Shown: one piece after another, positions 1 to 64,000 of the stretch | How positions within the stretch are numbered: position 1 is the stretch's first letter | Layout of the letters: each line of letters starts with the position of its first letter | NCBI GenBank assembly: GCA_012026655.1 | Contig: JAAILG010001083.1 | Coordinates: 1 to 64,000, forward strand | Direction of reading: 5' to 3' | DNA: 64,000 nt | From: Hydrolagus affinis | Lineage: Eukaryota | The notes under the pieces: model-generated | Seen by the model: the letters and a program-made list of their open reading frames with translations, nothing else | Databases searched by the model: none | What the model was told of the DNA's origin: nothing | Position numbers and translations under genes: made by a program

Positions 1-1042
1 GGGGGGGGGAGAGAGAAACTAAGATCCTACAACAGTAAACGCTACTGTTGGGAAAACTTAGCGAAAAGCTGAATATCCCTTTTGTGCAATTGGCAGTAAA
101 GTGGCTCAAGTCAAATCTTTCTATCAATGAGGCGGATACTTGCTGCACACTGACATGAGTTACCCTGACTGTGGGCTTGTGTTTCCCACCCACCCCCTCC
201 ATACATTTGGGAAATAATAGATGCCACAAATCGTTACTGCAGTGGTGAGCTCATTTCGCAGTAGATTCACAGCAGCACCCCCACCGACCAGACACACCAA
301 TTAGCATTATTTTAATTTTTAATTAATTAATTTTTAATCCTGATCAGACCGAGACCTGATCCCTTTGCCTGAGCTCAACGTGGGAAGGTTCCACTGTTCA
401 GGCAAGTCGGTCCTAGATGCACATTTCCTACGTTGTGTCAAAAAAACAAACAGTGACCTTAATTTGTACGAGTTTGCAAACAGACACTGGCAACCGAGAT
501 TCACCCTGCAGCGGGTCAGTCACACACCAGAGTCACACCACACACTATCTCCAAATTGGTCCTGGCTTGCTACCAGAATGATTTAATAATTTAATAACAA
601 AGTTTATTGTCCAGGCTGAACCTTCAACGCAACACTGAACAAGGGAAATAATGAGTTTAAATGGAAGGGCATTTAAATTGCAGTGATTTTATTAATTCGT
701 GTCCAAATGCTACACACGTAACAACACCTGGAGCCAGATAATGATGCACATTTAGAGGGAGTTTAGTTTTCCTCGTACACACAGCAGCAATGTCTCTGTG
801 GGAAAATATTAGTTTTACCCCCAAAACTCTGTAATAACTCACAATATTACTGTTCACTTATTTGACATTTCACTCGTGTCTGCTAAAACACGTAACTATA
901 ACTACACAGTGTATACACCAATAGTTCTCTTTCAACTCTAGGTTGTAATATGTCTGATGGCAATTCATCTCTGTTCAAAGAAAAAATGTATCTTTTAGTT
1001 TTGTTGGGTCAAAAGTATTCGTTCTGTGAAAGTATAGACTAC

Positions 1043-1061
1043 CTCGCCCTCTGGTGGCCAC
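1043..1061 (-). promoter_or_regulatory. CTCF core motif
   Basis: Minus strand TGGCCACCAGAGGGCGAG, near-consensus CTCF core. Confidence 0.65.
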
Positions 1062-1104
1062 AGGGAGCACAACCACTGTGAGACAGTACTAATGATCCTA
1101 TGGC

Positions 1105-1285
1105 AATAATAATGCCTGCATTTGATGTTTGATGCACGCTTTTCACGTCTTCTAAACGTCTCAAAACCCTTCAGAGAATGTACTGCAAAGTGAATTGACT
1201 GTATATTTTTGGGTGAAACGCGGCAGCCAATTGCGCACAGCAGCGTCCCCCACAAACGGTCGTGGATTGAAATGACCAATTTATC
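1105..1285 (-). mobile_element. 5'-truncated tRNA-Deu SINE (core and tail)
   Basis: Reverse complement of the family body (ggtcatttcaatccacg...gcgcaattggctgccgcgtttc...cagtcaattcac...aaatgcagg). Confidence 0.85.
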
Positions 1286-1466
1286 ACTGTTTTGGGGGAC
1301 TTCAGTGTTGCGACAACACATTATTTTAAAGGTTGGGATTCCAAATCATCATTCCGAGGGGCACACTCCAGGTGCTTCTCTGTTATTGTCTGAAGAATGT
1401 TTCCAATACTGATCATTCTATGACAAATGTTTTATTGTCAAATCATCAACACTGTTTCGTCAACAA

Positions 1467-1563
1467 AGTCAATTCACTTTACGGTATACCCTGAGAAGTG
1501 CATTGAGACGTCGCAAAGATGTGAGAAGGTACTATATCAAATGTAAGGATTACTAGGATTATC
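1467..1563 (+). mobile_element. SINE tail fragment
   Basis: agtcaattcactttac...tatatcaaatgtaaggatta. Confidence 0.75.
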
Positions 1564-1664
1564 ATTCTGATGGGGCTAATATTTGCTTTGAAGAAATCAC
1601 AATTAATGAACTACAGCCACCGATGGAAGACTGCCGAAAGCATTAAGTATTCCCAAAGGACATA

Positions 1665-1850
1665 ATAATATTAATAATAATTCTTCCAATGATACAGTGC
1701 CTTATCACACTATTGATTCATCTCAAAGTGCTTCACAGAATCCACTGCATATTGGATTGTAATTTTTTGGCGAAACATGGAGGCCAATTGTGAACAACAA
1801 TGTCCCACACACAGTTGTGGATTGAGCAAACAATTTTATTTTTGAAGGAT
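1665..1850 (-). mobile_element. Degenerate SINE copy
   Basis: ctcaaagtgcttcacagaa...ggcgaaacatgg...gtcccacacacagttgtggattga. Confidence 0.7.
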
Positions 1851-2006
1851 TACCCTCGGAAGGCCATACAGCAAATAACTAATAAACGCTAGGAAAACAG
1901 AGAAGCGGCGAGTAAGGAAACATGCCTAAGTCTTCACCTAAACCATATGGTTTTCTGTGTGAGCAAAGCAAAGCAGTTGCTCTTTTCATTGTGTTTTGTG
2001 CGAACT

Positions 2007-2024
2007 TACTGACATCTGGTGGAA
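2007..2024 (-). promoter_or_regulatory. CTCF-like motif
   Basis: Minus strand TTCCACCAGATGTCAGTA, same orientation as the 1043 site. Confidence 0.4.
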
Positions 2025-2204
2025 GGAGACGTGAATGACAGAATTTATTTCTCTACAAAATCAGATCACAATTCAACTCAATTACTGTAGTTCAATTATT
2101 CAATTCGTTTATCAGAAAGTTAAAGCTGATCGGTCGGTCCATCATATTGTCACTGTGGAAGGGGCAGTTTTGTTCCATTTGGAAGCACTGCTTCCAAATG
2201 GAAG

Positions 2205-2480
2205 AGAGAGACACACACACTGTCTGTGTGTGTGTCTCTCTCTCTGTTTGGGTGAGTGTGAGTGTCTCTCTCCTCCGTAGTTCTGACTCTTTGTGTCTCT
2301 GTGTGTCTCTCCTCTGAATGGATGGATGTGTTTTTGAGTGTGTGTGTGTGTGTGTCGTTTTGTGAGTGTGTATGTGTGTCCCTCTTTCGTCTGTCTGTAC
2401 ATGTATTTTTATGTCTGTGTGTGTCTCTCTCTGAAACTGTGTTCCTGTGTCCCTATCCAAGTCGCTCTATATGTGTGTGT
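2205..2480. repeat. Compound (TG)n/(TC)n microsatellite, low complexity
   Basis: Degenerate tgtgtg/tctctc arrays. Source of several spurious ORFs. Confidence 0.9.
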
Positions 2481-2711
2481 ACCTCTCACCACCACCTCAC
2501 CACCACACAAATGGGCCACCCAGTTTTGTTCAAAAAAACTAATTAATAAAAATGTTTTGCAATGCTGTAATTTAATATGTGTTATTACCTCATGTTTAGT
2601 TTTGATCAGTAAAGTGAAAAATGTATAATACAGTAGCACCAATCAACTACCCCCACCCCTCCACCCCGCTCATAATAAGAGTAACATGAAGTTGAATAAA
2701 TAAGCATTCAT

Positions 2712-2760
2712 TTTATTGAATCAGGAATAATTTAAGACTGGTACAATAACTAGATTTATT
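2712..2760 (-). terminator. Tandem polyadenylation signals (AATAAA at 2755-2760 and 2712-2717)
   Basis: tttatt hexamers on the plus strand at the end of the repeat-free region, with a G-rich tract downstream on the minus strand. Confidence 0.5.
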
Positions 2761-4283
2761 CCTTAACTGAGACATGATCTTGTGTGAACCATTAATGAAT
2801 CCAATGAGAGACGAGGAGAACAAATGTGATTCAAATGGGATGACACATCATACAGTACACAAAATACTCATTTCCTAGTGTTTTAAAAATGGCTAGAAAA
2901 GTCATCAAAATGCATCACTGTAATCTATTTACAATTTATGTTACAATGAATAAAATGTACATCATATTAAACACGTTCAAAACAACTGTTCCACTTAAAC
3001 CGCTAGGTCCTACAAATAGTTTCCATTGAACAACCATACTCGGTGAAAAATTATCACAAGTAACAAACAGGAGTTTGGTACGATAAACATTACCATGATC
3101 AGCATTTTCATCATTTAATTTCCCCCAAATTTACAGAAAACACTGTCTAGAAATCAAGCTAAAACCATATACAAGTCCTTTCCAGCCTGTACAATTCTTG
3201 GCAGTTTAAAAAAAAAATTAAAAATTTGTTTTTGTCCCGTCTTTTGACTTCCATTGAAATTCAGCATGAACATTTTGCATAGCATCGTCAACTCAGAACA
3301 CTATTTAACAACCAGAGACACCATGATGGGAGGGGAAGTAAAGGACGTTTGGAAGCATTTTTAAAAAAACAAAACACAAATGACAAAAAAATTGAAACAC
3401 AATACACATCGGAAGCAATTCATTCAAACCGTTGGTTTCTGTTCATTCGCTCAACCCACCTCCTATTCCGAGCTAAGCCATAACAACCATCACAGTTTCA
3501 ATGCCACAACAGACAGGACAGTGACCAGGATACCGTAACCGCAAGGCTATGGCGGAGAAATCAAAACATGAGGTATAGTAAAACACGTTGATCAGTCGAA
3601 GTGCGTGAAACACCCAACTCTGTGCGAATACATCACTAAAGTAGGGGGGAAATAGCACAGCACAACAAGCTCCCCACCTTAGAAAGTTTATTACTCAGTC
3701 ACTGGGTGATTTCAATATTTATACATCAATATTTCTGTAGGGTTGGTAGCAGAATTTTTTTTGCAGGGATGGCATTCACATTTATACAATGGATCCCAAG
3801 TTTACAGTTTTTGCACAGTAGGTGATCCACTATCAGTTGCAAACGCTGTAAACTGCAGACCTCACAGTGTGAAATCACTGATTTTCCTCCTTGATTCTCT
3901 TACTGGTAGCAAATTACTTGTTTTTCGTAAAAATTTCCATTTAAAACACGAATAAAAAAACCTTGATCGTTGTAATATTTGAGATGAAATTTCAGCCCTG
4001 TTTCCAGAAACCCAAACAATACAAAATAAATTGCCCAAAGCAATCCCACCCTGAAAGAAAAATTAGTACAAAAGAGTAAGGCATCATTTAATTCCAGCAC
4101 CAGATGTAGCGAAAGGCTTGCGTGGATTTGGCTGAAGGATTGCGGTTATCGCTGAGGTACAGCTCAATCCAGCTTTTTATTTAAAATTCTCTTTTTGTAT
4201 TTGCAAACAAAAATAATAGAAGTGCAATTCCTGTGGAGGTGTTACCAATCCTGGTGAGGATACAAGCCTTTTTGACAATCAAG

Positions 4284-4380
4284 TTGTGTGTGTGTGTGTG
4301 CTCGTGTGTCTGTGCGTGCGCGTGCGTGCGCGTTCTGAATAAGGAAAAGCGAGAGGAGGAGGAGGAGGAGAAGGAGAAAG
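4284..4380. repeat. (TG)n-(TGCG)n and (GAG)n simple repeats in the 3'UTR
   Basis: Directly visible. Confidence 0.85.
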
Positions 4381-5264
4381 CGGGGGAACCTTTTGCTGTT
4401 GAATTCTGGCTCAACCATGTTTCAAGTATCAGAGACCTTTCAGTTGTGAAAGGTAAAGTTGGCTATATATTTTTTCTTCAAAAAAGCTGGTGAAAAACAA
4501 CCGATTGGGGGGTGGGGGGGGGGGGAGTGGTGGGGGGATGTATGTATGTATGTACACCACGGATGAAGCTGAGACCGTAATCATGCACTGGCAGAGAAGT
4601 GGCTTGTTTGAGGATCCGACGAAGAGCAACATGGTTGGAAACTTTAGCACCATTTACCACCTGCATCGTGAGGTTTCTGTGACCCCGTTATTGAAGGGAG
4701 CTGGTTGGAATGTCCAGTGTCCACTGACTGTTTGGGTCGAGAGCAGCATACGGGTTTTTTTTTAGTCTTTTCCAGGACAGTACTTGGCACTCTGTTGGTT
4801 CCATACCTTTATAAAATCAAGTTTCGGTATTTTGTAACGCATTTTTTCTTCATTGGCACGGGATAATTGCCTCGAGCAGTTAAAAGAAGAAATAGTGCAG
4901 TTCTGGTTTACCAAATAAAACTGTGAGGATGAAGGAGGGAAATGAGGGTGGGGAGTGGGGGGATGAGGAGAGAGGAGAGGAGAGTGGGTGGGGTGGGGGG
5001 GGGGCGGGAAAACCCACAAATTGAATTTCCCTTTGGGTTGCCTGCACCCGTTCAAGGGTTAAAATCAAAATAAAGTGTCTTGTACCAGCCTCGCTGTTTT
5101 GTCCTTCTGAAAATGGAGACTTCTTTCTGTTCAACCGAGGAACAAATCGGGTTTCACTCACTTAAAAAAAAACTTACTAGAGTCCTCACCTTCAGCCGAA
5201 GTATTCGGGGGTGGGGGGGAAACGATGGACACAAGAGGCAGAATAGTTCGTCAGAAAAGACTGC

Positions 5265-5390
5265 TCAAAGCGTGGATTCCAGAGACGAGTCAAGAATGTC
5301 ATCGTGGTGGCTGTTGCTGTTGGAGTCACTGTCATAGCTATGGGGACTGGAGTAATTTGCAGCCTCCTGTAGCCTCATCAACATATTCAT
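5265..5390 (-). CDS. NAV2: NAV2 last coding exon MNMLMRLQEAANYSSPHSYDSDSNSNSHHDDILDSSLESTL*
   Basis: tttgtag acceptor, TGA stop at 5265-5267, ends in ESTL (class I PDZ-ligand-like). Confidence 0.96.
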   Translation of the reverse strand: MNMLMRLQEAANYSSPHSYDSDSNSNSHHDDILDSSLESTL

Positions 5391-5613
5391 CTACAAATAA
5401 AAAATGCCAAGCAGGTTCAGGACCACGACAGCAGGTGACACAATCTAAGCTGTAGATCTTACAATCGCTTCTAACATTCAGGTCGGCGAGATGGCTCCAG
5501 ACTTTGCAACCAAACTTTTCCCCTTAATCTGTCGTCTGTTTTTGTTAAAAGAGCGCCGCCTAGCTTGCCGCAGCCGTACAAATTCAAAACTTTAATACTC
5601 TTTTCCAACTCAC

Positions 5614-5817
5614 AAGAGGGTCTCCTTCTATGTTGCTCTGTTGGGGCTGTTTGCTGGAGCCTCCTTCCCTGGTTTGCGTGAAGCCGTCAAAGCCGACATC
5701 TTCAGGCCTCAGCTGTAACAAAGGGGGCCATTCGTGATGCTGCGGAGTGGCGGTCCAGGGGTATGTGTCCATCACCCACTTCGCTGGGTCCTCCCAAGCA
5801 CTTCTCCTCCCGTAGAG
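5614..5817 (-). CDS. NAV2: NAV2 exon LYGRRSAWEDPAKWVMDTYPW...LLQLRPEDVGFDG...IEGDPL
   Basis: ccgatag acceptor, CTT|gtgagt donor, 204 nt. Confidence 0.96.
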
Positions 5818-5909
5818 CTATCGGTTAGAGTTAGAGAGTTACCGCACTTCCAGAGTGATCAGGCAACACTGGTCAAAACCACCCACCTCCAGGTGCATTT
5901 TAACTCATC

Positions 5910-6243
5910 TAATAATAATAATAATCCTCGCATTTGATATAGCGCTTTTCGCGTCTCCTAGACGTCTCAAAGCACTTCACAGAATATACTGCAAAGGGAA
6001 TTGACTGTATATTTGTGGGCGAAACACGGCAGTCAATTGCGTGCAGCAGCGTCCCACAAACAGTCGTGGATTGAAATTACCAATTTTCTTATTGTGTTTC
6101 TTATTGTGTTTTTTTTGTTGAGGGATTATTATTAGGCGTGTGGAGTAAGGAAACTTGCCCAAGGTTTCGCCCTGACCCTGGATTCGAACAAAAGTCTCAC
6201 GCTTGTAAGGCGAGTGCTCGAACCACTGAGCCACACGACTCCA
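5910..6243 (-). mobile_element. Full-length tRNA-derived Deu-core SINE with L2-type tail (SINE2-1_CM-like)
   Basis: tRNA head with A box (TGGCTCAGTGG) and B box (GTTCGAATCC), A-rich linker, Deu-like core (ctgtttgtggga..gctg..cgcaattgactgccgtgtttc), tail aagtgctttgagacgtc...aaaagcgctatatcaaatgcgagg(att)n. Confidence 0.92.
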
Positions 6244-6479
6244 TATATTGATGCAAAATCCACATACAGTACTTTGAATGAACGGATTGAGTCACTTGTA
6301 ATACCACAGCAAACAAAACTGTAGGCAAAGTATGAACAGGAGTGGCCATTCTTCTTCAGTGAACTTACGGACTATAAGTGTTGGCAGACAATCAATCATG
6401 GAGGAGAATAATAGCCTGATCTGGATTTTAAAACAAAATGATGCCTTACTGGCAAATTATTCCAGTGGCCTTTGCTTAC

Positions 6480-6598
6480 CTGCAACCCTTCTCTCACTGC
6501 CTCCAGCAGATAAGGAATAATAGAATAATTCCACAAATCTGTAAACCAAACTCTGGAACCATCCACATCCATTGGGCACGATAGGAACAGCCGAGGAC
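6480..6598 (-). CDS. NAV2: NAV2 exon (G)PRLFLSCPMDVDGSRVWFTDLWNYSIIPYLLEAVREGLQ
   Basis: tatctag acceptor, CAG|gtaagc donor, 119 nt. Confidence 0.96.
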
Positions 6599-7357
6599 CT
6601 AGATATAATGTGATGTAACCGTGAATTCCAATCTTTAACATTTTTTAAGGTTTAGTAAAATCCATAACATGTGTGTGTGTAAAAAAAACACAATATATGG
6701 ACATGGTTGCATTATTGCATTCATTCATTGATGGGGTTTTTTTTGGAAATGGAACCGAGGTAACATTACGTTCTGAAACGATTTCCGCAGTTTGTGACTG
6801 TGATGTACTATTGCATTCATCAACCTCGACAAATGCTTCCCTCAAACCATCTGGACGACAAAGATATTTGTCATGTGGTTGGAGAACTAGATTCTCATCT
6901 GCTTGTTTAATTTGAATAAGAGAAGGCTCAATTTATCCCGCCCCCTCTAAATTTTCAAATAATTCACATGTACTGGGTGCAGTTTGACATCTCAAGACTC
7001 ATATCTGTCCCTCCGCGGAAGTCGAGCATCACGCAATGATAAATGAAGCATCCATAAGCGTGACCTTAATGATAAACGACAATGTATATAATCTCAGCAG
7101 CACGACTGCTACATCCATTCCAACAGCTTTTTGCTCATTCAGGCATTTCAAAATAAACTGTGTGCATTAATCAATGTCATTCACTCTCTCACTTTTTACA
7201 CGCAGGTAACTGCACAGTTATAGATGGTTTGAGGGAGTTTGAATATTTTAATGTAACTCAAAAGTTTTGAAGATGTCGTAAACCACAAAATATCAGTGGT
7301 TTAAGTCCTTCAACTGAACCCTATTTAAAATAAAACCTTTCACTCACTGTCTCTTTT

Positions 7358-7660
7358 TAATAATGATAACAATCCTTGCATTTGTTATAGCTCTTTTCAC
7401 GTCTTCTAGACGTCTCAAAACGCCTCACAGAATATACTGTAAAGAGAATTGACTGTATATTTTATGGACAAAACGCAGCAGCATTTTTGAGCATAGCAAT
7501 GTCCCCACAAACAATCACGGATTGAAGTGACCAATTTATTATTGCTTTTTTTTGAGGGATTAATATCAGGCATGTGGAATAAGGAAACTTGCCAGGAATC
7601 AAACCCAGGTCTCCAGCTTGGCAAGGTGAGTGCTCTAGCCACTAAGCTACAGGACTCCAC
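7358..7660 (-). mobile_element. Full-length tRNA-Deu SINE
   Basis: Same head, core and tail; head ggagtcctgtagcttagtggctagagcac. Confidence 0.9.
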
Positions 7661-7885
7661 AAAGTGTCAAGCAAAGTACCTGTATTTCATATCTCAAAGA
7701 ATTGGAAAATAATAAATAACAAACGGGTGGGTGGAGAAGACTGAATGTGACAGCTTCTTGATGGGCAACAGGTAGAGGATTTTCAACCTTAGTGAAAATT
7801 GCAGATTGGGGTGGTTTGGGGGAGAGGAGAGAGGGCGGGCGAGGGAGAAAGTTCTCATCTTGAAAAAGGAAAAAGAAATAGTTAC

Positions 7886-8082
7886 CGATGGTGACATCAG
7901 AGGAGCTATGAGCTTCGAGGAATCTATTCAGGTGATGCCAGACCTTGGGAGTCCAATCAATAATCTTGACCAGCTCAGTATTCCTCGTCCTGGTGCTGAT
8001 CTCGGTTTCGATCAACTTCCGCCGCAGGTAACGTCCTAGGAAACCTTTGACTGGCTCAGTGTGATTAGCACACAGGACCCAT
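7886..8082 (-). CDS. NAV2: NAV2 exon WVLCANHTEPVKGFLGRYLRRKL...FLEAHSSSDVTI(G)
   Basis: ctgatag acceptor, G|gtaact donor, 197 nt. Confidence 0.96.
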
Positions 8083-8267
8083 CTATCAGCAGGAAAAGAA
8101 AAACAGTGATCGTTTTATGAGCAACGTGTGAAATATGATTCATTTGGCAGAGTCTGGCTTACAGAAAGAGGAGGTTAGATCAAACACATCCATTTGGCAA
8201 AACCATTCTGCACTTTCTGTTTGCTTAAAATGCCTGAGAGTTTCCCATATCTCGGACTGCAGATTTC

Positions 8268-8330
8268 CAACAACAACTTGTATTTATATAGCGCCCTCCA
8301 CGCCGGACGATGTCTCAGAGCGAGTGGTGC
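8268..8330 (-). mobile_element. L2-type 3' tail fragment
   Basis: caacaacttgtatttatatagcgccctccacgcc is the reverse of the L2 end seen at 54160-54228. Confidence 0.65.
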
Positions 8331-8659
8331 AGACACCAATCTTGGTTCCACGATAAAACAGCCCCACCATGAAAAACAGTGGTGCTGTCAACAAGGTCAG
8401 CTAAGGTTACCCCCCCACACCTAGTCACAGTGGCTGAAACACTTCAGCTCCTTCATGTATAGGTTTCCTCCACTGTTATTGTTACAGAGCCTCACTCGGA
8501 TTGGTAGAGTCGGTGGAACCAAGTGAAAACAATCCAAGCTGTTCATTCTCTTAACCACTGCTAGGTGCGCGCCCCCATCAATTGACAGCCAAAAGTACAC
8601 GAATCAAACATTGTTCCATACTTAAGAGTTTACTATCATCAAAGCAACGCAGTACATAC

Positions 8660-8731
8660 CTGAAGTTATGATGAAGCTGGAGGTTAGGAGTTGAGGTTGT
8701 TGCCTGGTTCATTGTGCCAATGATGTAAGGA
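8660..8731 (-). CDS. NAV2: NAV2 exon (C)PYIIGTMNQATTSTPNLQLHHNF(R)
   Basis: ttttccag acceptor, AG|gtatgt donor, 72 nt, sensor-1-like IIGTMN. Confidence 0.95.
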
Positions 8732-8904
8732 CTGGAAAAATATGAAATGTTAATAACGATAATGTTAATAATAACAACTCGAGATAGTTATACCACAAGA
8801 CAGACTGCAATATATTCGCGTCCGTTGCCTTTATTTTCTGACTTTCACATTTTACTGCATGAAAATGCATGCAATAAGCAGGTTCTTCTACAAAAAAAAA
8901 AGAT

Positions 8905-9062
8905 GAATTACATTTGTACAGCGCCTTTCACGTCAGGAGGACATCCCAAGAAGCTGGACAGATCAGGAATCCATACCCGAGCTGGTGGTTGAGATCAAGA
9001 GGGTTGGAGGGTGGTGACTGTAAGGGTAGGAGGGTGACTGAAGGCACTGTCGAAGAGGAGGG
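8905..9062 (-). mobile_element. L2 LINE 3' fragment
   Basis: Tail tacatttgtacagcgcctttcacgtcaggaggacatcccaag followed by ORF2-end-like gcactgtcgaagagg. Confidence 0.55.
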
Positions 9063-9394
9063 ACGAAGCTATACCTAAAATAACTGTGCTCAATGGTTAT
9101 GCACATTCTACATTATTTTATCAAGTCGGATTGTGGCAGCAACACACAAGCTTCTTATAGTGATGTAAAAGTTCAAGGAAATAGGATCTGATGTTAACAT
9201 CACTTGGTGTTGCACTGAACTATACCATACACCGTCACAACACTTCACCGTAAAAGCAAGAAGGTTGCCAGCATCTGTGTTGACCAGAATGTGGTGAGAA
9301 ATCACCCTTCGGGGTCAGAGAGAAAACCTTTCCCGCAAGGAAAGGGAATATTAATGGGGGGGGGGAGAGGAAATTAAGCAAATGCATCATTTAC

Positions 9395-9549
9395 CATCTA
9401 TGGTACTTGCAATTCAAAAGGCCATTAAAGATCTCTCCAAGCGAGCCGACGTGATGCAGGTTGTCGAGGATGATCACACTGGGCATGTCCACTGCGTTGG
9501 ATTCACTGTTACACTGATCTGCGAGATTGGACAGATATTGACGCAGCTC
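9395..9549 (-). CDS. NAV2: NAV2 exon with the Walker B-like VIILDNL (ELRQYLSNLADQC...GLLNCKYHR(C))
   Basis: ttttcag acceptor, TG|gtaaat donor, 155 nt. Confidence 0.96.
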
Positions 9550-10188
9550 CTGAAAACAATTGACAGGTTGTGCGTTAGTCTCTGTGCCAGATCGACATGC
9601 TGCAGCACAATTTACCGCAAGAAAAGGCGTTTCCCCAAACAGCTGTTTAAACATGGAACCAGAAGCTCACTTTTGTGTACGGTAATCCATCATTTGTCAA
9701 ACTGAAGGGCCAGCGGCAAGACCGCTGGAGGAATACACGTTTACAATAATTGATCGATTGGCAATAAGCCAGTGAATTAACTAGACAAGGCACTTGCTTC
9801 AAAACGGTATGGGGCGCTATACTCGACTTCAACACTCCTGGTTCGGAGAAAGTAAACAACATCAACCAGGAATTATTCTTCGGTGACAAAACACAAAATA
9901 ATACAGATGCTGGGAATCTGAAATGTCCACAGTGACATCTGCTGGAGGTGTCTGTGTGGACGTGGGGGTGAGGACGGGAGTAGATTCAGCTGTGATACCT
10001 CCATGATCAAACAGCCAGCCAGCACTCAATGTCGATGCGTGAAGAGCAGCCACTTTGGGGGAGGTGCTGCTTGTAATTGTTCACTTGTGAGATATCCAAC
10101 CATTTCCACGCGATGCAGGCGTGACTATGCTCTGACACGTAGAAACAGGGCGGATGGGAGAAAGGGTGAGTGTTTTAATGTTTCTCAC

Positions 10189-10424
10189 CTTGCATGATTT
10201 GTGATCCACGTTGAACGTAGCAATAACCCCGTCGCTCAGTTCCCTGCCTTCCTTCAGCACCATGTACTCTCCGAGTCGATTGGCAAGGTAGGTTTTCCCA
10301 GTGCCACTCGGCCCCGACAGAATAATGCGACGATGCTCCATTAGAAGCGAGACGTATCGCTGCAGTATTGGCTTTGGGATCAGTGTCTCAAACACAAGGG
10401 AATCCAGGCTGTGCTGAGGTACAC
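10189..10424 (-). CDS. NAV2: NAV2 exon with the AAA+ Walker A motif (IILSGPSGTGKTYLA)
   Basis: ctcaag acceptor, AAG|gtgaga donor, 236 nt, GxxGxGKT P-loop. Confidence 0.96.
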
Positions 10425-10621
10425 CTTGAGCAAAAGGACAAAGTGAAGAATCAACCATTTTACGCACAGAGGACTTTTGAAAGTACTGTAGTAATCACGC
10501 TTCTGGATTAAGAATCTCTCCTCTTATCCATCACACCTCACGAATGATCAAATGTATGTTGTATTTTCGGGAATGGTAGAAGCAAGCGTGGGCTCCAACT
10601 TGCAATACTGTATTCCTTAAC

Positions 10622-10921
10622 TAATCCTTGCATTCGATATAGCACTTTTCACATCCTATCGACGCCTCAAAGCGCTTCACAGAATATATAGTGCTAAGTG
10701 AATTGACTGTATATTTGTGGGCGAAACGCGGCAACCAATTGCGCACAGCAACACATTTCACAAGCGAAATGACCAAATTTATTTTTGTGTTTTTTTTGGA
10801 CTGATTATTATTAGATATGTGCGCGGAGTAAGGAAACTTACCCAAGGTTTTGCCCTGACCTGCCTGGATTCAAACAGGTCTCACGCTTGTACGGCGAGTG
10901 CTCTAACCACTGAGCTACAGA
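10622..10921 (-). mobile_element. Near full-length tRNA-Deu SINE (part of core deleted)
   Basis: Head ctgtagctcagtggttagagcactcgcc and tail both present. Confidence 0.9.
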
Positions 10922-11233
10922 TTGCTGAATTAAGGAATTCTGTTACAATTCCCGGCGTCTACTCCAGAGATAAGATTTGGCACAAATCGGATTCTTTATT
11001 AAGGATTATGGTTGGAAAATGCTGGAAATTTGGCCTCACCCTGTTAATACCCAGGAAACCCAGCAGAGGGAGCCAGTCACCAATTTCAAGGTAGAATTGG
11101 CAAACATCACAAACAACCTTATACCACAATCCCATCCAGTTCACAGGGAAAAATCTTTTGCGTTTATTCATCAAAATTTTTTGCCTTGGCTTGCTGGGGT
11201 CTAGTGCAGCGAAACACTATATCCTACACTATC

Positions 11234-11542
11234 GTGGAGTCCTGTAACTCAGCAGTTAGAGCTCTTTGCAAGCAAGAGAACCTGGATTCAGTTCCAGGCA
11301 GGTCAGGGTGAAAACTTGGGTAAGTTTCCTTACTCCATATGCCTGTAATAATCCCTCAACAACAACAAAAAAATTGGTCATTTCAATCCACGACTGTTTG
11401 TGGGGCACTGCTGTGTGCAATTGACTGCTGTGTTTCGCCCACGTATATACAGTCAATTCACTTTACAGTATATTCTGTGAAGCTCTTTGAAACGTGTAGA
11501 AACGTTTAAAAAGCGCTGTATCAAATGCACGGATTATTATTA
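11234..11542 (+). mobile_element. Full-length tRNA-Deu SINE
   Basis: gtggagtcctgtaactcagcagttagagc...aaatgcacggattattatt. Confidence 0.9.
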
Positions 11543-11737
11543 CGATGGAGGTATTTATCTCAGATTGCTTAGATCGCAATCCGTGCTTTCTTGGAAAATT
11601 ATATGGGTCCTTATTTGCACCTTAAATCCCAATAATGCTGCAACGAAAGAGACTGAAGCCAGCAAAGCAAATCCAAGGGAGGGAGGGAGGGAGGGAGACG
11701 TGCAAGTTGTTTCCTGTAGAAAGTGAAGTGTTTATAC

Positions 11738-11906
11738 CTTTAAGGGACATCATGATTGTGTTGTTTTCTCCCACTAAGTAGCCACACGGTAGAAGCTCAG
11801 GTACATCCGAGCCATTCACACGCCTGATATCTCCGATGCTATAACCCAGAACACTGTCTGAATTCAGGCCTAACTGGCTGACTGGATCCACATGGATAAT
11901 GTATTC
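11738..11906 (-). CDS. NAV2: NAV2 exon EYIIHVDPVSQLGLNSDSVLGYSIG...PELLPCGYLVGENNTIMMSLK(G)
   Basis: ctcctcag acceptor, G|gtataa donor, 169 nt. Confidence 0.96.
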
Positions 11907-12233
11907 CTGAGGAGGTCAATACAACAAAGTTCCATTAAGTCCCCCCAAAAATACTCCATTTAATGTCAAACTATTTGATATCGCGCCACGTCATTTTCGA
12001 AACTTCTCGAACAGTGCTTCGCACAATGCGTTACTTCGAAATTGCTGCGTTGGCAAAGACAGCATCTCATCTAAAATACATCAGCAACGGTCCACAGCCC
12101 GCAAGAGATAAATAACCAATTAACTTGGATGTGGAAGAAATATCAGCTATTAGCAGGAAACAGTGTGGCCGTCTGAACCATCAGGATACGTAGATGGGAT
12201 ATCGGTTCAACGTCTTCAATTAGGTCGTCTTAC

Positions 12234-12329
12234 CTTAAAAAGACGGCGTACAACACCATCCAAGACATCCCACTTTGTCTTGCCACTGACACCAATGCAC
12301 CCAACAATATACTGCCGGCTCTTGGATTC
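12234..12329 (-). CDS. NAV2: NAV2 exon ESKSRQYIVGCIGVSGKTKWDVLDGVVRRLFK
   Basis: ctacag acceptor, AAG|gtaaga donor, 96 nt. Confidence 0.96.
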
Positions 12330-13094
12330 CTGTAGTAGAGAAAGCAGCGGATCAGAGTTTGCTAAAGTAATGTTGGACCAGTTCAATTCTGAAGCACTCC
12401 TGCCTGCTGCGGAAAAGAGTGTGATCGCATGGTGTATGTTTATTTTTATTTTACTGAGCGTAATCTTAATATTACGCACATGCAAAGTGATATACAATAG
12501 CGACGGGTATTAATCCAAATGTATTTAAAACAGTGGTAAGTTCCGCAGAATTCCATGCCTTTACCACAGAGTCTTATCAATGAAGGGAAGTTCCATCTCT
12601 TTCATTCGTAAAACACAATCATTCACTTGCTTCGTCCGTCAGTGATTTGCAGATTATTGGTCTTTTCCACTCGTGAAAGAGATCTCCACTGCATCATTGC
12701 TGGTTAGAAATTCACAGTGTCAATCTGATTGCGCAGGTCAAAGGATGGACTAAAGGGAATGTGTAAGCCTGGAAGCCAGATTCTCAAACCAAGCCTCTGT
12801 TTTGCAACGATTTTGTGCACTATAAATCCTTGTTGACATTCAGTTTCTGAGTTAACAAGAACTGTACGTGCAAAACCATGGAAATTTACAGCAGAGATGA
12901 AGGCAATTTGGCCCACTGTATCTGTACTGGCTCTTTGAAATAGCAATCCATTCAGTCCCATGCTTTTATATACCAATATTATTCTTGGCTTCAAAGTTTA
13001 AACTGAGGGTGGGGAGAGGGGATATGTTTCAGTTCTCCAAGTTAAAAGGGCTGAGTTTGAAAACAAATAGTCAATGCTTTGAAATGATCATAAC

Positions 13095-13285
13095 AATAAT
13101 AAGAAGAAGAATCCTTGCATTTTGATATAGTGCTTTTCACGTCTTCTAGGCGTCTCAAAAGCGCTTCACAGAATATACTGTAAAGTGAATTGACTGTATA
13201 TTTGTGGGCAAAACACGGCAGCCAATTGCGCACAGCAGTGTCCCCACAAACAGCCATGGATTGAAATGACCAATTTTATTATTGG
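13095..13285 (-). mobile_element. 5'-truncated tRNA-Deu SINE
   Basis: Core and tail, ending at the A-rich linker. Confidence 0.88.
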
Positions 13286-13350
13286 GGTTTTTTTTTTGCA
13301 TCTCAATATCAGTTCAGAAGTAGTGACAGGATTAGCCACACTCAATATAC

Positions 13351-13448
13351 CTCCTTCCATCTCATCTGCTCTTGCAAGCGGACCATTATTTTCACGTGCC
13401 TTCCTTCCTTGCGAGTGGAGCCATCCGCATTGTCATCAAGCAGCATAT
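13351..13448 (-). CDS. NAV2: NAV2 exon (D)MLLDDNADGSTRKEGRHVKIMVRLQEQMRWKE
   Basis: ggaaag acceptor, GAG|gtatat donor, 98 nt. Confidence 0.93.
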
Positions 13449-13544
13449 CTTTCCAAAGGAAATAATAAAATAAAAGCTTGTTTATCCGTGACCAGATCAA
13501 CCGTAACTTCCGTATAACCACCACGTCAAAAAAAAAGTTCCCCA

Positions 13545-13687
13545 TTCGATTAACCGGAATTTATCCGGCACAATGGATTATTTTTTCTAAACATTTTTTG
13601 TGTGTGTTTTCGGCCGAATATCCGGCACGCGCTTTAACCGGCATTGGCCAGGTCCCGAGGATGCCGGGTAAATGGGCTTTTATTGTA
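13545..13687. mobile_element. Probable pogo/Tigger-type (Tc1/mariner) MITE terminus
   Basis: Minus strand TA-CAATAAAAGCCCATTTACCCGGCATCCTCGGGACC...TGCCGGTTAA with repeated ttaaccgg/tatccggca subterminal motifs. The family assignment is by resemblance only. Confidence 0.5.
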
Positions 13688-13694
13688 ATAATAA

Positions 13695-13830
13695 GGGATA
13701 AAGGGATATGGGGATAAGGATAGGTGGTGTTAGAATAGAAGGTCTGCCATGATCTTGTTGAATGGCAGGGCAGGCTCGAGGGGCGAAATGGCCTACTCCT
13801 GCTCCTAAATTCTTACATTCTCATGTTCCT
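13695..13830 (+). mobile_element. CR1 LINE 3' end
   Basis: gggataaagggatatgggg...gccatgatcttgttgaatggc...ggctcgaggggcgaaatggcctactcctgctccta...ttc(t)atgttcc, a typical chondrichthyan CR1 tail. Confidence 0.8.
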
Positions 13831-13952
13831 ATAATCCTTGCATTTGATATAGCGCTTTTCACATCTTATCAATGTCTCAAAGCGCTTCACAGAATATACT
13901 GTAAAGTGAATTGACTGTATATTTGTGGGCGAAACGCGGCAGCCAATTGCAC
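13831..13952 (-). mobile_element. SINE tail and partial core
   Basis: ataatccttgcatttgatatagcgcttttcac...ggcagccaattgcac. Confidence 0.85.
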
Positions 13953-14335
13953 ACTTCAGAAAGGAAAACAATGGAAGAGGACAATAAGTGGGAGTAGTTG
14001 CCTGATTCAGCTCACGGCTTTCGTTCAGTCATCTGAATGCAACACGAGTGGAACGATGTTTAGATAAGCAGAATAATTCACTTCTTCACAGCAGTGAAAT
14101 GGTGAGTAACGAAAAAGTAATCCCTGTATGACATTCCAGTATTTATCCGACAGAAGCATGCACTTGGAAAGATATTGAAAACGTTATCTCTGACTAGAGA
14201 CACCGAATACATTCACAACGCTCAGTGCGAGCACCAGTCTATAAAACGTTCCAGTTTGGATATGTTGTGTGCTGTACAAATATGTGCGTAATTTACAAAT
14301 ACAATGAGAGCAGTGACTGGTGCAGACTCGCTTAC

Positions 14336-14495
14336 CGAGGCTGGTGGATTCAGTCAGGTTTAGACTGTGCTGGGAAAGGGCGAGTGACTGACGGGGCGAA
14401 GAGGAAATGGAAAGCTGGGATGGGACCCGACTGCAGATCCCTTGCGTTTCAGCCTTCAGCCTGTCGTTCTCAGTTTTCAGCTTTTCGATTTCAGT
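14336..14495 (-). CDS. NAV2: NAV2 exon TEIEKLKTENDRLKAETQG...SQHSLNLTESTSL(D)
   Basis: ctctcctag acceptor, G|gtaagc donor, 160 nt. Confidence 0.95.
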
Positions 14496-14754
14496 CTAGG
14501 AGAGAGAAAAAAGTATTTAAAAAGGCAAAATTTGGGGTCTTGCGGGATGTTGGACGAAGATTTGCTTCTTGGGCGAAGTTAAATTAGACCGAAAAATACT
14601 TTAAAAAATATGTAATTGGTCAGCTGGGAGTTTCACACAAACCCATCACCACCCTTAAGAGTGTCTAAACTAACAGAGTTGTGGAACATTGTGGTTTGGG
14701 TTTGATTTGAACAGAGGTTGCCATTTTCTTCAGCGCTTAGTCCTTGCTGCAGCT

Positions 14755-14815
14755 CAGAGCCTTGGGACGTCCTCCTGACGTGAAAAGCGCTCTATCAATG
14801 TAATTTTGTTGGTTT
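14755..14815 (+). mobile_element. L2-type tail fragment
   Basis: ttgggacgtcctcctgacgtgaaaagcgctctatcaatgtaa. Confidence 0.6.
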
Positions 14816-15845
14816 TTGTTGTTGCCTTCTTCTCAGTCTGACAATTGCTGCCTTTGCCACCTGTATTGAAGTGTGTCAAATTTCCACATTTTTTCGCTAG
14901 ATGGTATTGTTTGTCAAACGCGGGGCTTTTTGCAAACGTGTCGACAATCAACGGTTCAAAAATGACATGCAATTTTTACATACAATCGACTAATGTTTCA
15001 TCAGTTCAAATATTAATGAGGTTAAAGGGAGTATTGCTGAGGGTGGGGACGGAAACACTCATCACCTTGAGTCCGGCAAGATACTTTGATACTCACACCA
15101 GCAATCACTATTATAGATTGCTGGATCATTGCAGAAAACAACAGGCAGTGGGTGGGTTGCATTACAATGACTTGCATTTCTCTGTTGACTGTTCTTGGCT
15201 CAAGTCCAAATCCCCAAATAGATTTCGCACTACAGCTCCCCAACAATAAAGATATTAACAAACTTAACACTAAGTTAATCACAGCTTCTATTGACTAAGT
15301 ACGCTTTTCGAATGTCTCCGAATCACTCGGTTTTCACACAGGTGACTCCCAGGCAACCTGACTGCAATAAGAACATCTTTCAAAATGGGAATCCGGTTCA
15401 ATGCAAGAATAAGCGTGACATTTTGGCTGATCTACAAGAGTTCAGCTAAACAGCCCGTGGCCTGTGATGTAATTTCCCCTGGTTGGAAGATCTGAGCTTA
15501 GGTTTTCCATAAGTGCGGCAAGTTATTTCCAGATCTCAGCAAACAAGTTGGATCATTAACTAAGGTTTTTTTTAGGGGGAAAAGGTGGTAAAAATCAGAA
15601 ACCATCTGCACTGAAAGTAAAACCATGCAATGTTATCTTTAAAGTTTGAACTTTCGTTGCACATTAAGATTTACAACACATTGAAGAACGTGGTGGGTTT
15701 GCATTTCTGTGCTTTGAACTACCCTTTATTGAAGGAGCGCAAATTTTTGTTTTCATTTAAAGTGCTCACAATTGAATTGAACTCTACTGTACTGAAGAGA
15801 ATTCTAGTTTGAAGTTAAAAGTGGCAGCAAAACCGAAGATCCCAC

Positions 15846-15999
15846 CTGCATTCGGTTCATAGCCTCGCGCAGCTGATCTAGTTGATGAGCGGAGCTGAGC
15901 GCCTCGAGTCGTATATCGGTCAGTTTCATCTCCTTCTCTCTCAGCTCACTGCGCAGTTGCATTATGGTTTCAGCTTCACCATCGATACAATCAGAGATG
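15846..15999 (-). CDS. NAV2: NAV2 exon ISDCIDGEAETIMQLRSELREKEMKLTDIRLEALSSAHQLDQLREAMNRMQ (coiled coil)
   Basis: gtgcag acceptor, CAG|gtggga donor, 154 nt. Confidence 0.96.
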
Positions 16000-17869
16000 C
16001 TGCACATGACAAGAGGAGAGATGTGAGCAAACATATATAAAAAAAAACAGCACGGCTCAGTCAATCAGAATTCACTTTGCGTATCCCATTGAAATTAAAA
16101 TGGCTCAATTTGATCTTTCACGGGTGGCTTAGAATCAAAACGTCATTTGTTTGATGCAAAGTGTCATTTATTTTTCTGATGTTAAATTAATAACTGGAAG
16201 CAATTAAAACCATTCAGCACTCTGGTCACCAATGTTTTCAAACATGGAACAATGAAATTAAAAAAAATGTTAGGGCTTGAATATATTTCTCCAATTAATT
16301 TTATACTGAAATGGGCATCAACCTGATTTCTGTTTCAAAAGTTATGGAGGGTTATTAGAAAATAGAATTAAGAGCTTTTCTGTCCAGTGAATATAACTAT
16401 GCAACGACCATTAAAACTTGCATGTTTTGAATTCAGATGTTGGTCGCAGATAGATAATTCAATGAATCACATTTGAATTTTATATTAGAATTTTCCAATG
16501 TACAGTAGACATATGCACAATAATAGTTACACAAATGTGATGGTTTGAAATCTTGTGCAGCTCTAACTCTTAATGTTAAGTTACATTTAAAATCTGAATC
16601 ACTTAACATTGTTGAGTGTTTTTTGTTCCATGAAAAAAACAGATGTCTAGCCATTAAACGCTCCCATGTTTGACAATTGGTCACAGATACTTGGGATAGA
16701 TGTGAAGCTGCTCAGCAATAGATCCAGAAAGCAGTGATCCGTAAAACAAAAGATGTGCGGTTATAATTAATGCTGAAACAAACAAGTGAAGGGCAACACA
16801 AACAGGAAACTGTTTGCTCTCTCTGGACACGCTTTGTTGAATTGAACACTTTTGGTTCAGGTGGAAGGTCAACATCGAGTGTCAGTTAAGTTCTTCAGTG
16901 GCTTGTAAAAACACTCGGTGAAAATATACACAAGAGTTAAAACGAGAGGGCAGCCAGCCCTGGATCATCTTCTTGATCACTTCTGAAGGCAACGTGGATC
17001 GCTGCATTTCAGTAAAAACGTTTGGACAACAAATGAGTGAAAATAATTGAATTTGTTCAGGCTGGTCACACAAAAAAGGAACACATGAGGAGATCAGGCA
17101 GAGCTGATGTGGGATGCACACACACTGCAGTTATCTCAATAGCTACTTTGATACAGCTCATAAATTTAGTCATGAACATGCTTAAGACGCCTAAATGAGC
17201 AAGTTAGTGTCCAGGTCAAACAAAATAAGTTATGTTGCAGTGGCCAACAAAAAGGACTACATATAAAAAAAAGTATTCCCTCGTTTGGCAGGGGTTTATC
17301 TGTGGTAGACAATAGTTTGAGTCCCCCTTCAAGTTTCAGTGTGAAATCATCTCTTTTTTTTTACTGGTGTATTTACCACATTCGAGCAGTGAGAAAGTAA
17401 TAAAGAGGGCAGCAAATGTTGTATTTTACCATGACAATGAAATGCTGGGAATGCGACCATTTTGATAGCTCCTGTATACCCAGCCAGGGGCAGCCTTCAT
17501 TTCCCGCACACACAGGTTAGAAGAAAAAGCACTACACAATAGGGACATTTAGATAAAATATGCATTCATAAACCAACTTTGACCATGATCATTTAATTAC
17601 GCGATCATAATGATCTCGTGATGAAATTATCAATCAGGAATTAAAGAGCGAAACCGTCACAAAAAAACTAAAGCTGCCAATATCTGTGAGTCTGCCTACA
17701 AAGAGAAATATACAATTTATTTTTCAACAATGAAGGCTGAAGCACAAACACACCTGAACACATCTTTCATATTTTCCCCCAAACAAAGTGTTTTTTACAA
17801 ACAAAGAGAAAGGAGTTGTCCTGGCCAACAATTCCCCAGTTATAATTTGTCATTTATTTCATTATCGAT

Positions 17870-18025
17870 TATGCGCCACTGCTGTGTAAATTGGCTGCCC
17901 TGTTTGCCTGCAAATACACAGTCCTTTATTGCTAATTCCTGTGAAGCGCTTCGAGACGCCTTGATGATATAAGTCACGCTATCAAATGCTGGGATTACTA
18001 ATATTATTACTATTATATTATTATC
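17870..18025 (+). mobile_element. Degenerate SINE core and tail
   Basis: cactgctgtgtaaattggctgcc...tgtgaagcgcttcgagacg...caaatgctgggatta. Confidence 0.75.
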
Positions 18026-18132
18026 AATTCAGTCTGCTAACTTCGAGGATCTATTAGATCATAGTTGTTCCTTAACTGCTTTACACATTCTTGTTTGTCT
18101 TCCCGCAACGAATAAAACGTGTGTGTACATAC

Positions 18133-18311
18133 AGCGAGTTGGAGTGTGAATTTCTCATCATTGGGGTAGATGGAGTTGACCCGTTGTGAGGAAGCTTGGG
18201 GGAGGAAGGCAAGGACGAGTCAGGTGTGTTCATTTCTTCAATGTCTGAATGAGACGAAGCTGACTTGGGTGACTTCTTTTTGCCGAAAGCCTGCTTGAAG
18301 GAGCTTCGTAA
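18133..18311 (-). CDS. NAV2: NAV2 exon LRSSFKQAFGKKKSPKSASSHSDIEE...PSSPKLPHNGS...NSHSNS(L)
   Basis: tgtttag acceptor, CT|gtatgt donor, 179 nt. Confidence 0.95.
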
Positions 18312-19318
18312 CTAAACACAAACAGACACATTGACTCAGCGTGAGATACAGCAAAAAAGGCTAGGAAGGAATGAGTGCGAGGTGCACAATGTATTTCAAG
18401 CAACTCTACAGATGTATTTTATGGACGGGTTTAAACACATGAAAGGTTTCTTAAGAGTAGATCAACATCGAATGATAACCCAAAATGTTGCTACAGAAAT
18501 TTCTTTTCATGAATGCATCAACTGATAATGCAGTGTTATCTAACAGAGAAATTAGATCAGGAATAATATATGACTTGACTGTAATGCAATTGTTACAGTC
18601 CTGTACAGTGTCCAGCTCTGTGCATTGACCCAAAATACTTTGTTCTGATAAACATGATTTTTAGTGTAAGCAGGTCGCCAGATAAAGGTATAGACGTTTA
18701 TCAGTACATTGCTGCATGTCTGGCCAGGAAAATAAATTAATCTCAGTTTAAAAGTTCCCATTGTGGTAGACCCCATTAAACTGTGGCATTTTGGAAGCCA
18801 GCCAAAAAACACGCCATACAAAAGAGTGACTTCGCTTGTAAGTCCCAAAACAAAAGCAGGCATTGAAATTGACAGTAATTACATGGTATTTGAAATGCCC
18901 GTATTTGTGGATTACTCCGAACAAAATATTATAGCTAATGACTATAATGACTGCATAAAATATAAACGTCCACATTTATTTAAACGACCGCTGCTTACAA
19001 CAACTGTGTATTTGAGGGCAATGCCACTTAGTTTTACAAAAACGATACAGCGCGAAACACAGGGGTATTATAACTGAATGGGCAAGAAAGGAGACAGAAC
19101 TGTACATTATATTGCAGTGAGCATTCCAAACCGCAGACATATTTTCTACTCTGCTCATTTTCAATAAATACCCAAGATTTATTACTACTAAATGTGCGAT
19201 TTAAAAGGGGAGATGGTTCATTCGATGGAAATGTCCATAGATCTACCAAAGTACCGGCTTTGGTAAGGACTGGCTTGTTTCATGTTAAGGTCATTTTCAA
19301 GCAGAAGAGCATACTTAC

Positions 19319-19327
19319 CTCATAAAC
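19319..19327 (-). CDS. NAV2: NAV2 9-nt microexon VYE
   Basis: Minus strand reads ttcttctctttccctttgctttcataccacatggcag|GTTTATGAG|gtaagt. Phase 0-0, between KKNW and LRSSF, where human NAV2 (VNE) and NAV1 (VYE) have three optional residues as I recall. Confidence 0.85.
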
Positions 19328-19564
19328 CTGCCATGTGGTATGAAAGCAAAGGGAAAGAGAAGAATAATCTAATTTAATATTGTACCAAGTAAAGCAAATT
19401 TGTACACACGCAGCCAATCATAGGGTGCGTCTCTTCCTAGTTAAAAAAAAAGATGATTGTATATATTGAGGGTGAGGTCCTCATTATCCTTAAGTGTAGT
19501 TATTTCTCTGATGTGGCTTTGTAGTCAGATTTTCTTTTCTAATAGGAGTTTTCAATAATATGCT

Positions 19565-19700
19565 AATCATGGAATCTTAACAGCATAGAAGGAGGCCATT
19601 CAGCCCATTATGCCTGTGCCCGTATTCTTTCAAAGAGCTATCCAATTAGTCCCACAACCCACCCCCACCTTTCCCCATAGCTTTGCAGATTTATTTCCTT
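19565..19700 (-). mobile_element. CR1-type 3' end
   Basis: atcatggaatc...acagcatagaaggaggccattcagcccat...gcctgtgcc...tccccatagc. Confidence 0.65.
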
Positions 19701-21202
19701 ATCAACATCACTGCACTTTGCAAAAGGAATTTCTCGTCTCTTGTGCCACAAAAAAAAATTGGGAGGTGGTTTTGTGAATTTTATGTGTGGTTTAAAGTTC
19801 AAAGGCGCTTCTAAGAATTAAGGAAATTAGAAGGATCAGAACAAAATGCTGTACTTTGCTGCTTTCTGTTGGCCTTCATGACTCTTTATGTGTAATTTGT
19901 AGTGGTCAAACATTGCAGAATCCTCTGCAGTAAACAGTACTTAATATACATATATCAACACAAGGGTTTTAGAGACACATAAATAAAGATTTGTGAATGG
20001 AAAACTGGTGGCAAAGATTCAATGAAAGCACAATATAATGCACTGGTACAAAATGGATCTAATCTACACAAAGGAATCTGTATTACTGTACCCTGTTTGC
20101 TGTTTGGCAATTTCAGAAGGTGATAAAAACCAAAAAGGTTTAATTTCAAACAAATCCTAGCTAAACCTTTTTAATATTCATCATCTTAAACTATAACCAA
20201 TCCATGACAATGCTTTTGCTTTCAGATTGGCTCATTACTGTTTCAGCTTCATGTAATCTGACAGCAAACACAAATAAAAACCTATTAAACCTTAAAGGTG
20301 CTGAAAATGCACATAGCATTTACTGTCTGAAAGCATCTCTGCGGTCATGACAACGACTGATCTGAATTTCATTTTAGAGTTTGGGGGCACATGTGCGTTT
20401 ATTCACACGTTACTGTATAGAAGTTTTTCATTTAATTGGAATAATAATCAATAATTAAAAATCAGAATTGGATTTATTTTGTCCACGGATCATTTGTTGA
20501 AACAGCTTTTTTGGAAACATTTTTAGAATTCATTAGAATAACGGATTGTGCTCGCAAAGCGTGACGCTCGCTGGGAAAATGTGACACATTCATTAACAGC
20601 AAGCAAATCACCCTGAGGAGCTCTGCCGTGCAATTAAACAGCTGCAGTAATTTAAACAGAAATCAAACATCACACGTCGGAAAACTAAATCTGAGTTAGG
20701 TTTGTTCAGAACAGTGAATGCTTGCGTTCAGGTATTTTCATCCTTCAAGGATTAATATTAAGTGCATATTCACCTTGCTTCCTTTACACGGAGCCTTGTG
20801 ATGACAAGAAAGAAAGGTGAGATGAAGTGGGAGTGGTGGAAATGGGGGTGGGGGTGGGGTGGGGGGAAGGGAGAAAAAAAAAATCAACACATCACGTTTG
20901 CTTTCAACAAAAAAAGAAACTCAGGTGCAAAAGGTGGATTACTAAGTTGCTTATAACGTGTACAGAATTTCTGAATGGAGGCTCAGAAGGGATGTACTTT
21001 TTGCGACGTGGTGTGCAAGGAATACTCAGCTAAGTTTAGAAACTTTGCAATCATTAGATCGACCTTTACGGCCCACAGACCAGAAAGACCCTCTCCAAGT
21101 TCCGCAGGACGCGGCGGGCAAAACGCAAGTTGTTAAACGATGATTTGAAAGTGTTGGAAAAAGTTTTGGGGGCCGTCAAAAGCCAATGCACCGCAGATTT
21201 AC

Positions 21203-21348
21203 CCAGTTCTTTTTCTTCTTTTTCTTAGAATCCACCTCGGCACTGCTCCCCACGCTGGAGTGGCTGGTGGCGCTGTTAATACTGGACACACTGTCTGACG
21301 AGTGCTGCCGACGGATCCTCAGGTCTGCTGACTGCGACGTCCCATTTC
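21203..21348 (-). CDS. NAV2: NAV2 exon (G)NGTSQSADLRIRRQHSSDSVSSINSATSHSSVG...KKKKKKNW
   Basis: ccaccag acceptor, TGG|gtaaat donor, 146 nt, ends in a basic K-rich stretch. Confidence 0.95.
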
Positions 21349-21442
21349 CTGGTGGGAAGCAATGGAAAAGCATCAGGACATGCCTGCAGGTGATCCCTTC
21401 ATCACATCTCAAGGCGAAACGTTACATGGGGATTTCGAATAA

Positions 21443-21608
21443 CACGACTGTTTGTGGGGACGCTGCTGTGCGCAATTGAATGCCGCGTTTCGCCCACAAG
21501 TATACAGTCAATTCACTTTACAGTGAAACGCTTTGAGATGTGAAACGCTTTGAGATGTTTAAAAGTTGTGAAAAGCGCTATATCAAATGCAAGGATTATT
21601 ATTATTAA
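21443..21608 (+). mobile_element. 5'-truncated tRNA-Deu SINE
   Basis: cacgactgtttgtggggacgctgctgtgcgcaatt...gcaaggattatt, with an internal tandem duplication of tgaaacgctttgagatg. Confidence 0.88.
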
Positions 21609-21744
21609 CAAGTAAATCAGAAGTACGTCACAAGACCCATAAGAATGTCACTCTGACAGAATCTACTATCACAGCAACATTCGTGCTCTTTGTACCAATG
21701 ATTTCAGCCTGCTCAGTTGATATCACTCTCACATCTACGGAGGA

Positions 21745-22132
21745 AGGTAGTGGGTTGAAGCTCCATGTTCTTATTTGAGCTCAGTTTAGACTGACACACC
21801 AGTGCAGCCCTGAGGGAAAGCACTACTTGGTCAGACGATATGGTCAGTGAAGGAGATATGAAATGAGATAAGACTATTCAGGTGGACAGTTAAATATCCT
21901 TTGGTACTATTCAAAAAATTACTCCGAGTGTCCTGGCCAGCAACCCCTCCCACCCACTGATAAAATTGTGTATTCACTTCTTGGCTGTTTATGAGACATG
22001 CTGTGTGCAAATTAATTTGCTGTGTTCAACTACAAAAATACATTACGCTCTCCAATCAATCCTATACAGCGCTTTGAGATGTTTTGACAACCTTGACAGG
22101 CGCTATATTAACTGCAAGATTATTATTTATTG
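21745..22132 (+). mobile_element. Old, diverged DeuSINE (SacSINE1/AmnSINE-like) with the long Deu domain
   Basis: ctgacacaccagtgcagccctgaggga...tcaggtggacagttaaatatcc..tggtactattc...gtgtcctggcca...gctgtttatgagacatgctgtgtgcaaatt, then tail gcgctttgagatg...aggcgctatat..tgcaag. Confidence 0.7.
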
Positions 22133-22143
22133 TGATGCATTAC

Positions 22144-22255
22144 CTTTACATGACAGCTCGGGAGTGTTGATGACTCCATTTATTGCTACCTGGGCTGCAG
22201 AATTCTGTTTCTTCAGCATTTCTATTGTCTTTTTCAATTCGTTAAGTTCGGAATC
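22144..22255 (-). CDS. NAV2: NAV2 exon DSELNELKKTIEMLKKQNSAAQVAINGVINTPELSCK(G)
   Basis: ttcctcag acceptor, G|gtaatg donor, 112 nt. Confidence 0.95.
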
Positions 22256-22683
22256 CTGAGGAAGACAAAAAAAACAGTCGTTAACAATCACCTACTTAAG
22301 AGCTACTTATAATGTACTCCTTGTATTCCAGAAGTGGCAATTTCCTATTTTTTTCACACTGTATTATAGTTCTATTAATCCCTGTAAATTGCTTCCCCCT
22401 ACAACCTGATCCAACTATAGAATCCGAATGTGCAAAAAAACACGTGTGACTTAATCCTACTGTATAAAATTCCTGATGAAACGTACTCTAAACGTACTCT
22501 CAGACTTAAAAGTATGGTGCGGGAGGGGAGGAAAGAGATTGACGATACATGAAGAACCCCAAAATCCTTTTACACATTGAACCATGCTGTTTGCATAGAT
22601 TTGTGAATAGCTTTGTACATGTAGTTTAGCCATATTGCTACTTCAAAATACATCCAGACAAATGGAAAATGTAGAGGACCCAC

Positions 22684-22767
22684 CTTCTGTTCTGCGGTCA
22701 TGGTTAAGCTTTGTAACCTTCCTGTCATGTTTGCCAGACTTTGCTCGAAGGCTGCTACGAGATGAGC
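22684..22767 (-). CDS. NAV2: NAV2 exon AHLVAAFEQSLANMTGRLQSLTMTAEQK (coiled coil)
   Basis: cacacag acceptor, AAG|gtgggt donor, 84 nt. Confidence 0.95.
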
Positions 22768-23059
22768 CTGTGTGAGAAAATCACATTATAATACGATTGT
22801 CAAATTGTCTGTCAATCATGCTGATTTTTTTAAAAATGCTCTGAAATTAATATAAACAGTACCGTTTGTAGAATGCCTAATTATTCACCCCCTGTTCGCC
22901 ATGTGGAATTCTATTTGGTTTGGGCACTCTTAAGCACGGTGATGGGTTTCCACACATATCAAAACTTCCAGCTGAACACACAAAACCATACACACCGAGT
23001 GTTTCTGAGAAAAAAAGTCCCCCTCAAACTCAAATCCTCACGTCTCAATTATAAAAACA

Positions 23060-23235
23060 AAATAATAATCCTTGCATTTGATATAGTGCTTTTCATGTCT
23101 TCTAGACGTCTCAAATCGCCTCACAGAATATACTCTAAAGTGAATTAATTAGATATGTGTGGACAAAACATGGTAGCTAATCGCGCACAAGGGTGTCCCA
23201 CAAACAGTTGTGGATTGAAGTGATCTTTTGTTTGT
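23060..23235 (-). mobile_element. 5'-truncated tRNA-Deu SINE
   Basis: Tail and core, reversed. Confidence 0.85.
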
Positions 23236-24167
23236 TTTTCTCATTTAATCAGTACAGTGATAAACAGCTCCTCGTTCTGTAAAATCTTTCCTGTTGAAAA
23301 ATATTTCCTGGAAAAGAATTTGACAAATACTTGGAAACAGCCTGATCATGGCTTGCAACAAGGAGAGGGGCGTTCTGCCGAATGTGTCTCTACACATTGC
23401 TCTACCGGAGTACAGTAATCTTATTGCTACATACAAATATAGGTTCCTGTTTTACTTTTGCGATTGATTATATACACCACATGCAATTGCTAACTCGTGA
23501 AATGTTTCATTTCAATAAAACATTAATCGTGTTGTTCCGGGTGGTCTGATACAAATGTAAGATATCCTTCGTTTCAGGCACGCAGGTGTAATTCTAAAAG
23601 CTCTTTGATGCAAATCTCATGTTGATAGCGTGATAAGTGGTAAACGTATCATTGATGCAATGGAGAAGGGCTTTTGGATATGGAATTTGTACGTTCTAAT
23701 CTTCTCAAGTCGCTCCATTATCGTGGAGCTCATTCCTGCCCTGTTGGTACAGTAAACGCAGGTTTATTTGGTTAAATTACGTTGCGGAGTTGACAACAGC
23801 GACCTTTGTTCTGCTCATTTCCAATTTAATTATTACGCCTTGTTCTGAAGTGTTGTTTTAATGATTTCTAAAGATGAGCGTCTGATGTAAGAACAACTGT
23901 TATGGACGAACAGCTTCAACGCACAAAGAAAATGAACCAAACGCAGCATAAAATTGCACTAGATTAGAGTGTCTGCAGGATGTCAACAAAGGCTGGGAGA
24001 CCAGTCACCACTGTACTCAAACAAATCAGCACTGAACCATTATACTCATCAATGGGTTGGGTGTTATTATATTTCTATGTTATTTAAAAAAAAATCAAGT
24101 CAGCATTAAAACTTCACAATCAGTGAAGTGAACCACTGAATATTCTTAATGAATCCAAGGAGCAACA

Positions 24168-24330
24168 GTAATAATAATAATCCTTGCATTTGATATAGTG
24201 CTTTTTCACGTCTTCACAGAATGTACTGTAAAGTGAATTGACTGTATATTTGTGGGCGAAACGCGGCAGCCAATTGCGCACTGCAGTGTCCCATAAGCAT
24301 TCAGGAATTGAAATGACCAATTTTATTATT
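24168..24330 (-). mobile_element. 5'-truncated tRNA-Deu SINE
   Basis: Tail and core, reversed. Confidence 0.85.
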
Positions 24331-24361
24331 GCAAGTTAAAGCTCTCATTCTATTTCAATTT

Positions 24362-24630
24362 ATAGGAATATAGGAACAGGACATTCAGCCTTTCAAGCCA
24401 GTTACGCCATTTAAATAGATCATGGCTGTTCCGTACTTTTACAAATCCTTTCAATTCCAATTTCCCGCTTTCTACCTGTATTTCCTAATATCCTGACCTA
24501 CCAAAAAATTATCAAAATCACTCTTAAAGTAGGGGAGATTTGGGGGAAGAGAATTCCAGATCTCTACCACCCTTTGAGTGAATAAATGCTTCCTGATTTC
24601 ACTGCTAAATGACCGTTCGGTAGAAATGAG
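24362..24630 (-). mobile_element. CR1 LINE 3' fragment including the ORF2 C-terminus
   Basis: Translates to FSSEIRKHLFTQRVVEIWNSLP...FKSDFDNFL..QDIRKY, the CR1 ORF2 end motif, followed by an (ataggaat)-type tail. Confidence 0.85.
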
Positions 24631-27600
24631 AATTAACATTAACGACAACAACGGCCACAAAATTACATTTATAGAGCTCCTTTCACATCAGGAGGACATC
24701 CCAAGGTGCTGATGGAGACACAGTTGGATAGTGCGTGAGTTTATTTGGGTACAAAATGAACCAGCGTGTCCACCATTTGCTTATCTGAGTCTCTCAGTTG
24801 TGCGTGTAGTAACTTTGCATGTGGACTTGTGCCAAACCGTGTTTAACCTGAGTTCAGCATCATAACTTTGGCAGTCCACCAGTTTGATATTCATGGTCCA
24901 GGGGCTCAAAACAGTAAACGTTTGTTTTCTTGAGAAACAATCTTTTGATGTCAACCAACTCGATTGAATGCTTTGCTGCACTATTTGCTCGTTTGCAATG
25001 TTCTCCTTTCCTCCTCTACCGAAAGACCTGCAGTCTCTATCTAGTTAATCAAAGAGGAGAGGATAAGGTACAATATTGCGCTTACAGGGTGAAATCAACC
25101 TTGCCCTTCACAGCATTATCTGCCTCCGGTCTTCTAACTTGCCTTGTTTGTACTCTTAAAGTTTGTAACATTTCCTTTCCCCAACTCCATGTTTGCTCCA
25201 CGATCCTTATTCTCCGCCAGGCAACACATAAATGCAAGTGATACAAACACTGCTTGGGGTTTCTTTGCTGCTAACACCCGAATGATGTTTGTCTACTGGT
25301 CTATCTCATTTCAAATTCACGGCATCAATAATTTTACATTTAATATTATGAAAAAAAACAATAACTCCATCACTCAATCCCATGTTTATTCTCTGTAACT
25401 AAAATATGCTAATTACCAATCATTGCATTTCTTTAATAGTTTTCTCAATTTGCAACACTCTAATCTAACTTGGTGACTTGCCTCCCTCAGCATTAACATC
25501 TTGTTTAGATTATTTCAATGATAAGTTGCCAAAATTCTTCGGAGAAAAAGTCGCAAAGTAGAATTTTTTTTAAAACAAAATTCAAAAAGTGGCATTCAAA
25601 GGCTATTTGTGTACACAACAGCAGTTTCTGTGGTGACCTATTTCATTCAATAGGATTGAAAATCTTGTTCCACCAATCTAGTTTTTTTTTACTATTATTG
25701 ACAACAAAACTAACATTGAAGAAATTATCCCACCTCACTCACACTTGCAAATGGATATGATGATTGATGTTCACTGGAAATCTTGTACTGACCACAGCAA
25801 TAGACACCGTGAGACAGCTCTGAAGGTTGAATCTTGGCGTTCCTCTTCTGCACAGTGGGGTAGTGGTTGAGGTTAGGCCAGGGTAAAGTCGTGGCTCGTT
25901 TGTTTGGAAACTTCACACCAGACATTTCTGTTTGTTTGTGTGTCCAGCTTTCAGAAGTAGCGGCTTGATTTCAACGAAACAACAAACCCCTGGCTTAATA
26001 TTCTACGGCACTCTATCAACCTAGGACCCAGGAACAAAATCCTCTGCTTCAGGGAAACTCCAAACTATTTGTAACTTCATCTCCTCTGAATGGAAATCAG
26101 GGTTTCGCACATTTGCCCCTCCCCCCCAAGGTAAGACTCCAGGCTCAAGGGTTATTGTGGCTGCCGAAGAAACGATTTTGCATTGATTCCAAGTGTTGTA
26201 AGAATGGCTGTTACTTCGAAAGTAAACAAGAGAGTGGAAAAAACTCTTCTTGAATCAATAAATAGGTTCCAAGTGCACTGAGAAGGGTTCTCTCCTCGCT
26301 CATCTGTGCTGCTGGAGTACCAGCGCGTAAGAGTATCAGTTTTTATTCTGCGGCTACAACCTATACAGACAGTCCCCCCAAATGTTGTAATCTCAGCAGC
26401 CACAGCCCAGGGCAGAGTGAAACTCCTTCAGGCAGAACTCAAGAGGATCAAATGTATGTAAACAGTTTCCACATACGGGTGATAGGAAGCACTCTGGTGA
26501 CACAAACAAGTTCGTAGATGCTGGCTGGCTGGCTGAGACATAAGTACACTCAGAGAATAATATCCAGTTTAATCACTGCGCTGACATTTTATCACAGGGG
26601 CTTCAATTCCTGCACTTTCCTGTGCTCAACTCACAATCAGAATAACAGTCGTCAACAATCTACCCTGAATGCAGAATAAGAATAAAACAAGCTCTCTTGC
26701 AAAGCTATGCCCTTTTTTTCCAAAAAAAAAGCCATGTATCACTGCGACTTTACACTGGACATCGAGACAGAAGCAATGCCTTGTATCTGGACAGGGGATG
26801 GCTAACGTATTGTTCCTTAACTGAAGTGAACTGCGTTAGCAATCTTCCCAGAATTAGTTCAAAACCCGACTACATTGATTTCTTACGCTATGGATTTTGG
26901 TTTTAGCGGCTGAACTTAAATCTCACGCTCTTCTTTGCAAAGAAAGGAAAACGCTCTTTCCGTCACGACGAGAAATCTGGGAAATTAAATGAGTTCAGTC
27001 CAATTAAGAAATCCCTGTGGCAACTCACTTCACCCCCCAAAAAAAAAATCTGTGATGCCTTAAAACTCTCATTGAGCAATATCCAGCTAAACAAAGAAAA
27101 CAGACCTTGCTGATTAGTTGCATTCATTTCATATTTCTCTTCCTTTTAACCTTTCGAAAGCAATAGAATAAATCTGTTAAAGCAGATCATCAGTGGTCTG
27201 TTGAACAGGTTTTTTTTTGCTGGGAGATTTTTTTTCAGACCAAAGGTATTTTTTTAATAGTATAACAGTACTAAATAAACAGTGACTTGATGGCAGATTT
27301 CAGTATTTATCATGCTTAAGTGTCAAATAAGATTCAGGGCTCATTTAACCAATCACTACAATTGTCTGCTGAGAGATGGAGATTGCAGAACAGTAGGTGA
27401 CAAACTCCACCTGGTTCTCGATTGATTCTATTTCTATATGTGCTCTTTAGAGCAAATTAAGGCAAATTCTTAAGTAGAGCTGTCGTGGTGAAACTCTGTT
27501 CTATAAGTTCCTTTAAGAACTCCATCCATAAAGCTGGCTTTACAATTCAATGATATGCCAGATTCTGGTTGCACTGAAATGCACTCAAATGCTGTACAAA

Positions 27601-27659
27601 CAAGAATCCAAGAAGCCCTTAAGCTCTGCTGTTAACAAACTGTTATCCATGCGCCGAAG

Positions 27660-27803
27660 TAATAGTAATAATAATAATCCTTGCATTTGATATAGGGGCA
27701 TGTCACATCTTTGAGACGTCTCAAAGCGTTTCATAGAATATTCTGTGGACTGAACTGACTGCATATTTCGTGGACAAAACAGGGCAGCCAATTGCGCACA
27801 GCA
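27660..27803 (-). mobile_element. SINE tail and partial core
   Basis: aataatccttgcatttgatatag...ggcagccaattgcgcacagcag. Confidence 0.85.
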
Positions 27804-28137
27804 GTAGTAAATCATTTGCAAATTAGTCCACAATTTTTGACTGATGGTAGTACATCTTGACTTACCGAGTGCTACAAAACTCCCAATTAAATATATTAAT
27901 AGCACAGGACACAAACACAATGCTCTTCCTGACACTGTCAGTTGCTATTTTTATTACTTGTAATATGGCATATTATTTTAAAATTGTATAGAGACTCAAT
28001 TAACCTTCCTGACATTTCTCCTGAGGAAAAGCATATTGGATTATGTTTCTATTCATCTAGAAGACTGGTTTTGACAGGACTCCCTCCCCACTCCAGCCCC
28101 CCTCCCACCACCCACTCACTCACCCCACCCCCTATTA

Positions 28138-28464
28138 GGACTTCCTGTGGCTTAGTGGTTAGAGCACTTGTCTTGCAAACTGGGGAGACCTGTGTTCGAA
28201 TCCAGGCAGGTCAGGGCGAAACCTTGGGCAAGTTTCCCTACTCCACACGCCTAGAAATAATCCGTCCAAAAAAAACAAACCACAATAATAAAATTGGTCA
28301 TTTCAATCCACGACTGTTTGTGGGACACTGCTGTGCGCAATTGGCTGCCTCGATTCGCCCACAAATATACAGTCAATTCACTTTACAGTATATTCTGTGA
28401 AGCGCTTTGGGACGTCGATAACATGTGAAAAGCGCTACATCAAATGCAAGGATTATTATTATTA
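28138..28464 (+). mobile_element. Full-length tRNA-Deu SINE
   Basis: A and B boxes, core and tail. Confidence 0.92.
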
Positions 28465-30944
28465 CATCGGCATTGCAAATAGGTTGGAAATAAATAAGTG
28501 CATTTCCAGACAACAAACGGGAATTCTAGAGACAAGAAGCCACAAACAACCTAGAATGTCAAACAATTTGCAACACAGGTTCGACAGACTTTGTCAATCA
28601 ACTCCATCATTGAGTCATTGCACAAATATACTTGTACAAAACTGCAAAGGAAAATTCCATGGGAAAACCTTAGGCCTGCCAGCGCATCCCGCTGAAGCTT
28701 CCAGACACATCCGCTCAGTTACAACCTTTCAAGAGTAAGGCTATCAACACATTATGAGACGATTGTAATACGGCTGCGGTCATGGGGTGATTAATGGGGC
28801 AGCGTAGAGGGCACAAGGGAGCAAGGTGACCTTCAATGCAACCACTGAAAACCATACCGGTTTGTGAGTGAAAGAACTTGCGATTTATTCCCCACAAAAA
28901 AATCATTGAACAACATAAAAAAAGGATCAAACAACTTTTTTTTCCCCCCACCCAAAACTGGAATTAACTTAAAACTGCCACTGAAAGTTCCAGTGACCTT
29001 TTTTTTTGTGTGGGGTTGTGTGAATTGAGCATTGGCCCTTAAGATTGATTTCCAAGGTTACAAACAAACAAGACCAAAAGGAGCTATACAGATGAAAATC
29101 ACTAACTGGAGGGTAAAAGGTAGGTTTGATGATTTTGGCCCATGTATCAACAAAATTCACTTTACTCAGACAGCGTCTTTCTAACATTGCCTTGTCACTG
29201 AGTGAAAAGTACTTATCACATATCTGAGTGTCTCCAGTATTTCCCAAACATAGGATACCAAACATACTGTACTTATCTGCCTTGGAAGCTCTTGTCACCC
29301 GTCTGCCAATTAGGTCATTTGCTAAATGAATAAAATGCTAATGTGCCCCGGGGGGAAAAAGGAAAATACAGTCAGCGGTATCACTGTCTTGGAATTTAAA
29401 CCCTTTTTGTACAACTCAAGTCTGCAACGCACCACATGAGATGACATTAGAGGCAAAGGGATAATTGATTGTGCAGCAAAACAATGTTCTCCCTTTCACC
29501 TTCTACCCCTGAAGGTGGTGAGTCACGCTCCGTTCGAATGGATCCGTGGGCATGAGCAGCGCTTCAGCACCTCGCCCGAGCAGGCGTTCTTCATCTGTGT
29601 GGGCCTGTCAACATACGCTTCCAGTCTATTTTGCCATAGGGGAGGAGGGCCTGATAGCCAAACTATCCCTCTGATTTCAGTTGATAACCACAGGCGAGCT
29701 GTTGCGATGAAGTTTGCAAGATCGCAGTCAGGAGGGAAACCGCCTGCTGTTTCCACTCCGTCTCTAGATTCTCAATCGCTCCACGCACAGGCTGTCTCCA
29801 TCTCAACAACGGATAGACAACCCACTGGCAGGCATCTGGCAGTAACTGCTCGCTAAGTAAGTTGTGAGCCCAGCTCAGCGGGGACACTTTTACTCTTGTT
29901 GGATGTGCCTGGACTTTGTTTGGGAAACTCCTCGGGGTAGTTTCAGAAGACTTGAACCAGAGCTCACAAAGTGCATCCTTCCTCTGGCAGACAGTAGTGT
30001 CTTATTTTACACGCTTTCTTTAACAGCCTATTTCTTTGGCAAGAACTTTTACCGCACGTCCAAAACTCTACCTCACACTACTGCCTAGTGGGTGTGACAC
30101 ACCTCGATCATGGAGAGGTGAGGCACTTTATAATAATAATAATCATAATCCTTGGACAAGGTGCCTCGACTCTCCACTTTCTCAGTTTTCATTCTTTCCA
30201 CGTCTGCAAAATCCCTTTGGGAAATTCGACCGTGTAGATGCACAACTTAATGGCATGCACCTGGCCCATTACAAAGGGCTTTTTTCAACACTCGTGCTCT
30301 CATGCTTACAAAGAAAACACTCAGGGATCACTGAGGAATAACAGCAACGACAACACTTTTGTAACCAAACAAAAACAAACGATCACTCGCAGAGGCACTC
30401 GGTGCCAAGAAAAACTCACACACACGAAACGAAAGCTTTTGCCTCCAGACAGGGTGATGAGAGGTAACAAGCAAAGTCGCTCGTTTGCTCCTGCTAACAA
30501 CCCGTGAAGTGGTTTTGGAGAATATATATACAGCACAGACCATGCATTGAGAAAACACCTGAGAAAGGAATGCTGGATTATACCCTCCCCACTTTTGTCT
30601 GACAAGCCAGGAATGTGTCGCCAACATTACAAAGGTGTAAACATTAAGATTCGATATTGAAACACAGCAATGTCTGTTGTAAAACAATGGCTCTTACATT
30701 TAGTCGCAGTTCAATGCAGTGACTTTGGCACATTTCACAACTTGTAACTTTATCTCTCAGTGAGACGATCAGGACACAATGGAAACCTTTGCTTCTTTTT
30801 ACACTTGACCTGTGAATCCATTGCCTACTTGAAGTGATGTTCCACATCTAAACATGGGGTAGGGAAGCCCACGGTGCAGATTAAACCCCATTAGAAGGAG
30901 CAACACAACCCTGACCATTAACCTTGACCATTAACACACGCAAG

Positions 30945-30971
30945 CAACGCACACACACACACACACACACA
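30945..30971. repeat. (CA)n microsatellite
   Basis: Directly visible. Reads (UG)n in the pre-mRNA just downstream of a donor. Confidence 0.9.
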
Positions 30972-30998
30972 GCCAAAAGAACAGTAATGTTCACTCAC

Positions 30999-31073
30999 AT
31001 TAGCAGACAGCTGAGTTGTAAGTGCTGCCACTTTCTCCTGGGAAATGTCCAATTCTCGTCGAAGTTTGCGGAT
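30999..31073 (-). CDS. NAV2: NAV2 exon IRKLRRELDISQEKVAALTTQLSAN (coiled coil)
   Basis: tctgcag acceptor, AAT|gtgagt donor, 75 nt. Confidence 0.95.
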
Positions 31074-31216
31074 CTGCAGAAATGAAATGTCACCAAACAT
31101 TTGTGAAACCCCCATTGCGTTGTAAATGTAAAACGCTTCCGAAACAAAATTTACACTCCTTTTCTTCTGCCCTCCCACCCCCGAAAAGTTTGGTTCACAT
31201 AAAAAAACATACTAAC

Positions 31217-31240
31217 CTCCGACTGAGATTTTTCCTCAGG
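31217..31240 (-). CDS. NAV2: NAV2 24-nt microexon PEEKSQSE
   Basis: Long pyrimidine tract ending ttttacag, GAG|gttagt donor. Matches NAV2 PEEKCQSE as recalled. Confidence 0.92.
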
Positions 31241-34200
31241 CTGTAAAAAAGAGAGAGAAAAGGAGAAAGTTAGTTTTTCAAAAGGACCAGACACGCTAAA
31301 ATAAGATTGCGAAGTATTAACTCAATAAAAATCAATGCTGCCATAAACAGCAGGTTATTCAACAGTTAAACACGTCAGCATTTGGTTACATTGAGAAGAC
31401 CATTTGATGTCACCATTTATTTGGGGTATGGTTCATCTTAGATGCCAACAACTAACAATGGATATGGCCCTCATGTTTTGAGAGAAATCAGAGGTCGAAA
31501 CAGCCACTTAGCCACTTACAAGAGATGAACTTGAACATTTGTGTTGAATTTACTAAATAAAATATAAAGTACGCATTTCAAAAATAAAAAAAATCTGAGA
31601 GATCGCAAGACAGTTTCAAAACTTTCAATGACCCAACGTATCTAATAAGCACACATTTGTGCTCTAACTTAAATTAATTCCCTATTTCAGGATAAACATG
31701 GGCACAGTGCCAGTGTTCTCTGCAGAACATCCCTCCAATTAGGATTGGGCAACTGTGTTTTCGCAGAATAACAAAATAAGGAAAATTACAAGCGCATTCA
31801 AATTAATGGTTTTGCTTCAGGCAATTAATTCTCTCATCAGCCTACGAACAACATTGCCGTATTTGGGTTTGAATAAAATCCCCAGTATTCGACTGCCAAC
31901 AGAACTGGACTCTCGAAAGACAGTCCAGCTGACAGCCAGAGGCCGTGTTCAGTCTTAAAGCTGACAACGCTGCATAATAGCCCAATTCGTATGAAACAAC
32001 CGCACACAGGTAGGATTTCATGTCCATACAGTGCAAGAACCCACACTCGCCTACGCTGTAGCTTCAAGCATAGTCACCTCTGAAGATCCAGCTGTTTTGA
32101 ATTTAAAAATACGCGATCGGTAAACAAATGCATCGATGGAAAAACAAGCCTTGTTTAGAAAGGCCGCAATTTAAATGGGATTCGGATCGAGCCTTGGTGG
32201 ACACAAAGAGCTGATTTGAATGCTGGTCTGTCTCCAGCAATGTTTTGCCCCAGAGTGTATGCGTGACTACAAATCTGACACACGACGCTACAGCAGCAGG
32301 TCATGGCTGAACGAACAGGTCCGTTTATGACACGTTCACAGATCAGACTCAATTTGTATTCATAACATCGTGAGTTCGAATCATAGATGCAAACACGGGA
32401 TTTGGGAGTTTTTAAATTGAGTTGCGAATGTTTTTTTTAAAAAAATTGAGCTGCTGTTTTGCATGCACACTTGGTTCAGCACCACATCATATTCATTTAA
32501 AGAAGTATTTGCTTGATTAATTCCCCCGGTGGCAACCAAAGCATCAATAGAGTATGTCAGAACTGACAGGAAAATCTAGCTACTCGATCATTTATGAAAC
32601 AAAAATGATGAACTGATACCTTTATTGTTCCAACCGAGATCTGTAATGAGGAAACTCCATTGTAAATAAATGTCAAAACTGGTTTTGTACCTCATCACTT
32701 TGCTAAGAGATTTCTCTCTCTCTTCATTTAAACAGCAAAATCAAATCCGCGGTAATTCTGCCACAAACAAAACACGTTTTATTGTTTTAGTTACCCCATT
32801 CTTAATTTTTTTTTACACACACACACACGTAATGATTAACTGAGCTTCCTCATTACAGACATCAGTCGTAACAATTCAGGTATCAGTGAGTCATTTGTAC
32901 ATTTCTTCACATATGACAGAGTGCCTCGAAATCCCTGTCTATGTTGCTGTTAATGTGCTAATTGTTGCTATGTTTTAGTGTAATAATAGTAAAACTAATC
33001 AGGATTATGCAAATGCTTTGGTGTCTACCGGTTTTCACTCTCTAATTCCTACTATAGTAGAAATGACTGACAACATAATCTATGTATGAACACCTCTTTG
33101 CTGGAAGAAAGAATCAAGCCCTTTTGACTTGTATAACAATGTTCGGATTGGGTTTGTTACCCGGAGTTAAAACATATAGAGTAAAGAAGATTTGAGGGAG
33201 GACTTCAAATTCCATGAGTGAACGCTCAATTTCTAATCATAGAATCATAGAATCATTTGGGGTTCGATTATGGCTATTTGTACAAATGAGCCGTGTGATA
33301 ATGGTCATGAGCTGACGATAATGACAACATGTCTTCTTGTGTTTCTCGACTCTATTTCCTTGCCTAAAAGCAACGGGGAAGATAGAAAAATAACAGTCTG
33401 CCAAGTGCTTGGGCAGAAAAACAACACATCCGCAACAACATGCAGGCAAATGATCAAAGCAGATTAGAGGACTCAATTTATTGATGCTATAACAAACGTC
33501 CCCGATTTAATCAATTTTTGCCACCGAAATAGACCCTGCAGGGAATGAACGAGAGTCCTTTAGAACCACGCCAGGCAAACTGGCATACAGTACAAACAAA
33601 AACATTTCATTGAGCAACTACACTAAGTCACAATGACAGCACTCGTTGTTGTACCTGATCTTTAACATTCAGTTCAGTTTCTCACACAGATAACAAAACC
33701 TCCACATGTCTGCTTCAGTTCTCATTCTCCCTCCCAAATAAAAATCTGCTGAGCACTTAAATCTAATAACTATACATAAAAGGAGCAAACACAAGCAAAG
33801 TACTGTTATCAAATCTAATTTACTACTTTTTCCATCATGTTCACTTCAGATCAATTAATTCAGGCAGGAGCAGGAGCCTTGTTTTCTGCGTCCAGTGGGG
33901 CAGAAACTCAAATCAAATGGGACAAAAAAACAACAAATCTTGTGATGATATTTCTCATGTATTCACTCTGCCTCGGACTTTATATCAAAGATTGAAAGGC
34001 AGAAACAACCACGTTAACAGTACTAATTCATCCCCCAAATAATTAAACTAAAAGGGCATAGGGACACAATTAATTGTCCGATGATTTCTTAACAATAAGC
34101 ACATTCTACACAGACAGACATTTTGGAGTTTGATACATTTAATATAGATTATCAAATGTTTCATGTATATAAGAATCGTTGGCTTCATTTTATCACTATC

Positions 34201-34803
34201 ACCAAAGGAAACCCTTAAGTAGATTTTTTTTTACCTTCCAACTCTAACACCAACAAGCTCTAAATCCATCATAAGCTTGAAAAAAATGCTGCACTATTAA
34301 CCTACCATCAGCTCCCTCGATCTGAGAGTCCTTGTGAGCATCATGGTTGCTATCCTGCTGATACTGTTTGTTTAACCAGCGTCACTGATGTGATAGAAAT
34401 TGTTCAGGAGAATGAACTCCAGGAAACAAGCACCTGCATACGCTCTCAGATGTCTGTAGACCTGAGTGGGCTTTGAATTTTATTGGACCGACAATATTGT
34501 CGCTATGTCAGTCGAGATACTCGAACGAGCTTCTGTGTAACCAACGACTACATTGACCCAACATGGGTGTGGCTACCACTAAGTGCACACAATGTATACA
34601 TCAAACCCAATCAGTATGTATTGAGGCCATTTGATACTCTGCTTGTGAGTGGGATACTGCATCGATTGTAAACGTACGTATCTAAGTCGGTCCGTCTCTC
34701 CCCATCAAGGAATGAATTTCTGGAATAGTTCGGTCGTCACGAGACAAGTTTTTTTTTAACACCAATAATATTTATTCTGTTAAATATCAATTGAAACAGT
34801 ATT

Positions 34804-35088
34804 GTGGAGTCCTGTAGCTCAGTGGTTAGAGCACTCGCCTTACAAGCGAGAGACCTGGGTTCAATTTCCACAGGGCAAACCTAATAATCCCTCAAAAAAA
34901 ACAATAATTTGGTCATTTCAATCTACGACTTTTTGTTGAACACTGCTATGCGCAAATGGCTGCCACATTTTACCCATAAATATATATTCAATTCACTTTA
35001 AAAGTATATTCTGTAAAGCGCTTTGAAACATCTGGAAGATGTGAAAAGCGCTACATCAAATGCAAGGATTATTACTGATAATATTATT
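34804..35088 (+). mobile_element. Near full-length tRNA-Deu SINE
   Basis: gtggagtcctgtagctcagtggttagagcactcgccttacaagcgagagacctgggttcaa...caaatgcaaggattatt. Confidence 0.92.
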
Positions 35089-35383
35089 GTAAAATCTATG
35101 TGCAAAAGTTCCCTTTTCAACCTATTGACAAGATAATTGCTGGGCGTGTGCAGTTGTGCTCGGAAGCAAAATTAAAAGATTTCTTCAAAAAAAAAACCTA
35201 TAATTTCTGATTCTGCACTGAAGCCAGAGGAGGAAAGGAACAGAAAGATCAAAGCTTCAAAAAAGCTCACGAAACAGAAAGGGGTTAGGCATATTCTGTA
35301 TCCACGCTCATTATTCACTTTAAACACTATCTGTCTGTAGGAGAAAGGGATCAAACAAACATGCTTGAATTGTAGGCACTTAC

Positions 35384-35436
35384 TGTTGAGTAAATGGAGG
35401 ATGTGCTGGAGACCAGAGACAGAGATGACCCATGAA
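35384..35436 (-). CDS. NAV2: NAV2 53-nt exon (V)HGSSLSLVSSTSSIYST
   Basis: ctccacag acceptor, ACA|gtaagt donor, phase 1 to 0. Confidence 0.93.
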
Positions 35437-36924
35437 CTGTGGAGGATTCCAGGTTCCAAGGAAATTAGGAAACAAAAAGAGAGGGTAGAAAATGCATTAG
35501 TCAAATCAAACCATGTACGGAGAAATGTTCAATCTGGTAACTCTTTCGTGCTCAGCCAAAGTCAATATTTTAAGCTGTTACTATTTAGTTAACAGATCAG
35601 AAATGTCATCAAACAGCTTTTCTGGTTCAATACTAATTACCTGAGCCATTAATGATATGTATTTACAAAAAAGTGAGTGTGGACTTGCTCCCAGCTTGTG
35701 CATAAATCGTTTCGCGTCACTCAATACTTAAGATTCACAATTGCGTATGTACACAAAGATAGGTATCTATTCAAAGAAGTCTGCAATTCATCCTGTTCTC
35801 AACTGGCTTATTACTTGGATATTGTGCAATGTGACCAACCCACAGTACTGTACAAGTGAAAACCTGTAGATACTCCTACACCATCATTTCAAAGAATATC
35901 TGGCAGCTGTATCAATAAATTGAGTGATGCAAAATCAGATTGCGAAGGAGATTCAACGAAGGTTAAGGTTTCAGGTGTGAATCACTGACTTGTAAAAGTT
36001 GTGATCCCACAGTCAATTGCAATTGAAATCCTTCTTTAAATCAAACCCAAATTGTGCGACACAGGAATATCAAGCGCAGTTACCCAACGCTCAGTCAAGA
36101 GAAAAGTGACTCTATTTTTTAAAACGTTCTGGGTTTCAGTATGTTACAAATTTGAGCGGGTTGAATTATTCAACACAAAAATACAGTTGGATATTTATCT
36201 TTCTACTTCATTTCCCAAAACAAGAACAATATGTGCAATCAACTGCTAGGAAGGTGGAACACGCACTAGATGAAATTTGGTCTTTATATTCACATAGCAT
36301 TTCTTTAGTTGTTCCGAATATGTGCATTCAGAATATCGAGCGACACGTTTGCGGCTGCTCAGCTCTGTTCCCAGTTGAAGTTGAAGTGCGTGTATAAACA
36401 ACGGAAGTCACGGGGTGAGCAGGTACAAAAACGGTCATTATTCCACGAAAAAAAACGTGCCTCTGTCAACGTTTATGAAGCACAGTTGCTTTGAAACGTA
36501 AGCGGTTGTTAGCATGCGGGGAACTCTTCTACAGATACAATTGGCCTACTTAGAAGGGATTTCTTCCTGGAGGAAAATGAGAGCGGCAGTAATAGATCAA
36601 GTTTTTCCACCAGTCTGACTGCCCGAGCCTCCCACTCCTCTGTGCGCTTCCAGCACACACTGGCACCAAGTCATCCCCAGCCACCCACTGTCTGGACGCT
36701 TTGATTGAAAAGAGCATCTACTTTTTTGAAAAGGGAAAACACTGTGAATGTGCTCATTGCTTTTTAAAATATATATATTTTTTAAAAGAATTTTGAACAC
36801 TTCACCTGTGCTAATACACCATTGCGTCAGTCTCGCTCAAGAGACAACAGTATTGATAAAATGCTGGGGAAAGCTTTGCTGCACACCCAACGCATCTTAG
36901 AATAAATAAACAACAAGTTTGCCT

Positions 36925-37112
36925 GTAACAACAACAACTTGCATTTATATAGCACCCCTCATGCTGGCAGGTGTCCTGGAGCCCTTGACAGTGGCAAGCC
37001 AAACCAAATATACGTTTCGCCCACAAATATACAATCAATTCACTTTACAGTATATTCGGTGAAGCGCTTTGCAACGTCGATAAGATGTGAAAAGCACTAT
37101 ATCAAATGCAAG
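36925..37112. mobile_element. L2-type tail (-, 36925-36990) next to a SINE tail (+, 37012-37112)
   Basis: aacaacaacttgcatttatatagcacc, then cgtttcgcccacaaatatac...tcaaatgcaag. Confidence 0.75.
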
Positions 37113-40100
37113 AATTAGTATTATTATTATTATACAGCAAATAGGCTTTTGTGGCTATCTTTCTTGGTTGCTTCGGTTTAATTGTTAGTTTTTAAAATTA
37201 AAACAACGCATAGAAAGTGAAGTCTGAAGTCAAATCTTGCTTCTAATTCTATAAACTTGAGTTTATTTATACTGCTTTAAAGAGAGAACATGACATTGGA
37301 GCAAACTTCTGTTATTGGGTTAGAACCAGAGCAATTTCTCCCCTTTTTTTGTATTCAATTCATTACTTATTTTAGAATGCTGTAAATCGTACAAAGGTCA
37401 ATTGACATGGAAAACAGTTTGAGTCAGGTTTGAGGCACACGATTACAAGGCAATTCATGCTGGAGCCTGCTTGGGGGGAGGGCGGGCGAAAAAAAGTTGG
37501 TTTCACCAGAGAACCAATTCACACTGTGGCAGCTTAAACGCTGATAGTGCAAAAGAACTTTTAAGTGCCCAAGTAGATTCTGAATCAACCAATGCAATTT
37601 CAAAGCGGGAAATGTAAACCCCAGGCTTTTTTTTCCTCCTCCCGAACAACTTTTCTGCTAAACATGATATTGTCTCACCTCCAGAGCATAAAAAATGTTC
37701 CATGGCAAGTTGGAATTCTCTTCCACTTCCAGACAGAGTGACTCAAACTGAGGTTTGCCCATAGGGCCTCTGGGAGCCATGCCTACATCTATCCAAAAGA
37801 ACTTTGGCTAATTAAGACTATCCCAGGGATATGCAGGTCAGTTCTAATACCCCCACCACTGTCTCGACTGAGATCAGCAAACACTACAACATCATCAGAC
37901 TTGGCACCTCCGGTCTGTACATCTGTCATGCTTATTCATCGTGCTTGTTGAGGCAGCCCGGTGAAGGAATACTTCTTATCTCCTTATTTCATTGGACGCG
38001 GGCTGTGTTTATGCAGTCTTTTTCCCCCGCTCATAACAAAACAGCTCTTAGCCTGCTAACATAACAGCTGCACTGAATTTCTAACATCTGGCTCATTACA
38101 GCACAGATCCTGCCTTTCATATGAATAGTGCCCTTACCATGAGCTCTCTACAGGCGTCAAAGTTTGAGATTTTTTATTACTTACACACACATACATATGT
38201 ACACCTGATCGGCAGACTTCTGCAGACAATGAATGTCCTTATGAGACCCCCAAGTGTGGTCTTTTAATCTGAAGATCAATTCAAACTGCTTAACATCCAT
38301 TCTTGGAGCATGCTTATCGCATTAACCTACTAAAAAGGAGCGCTATCGAATTCTGTTCTGGTTAGCTCATCTATCACAGTGGGGCAAAATTATAGGGGTG
38401 TTACAATTAGGCTAAGTGCCCCCTTTACCACAGGATATGAAGAGGGTTCACTAATCGAAGGCACAAAAATTCCATCTCGTCTTTGGACTAGTAAAATTAT
38501 TTTCCTTTACAATACAGTTATAATTGTACCACATTGTCTTCAAGTTCATGAACGTGCGGAATTGTGGAAAATTCCTGAATTCAGTCTTAATTTGGAAAAA
38601 GTTTTTTCCTCTGTTCACCAAAGATTTGGTTTTGGCTTTTAAATTAAGATTGACTTGCATAATTGATGCCTTTCAGAGAGGGTTAGAGGAGGAGGCCAGC
38701 AAATAAAAACCTGCAGTCTGTCAGACCACAGGTGGTCAAATACGGTACTATTTAGTGCCCAAGGACAGTGGAAAAATTGCCAACAAATATGTGAGAAGCT
38801 GAAAAAGCAGTGGCAGTCACCTTGAATTTTTCAGAGTTGATTATTCCCACATGCAGAAGTGCATGTTTTGACTATTGCTAAGAAGACCGCAGACTCCCCT
38901 CAACAGAAAGGATTGTGAACCCATTCTAGTGCTGCAAGTTCGATTATAAAGCACTAACGTGTGTTGGAATGTCCCTCACATCCTGGTAGCCTTTGTGTGT
39001 CTCTTTATTGTTATTGAGCAGCTGTAAAAAAAAACTAAATAAACAGCCAAAGAAAACAAATGCATGCTTGTGACTTTGCTTGCACTATTCATTCAGTGAA
39101 TAGCTGCCATAAATCCACCCAAGCAGTCGATGCGTTCCAATGTCATGGTATACCACAGAACTATAGAGAGAGAGAAGCGGCTAAAAATAGTATCTGTAGT
39201 GGATTACAATTCAATCAGTGGCTCTCAAGCGACAGCATTCTGACTGACTGACTGACTCACTGACTGAACACTGTCCATTCAGACGCAATTAATCGTCAAG
39301 TTCAATGGAGGATACGCTCAGTTGATGCTAATACATGAGAGCATGTCAGAACCAGGAGAGCGTGTCAAAACCAGTCTCTTCTTTTCAGAGCTCCAGAAGC
39401 AATAAAGAGCTCTACGCTACTACCTGACCCTCAGCAGCAATTGTTATCAAGCCGCACAGGCGCCAAGAAATAATACGGTGGTTGGAAACTGCAACAAAAA
39501 TAGCAATCAAACAGTCATAGTGGATTCTACCTGCACTTCGCCAGAGGATTGAAGATCCAAGGCTTTTTCCTCCAAGGCAGCAAAAGTGCGGCTGCAAATT
39601 GTCTGCACAATTCACTACCATATTGACTTACAGTATGGATGCCAAAAGCAGCTGCGTGTAACTAGCCGTCAGGAATTCATAAGTCATTAGAGCTCGAGGT
39701 AATAACACACTCACCGCCAATTACTCTAAGACGCTAGGATAATGATGCAGTTTCTAATTTCGCCTAAAGTCACCAACAACTAGCGAAAAAAGAGCACAAT
39801 AAGAAAGAGCTCGCCACTTACATTTGTTTTTGCATGAAGGAAAATGCACCTTTTTTTTTTGCAAACGGCACCCGCCCTCAAAGGGTTAAATTGGTTTCAA
39901 CTGCGAACAAAGAGCTTCTTTGTGAGGGTTTCAATGGGAGGCTAACATTGTTTGCAATTAGTTCAATGGGGCTGTTGTCACCTTCCTGCAGACACCACAG
40001 TTATTATTCACATCCTGACCTATTAAAACGATTATGACAACCCAGTCACTTGTATCTCTTAGCTCTTGCACTGAAGTCCGGCCTCAGAATTTGAGTGTTA

Positions 40101-42376
40101 TTCAATTTCAACTTGCGCGATGTGAATCCCAGCTACTGTAATCAATATATAATGAAGCAATACTTTGTCCGCTACATGTATTATTGGTGTTAAACGGTTT
40201 GAGCCCATTAACCTTGCCCAAAGCATCTTGCTAAAAACATCTTGCTAATCGCATTTATTGCAAATGTGCTGTAAAACTAGGATGATAAGTTCATTGAGTG
40301 AAATTAAATGTCTTTGTGATCTTAATAGGGTGATGGATTTTTTTTAAAAAAAAAGCTTCTCCCGGAAACGCTTCCTATACAGTACCTAGCTGTTAAAATA
40401 TACTTTCTTTGTATTGTTCACATGGTAAATAGCTTTGAAGGAAACGGTGAAATTGATATATCCATCCTTTCTGGAACAAGGCCTCAAAATATACTCTGCT
40501 GTGTACTTCAACAGCTAAGATGCACCGATCCATGAAGGAAAACATAAACATCTGCTCTGATGTCTCAGGGGGAAAAGCAGCTTGTGGTATTAGTCTAAGC
40601 ACACCGAGCAGTTCATCTCCTGGTCCATGAAGTTGTCTAAACTCTTCTGGGACAATGATGGGGTTGCAGCTGGGGAAAAAATCTTAAGACTTCCTATCCA
40701 GCTGATAACTGTCCAACAACCCCCTGGTGAAGTGTGTGTGTATATATATGTATGTATTTGTGCAGATGTTAGTCTTGAACAACTACAACTACAATGCACT
40801 CCACAAATGAATAACACACCAGGTCTTACAGTCAACAATTTAGAAATGAAGTATAACTTATGGACTGGAGGGCTGCCCATAGCTCCATGACCAGCCAACA
40901 GCTTTGGGATAAGGAAGGAGTGGGTGAATAAGTAGTTTATGGTTGGGTGGTTTATGGTGAGGGAGAGGGTTTTGAGAAACATAATCCCGTACAATGACTA
41001 AAGCCGTAAGGGCACTGGTTACGAAATGTTGCTCATTTTCTTAGGCAGTTTGGATCTGCTATCTGTCGCTTTCTCTAAGCGTCGTTCAATAACAGCACCG
41101 CGGGACTAAAGAAACCAATGTCCATGTATCATGAGATGTCAACCGTCTACGCTGTGATTGCTTCAATACTTGGGAGGCACAATGTTCTTCTTCGTCTGAA
41201 TGAGTGAACCAGTGGTGCTCCAGTCTTGCAATGGCCTGAAGGTATGGGAGAATTTCCAACTGCAGCTGTGCAATAAATCAACTCTTGACATCTGTGGTGA
41301 CATCATCTAAACCTCTCCGGAGTTGCACATAAATATTTCTGGGTCATTTATGCCAATAAAACTGGGGGCATTTATCAACACCAGAAATAAGTGTCAAAGT
41401 CAAGCTGCCATTTCATAGCGAGAGAGGAAATATTTCTTAGAAATTCGATATATACAGTACTAGACATACAGTTTCAGCTGTTGAACTGAAAAGAGATAGG
41501 GCATTCAAAGAGAATTTATGATTTTTGGCTGTAAATCCTTATCTTTTCCCCACACAAACAATTGTATGTTGGCTCCAAAGTGTGTTGAGAATCTATGTAT
41601 CAAACCCAGTAGGAAAAGGTGTATCCTTATTTATGCCAGTTTAAAAATGTGTTTCAAATCAAATCGGTTTGCCTTAAAAAAAAATCCTTCCTTTACATTT
41701 AGCAGCATTTTTAAAGCCAAAAAAGGCCTTAAAATGGTGCTAAATGAAAATAATTCTATGAATTAACTATTCTTTTGTAAAAAAAAACTACTAAACTGCA
41801 TTCAAATAACTTCTTTTGTTAATACTGTACTCTGGTAACTGGTGTCCACTTTTTAACACTTGTGTAAGTGTTGAGAGTTTGGAAAAGATGCTATGATCAC
41901 TTTTTCTCAGATTTCTTGTAGAGATGCACAACATGACATCCATTTATTTGCTCTGATCCCATTACAGTACACTTTTGAAGATGCCAAATTACCTTTGCCC
42001 CAACACTGTAGAAAGACAACAGGTGGAGACTTGTCAGCTCACATTACACAGCTCAGGTGTGTGAGGTCAAACTAGGCAAGCTTTATCTTATCTTACAGAA
42101 CAAACAGATGTGTCAATGCTAAAACTCTACCGGGGAATTATGAACACAGGAAGAAACAAAATCAAAGAGCAGGCAGCCATGTACATTTCCGGATGCAGTG
42201 ACTGGATCAATAGTAAGAACTCCAGCCAACATCTTCCCCGCTGGGTCCCAAGACTAAAGTCAATTCTAATTCCCTCACTGCTGTCCTTCCGACAAGCAGA
42301 GGCAAGAACCCAAGTGTGTTTAATATTGGCAAAGTATGAACCTTACACAATTATAGGCAATCAAGTCGCAACTGAC

Positions 42377-42565
42377 CTTCCTCAAATCCATCACGGAATG
42401 ATCCCGAGCGACTCATTGTCCTGTGTTTCTCGTCCAAAGACATGGAGCTGTTCCGGAACCTGGAATCACTGTACGGATCATAAGGTCCTTCCTGAGTAGA
42501 CACACTGTGACAGCGTAGCATGCTGGGGTTAGACAGGCTCATTTGGGCAGCTGTAGTTGGACTCG
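42377..42565 (-). CDS. NAV2: NAV2 coding exon (A)SPTTAAQMSLSNP...SMSLDEKHRTMSRSGSFRDGFEE
   Basis: taaacag acceptor after a poly-T tract, G|gtcagt donor, 189 nt. Confidence 0.95.
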
Positions 42566-43097
42566 CTGTTTAAAAAAAAAGAAAAAGCACATTTGTAAAA
42601 TCCAGCTACACTGAACTAAGGTCTGTATTCCAACATAGGACTCTTGTGTTCAGTTAATACCCAAAATATAACTGGATGATTAGCTCACATACACTACATC
42701 TCTTATTCCCCTGGATGTGTTCTTACTTGAAAAATGTAGACATTTTGCATATCCCACAGCAGACAGTTTTGTGGATGTGAATACTACATCCTCTTGAAGT
42801 TAATAAAAAGTAATAAAACTAATAGACAGTAGAGAGAAATTTGTTTTTCTCCTCCTGAGTAACCCTTTCTTATTCCTTCTTTATCCCCCGAGAATTATAG
42901 GGGTTGGCGATGAACACAATGTTTTTTTTTGTTCTTGAAAGTTAAACATTCTGAAAAGTCAAAGGAATGGTTGAGTCTCCATCTCAATGGGGGAGAAATA
43001 GTGGGGGGTGCAAAAGATCCTTAAATATTCAGTGAGGTTTAACAAAGCGAACAAGTTAGCATAGTGAACAACTCTCCTTTTGAGTTCCAAGCCTCAC

Positions 43098-43258
43098 CTA
43101 GCTGAGAGAAATTAAACCTGGTTCCAGAGGGTGATGTGATACTGGAGCCTGGAGAAAACGGTGAATTGGCGGCATTCTCTTGCAGTCCACCTGCAGAGTG
43201 TGAGCGAAGCCACTCTTTCGCCTCTTCGTTGCTGCGCAGTTGAGACGAAGGCGTATAC
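43098..43258 (-). CDS. NAV2: NAV2 coding exon YTPSSQLRSNEEAKEWLRSHSAGGLQ...SPSGTRFNFSQL
   Basis: ttccacag acceptor, G|gtgagg donor, 161 nt. Confidence 0.94.
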
Positions 43259-46200
43259 CTGTGGAAACATCAATGACTGACATCAATGGACACATCCAGG
43301 CATCTCTGTCATCCCACATTTCCCAGCTGGTCCCTATCTTTAGTAACTAGTCTCACAAGTGAGGCTTACAAGAGCAGTTGGAGGCACTATTTATGCCTCC
43401 ATTCCAAGACTGCCTGTGGATTTGATTCACTCCAAGATAATATTTTGGACATTGCATTCCATTATTTGCAATATAGAAGAAACACATATTCTTATCTCAG
43501 TGGGAATATGGAATCTTTGCACGTACACTGAACCCTAGAACTCACTCCCTTCTATTTCCCGTAACTGGTAACCTTCACAGAATGGTATGTAGGTGGGACA
43601 CTGAACAATGATGAAATTGTATCTTGATTAATCTACATCAGACTATCTGTCGTTCACATCCCAGAGCAAGCGCTAGGCAGTCTCAGCACAATCAAGATCT
43701 GTCTTTCTACCAAGTAAAATACAAGTGGAACCATTTCTCTGCAGAATCTCTAAGCCTTCTCCAGAGACAAACGCAGCTCATCGTAAATCTATTGAAACTG
43801 GAAATGTGCTATTCGGCACAGAAGCAAAGATTTGTGCGCGGGTAGTGTACGCCATTTCAGGATTTCTATTCCAATCAAATAATTAGGCAGCACTAGAAAG
43901 TGTGCCACATGCGCCAACAGCAAACAAGACCTAGGAGAGCAGAAATGACTTTGATCAGTCAAGCACACAGCAATTTGCTCCGCAAAACATTTGAGTGGGT
44001 AATTGGTTCAAATGACAGCGTTGTAATGAACGGAAAGCGAAACTAGCAATTCATGTGCACACCTCTGCCGAACATAAGTACTGTGTTGTTTTACGTTTCA
44101 CACACAATTAGATCAGGAATGGATTATTTTGATTTTTTAAAATTGTTTCCTCGTTCCACTTTGTCCCCTGAGTTCACCAACACTTCCCCAGTCTACAATT
44201 TAAAGGCGTGAGGCACACACGCTCCCGTACCTCACCCTCATGGCAAACTGCTCGTGTGTGAGGCTCGTGGCGAGTGTTAGTGTTGATGACAGTTGTCCTC
44301 TGTTGGGATGTCAAGAAAAGGCGCTGAACAAAGATCAAGCCCCTTTCCTCTTCCCAGAAGTCATTTACAGAGCAGGGAGGACGTTAACAGATTATACTAA
44401 TAAGCAGCTTCCCTTCACATCGGGAGGACGCCTCAAGCCGCTGGACAGACAAGGGTTCGTACCCGAGCCTGGGGTCGGATTCAGGAAGGCTGGGAATTCA
44501 CAGATTGGTAAAGAGGGAAAAGGAAAATATGATCTAATTGTGCGGAAGTACTCAAAGGGGTTCCAATCTCCAAAAGTTGATTTGTTAACAGTCAAGGGGG
44601 ACAGGGTGGAGGAGAGAGGAAAATCAGGCACTGTACTGCAGATATTTTTTTTCACAATTCACCCCAACAGAGGCAGAGGGGTCATTAATATCCTGTAGCT
44701 CATATACTTTTACAAAGACAAAACAGATGGATTAGACGACACAATGTAATCCAGTTTCCATGAACAGTCATTCCAGATGTTTTGCTGTGCAACATCTGTG
44801 CTTAATGAGAATAACAAAATAAAGGTGAGACAAATTGTGCACTTGTGTAGCTTAAGGGGTGTTGGAAAAGATACAGTCGTGGGACTCGTACAGTCAAACA
44901 CACCAACTTGCATTTATAAAGCACCCTTCACGCAAGAAGCATCTACTTGGGGGGAGAGGGGAGATGATCAAAGGCATGTCAAAGAGGAAAGGAGTGCCTA
45001 TCTGAAAACAGGCAAAGAGGGGACGAAATGGAGGGATTAAGGCAGGGGGTCAGGCATAGTGGCTGAAACCATGGCTGTCAATTGTTTTACGCTGAATTGT
45101 TGAATATACTGAGAGGAGGCAACATGACAAAGTATTCTGATGTGCTGAACAGCTGACAACCTCATAAAATTATTCAATGTTCTGTTTTTTTTATACATTT
45201 TTCTTTTTTTAATCAACAGGACCCTGACTCACTCACTGTGTAAAAATATTTACAGATTAAATTGTTCCTTTTACCATTTACTATATATGTGTGTGTGTAT
45301 TAACACGTGCTTAATTATCTTGTAATGTTCATTGTTTCCACAGCTGAATTGTAATATGTTTTCTATTACTGTTCCCAACCTGCAGTCCCTGAATTGAATA
45401 GAAAATGCTAATCAGAAGTAAAACTGGCTGTTTATACATGTGTTTTACAACACTTTAATGCAAGTGTTCCCTAACCCCTGGTCATATCCAACAAATGAAC
45501 ATTTCCCCGTTGAAGCCATCGGTAGAAATGTGCCAAAGACATCAAAAAGCACAAACAGTCCCATTGAATACAAAGGCATGCCCTGTGGCGTACATTTGCA
45601 AACAGCCAAAAGATTTCCTCACTCAATCTATTCCATGTCATGTTTCATAACTCTTATATCGTTTAACTTGGTTTTACGATTTCCACACAACCACAATACT
45701 GTAAGAGCATAATTATTAACCATTGAAAAAACATACATGCCCATTGGAAGCCAGAGAGATGAATATATACGGTATGGCAGGGTGTCAAAGGAATGACAGC
45801 AGTGGGCTGCCAGATGGTTTCAGTGACTGTGGGCATAGGGTGGTGGGAAGGGGAAAAGTTACCCAGGCATCGTAATACAGAACCCTTTTTCCTACAGTAC
45901 CCATGAAGGTCAAAAAGCCCATTACCATTGTGTGATGGTACACTGAGATTTCACCTTGGTTTGTTGTTGCTCAGTGAATCCAATGGAGATATCCACATTT
46001 AGCATTCCTTGGCATCACTGTTTTGGTGCAAACCAGGTGTTTATAAGATCTACCACTCCCTCCTCCTCCTCCCCTTCAACCACCCGATCCTTCTTTGCAA
46101 TGTTCCTTGCACAATGCATTTGATCTTTCTACAGTGTTCGATTCGGTCCATGGATTTCTTGGCTACGAAACATTCTGTGGTGGCTCAAAGCTGAAAGGGT

Positions 46201-46589
46201 GTTGTAAACATCAACATTTACCCTATGCCTTCACTGGATTGCTTCATCAGGGCAATTTGCAATACAATTAGCGGAGCGAAGATAATGCCAGCAGTGCACC
46301 TGAACACACTCTGCAAGCAGAAAGTGAGCAAAGGACATCGGCCACAAAAGCACTGGATACATGCTTACAAAACAAACACTGAGCATTTGCTTCATTCAAC
46401 AGCTCAAAACTATCCCAAACTTCATATTGAATGAAAGCGAGCAAAAAAAAAAGGCAAAATGGTAAAACAAAGACACTGAGAAGCTCGCACAATGGAAAGA
46501 TGCCACTAATAACCATTGCCACAGGTATACAGTGCACAGTGCCGGAAACATTAAAAAAAACAGGTGATCTATGAGGGAAGTGCCAATAC

Positions 46590-46634
46590 CTGAATCCCTT
46601 CTTAGGCAAGGTATTCCTATCAAGTTGTGGATCA
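46590..46634 (-). CDS. NAV2: NAV2 45-nt exon (S)DPQLDRNTLPKKGF(R)
   Basis: ttcctacag acceptor, AG|gtattg donor, conserved DRNTLPKKG motif. Confidence 0.93.
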
Positions 46635-48719
46635 CTGTAGGAAAGTGAGAAAAAAAAAGCTAAGGAAAGAGACAACACTTTTTTTTCTAATACGCATTAA
46701 AGAAAGGAACTATATGTGATGGGCTGAGAGACTATCGACATAAACTGAACACCCACCTCTTCTGCAATATGCTCGGTGAAAAAACAGATTGGTACTTCCT
46801 CAAATCAATATCCTGACTGCAAACGAGTCCCATGATATTTTAGGGAAATGAATTCTGAAAACTATTTTCTTTTCCCAATTTGAAAAGGACAAATGTAACC
46901 CGTTCATAGAAACGTAACTTCTCAGCCCTGCAATGGACCTGTGCCAAACAAGCAAATCTATAATTGTGTCAGATACATCGAGAAGAGGTCACAAAACAAA
47001 ACTCAAGGGGACCTGCCATCATTTATCTACTGATCGCTTACAAACCTGTTTTCAAACCTGCTTTTTTTTATATAATTGGAGAAACAACAGAGCACATAAA
47101 AAGATTGTTACTCATACAAAGGGAATGGAATAAAAGGACTAATCAACGACAGTACTGAAGTTTGTTGTAAAAACTTCTTGCTTTGTCCACCCCACGTGTG
47201 ACCCGGTCGGTGCTCAAGATATTAAGTTTCACTTTCATCTCTTCTGTAAAAGAAGGGACTATTTAGTGCATAGACAAAAGATTTAAATGTAGCTGGGAAT
47301 GACAAACTTTGAGATGCTTACGGGAAACATTACTGCAAACATCAGATAAGGTGGTTTTCGAAAACTGAAGCCGTCAGTTGCATTTTGCTAATTTAATCTT
47401 TCCCTTAAATTGTCAATTCTGTGCGAGGAGGTGTGGCTCTCTATTGCATAGTAGATAGTGCATAGAGGGTGAGAAATTCTTCACGTCACAAAGCGTGGTG
47501 ACTTTGACAATATGCCATAGTGACATTCAGCCAATGTCAGCACACTTCAAAGTCGCTACTTAGCAGCATGAGGAATTTCCCACACTTGTTTTCTAAAGCA
47601 CTTCAGATCAGAGGTCGTGAGAGTCACAATAACCATAAAAAAAATGAAGGATCATTGTTGAAAAAGAACTTGAACAAACGTTTTTTTCAAAAAAATTTAA
47701 GTTAAGAATCTTTTTTTCTAAAAAAAAATCACAATCAGCAATTGGAGATTGCCAAATTACACTGAAATGCGGTTGAACATTTAAATTTTAAATAGTGTAG
47801 GAAATGTGCTGAACAGACAAACCAGTTGTATTCAATAAATGTCTGCGTGTAGTGGTCTGAACACCTTGTAATATACAAAACGACTTAACGATTCAAGTGT
47901 TTCATTTTCAACCAAAGATTTTTGACGGATCCGGTAGCCAGCTTGCGTTGTGCAGAGATTCAAAAGTACCCAAAATCAATCAGCAATGATTTTCTATTGA
48001 TATTACATTCGACCATTTAAAATCTTTGCAATGGTCTGTGCACATACGGTTAATTTCATACTTAAGCAAAGCACCACGAACAAGCGCTTGCACAAAGGCG
48101 CAACCCCCCCCACCACCCCACCCCACCCCAACCAGACAGAAAGCTATTGACCAGCACTGCACAACAATTCACAACTGTGCAACATGTACACTGAAGTGTG
48201 GAGTGAAACACTGGCATCTCATGGGAAAACAATTCAGACAGGGGAATGCTGGTGTGACTGTGTATTTATAGATGGTCAGGTCATTGGCAATTTCCATCAT
48301 TTTGTAAATAACGGTTTAATTTCACTAAGAATGCTGTTTCTCAGTCACCCTATTGAGATAACAAACACCACCACACACCCTCACGTAATGTGATGAAATG
48401 TCCCTTTTTTCAATTATCTAACAAAACCAAAATCGAGTACGTTCTGTGTGGCATGTTGCGCCGTGATAAAGTGCTATATCCAATGCAAGGATTCTTATTC
48501 TTATTAGGGTGTTGAACTGATTACAATCTAAGTTAGTGCCTGTTTATTAATGCTCTAACTTTCTCCCCTCTGTAGGTTTATTGCTATTTAAGGTCTAGGA
48601 CATTGGACAATGACAAAAACAGTGGTTTTGCATTCAACAACTCTGGGGGGAAATGTGAGGCTCACCAAATAAGAGTTCAATAATGCCACCGGGTAGTATT
48701 GTATCACACAAACACAACT

Positions 48720-48930
48720 GAATCAATCGCTCAACAATGCAGGGAAGACGCACGTGGTGGAGGCACGGCAGGAAAAGGAGAGTTGTGCGTCGAGACATGA
48801 GGGAGGCCAGGGAGGGAGCAACACGAAGAGATCGTGGGTGGGAGTTCTAAAGAGTATGGGAGGGGCAGAGAGACTGAAAGCCTGGCCACTAACGGTCGGG
48901 CGGGACGGGAGACTTGGGAGCAGACTCTGT
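48720..48930 (-). mobile_element. Degenerate L2 LINE ORF2 C-terminal fragment
   Basis: Translates to PTVSGQAFSLSAP, resembling the L2 motif TVGGRAFS..AP.LWN. Confidence 0.55.
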
Positions 48931-49127
48931 TGCATCTTTTACAAGGTGCACTCACGAATCTGAGGCAATGTTGGGAGTATACAGTTACTAGTTACAGCTT
49001 CTCATGTGGGGTGTCATTTTACCCGCCAAAAGTGGAATCTTTTGAACCTTTTTTTTTAATATATATCAGCTTTAAACTCCCTCTCCCACTTTACCCTCTT
49101 TTCCCCCTTTCTCCCCTAAGCGCACCT

Positions 49128-49310
49128 CTACGACTGTTTGTGGGACACTGCTGTGCGCAATTTTGCTGCCGTGTTTCACCCACAAATATACAGTCAATTT
49201 TCCTACTCTCCTTTCCCCTACCCTGACCCCTCCTGCCCCGAAGCGCTTTGAGATGTCGATAAGATGTGGAAAGCGCTATATTAAATGTAAGGATTATTAT
49301 TATATTATTA
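49128..49310 (+). mobile_element. 5'-truncated tRNA-Deu SINE with a pyrimidine-rich interruption
   Basis: acgactgtttgtgggacactgctgtgcgcaa...gaagcgctttgagatgtcgataagatgtggaaagcgctatat. Confidence 0.82.
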
Positions 49311-50053
49311 CATGTTTTAACTTCTGAATTAAATGAACGGCCATGTCTGAGAAACAGAATATTTCATTGGTAACTATTACCATTCGGCTAATAATATATT
49401 GCAGGCTGGGTTTAAATTCAAACAAGCATACACCACTGTGAAATGAGGTCGGCAAAAGGCTTGGATGCCACTGAACCATGCAACAAGAATCATCTGTGAC
49501 TGTCGCTGTACTTTGAATGATGAGAGGGTAGAATGGAACATGCCACATTAACTTTCAGTCAGACTGTGGTTAAAATTACAGCTTTTAAAAGGATCAAGAG
49601 TACTAGTTCAGTTTTTCTTTCACAGAGCTCTGGGTGCAAATACTCCAGGATCACGGTAATGCTCTTCATAATCACGTGAGGCATTTTTCTATATTAAAAA
49701 AAATTCAGTACACATTTCGCTGGCGTTTGTAGAATCTGTTACTGAAAGCTTTTTTGAACCAACTAGAAAGCATGTGAGATTTATTTCCCCCCCTCACTCA
49801 TCAATTATCCCCATCATTTTCTCTCCTGCTTAAATTGTCACTCTATGTACGAGAGACCAGTTAAAGTGTCACCGTGTCAACAGTTAAAAGTGTCGTTGCA
49901 ATTAAATGTTGGTGTTCCATTTTGAGATTTTGGAAGCCGAGCATTAGATAGTACAATATCGAGCATTTGTTAGCAAGTATTTATTAAAATCCCAGATGAT
50001 CCTTGAATGCAATGGTTAAGATAGCTTAGCGTAATTGTCTAGTTCAGCATTAC

Positions 50054-50119
50054 CTGTCTTGTTTCCTTGGTAATGTATTTCTGTTGAATGTGGGACTAGC
50101 AATGGGGGAAGAGAGAGGG
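50054..50119 (-). CDS. NAV2: NAV2 66-nt exon (S)PLSSPIASPTFNRNTLPRKQD(S), probably a cassette
   Basis: cccacag acceptor, AG|gtaatg donor, symmetric phase 2-2. Matches NAV2 SPLSSPAASPKFCRSTLPRKQD as recalled. Absent from the ORF track. Confidence 0.9.
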
Positions 50120-50721
50120 CTGTGGGATGGAATCAAGCAGTACAAAGAGAAACCGAGAAGAGAAACAGATTAACACTCAGGAAGGAAAGGAATTGAGGAA
50201 TGACATTGATGTTAACAGGTCTAAAGTAATACATCTAAAGCCTACTACAAAATAGCAGCATTGACTTCAAATTCTCAACCCTACCACAACATTGGTGCCA
50301 CATAGCAGAAGATTGCAGAAAGGAGAGTATAAGCCTTTGAAATGTATCAGAAGTCAGTGGTTTTGCGTTACCTATAGGCAGAATGCACACTCCTAAACAT
50401 TCAAACATCAGACTATCATTCAGACACAGACTGGTTTGCAAGCAAGAGGAATGCTCGAAATATCGTTCCTGTAATCTCCCTGACTTCAAGAAGGAGAAGA
50501 GGTTTAGAGACATCTCACAGAAGAAAACAACTGGATCAGAGCCGTGAACAAACCTGCCCAGCAAACAATTACATCAAATACATTTATATGCACATAAATC
50601 CCAATTTGGTACCCGTGAATCACCAAATCCCTGCCCAATAATAACAAAGCTGATCAAGACAAGAATAACAAAAACCCGTGTACATTTCATTACATAAGTA
50701 AAACAGAATTGAATTCCTAAC

Positions 50722-51189
50722 CTCTCTGACATAGCCGTCTTAATGCTGTTCGTCCTCGCGAAAGGAGTAAGGGAATCATCTTTGGAGGAAGGAAGCAAGC
50801 CACTGGTGGAGTTGTGGTGGCTGTGACCACCTCCACTGCTCAGGGAGATGTCAATGGATTCACAGCTAGTGTGGAGACTGCTCACCGACTGGTAACCGGT
50901 GCCGTCCTTGCTGATGGTGGAGGAGCTACTCTGGCTGTTGCCCCACGTTGTCCCGTTCGAGATGGTGGAATGGACAGAGGCCGGACTGGAGGCCAAGGGT
51001 GACTGTGTCATGTCTGTGGTCTTGTTGCAGAGAGGGCTGCTGCCTCCGCTGCCGAGACAAAGCGACGGAGATTCCAGACTGCTCTGCTGGCTCATGGTGG
51101 CGTGAGGATTGGAGATAACGGTGGAATTCTTCATGTTTTCAGCTGTTGTGACGGGAGCTTGCTTAGTGTTTGGCTTGACCCCGAACAGT
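50722..51189 (-). CDS. NAV2: NAV2 coding exon LFGVKP...AENMKNSTVISNPHATM...SLHTSCESIDISLS...NSIKTAMSE(S)
   Basis: aagcag acceptor, AG|gttagg donor, 468 nt. Confidence 0.95.
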
Positions 51190-51849
51190 CTGCTTAAAAG
51201 AAGGCGAAAAAAACTTTACAAGTGGCAATCTTTGCAACAGTAACCTATTGTTCTTTCGGAGATAAAAACACCTGGAGGCACGGATAAAACACTCACTTTA
51301 CAGGAACGCACAGCTGAGAAACACCAATTTATAATTTGACGTTTTCCATACCAGCCTTTTGTTGAAATGATTAAAATACTTTCTCGAGGACTTGCTAGTT
51401 TTGCCTGACGTCTAGACAGAACATAATACCTGATCCTTGATACCCAGTATTATTTTTAACAAGTGGTGAGTGATAGATGCGCTGAAAGACTTCGTCAGGA
51501 AAATTCAACTGACGCATCGCTGAGGTGCAGACATTGAACTGAACTGAAAATGTAAGGACAGTTCAAAATTTCTGCTTGAAACAAGATTTTTTCCTTCCCA
51601 TTTTATTTGAACCAATCAGAGGAAACAAACTCTTCCTGCCACTCCAAACTACTGTGTATTAAATGTCCCACCAGCAATCCTTTAAAATAGCTTAACCGAT
51701 GCTCTTGAGAATCTTAACGAGCGAGCCTGTGTTTATCACTTTACCGATTATGTCAGTTAGCCTCAGTTCCCTTATGCTTCCCCATCCCCGTACCAACAAG
51801 GAGGGTCATTGTTAGCGAGCAGAACCACTTTCATTTCGTGTTCCCGTAC

Positions 51850-52543
51850 CTGCGTAATGTGGGCGAGGCGATGTCAGGGTATTTGGATCCCTGCTGCCGA
51901 GTGCTTGGAGTGCCGTTGCTTCCAACCTGCAGTGGGTTTGCCTTGATCGAGCCAGAGGAAGCCACACTATCGGTGTCCGAGGAGACCCCCTTCTCCTTAT
52001 CAGTCTGGTTGGGTAACATAGGCACGGAGTTGCCCGGGCCGACTTTGGACGGCTCTCTCAGTTTAGAGACTGGCAGACCCACTGACTTACTGCTAATGTT
52101 CGAGTCGATGCTGCTCGTGCTGGATCTGTTCCCAGTCCCACGCCCATTCGATTTACTGGGGCGGGGCAGGCTCCGGTACTGAAGGTTGGTGCGTGCGTTT
52201 AAGGTCAGGTAGTTCTCCTCAGTGCTCTGGGAGCCGTCGACAGTGGCCTTCCTACCTGATGATCTGCCAATCAGGCCTCCCGACTTGGGGATTTTACCAA
52301 GGGTTGCCGACCCGCTGGTAATGGTGGCGCCGCTGGCCGTGATCATGGTCATTCCTCCCGAGGAACCTCCGTGCTTCTTGAATCCAAACGTGTTTGTCCC
52401 TCCAGTCACCCTCGAAGCACAAGAGGGAGGTTTCTTTCCCTCGTCCCCACTGCTCCTCCCGGCGTCCGACGGAGACCGTTGCACATTTGCGGATTTGGGA
52501 GACAGCCTTCCCTTTTCGGACACCTTCGCATCATCGGTTTTCG
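51850..52543 (-). CDS. NAV2: NAV2 coding exon (A)KTDDAKVSEKGRLSPK...FGFKK...LQYRSLPRP...KYPDIASPTLR(R)
   Basis: ttttgcag acceptor, AG|gtacgg donor, 694 nt. Contains the NAV FGFKK, TLGKIP and SLPRP motifs. Confidence 0.95.
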
Positions 52544-52750
52544 CTGCAAAAAATAAAGCGAGGTGTACGTACGTTAATCTGGCCTAACAGTCCATCAAAT
52601 TGATACCGATTCAGTCCAGAGTGCCACATTGACAAATATACAGCTGGAGATAAGTTCAATATTTCAGGAGCAAAACATTTTCACTTTTTCATGAAAACAC
52701 GCATGAAGAACATGTCGGAAATTGCCTCAAACTCTGCAACCTATAATAAA

Positions 52751-52820
52751 GATGATAATCCTTACATTTGATGTAGCACCTGAGATGTCTCAAAGTGCTT
52801 CACAGAATATTCTCTAAAGT
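52751..52820 (-). mobile_element. SINE tail fragment abutting the next SINE
   Basis: gataatccttacatttgatgtagcac...ctcaaagtgcttcacagaatattctctaaagt. Confidence 0.75.
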
Positions 52821-53140
52821 GGAGTCGTGCAGCTCAGTGGTTGGAGCACTCGCCTGACAAGCATGTGATCTGTGTTTCGAATCCAGGCAGGTCAGGGCGA
52901 AACCTTGGCCAAGTTTCTTTACTCCACACGCCTAATGATAATCCGTCCCAAAAAAAACCTATAATAAATTGGTCGTTTCAATCCACGACTGTTTGTGGGT
53001 ACACTGCTGTGCGCAATCGGCTGCTGCATTTCACCCACAAATATACAGTCAATTCACTTCACAGTATATTCTGTGAAGCGCTTTAAGTCGTCTAGAAGAT
53101 GTGAAAAGCTCTATCAAAATGCAAGGATTATTATTATTAT
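52819..53140 (+). mobile_element. Full-length tRNA-Deu SINE
   Basis: A and B boxes, core and tail. Confidence 0.92.
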
Positions 53141-53977
53141 ATATTCTAAAGTGTATATTTTGTGGGTGAAACCTCACCTTTAATCAGGTTGGCAAAACAC
53201 TGAGTTTTGAAAGCCCTATGAAAAGGGTAACAATTTATTCACTGTTATAGAGCAGTAAGAATTCAACACCAACAGTATTCAGTGGAATTTTGTGCTTTCA
53301 GAAAAGCTGACCCTAAAGCATGTTTCTCCAGTAGCTCACCCGACAGCATGGTTTATGTAACTAAGACTCGTGACCTTAGAGAGATCTCTTACGTCCTTGC
53401 ATTTTAAACGATTCCCTCTTGTCCGAGGTGTATATAAAAGAATATATTTTAAAATGTAGATGTTACCCAACAGGTTGGTAAGGCCACAGATTTCCAGCAT
53501 CTGCAGCTTTCCATTTTATCACCACATCAGATAGGGTTGAGTGAATAGGCTCCAACTGGTTTGATCCAAACTCAAACATGTTCATTTAATGCAATACATT
53601 TCTAACACAAAAAAAATTAAGTCTTTGCCTGGCTGATGACCAAAGTTAAAAGCGTGATCCTGTTCCAAGTTTGCTTCTTGAAAATCTGAATTAATGACAG
53701 ATCAGATTGGATCAGCCTGACCAAGTTCACACATGTTCGTAATCCACATTTTTTCCAGGCCAGCTCCCAATTATCAACAGGGTTTTAGGTACTCAATTTA
53801 ACTGAGACATCTCGGTAAAGTGCTGTAGAATGATAACCTACTTACGTTAGCAAAGACACCGTCAAAATGCATCAGCAAAAATAAAGCACGGCATATTCAC
53901 CTTAAAAAGTTCTGCACCACATTTCCCATATGTATTTCTGTGCTATGTACACTGTGAAGTATACACATCAAATATGA

Positions 53978-54228
53978 ATCCTCCGTTCCACTGTTGGCGG
54001 CCGTGCCAACAGCCACTGTGCCCTGAGGCTCTGGAACTCCCTTCCTCGCTTCCTTCGACTCGCCCCCTTCTTTTCAAGTCAAGGCTAAAGAACTTTCTTT
54101 TCGACCGTGCTTTTGATCACTTTTTTCCCCCTCCCCCTGGCTCAGCCCCGGGATCTGTTATTGTGAAGCGCTCTGAGACACCGTCTGGCGTGGAGTGAGG
54201 GCGCTATATAAATCCAAGTTGTTGTTGA
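53978..54228 (+). mobile_element. L2 LINE 3' end (ORF2 C-terminus and tail)
   Basis: Reads STVGGRANSHCALRLWNSLP...FKSRLKNFLFDRAF across a frameshift, then tail tgtgaagcgctctgagac...gggcgctatataaatccaag(ttg)n. Confidence 0.82.
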
Positions 54229-55123
54229 TTTTGTTCTATTGAATGCAATCGCAGCCACAAAATAAATACATGTTCTCCTTAGGTGTGCACATGTATCTGA
54301 AGGTGGGGTTCTGTGCTTTATATTTTAATTCCTCCTGATAGCATTCCCTCCATACCTGTCCTATTTGGTGTCATGAGATTAATGTTGGCACCGGATGAAA
54401 TTTCAATTGGCTCCAGACTCCGAGTAGAGTATTCCTGAATTGGTTCCAATTCTCTAAATATTATCTCCAATGATAAATGCCTCTTCAGCTGAGAATCAAA
54501 GCTTTAAATTGGCCTTCTAACCAATCTCTTTTGACACCCTTCTACTTAGAAGTTCAAGGAATAAAGGAAGGTTTGTGATTGATAGCACAAATCACCAGCT
54601 CCGATTCTCCACTCCAATTAATATGGTAAACGGGCAGACGACACACAGGAAAATAGTCAATGAAACAGTAAATACAACTGGCTCCAAACAGAGCTCAATT
54701 GTGAATGCTACACTTCAAGCTGATAAATGCATTGGCTCCAGCCTTGAGTATTATATATTCACCACACCCTAAATCACTGCCACTGACTTCCTAGTCCCAG
54801 AGAGTTCTTGTTGAGAGATTGACAAGACGACATCCAAATTTATCATAATCCTTCCTTAATTCATTCACGCTGGCAGCTCTGCACTTCATAGGTAAATTTA
54901 TCCTGACAAAAAAATGCCAAACGTGAAGATGCAAGTTTCTGGATTGTCTGAAAATGCAACAACAGAATCCCTCGCCATCAGAAAACCAACAATTATCCCT
55001 TGCATCTCAAGTCAAACATCACACACTTGGTACCAATGGCAGTGCCTGTTTGACTGCCCCCTTGTAGAAAAACCCAAACCTATTTTCTACTTTGTATGAA
55101 TACAATCAGTTATGTGTCCTTAC

Positions 55124-55394
55124 CATGCGTTTTCAGTGTGTTTGATGTTTTAGGCCTGGGTGTGGTGATGCCAACCTGCGCTGTCATCCCTCTTCGCCAA
55201 GATCCGGTCTGTGAAATGACTGTGGTTTTCTTTGCCGAACTGCTTTTGTCTGATTCGTCAGACATGTCTGACGGATTTCGTCTCCACTTGGAGCTCGAAT
55301 CCATCCTCACTCCACTGTCCGATCCACCGTCCGACTGTTTCACTTCTTCACCGGGCCAGGGAGGGTTCTTCTCTGTGTGCTTCTCCACATCTGT
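55124..55394 (-). CDS. NAV2: NAV2 coding exon TDVEKH...SDGGSDSG...WRRNPSDMSDESDK...GSWRRGMTAQVGIT...LKTH
   Basis: tctcag acceptor (an alternative in-frame AG lies 6 nt upstream), G|gtaagg donor, 271 nt. Confidence 0.94.
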
Positions 55395-56993
55395 CTGAGA
55401 CTGGGAACAGAATTGCAAAGGGAGTCAGCAAACCTGGAGAATCGTTCAAATATTTAGGCCATTTTTGGCTTGTTAAAAACGCACAAGTGAACAAAGCGTC
55501 CGCGTGAAGCAAAATCAATGGCAAACCAAACATTAAAGGGTAAATCAGTGCCTAAAAGAGAAAATAGGTCAACCTTGCAGGATTGATTGCTTCTCTGCGA
55601 GTATTTGCTGGAAAGTACTTTTGAGTGGGGCATCACCTCATACATGTCCAGCTTGTCAACTATTCATATCCCCTAATTTCCCGCCCCAACCATGCTTCAC
55701 GATATTGCATTAATCAAAATGGTACATGTTGTGACTGTAGAATGTAGTAAAATCGCAAGCAACGATTAAATCTGTGACAGCTTCTGTTCGTCTTCCCCCT
55801 CCACTCAGTATTTCTCATGTCAGTAAGCTGGAGTGTCATATTGATGTACGATAGCATAGGTGATGGTGAATCCTGTAGTAAAATTGCCTGTGCTCTAACC
55901 CTGAGGTGAAAATCTGTACACTGAGCATCTGCAAACTGCCTGATCTTGAGGGCTACAAGAAGGAATTTGCACCAAAATACTCTACAAACCTACACTCGAT
56001 AACATCGCTTCCCTCCATTGCCTGCCAGCTGAGATCAGCGAATACAAAATTCCCCTGTATTTATCATGAAAAAGTAGGTAGCATTTGATTTTGCAATTGT
56101 TGCAAAACACAAATTACCGGATGCCTCTGAACTGAATCAAGTTGAAGATTTGATTTGGTGCAAACAATAGGCTTGTGTGCAATGCCTGATATACATTCAT
56201 AACACCTGGAGCTGTAAGCGTGACTCATTATTTGATCATAATCATTATCACATATGAAAATCTTATTAGAAATGATGGTAAAATTTATATATTGAAACTA
56301 CACACACAAACATACCGCAACATACACAGACAAACAGTTTAACAAACAAACAGTTACATCGACCCCCACCCACACACACATACACAAAATCCACATTTAA
56401 AGAACTTAAAGAATGTGATTTATCCTATGAAGAAAACAAAGAAAATTATTCCAAAGGAGTTCTATAATTGGAACCGTATTCTTAAAATAAATAAATCCCT
56501 CAATCATGTGGTGAAAGCAATTTGACATCAAATTAAAGCTGAGCCACCAAAAGTTATTTTCAATAATGACAGTTAGCTTCAACCTTTTCATTAATAAGTA
56601 AATTAAAGGGAGCAGAAAGACAGGGCAGACCTTCCCTCAGGCAAACGGAAATAAGCAATAACCTTTAAATTAGAATTATCCCATTGCATTACAGCTTTTA
56701 AATAATGGAATCCAGCATTTAATGACAGATATAAAAGCATCGCCACTGTTATCAAGTGAATTAACTATACAGTATACCCTTGTTCCAAGTGGTGGCACGA
56801 GGCTTCTAACAGATAATGTGTTAGAAACCAAATTGTAGGGACTGCATTGCTTTGACCTATCAATGTAAATCAAAACTTTTATTCGGCTTTGGACAAATAC
56901 CAGTTAAGGTTTGCATTCAAAATGGGTATTAAAGGTCTTATGAAGCATGACCCTCAAGACTAGGTTTTAATGAGTTTATCTGTCAATTTATCT

Positions 56994-57294
56994 GTGGAGC
57001 TCCTGTAGCTCAGTGGTTTGATCATTCGCCTTACAAGCGTGAGACCTGTGTTCGAATCCAGGCAGATCAGAGCGAAACCTTGGGCAAGTTTCCTTACTCA
57101 ACACATCTACTAATAATCCGTCTCAAAAAAACACAATAATAAAAATTGTTCATTTCAATCCACGACTTTTTGGGGACACTGTTGTGCGCAATTGGCTGCC
57201 ACATTTCGCCCACAAATGTATTGTCAATTCATTTTACAATGTGAAGCGCTTTAAGACGTTGATAAGACGCTTTATCAAATGCAAGGATTATTAT
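56994..57294 (+). mobile_element. Full-length tRNA-Deu SINE
   Basis: A and B boxes, core and tail. Confidence 0.92.
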
Positions 57295-57850
57295 CTTTTA
57301 TTATTAATATTGGGCAAAGGGTACAGTTTTCAAGATTCTATGTTCAGTCATATGGCTCCAATGTCTCCATTATTTTTTTCAACAGATGAAACTGACGAGT
57401 CATTTCTGCAAAGCAGGTGTACCACGATTCCAGTGTTAAAGCGAAGCAGTCAATACCAGGTGGGTGTTACAATGCAATTGCCCTGTATCTACTATTTGTG
57501 GACATAATGGCATTTGGAAGTTGTCAAAACAAATGCATGCAGCATCACCTGAAATCTCGTGATGTGTGCAAATCCTAACTGTAACCGACCAGTCTTTCCA
57601 GTGAGCTCTTATGTAAACAGAAGCAGCAGAGTCAGAAACGTGAACTCCAGTGAACTCCAAGAGACCGGATTGGTAAGACCAGACACTGTGGAGACCACCA
57701 TGGGGATCGAGCCCACGATCAGCAACAGCCATGGCAAAAAACGGGTCACCTTATCCTGCGGTTAAGTTACATTGGCTTTTGATGACTGAAATATAGATTT
57801 GTGAGGGAAGGGGCGAAGGCGGGTGGGGGAAGTGCCAGGGGATTATAATC

Positions 57851-58110
57851 TTAGAACATAAGAACATAAGTATTAGGAGCAGGAATAGCCCCTCGAGCCT
57901 GCCCCGCCATTCAATAGGATCATGACTAATCTTCTAATCTAATTCCACCTACCCGCCTTGTCCCCATATCCCTTAATCCCTTTACCCATAAGAAATATAT
58001 CAATCTCAGTCTTGAATATGTTCAAGGAACGACCATTTACAGCCTTTTGGGGGTAGAGAGTTCCATAAATTCACTATCCTCGGAGCGAAGAAGTTTTTCC
58101 TTAACTCAGT
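57851..58110 (-). mobile_element. CR1 LINE 3' end including the ORF2 C-terminus
   Basis: Translates to TELRKNFFAPRIVNLWNSLPQKAVNGRSLNIFKTEIDIFLMGKGIKGYGDK, with an (ttcttatg)n tail. Confidence 0.9.
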
Positions 58111-59034
58111 GCAATCTTACTAGTGCAATAAACGTTTAGACACGCACTTCAGACAAATTTCCAAATCGTCCACTGGAGTACTGTACAATAATGAGATGAT
58201 GTAATGTGTCTCACTACACAATAGACTCAGACGCATAACTGAACCAGATTACCGCCTGGAAATTAAAACGTATTTCATTCCAGTCTTGGCTGGTTTGGGA
58301 AGTTTATACTGTACACACGGGGAGCCTGAGCTGAAATTGGAACTGTTCTCGTGACAGTTTACTATAACTGAGGTATGAGAATCTCTTCAGTTCCAAATGC
58401 AAGGATTGGAATTTCCCCAATTATAAGTGGAAGACATCTACCATATAATTAAGATCATTTCATTAAAACTTTGATGGTTTTCCAAACCACAGGATTTGAG
58501 ATTGTAAAATACTCAAATATCAGGCACTGTTCATTTTAATCTAATACTAAGCAGTGGTATTTAGTACTTAAAACAATTGTCAAATATTTCTCCCATTCTA
58601 AGATCATGAAACTGACCTGACTGATGAGCTGTTGCCAATTATTTCATAAAGATATAACTTTCCTAAAGATATCATTGTCAATAGTTCCAGTTGTTGCCAA
58701 TAATTTTGTAAAGATATCATGCAGCGCCCTTTCATCACTTTCCACTGTAGTCTTAGATATCGGTTACAGTCTACATTACAAGGAGGAGGACTAAGAACTG
58801 AACAAGGAATGATATGAAAGGGAACAATAGCGAAAAATGTTTCATTGTGAAATGCTAATCTGGAGTAAATGTTAGGGCTCAATGAAACTGCTTTCAAAGT
58901 TAAATCCTTCTGCAACAAGAATTGGCACAAACTGAAACAAAGCGTTTCAACAAAGTGTTAAAAGTTGTGCTGGATCTTTCTACGACTGCCAGATACGTTT
59001 GAGAAAATATACAGAATAAAAGTCCAATATAGAT

Positions 59035-59170
59035 AAAATAAATAGTCCTTGATGTAGAACCTCTCAAGTCAGGAAGATGTCTCAAAGCACCCTCACAGGA
59101 TTTTACTGTAAAGTACAGAATAGGGACTGTGTGTTTTGTGGATGAAACCGGCAACTGTCGCAATGCTGAC
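59035..59170 (-). mobile_element. Degenerate SINE tail and core
   Basis: gatgtctcaaagcaccctcacag...tactgtaaagt...gactgtgtgttttgtggatgaaaccggcaac. Confidence 0.6.
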
Positions 59171-59648
59171 AATGACCCAGTTCCACATGTAGGTTCCCCA
59201 AATCATGGCATTGCAATAGAATGTAATGTTCAGTTATCAGGATTGTAACTGAATCACTGTTCTGATCAGTAAAGATGCCTCAATAGCACTTGGCAGCAAA
59301 AAGCAAGGTTAAAACAACAACTTAGTGCGTCCCATCGTGCTTTCAGCCAGCAAACACTCCCAGTTCCCTGGAAAACCGGCAACTTTCCTAAAATTTTAGC
59401 TGAAAGAATAGAGTTTGTCGTTGTTAGAACTTTTACGACACTTTAAAAAGTGAAAATCCACCAATTGAGGGGTGTTTAAATGTTCAAAAAATGGATGTTT
59501 TGTATCAGAAGTTGGCACTTTTTTCCTCTGGGGCACAATAAATGTATTCACAGGATTTATCGCTCACTTGTGTGAACATGAATCAAATGGAAAAAACCTG
59601 AAGTGCAAATGAGATGGATTCCTACTTAAACAGGGTTTGGCAATTTAC

Positions 59649-59787
59649 CTGGATATCGGGGTTCCTGCGAGAGGTAGCTGGCGTGTTGGCGTACGAGCTG
59701 ATGGAGGAGCTGGTGTTGATATCATCTGTGCTGAGGTTGTCTATCGTGTCACTGATGCCGCTGCTAACAGAGCTGCTGTCATCCCAG
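59649..59787 (-). CDS. NAV2: NAV2 coding exon (S)WDDSSSVSSGISDTIDNLSTDDINTSSSISSYANTPATSRRNPDIQ
   Basis: ctcatag acceptor, CAG|gtaaat donor, 139 nt, phase 2 to 0. Confidence 0.95.
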
Positions 59788-60503
59788 CTATGAGAGGGGA
59801 AAACAAAAGGCAGAGTGTTTGGACACAAATACACCGCAGTCAGTTTGGAACAAAACCCACACCTCCCAGTCATCGTATTTTCGCATTTCACAGGATTCCT
59901 TGATCCCACAGTGAGCAGCAGAGGAAATGCCAGGAAATGACAGTTCTAAGGTAACACAATGAGATCCAGTCAATCAGCCCTCGATAAGAGAAAATATTTT
60001 TATCTACCTCACCTTGCGGGTTCTTCAAACAAAGGCCATTTATCCAAAGTGGTTCTCGCCTTCGAAGAGAGTTAGATTTATACCTTGTCCAATGTTGATT
60101 TATTCCGCAGAAGGAATGTCATCAATGACCCGCGGCACACAGCTCTGTGTTCACCCTTCCTACAAACATACTGTGGTGCAACCGGCCAAGTTGCAACGCA
60201 AGTTCTTTATCCAAGGCTGTACATACCATGAGAAACCTATTACTGACTCCAGTCCAAATCTGACCCATGGTGCAGGGGAGCAAATGGATTTTCCCACTCC
60301 CCAGGTGGATTACTGTAAACAGGATTACTGTGCAGCAGAGATCAGTGGGGAGTCATTTCTAAGCCACTTTCGCACTCAACTTGAGAGCAGCTTCAGCAGC
60401 GGAAATATAAGAGGTGAGGGTTCCTTGATTTTAAACTATTCTGGAGGATTTTGTTTTCCATCTGCTTATTTTGGACTTGGCTATAATGCCTGTTCCCCTC
60501 CCT

Positions 60504-60817
60504 GTGGAGCTCCTGTAGCTCAGTGGTTGGAGCACTCCCCTTACAAGCGTGAGACCTGTGTTCAAATCTAGGCAGATCAGGGCAAAACCATGGGCAAGTT
60601 TCTTACTTCACACACACGCCTAATAAAAATCCGTCCAAAAAAACCCCCCACAATAATAAAAATTTGTCATTTCAATCCACGGCTGTTTGTTTGACACTGC
60701 CGCGCTTTGCCCACAAATAAAGAGTCAACTCACTTTACAGTATATTCTGTGAAGCACTTTGAGACGTCGATAAGATGTGAAAAAGCACTATATCAAATGT
60801 AAGGATTATTATTATTA
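60504..60817 (+). mobile_element. Full-length tRNA-Deu SINE (small core deletion)
   Basis: A and B boxes, core and tail. Confidence 0.92.
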
Positions 60818-62892
60818 TGGTAGAATAGCCTGCAGAGACTCACTGTCAAGATTCACACACAAACATTAGACATTACAGCAATATGCTGGACAGTGCTCAG
60901 TATCTGTCGGGCTATGTCCAGTATAATTAAAATTGCTTCTCATCAATGCTGGGGAGAATATTAGTGGAAGCAAAAAAAAATTAAAAAAGGGAGGAAATTC
61001 GAATCAACCGTTCAATTTAGAAACTGAAGACCTCACACCACTTTCATGGCATGCTTAATGTACAATTCAAAATGATTAAAGTGAATTATCTGCACAGAGA
61101 GTGATTTTGATAATTACCAGAATTATTTTTGAAAGCTGCAGTGTGCAACTGCATTTTTACTCTGTAACAGAAACTGGACAAAAAAAAAACCATAACAAAG
61201 GAAGGATTTACTCTCTGAACTCAAGAGATTTGTTTCTGATTTTGATTTGCCAAATGAACCATTTTCCCCTCGTTCAGTGCCCAAAGGAACCGATGTATGG
61301 GGTAATGCTCAAAAACATAACCTCTGAATTAACTTGCTTGATTCTTTCCTGCATAAGAATTTATGTGCCAATAGGATAACATACAATATAACTGAACCCC
61401 TTCCACTTACAGGGAGGTACTGTTTCACCAGAGAGAGAAAATAAATCAAATTTGTTCCAATGACAGTTTGGGGTTAGGATCTTACAGCCTTTGCCAGTGC
61501 AATAAATTGGGCCCTGTGATTACTTGCTGGTTCCAAAAAACACACAATATATGTGTAATTTGCCTGCTCTGGGTTTTCACCTTTTTCTCTCATATTTCCA
61601 AGCCACATTTTGAAATCTAGCTTAAGTATGAACCGCAGAAGAAATAAACTGCCGCTGAATTCGTTTTTTTGGAGTGTTTCAAAAGTTGCGAGCCGTAAAT
61701 CATCAACAACAACAACTTGCACTTATATAGCACCCTCCGCACAGGGTGGGAGTGCTTAAATCTGTCATTTCACTTTCTGCCATATCTGCTGACTGAATTG
61801 AAAGAATGGTTAGAAATAGTCAGCTGATTTATTATTACAGATGGTACGCAGCAAAATGACCTATGCATAGCCGTTAAATTGTTCCAGTAAATTAACATTT
61901 ATTCCTCTTTCGAATCCATTCCTACTCATGCAATACATATTCATTGTTCATTGTCAGTTTGTACGAAACCTTCACAACACAAAAAAAAGTCTCCAGCCTT
62001 CCTTTTCTTTCAGCTTAGGCATCGATTGATTTACTCTGACATCTTGGTTAAATTATTGCGGAGAATAATGTCACTGTTGGAAGACTCTGACCACTGAACT
62101 GGAGATCGGGGAGCATTCCTTGATGCTAGCAGTCCACACTAGGAATTTCAACTCCTTTTTTTAAAAAAAATAGAAGGTGGAATGCCACTGAGGTGCTGCA
62201 TTTGAAACAAACATTATCACGGAAAGGACATCACACTTCCTCCAAAGTTTTGTTTAATTGGGTGATAAATCTGAAGACAAAGCCATCGCAGGAGTAATAT
62301 GTAAAGGAATTTAAGAAGGAAAAAAAGATTAGAGCGTTTCTGACCCTTCAGTGATAAATCTCGAGCTGAAAACAATCCATGCATTTGGCTGGAGGTTCTT
62401 GTGATTGTGCAGGCATGCCTCTCCCCTCTTGCAGGAAGGAGATAGCACAGCCTTCACTCAACTACTCCCCTCAATTCTGTTCAGACTGAGAACTGAACAG
62501 AACATGTATCAAACCTGCGCTGTCCCTCATTCCTTTGGTCTGAGGATTAGTTTAGCAATACTCCTCTTCACAGAACCCTTGGAAGACAAAAATATTTTAA
62601 AAGTTTCTTTCCATCGCTAATTAATTCTCTCCTTCACTTCCCTTCAGAGCACCCAGGCTGGGGTGCGTTTCATAGATGCTGACAGGCACCTCATCTCACT
62701 CAAGCGACCAATCTTCAAGTAGGAGCCTACAGGATGAATGACACTTTAACACTTGTTTGTAAAGCAATCAATCCTGAGCCTAATCTTCTCCTCACACGTG
62801 TCCATATACACATTTTCTAATGGAGGCTGTTACAGGCGCTCAATAGCTCAATCAGGGAAAATGATATTGGATAATACTTCTAGATCTTGGGC

Positions 62893-63217
62893 TGAAGTCC
62901 TGCAGCTCCGTGATTAGAGCACTCGCTGTACAAGCGAAAGAACTGGGTTCGATTCCAGGCAGCGCAAAACCTTGGGCAAGTTTCCTTACTCCACATGCCT
63001 GATGATAATCTCTCAAAATAATAATAATAAACAATAATAATTTGGTCATTTCAATCCACGACTGTTTGTGGGACACTGCTGTGCACAATTGGCTGTTGCG
63101 TTCCACCCACAAATATACAGTCAATTCACTTTACAGTATATTCTGTGAAGCGCTTTGAGACGTCTAGAAGACATAAGAAGTGCTATAATCAAACGCAGGG
63201 CTTATTATTGTTATTAT
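62893..63217 (+). mobile_element. Full-length tRNA-Deu SINE
   Basis: A and B boxes, core and tail. Confidence 0.9.
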
Positions 63218-63787
63218 AAGAACACTGAAATCATCATTGCCCATTATCCTGTCATGAAATCTGTTATTTCCCGACGAACCAAAGATTGGAGTTCCTGGTC
63301 TGTGTGACTCGATACTACTTTGTATTTATCCAGTGAGTCATTGACGGAACCCGAACGGATATTTTTTGCTGTTTCAGTGACTTATTGTGACTGACACTTG
63401 GGAGAACAATGGATAATTGGCAGTACGGTACCTACACAGGTCCTTCGTGTCAACCATGTTATATTGGGGGTAGGGCTAAGTGACTTATTCTCAGATTTTC
63501 CTTCTATTAAGCATCTCTCCACACCAACAAGAGACGAGATGAGATGAACAAAAGAAGATTCTCGCTGATGAAATTGGCACACGTCAGAAATAAACAATAG
63601 GAGTCTGAGAACAACGGCCAGATACAACCTGGTCTCTAGGAGTAAACAGTTTGTTGCAGATTTCCATACAAGTTAATTTGCCTACATTTTTATTTATTTA
63701 TAGTAACTGAACAATTATTCAAAATATTAGCAGGATCAAATGCAAACTAAGCAAAGCCCTACCGATACCCTTCCACATGAGAAAGAA

Positions 63788-63831
63788 GATTATATATCTA
63801 TATATATTATATATTATATATATATTATATA
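63788..63831. repeat. (TA)n low-complexity repeat
   Basis: Directly visible. Confidence 0.85.
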
Positions 63832-64000
63832 GCGTGACTTTGGGGAAATAACACACATTGTAAGACACTACAGGCTTTGTGAAGAATATACCTTCAATGT
63901 GAGCATTTTAAGCCACCTCTAGAGAGACACACAGCCTCCAGCGCTCCAACTTCCATTTCAGGCGCTCACTAATCCCACCCAGACTTGTCAAGCTTTCTTT

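What the first reader, a model, noticed from the sequence alone, without database searches (positions are those of the whole stretch)
17430..17494. 65-nt frameshifted exon resembling the NAV3 cassette exon: possible NAV2 poison exon
Seen: between the ...NSHSNS(L) and ISDC exons the minus strand reads ctttttcttCTAACctgtgtgtgcgggaaatgaag|GCTGCCCCTGGCTGGGTATACAGGAGCTATCAAAATGGTCGCATTCCCAGCATTTCATTGTCATG|gtaaaa. That is a branch-point motif, AG, 65 nt and GT. From memory, human NAV3 has an optional 22-aa segment SPLVWPPKKRQNGPVIYKHRSR at exactly this junction. Adding one base after CTG-CCC-CTG-GC gives LPLAWVYRSYQNGRIPSISLS(C). Then P-L-x-W, QNG, the length and the phase-2 ends all line up. As written, inclusion shifts the frame and hits TAA 12 codons into the next exon. 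Inference: an ancestral NAV cassette exon survives in NAV2, either converted to an NMD-inducing exon, decaying, or carrying a 1-nt assembly error.
Basis: partly seen in the sequence, partly recalled or inferred. Interest (0 to 1): 0.7.

Follow-up and report, generated by a model that had tools for sequence, protein, structure and literature searches.

The report
In-frame optional NAV2 exon, not poison
In a chimaera (cartilaginous fish), the nerve-growth gene NAV2 has an ordinary optional 102-base exon that RNA reads from a close relative show is sometimes included; it adds 34 amino acids without breaking the protein, and it likely shares an ancestor with an exon-like stretch at the same spot in the sister gene NAV3.

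Summary
Its letters and the donor at 17430 check out. An AG 37 nt further upstream gives a 102-nt exon (17531-17430) that is in frame and stop-free and holds the W and QNG motifs without any added base. Raw RNA reads from one sample of a close relative show 18133>17531 (4 reads), 17430>15999 (10) and skipping (15); no 18133>17494 joint and no indel in the exon is listed. The same 34-aa insert is already in annotated NAV2 of Callorhinchus milii (30/33 identical) and the shark Heptranchias perlo (17/33), each beside skipping isoforms. The genome's NAV3-like gene has a 96-nt in-frame exon candidate at the same junction that aligns in register from the donor (8/22; 0 of 100,000 shuffles), so the NAV3 link holds. 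Poison exon, decay by frameshift and assembly error are not supported; minor use of 17494 (under 3 reads per run) is not excluded. Ordinary cassette exon, modest evolutionary interest.

The parts
17430..17531 (-). NAV2 cassette exon, 102 nt, phase 2 at both ends, in frame, adds 34 aa
   Evidence: open frame; joints 18133>17531 and 17430>15999 in RNA reads; same insert in P0267, P0171, P0358; tblastn of P0267 residues 1814-1846 lands on 17530-17432
17532..17533 (-). 3' splice-site AG that is used; no other AG in the 43 nt upstream of it
   Evidence: AG list; joint with GT..AG ends, 4 reads at 4 starts in X2
17548..17552 (-). possible branch point for the 17531 acceptor (inferred from motif and position only)
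   Evidence: sequence; untested
17428..17429 (-). 5' splice-site GT of the cassette exon
   Evidence: joint 17430>15999: 8 reads in X2, 2 in X3
18133..18311 (-). upstream NAV2 exon, 179 nt, ends in phase 2
   Evidence: 100% identical to C. milii NAV2 over 60 aa; joints from 18133
15846..15999 (-). downstream NAV2 exon, 154 nt (likely start of the second coiled coil; inferred)
   Evidence: 50/51 identical to C. milii and H. perlo
15962..15964 (-). TAA that would end the 65-nt form only; not in the frame of the skipped or 102-nt forms

Best explanation
The stretch 17531-17430 is an in-frame 102-nt cassette exon of chimaera NAV2 that is spliced in or skipped in RNA of a close relative, and inclusion would add 34 residues to the linker just before the predicted second coiled coil, likely tuning the protein rather than destroying the mRNA. 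Shown: the frame, both splice joints, skipping, and the same insert in two other cartilaginous fishes. Inferred: the exon descends from one that was present before NAV2 and NAV3 split, since the NAV3-like gene carries an exon candidate at the same junction and phase with matching W-V-x-R-x-x-x-N-G spacing. Inferred and untested: the protein is made, and the insert changes linker length or a short interaction motif in a cell-type-dependent way.
For:: the 102-nt form is open through both flanking exons; joints 18133>17531 (4 reads, 4 starts), 17430>15999 (8+2+0), 18133>15999 (7+4+4), all GT..AG; inclusion about 0.46, 0.20 and 0 in X2, X3, X4; a 34-aa insert in 3 of 114 cartilaginous-fish proteins (C. 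milii XP_007885892.1, 30/33 identical; H. perlo XP_067850207.1 and XP_067850208.1, 17/33), with skipping isoforms in both species. NAV3-like exon candidate G000:C18771:4585-4680, 96 nt, in frame; last 22 aa 8 identical, 0 of 100,000 shuffles; with free suffix length 1 of 5,000; local alignment 14 of 20,000; best score of all open frames of the intron (37 against 22 next). [quoted passage not shown]
Against: RNA support is one sample (X2-X4 = S2) of another, closely related organism, with few reads and much unspliced RNA. Downstream joints (10) outnumber upstream (4), which leaves room for a second acceptor below the listing threshold. The exon evolves fast: 17/33 to the shark against 57/59 and 50/51 in the flanks; 3 substitutions in 102 nt against contig X1, two of them changing a residue, no fewer than the intron rate predicts (1.3 expected). 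Only 2 of the 22 cartilaginous-fish species named show it among the isoforms listed (at most 15 per cluster); in C. milii 1 of 11 models has it and the later RefSeq model skips it. Splicing of the NAV3-like exon was not shown, and the name NAV3 for that gene rests on recall and elimination among three paralogues.
Confidence: 0.85

Rival explanations
1. Poison exon: the 65-nt form from the 17494 acceptor is the main or a regulated product and sends NAV2 mRNA to nonsense-mediated decay.
For: The AG and a CTAAC 23 nt upstream exist; the form would stop 116 nt before the next junction. NMD depletes such forms, and joints under 3 reads per run are not listed. Downstream joints exceed upstream ones 10 to 4.
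Against: No 18133>17494 joint listed in 3 runs, although X2 is rich in unspliced, likely nuclear RNA where decay should hide it less (inference). Poorest pyrimidine tract of all sites compared. The 37 nt upstream of 17494 are conserved as coding sequence in C. milii and H. perlo. 4 against 10 is within chance (two-sided binomial about 0.18, worked by hand).
Confidence: 0.06
2. A real but weakly constrained, decaying ancestral exon: in frame and so tolerated, included as splicing noise, with no selected role.
For: Fast divergence against the flanks; no deficit of substitutions against the intron; absent from listed isoforms of 20 of 22 cartilaginous-fish species and not seen in any tetrapod NAV2 among 247 other proteins, 25 unparsed.
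Against: Exact length (34 aa), frame and about half of the residues are kept between a chimaera and a shark; inclusion near one half in X2 and zero in X4. This rival shares the anatomy of the best explanation and differs only on function.
Confidence: 0.25
3. One-base assembly error hiding a 66-nt NAV3-like exon.
Against: Contig X1 spans the whole stretch at depth 38 with no indel in the exon; X2 reads (about 18 deep) show none; C. milii protein reads the same frame without an extra base.
Confidence: 0.01

Closest known systems
Callorhinchus milii NAV2, predicted RefSeq XP_007885892.1 (P0267), residues 1814-1847
   Same: Same junction, same 34-aa length, 30 of 33 residues identical.
   Different: Three residue changes; the other 10 C. 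milii models seen, including XP_042197258.1, skip it.
Heptranchias perlo NAV2 isoforms X1 and X2 (XP_067850207.1, XP_067850208.1)
   Same: Same junction and length; isoforms X3 and X4 skip it, so it is annotated as optional.
   Different: Only 17 of 33 identical; the NG motif is changed.
Exon candidate of the NAV3-like gene in the same genome (G000:C18771:4585-4680, minus)
   Same: Same junction, phase 2 at both ends, in frame, P-x-W-V-x-R-x-x-x-N-G in register from the donor.
   Different: 96 nt (93- and 75-nt in-frame acceptors also possible); 8 of 31 identical; TGCATG 16 nt after its donor, absent around the NAV2 exon; splicing not shown.
Cyprinid nav2b 27-aa insert (Cyprinus carpio XP_042609496.1; Cirrhinus molitorella KAL1247403.1, KAK2867107.1)
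   Same: Optional in-frame insert at the same junction, identical in both species.
   Different: Shorter; weak likeness to the shark insert (30-40 of 5,000 shuffles), marginal to the window's (141-151 of 5,000), none to the NAV3-like exon. Orthology is unproven.
Poison (AS-NMD) cassette exons
   Same: Optional exon in a neural gene; a nested out-of-frame AG exists.
   Different: The spliced form seen keeps the frame and has no stop.

Membership tests
In-frame alternative cassette exon | AG acceptor and GT donor used in spliced RNA | tested here: met
   Joints 18133>17531 (4 reads) and 17430>15999 (10 reads), GT..AG ends; one sample of a close relative
In-frame alternative cassette exon | Both inclusion and skipping occur | tested here: met
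   15 skipping reads in the same runs; H. perlo isoforms with and without
In-frame alternative cassette exon | Length divisible by 3, no stop in frame | tested here: met
   102 nt, open
In-frame alternative cassette exon | The longer protein is made | not testable with these tools
   Needs proteomics or ribosome profiling
Poison (AS-NMD) exon | The included form carries a frameshift or premature stop | tested here: not met
   The only upstream joint listed gives the in-frame form; 18133>17494 not listed
Poison (AS-NMD) exon | Premature stop more than 50-55 nt before a later junction | tested here: met
   True only of the hypothetical 65-nt form: 116 nt
Poison (AS-NMD) exon | Form rises when NMD is blocked | not testable with these tools
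   No such data among the 4 runs offered
Poison (AS-NMD) exon | High nucleotide conservation of exon and flanks | tested here: inconclusive
   No deficit of substitutions against contig X1 (3 seen, 1.3 expected), but numbers are small and no distant genomic DNA was available
Paralogous NAV2/NAV3 exon pair | Same junction and phase in both genes | tested here: met
Paralogous NAV2/NAV3 exon pair | Sequence likeness above chance | tested here: met
   0 of 100,000, 1 of 5,000 and 14 of 20,000 shuffles by three statistics; shark insert 2 of 5,000
Paralogous NAV2/NAV3 exon pair | The NAV3-like exon is itself spliced | tested here: inconclusive
   Depth under 1 on the exon and joints swamped by repeats
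NAV2 orthologue | Colinear high identity to named NAV2 proteins | tested here: met
   24 tblastn matches to P0267 across window 59747-5268, most 81-100% identical

The most novel reading that the evidence does not exclude
One ancestral navigator cassette exon, older than the NAV2/NAV3 duplication, survives in chimaera NAV2 as a two-way switch: the outer acceptor (17531) makes a longer protein and the nested acceptor (17494) makes an NMD target, so one exon sets both isoform and dose.
Probability: 0.06. Interest if true: 0.55.

Novelty: already known. Interest (0 to 1): 0.2.

Why it matters
It removes a false poison-exon candidate and gives read support to an exon that public annotation shows only patchily (1 of 11 C. 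milii models seen). The likeness to the NAV3-like exon suggests an optional exon kept in both copies since the gene duplication and lost or unannotated in most NAV2 lineages. That is useful for navigator isoform work and for the history of alternative exons after duplication, but it is an ordinary kind of event. Five paper searches listed no title on this exon; the two papers opened did not mention it in the passages seen.

Tried and rejected
Word-index search with the 40-aa exon frame: no candidate; weak, since the proteins with the insert are longer than the 2000 aa searched. HMMER search of 1.84 billion representatives with the same query: 4 hits, the ones inspected are repetitive unrelated proteins, discarded. 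Pfam: no family on the exon frame. The look-up of sequencing runs: no RNA holder listed; the RNA runs came as additions and were judged only by the lay. Lay on the NAV3-like locus: swamped by repeats, no junction information. ESM Atlas gave no answer for the NAV3-like upstream exon, so that gene's name stays unconfirmed by a tool. Supplements of PMC9877351 (6 files) held none of the 4 search terms. NAV1-like intron (L008): no frame matches either exon well (best 27 and 25 to the NAV2 exon, 21 to the NAV3-like one, against 37 for the pair). In-frame inner acceptors at 17471, 17468 and 17444, and upstream ones at 17576 and 17614: no joint listed. Other inserts at this junction (Mobula 10 aa, Scleropages 15 aa, single mammal and sturgeon models) do not resemble the exon and were set aside. 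No TGCATG within 250 nt of the NAV2 exon; scattered YCAY only, so no regulator is proposed. The insert holds no [ST]-x-[IL]-P motif as defined in PMC9877351 (read by eye). Earlier scan notes: none near; one on arthropod navigator first exons, unrelated.

Full report
Gene and organism. The minus strand carries NAV2. The exon at 18311-18133 is 100% identical over 60 aa to Callorhinchus milii NAV2 and 92-97% to sharks and rays, and C. milii P0267 gives 24 tblastn matches between 59747 and 5268. The window is therefore from a chimaera close to, but not identical with, C. milii. Both flanking exons find exactly three places in the genome: this one, C18771 and C26645. I call these NAV3-like and NAV1-like from recall and by elimination; no tool named them.

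The observation. An exon from 17494 to 17430 would be 65 nt, shift the frame and stop at 15964, 116 nt before the end of the next exon. The 17494 AG is the end of a Lys codon and has 6 pyrimidines in -20..-5, against 10 for 17531 and 8-15 for the best AG near 23 other exon starts (that set was chosen by pyrimidine count, so it is a lenient comparison).

RNA reads. One contig set (X1) and three single-cell RNA runs of one sample (X2-X4, a different organism label) were laid on 15800-18400 at 85% likeness, reading 27-30% of each RNA run. Joints with GT..AG ends: 18133>17531, 4 reads at 4 starts in X2, 0 in X3 and X4; 17430>15999, 8, 2 and 0; 18133>15999, 7, 4 and 4. No joint to 17494 or any other acceptor is listed; the tool hides joints under 3 reads. 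Inclusion works out at 0.46, 0.20 and 0, or 0.32 pooled, on few reads. X2 differs from the window at 20 of the 40 substitution rows shown, so this is a close relative and not the same individual. No indel is listed in the exon. X1 spans the stretch in one contig at depth 38.2 in both exon bins, and its 9 gap letters are accounted for by 8 listed elsewhere plus one deletion that cannot lie in those bins; 4 indel rows were not shown. Substitutions in the exon: 17477 (silent, X1 and X2), 17521 (changes a residue, X1 and X2), 17476 (changes a residue, X1 only).

Other species. Of 361 navigator proteins fetched (365 less the 4 hits), 114 are from cartilaginous fishes: 104 skip, 3 carry a 34-aa insert, 2 a 10-aa insert, 1 one extra residue, 4 lack the region. 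The three are C. milii XP_007885892.1 (30/33 identical) and Heptranchias perlo isoforms X1 and X2 (17/33); H. perlo X3 and X4 skip. Among 247 others, 215 skip, 25 were not parsed, 3 cyprinid nav2b proteins share a 27-aa insert and 4 have unrelated inserts. The cyprinid insert resembles the shark one weakly (30-40 of 5,000 shuffles) and the window's marginally. These are the best 120 hits of two searches plus at most 15 members per cluster, so absence is not loss.

The NAV3 link. In the NAV3-like intron at the same junction lies a 96-nt AG..GT stretch (C18771:4680-4585), in frame and phase 2 at both ends. Anchored at the donor without gaps, 8 of the last 22 residues match the NAV2 exon; 0 of 100,000 shuffles reach the score. 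The lengths 19, 22 and 31 were my choice (7, 0 and 19 of 100,000); a free-length version gave 1 of 5,000 and a local alignment 14 of 20,000. It is the best match among all open frames of the NAV2 intron (37 against 22). The shark insert also matches it (2 of 5,000). Its splicing was not shown.

How it likely works. Shown: regulated or stochastic choice between skipping and a 102-nt in-frame exon. Inferred: the insert falls at P0267 residues 1814-1847, outside Pfam domains (ubiquitin-like 1965-2072, AAA from 2106) and a few residues before what I take to be the second coiled coil. PMC9877351 (passages and section 10 part 1) describes two coiled coils before the AAA+ domain, poorly conserved disordered linkers, and isoform differences confined to those linkers, which fits. 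Against a strong role: the exon diverges far faster than its flanks and shows no deficit of substitutions against X1 (3 seen, 1.3 expected).

Literature. Five searches listed 4, 2, 3, 1 and 0 papers. I saw passages, one section part and a supplement search of PMC9877351, and passages of PMC11231287; the rest only as listings. None of what I saw mentions this exon or a NAV2 poison exon. Maes 2002 and Coy 2002, which treat navigator splicing, were not read.

Verdict. A real, already annotated, in-frame cassette exon with a likely paralogue in NAV3. The poison reading came from picking an inner AG. Minor use of that AG remains possible but has no support. Interest 0.2.

Noticed in passing
window 17800-18060: High-copy interspersed repeat in the intron upstream of the exon (X1 summed depth up to about 14,800 against 38; RNA reads on both strands). 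Similar-looking high-copy stretches lie in the NAV3-like intron (L007 1270-1700, 2680-3100).
   Followed up: no
L007 3164-3169 (G000:C18771, minus): TGCATG 16 nt downstream of the NAV3-like exon's donor, the usual place of an RBFOX enhancer (recalled); none near the NAV2 exon.
   Followed up: partly
L007 3260-3281: The NAV3-like exon has three in-frame acceptors (96, 93 as NAGNAG, and 75 nt), so its length may vary.
   Followed up: no
window 18133 donor (proteins P0275, P0277, P0060): Mobula birostris and Scleropages models carry 10- and 15-aa inserts starting with YV, as the window's upstream exon would if read past its donor; possibly a second 5' splice site.
   Followed up: no
proteins P0040, P0047, P0156: A 27-aa insert at the same junction is identical in two cyprinid genera; it may be the teleost form of this exon.
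   Followed up: partly
window 42378-31076: P0267 residues 1586-1610 found no tblastn match in the window; a short or divergent exon may lie in this intron.
   Followed up: no
proteins P0121, P0170, P0268, P0270-P0273: UniRef names several C. milii proteins 'Neuron navigator 3' although they cluster with NAV2 and match the NAV2 junction exactly.
   Followed up: no
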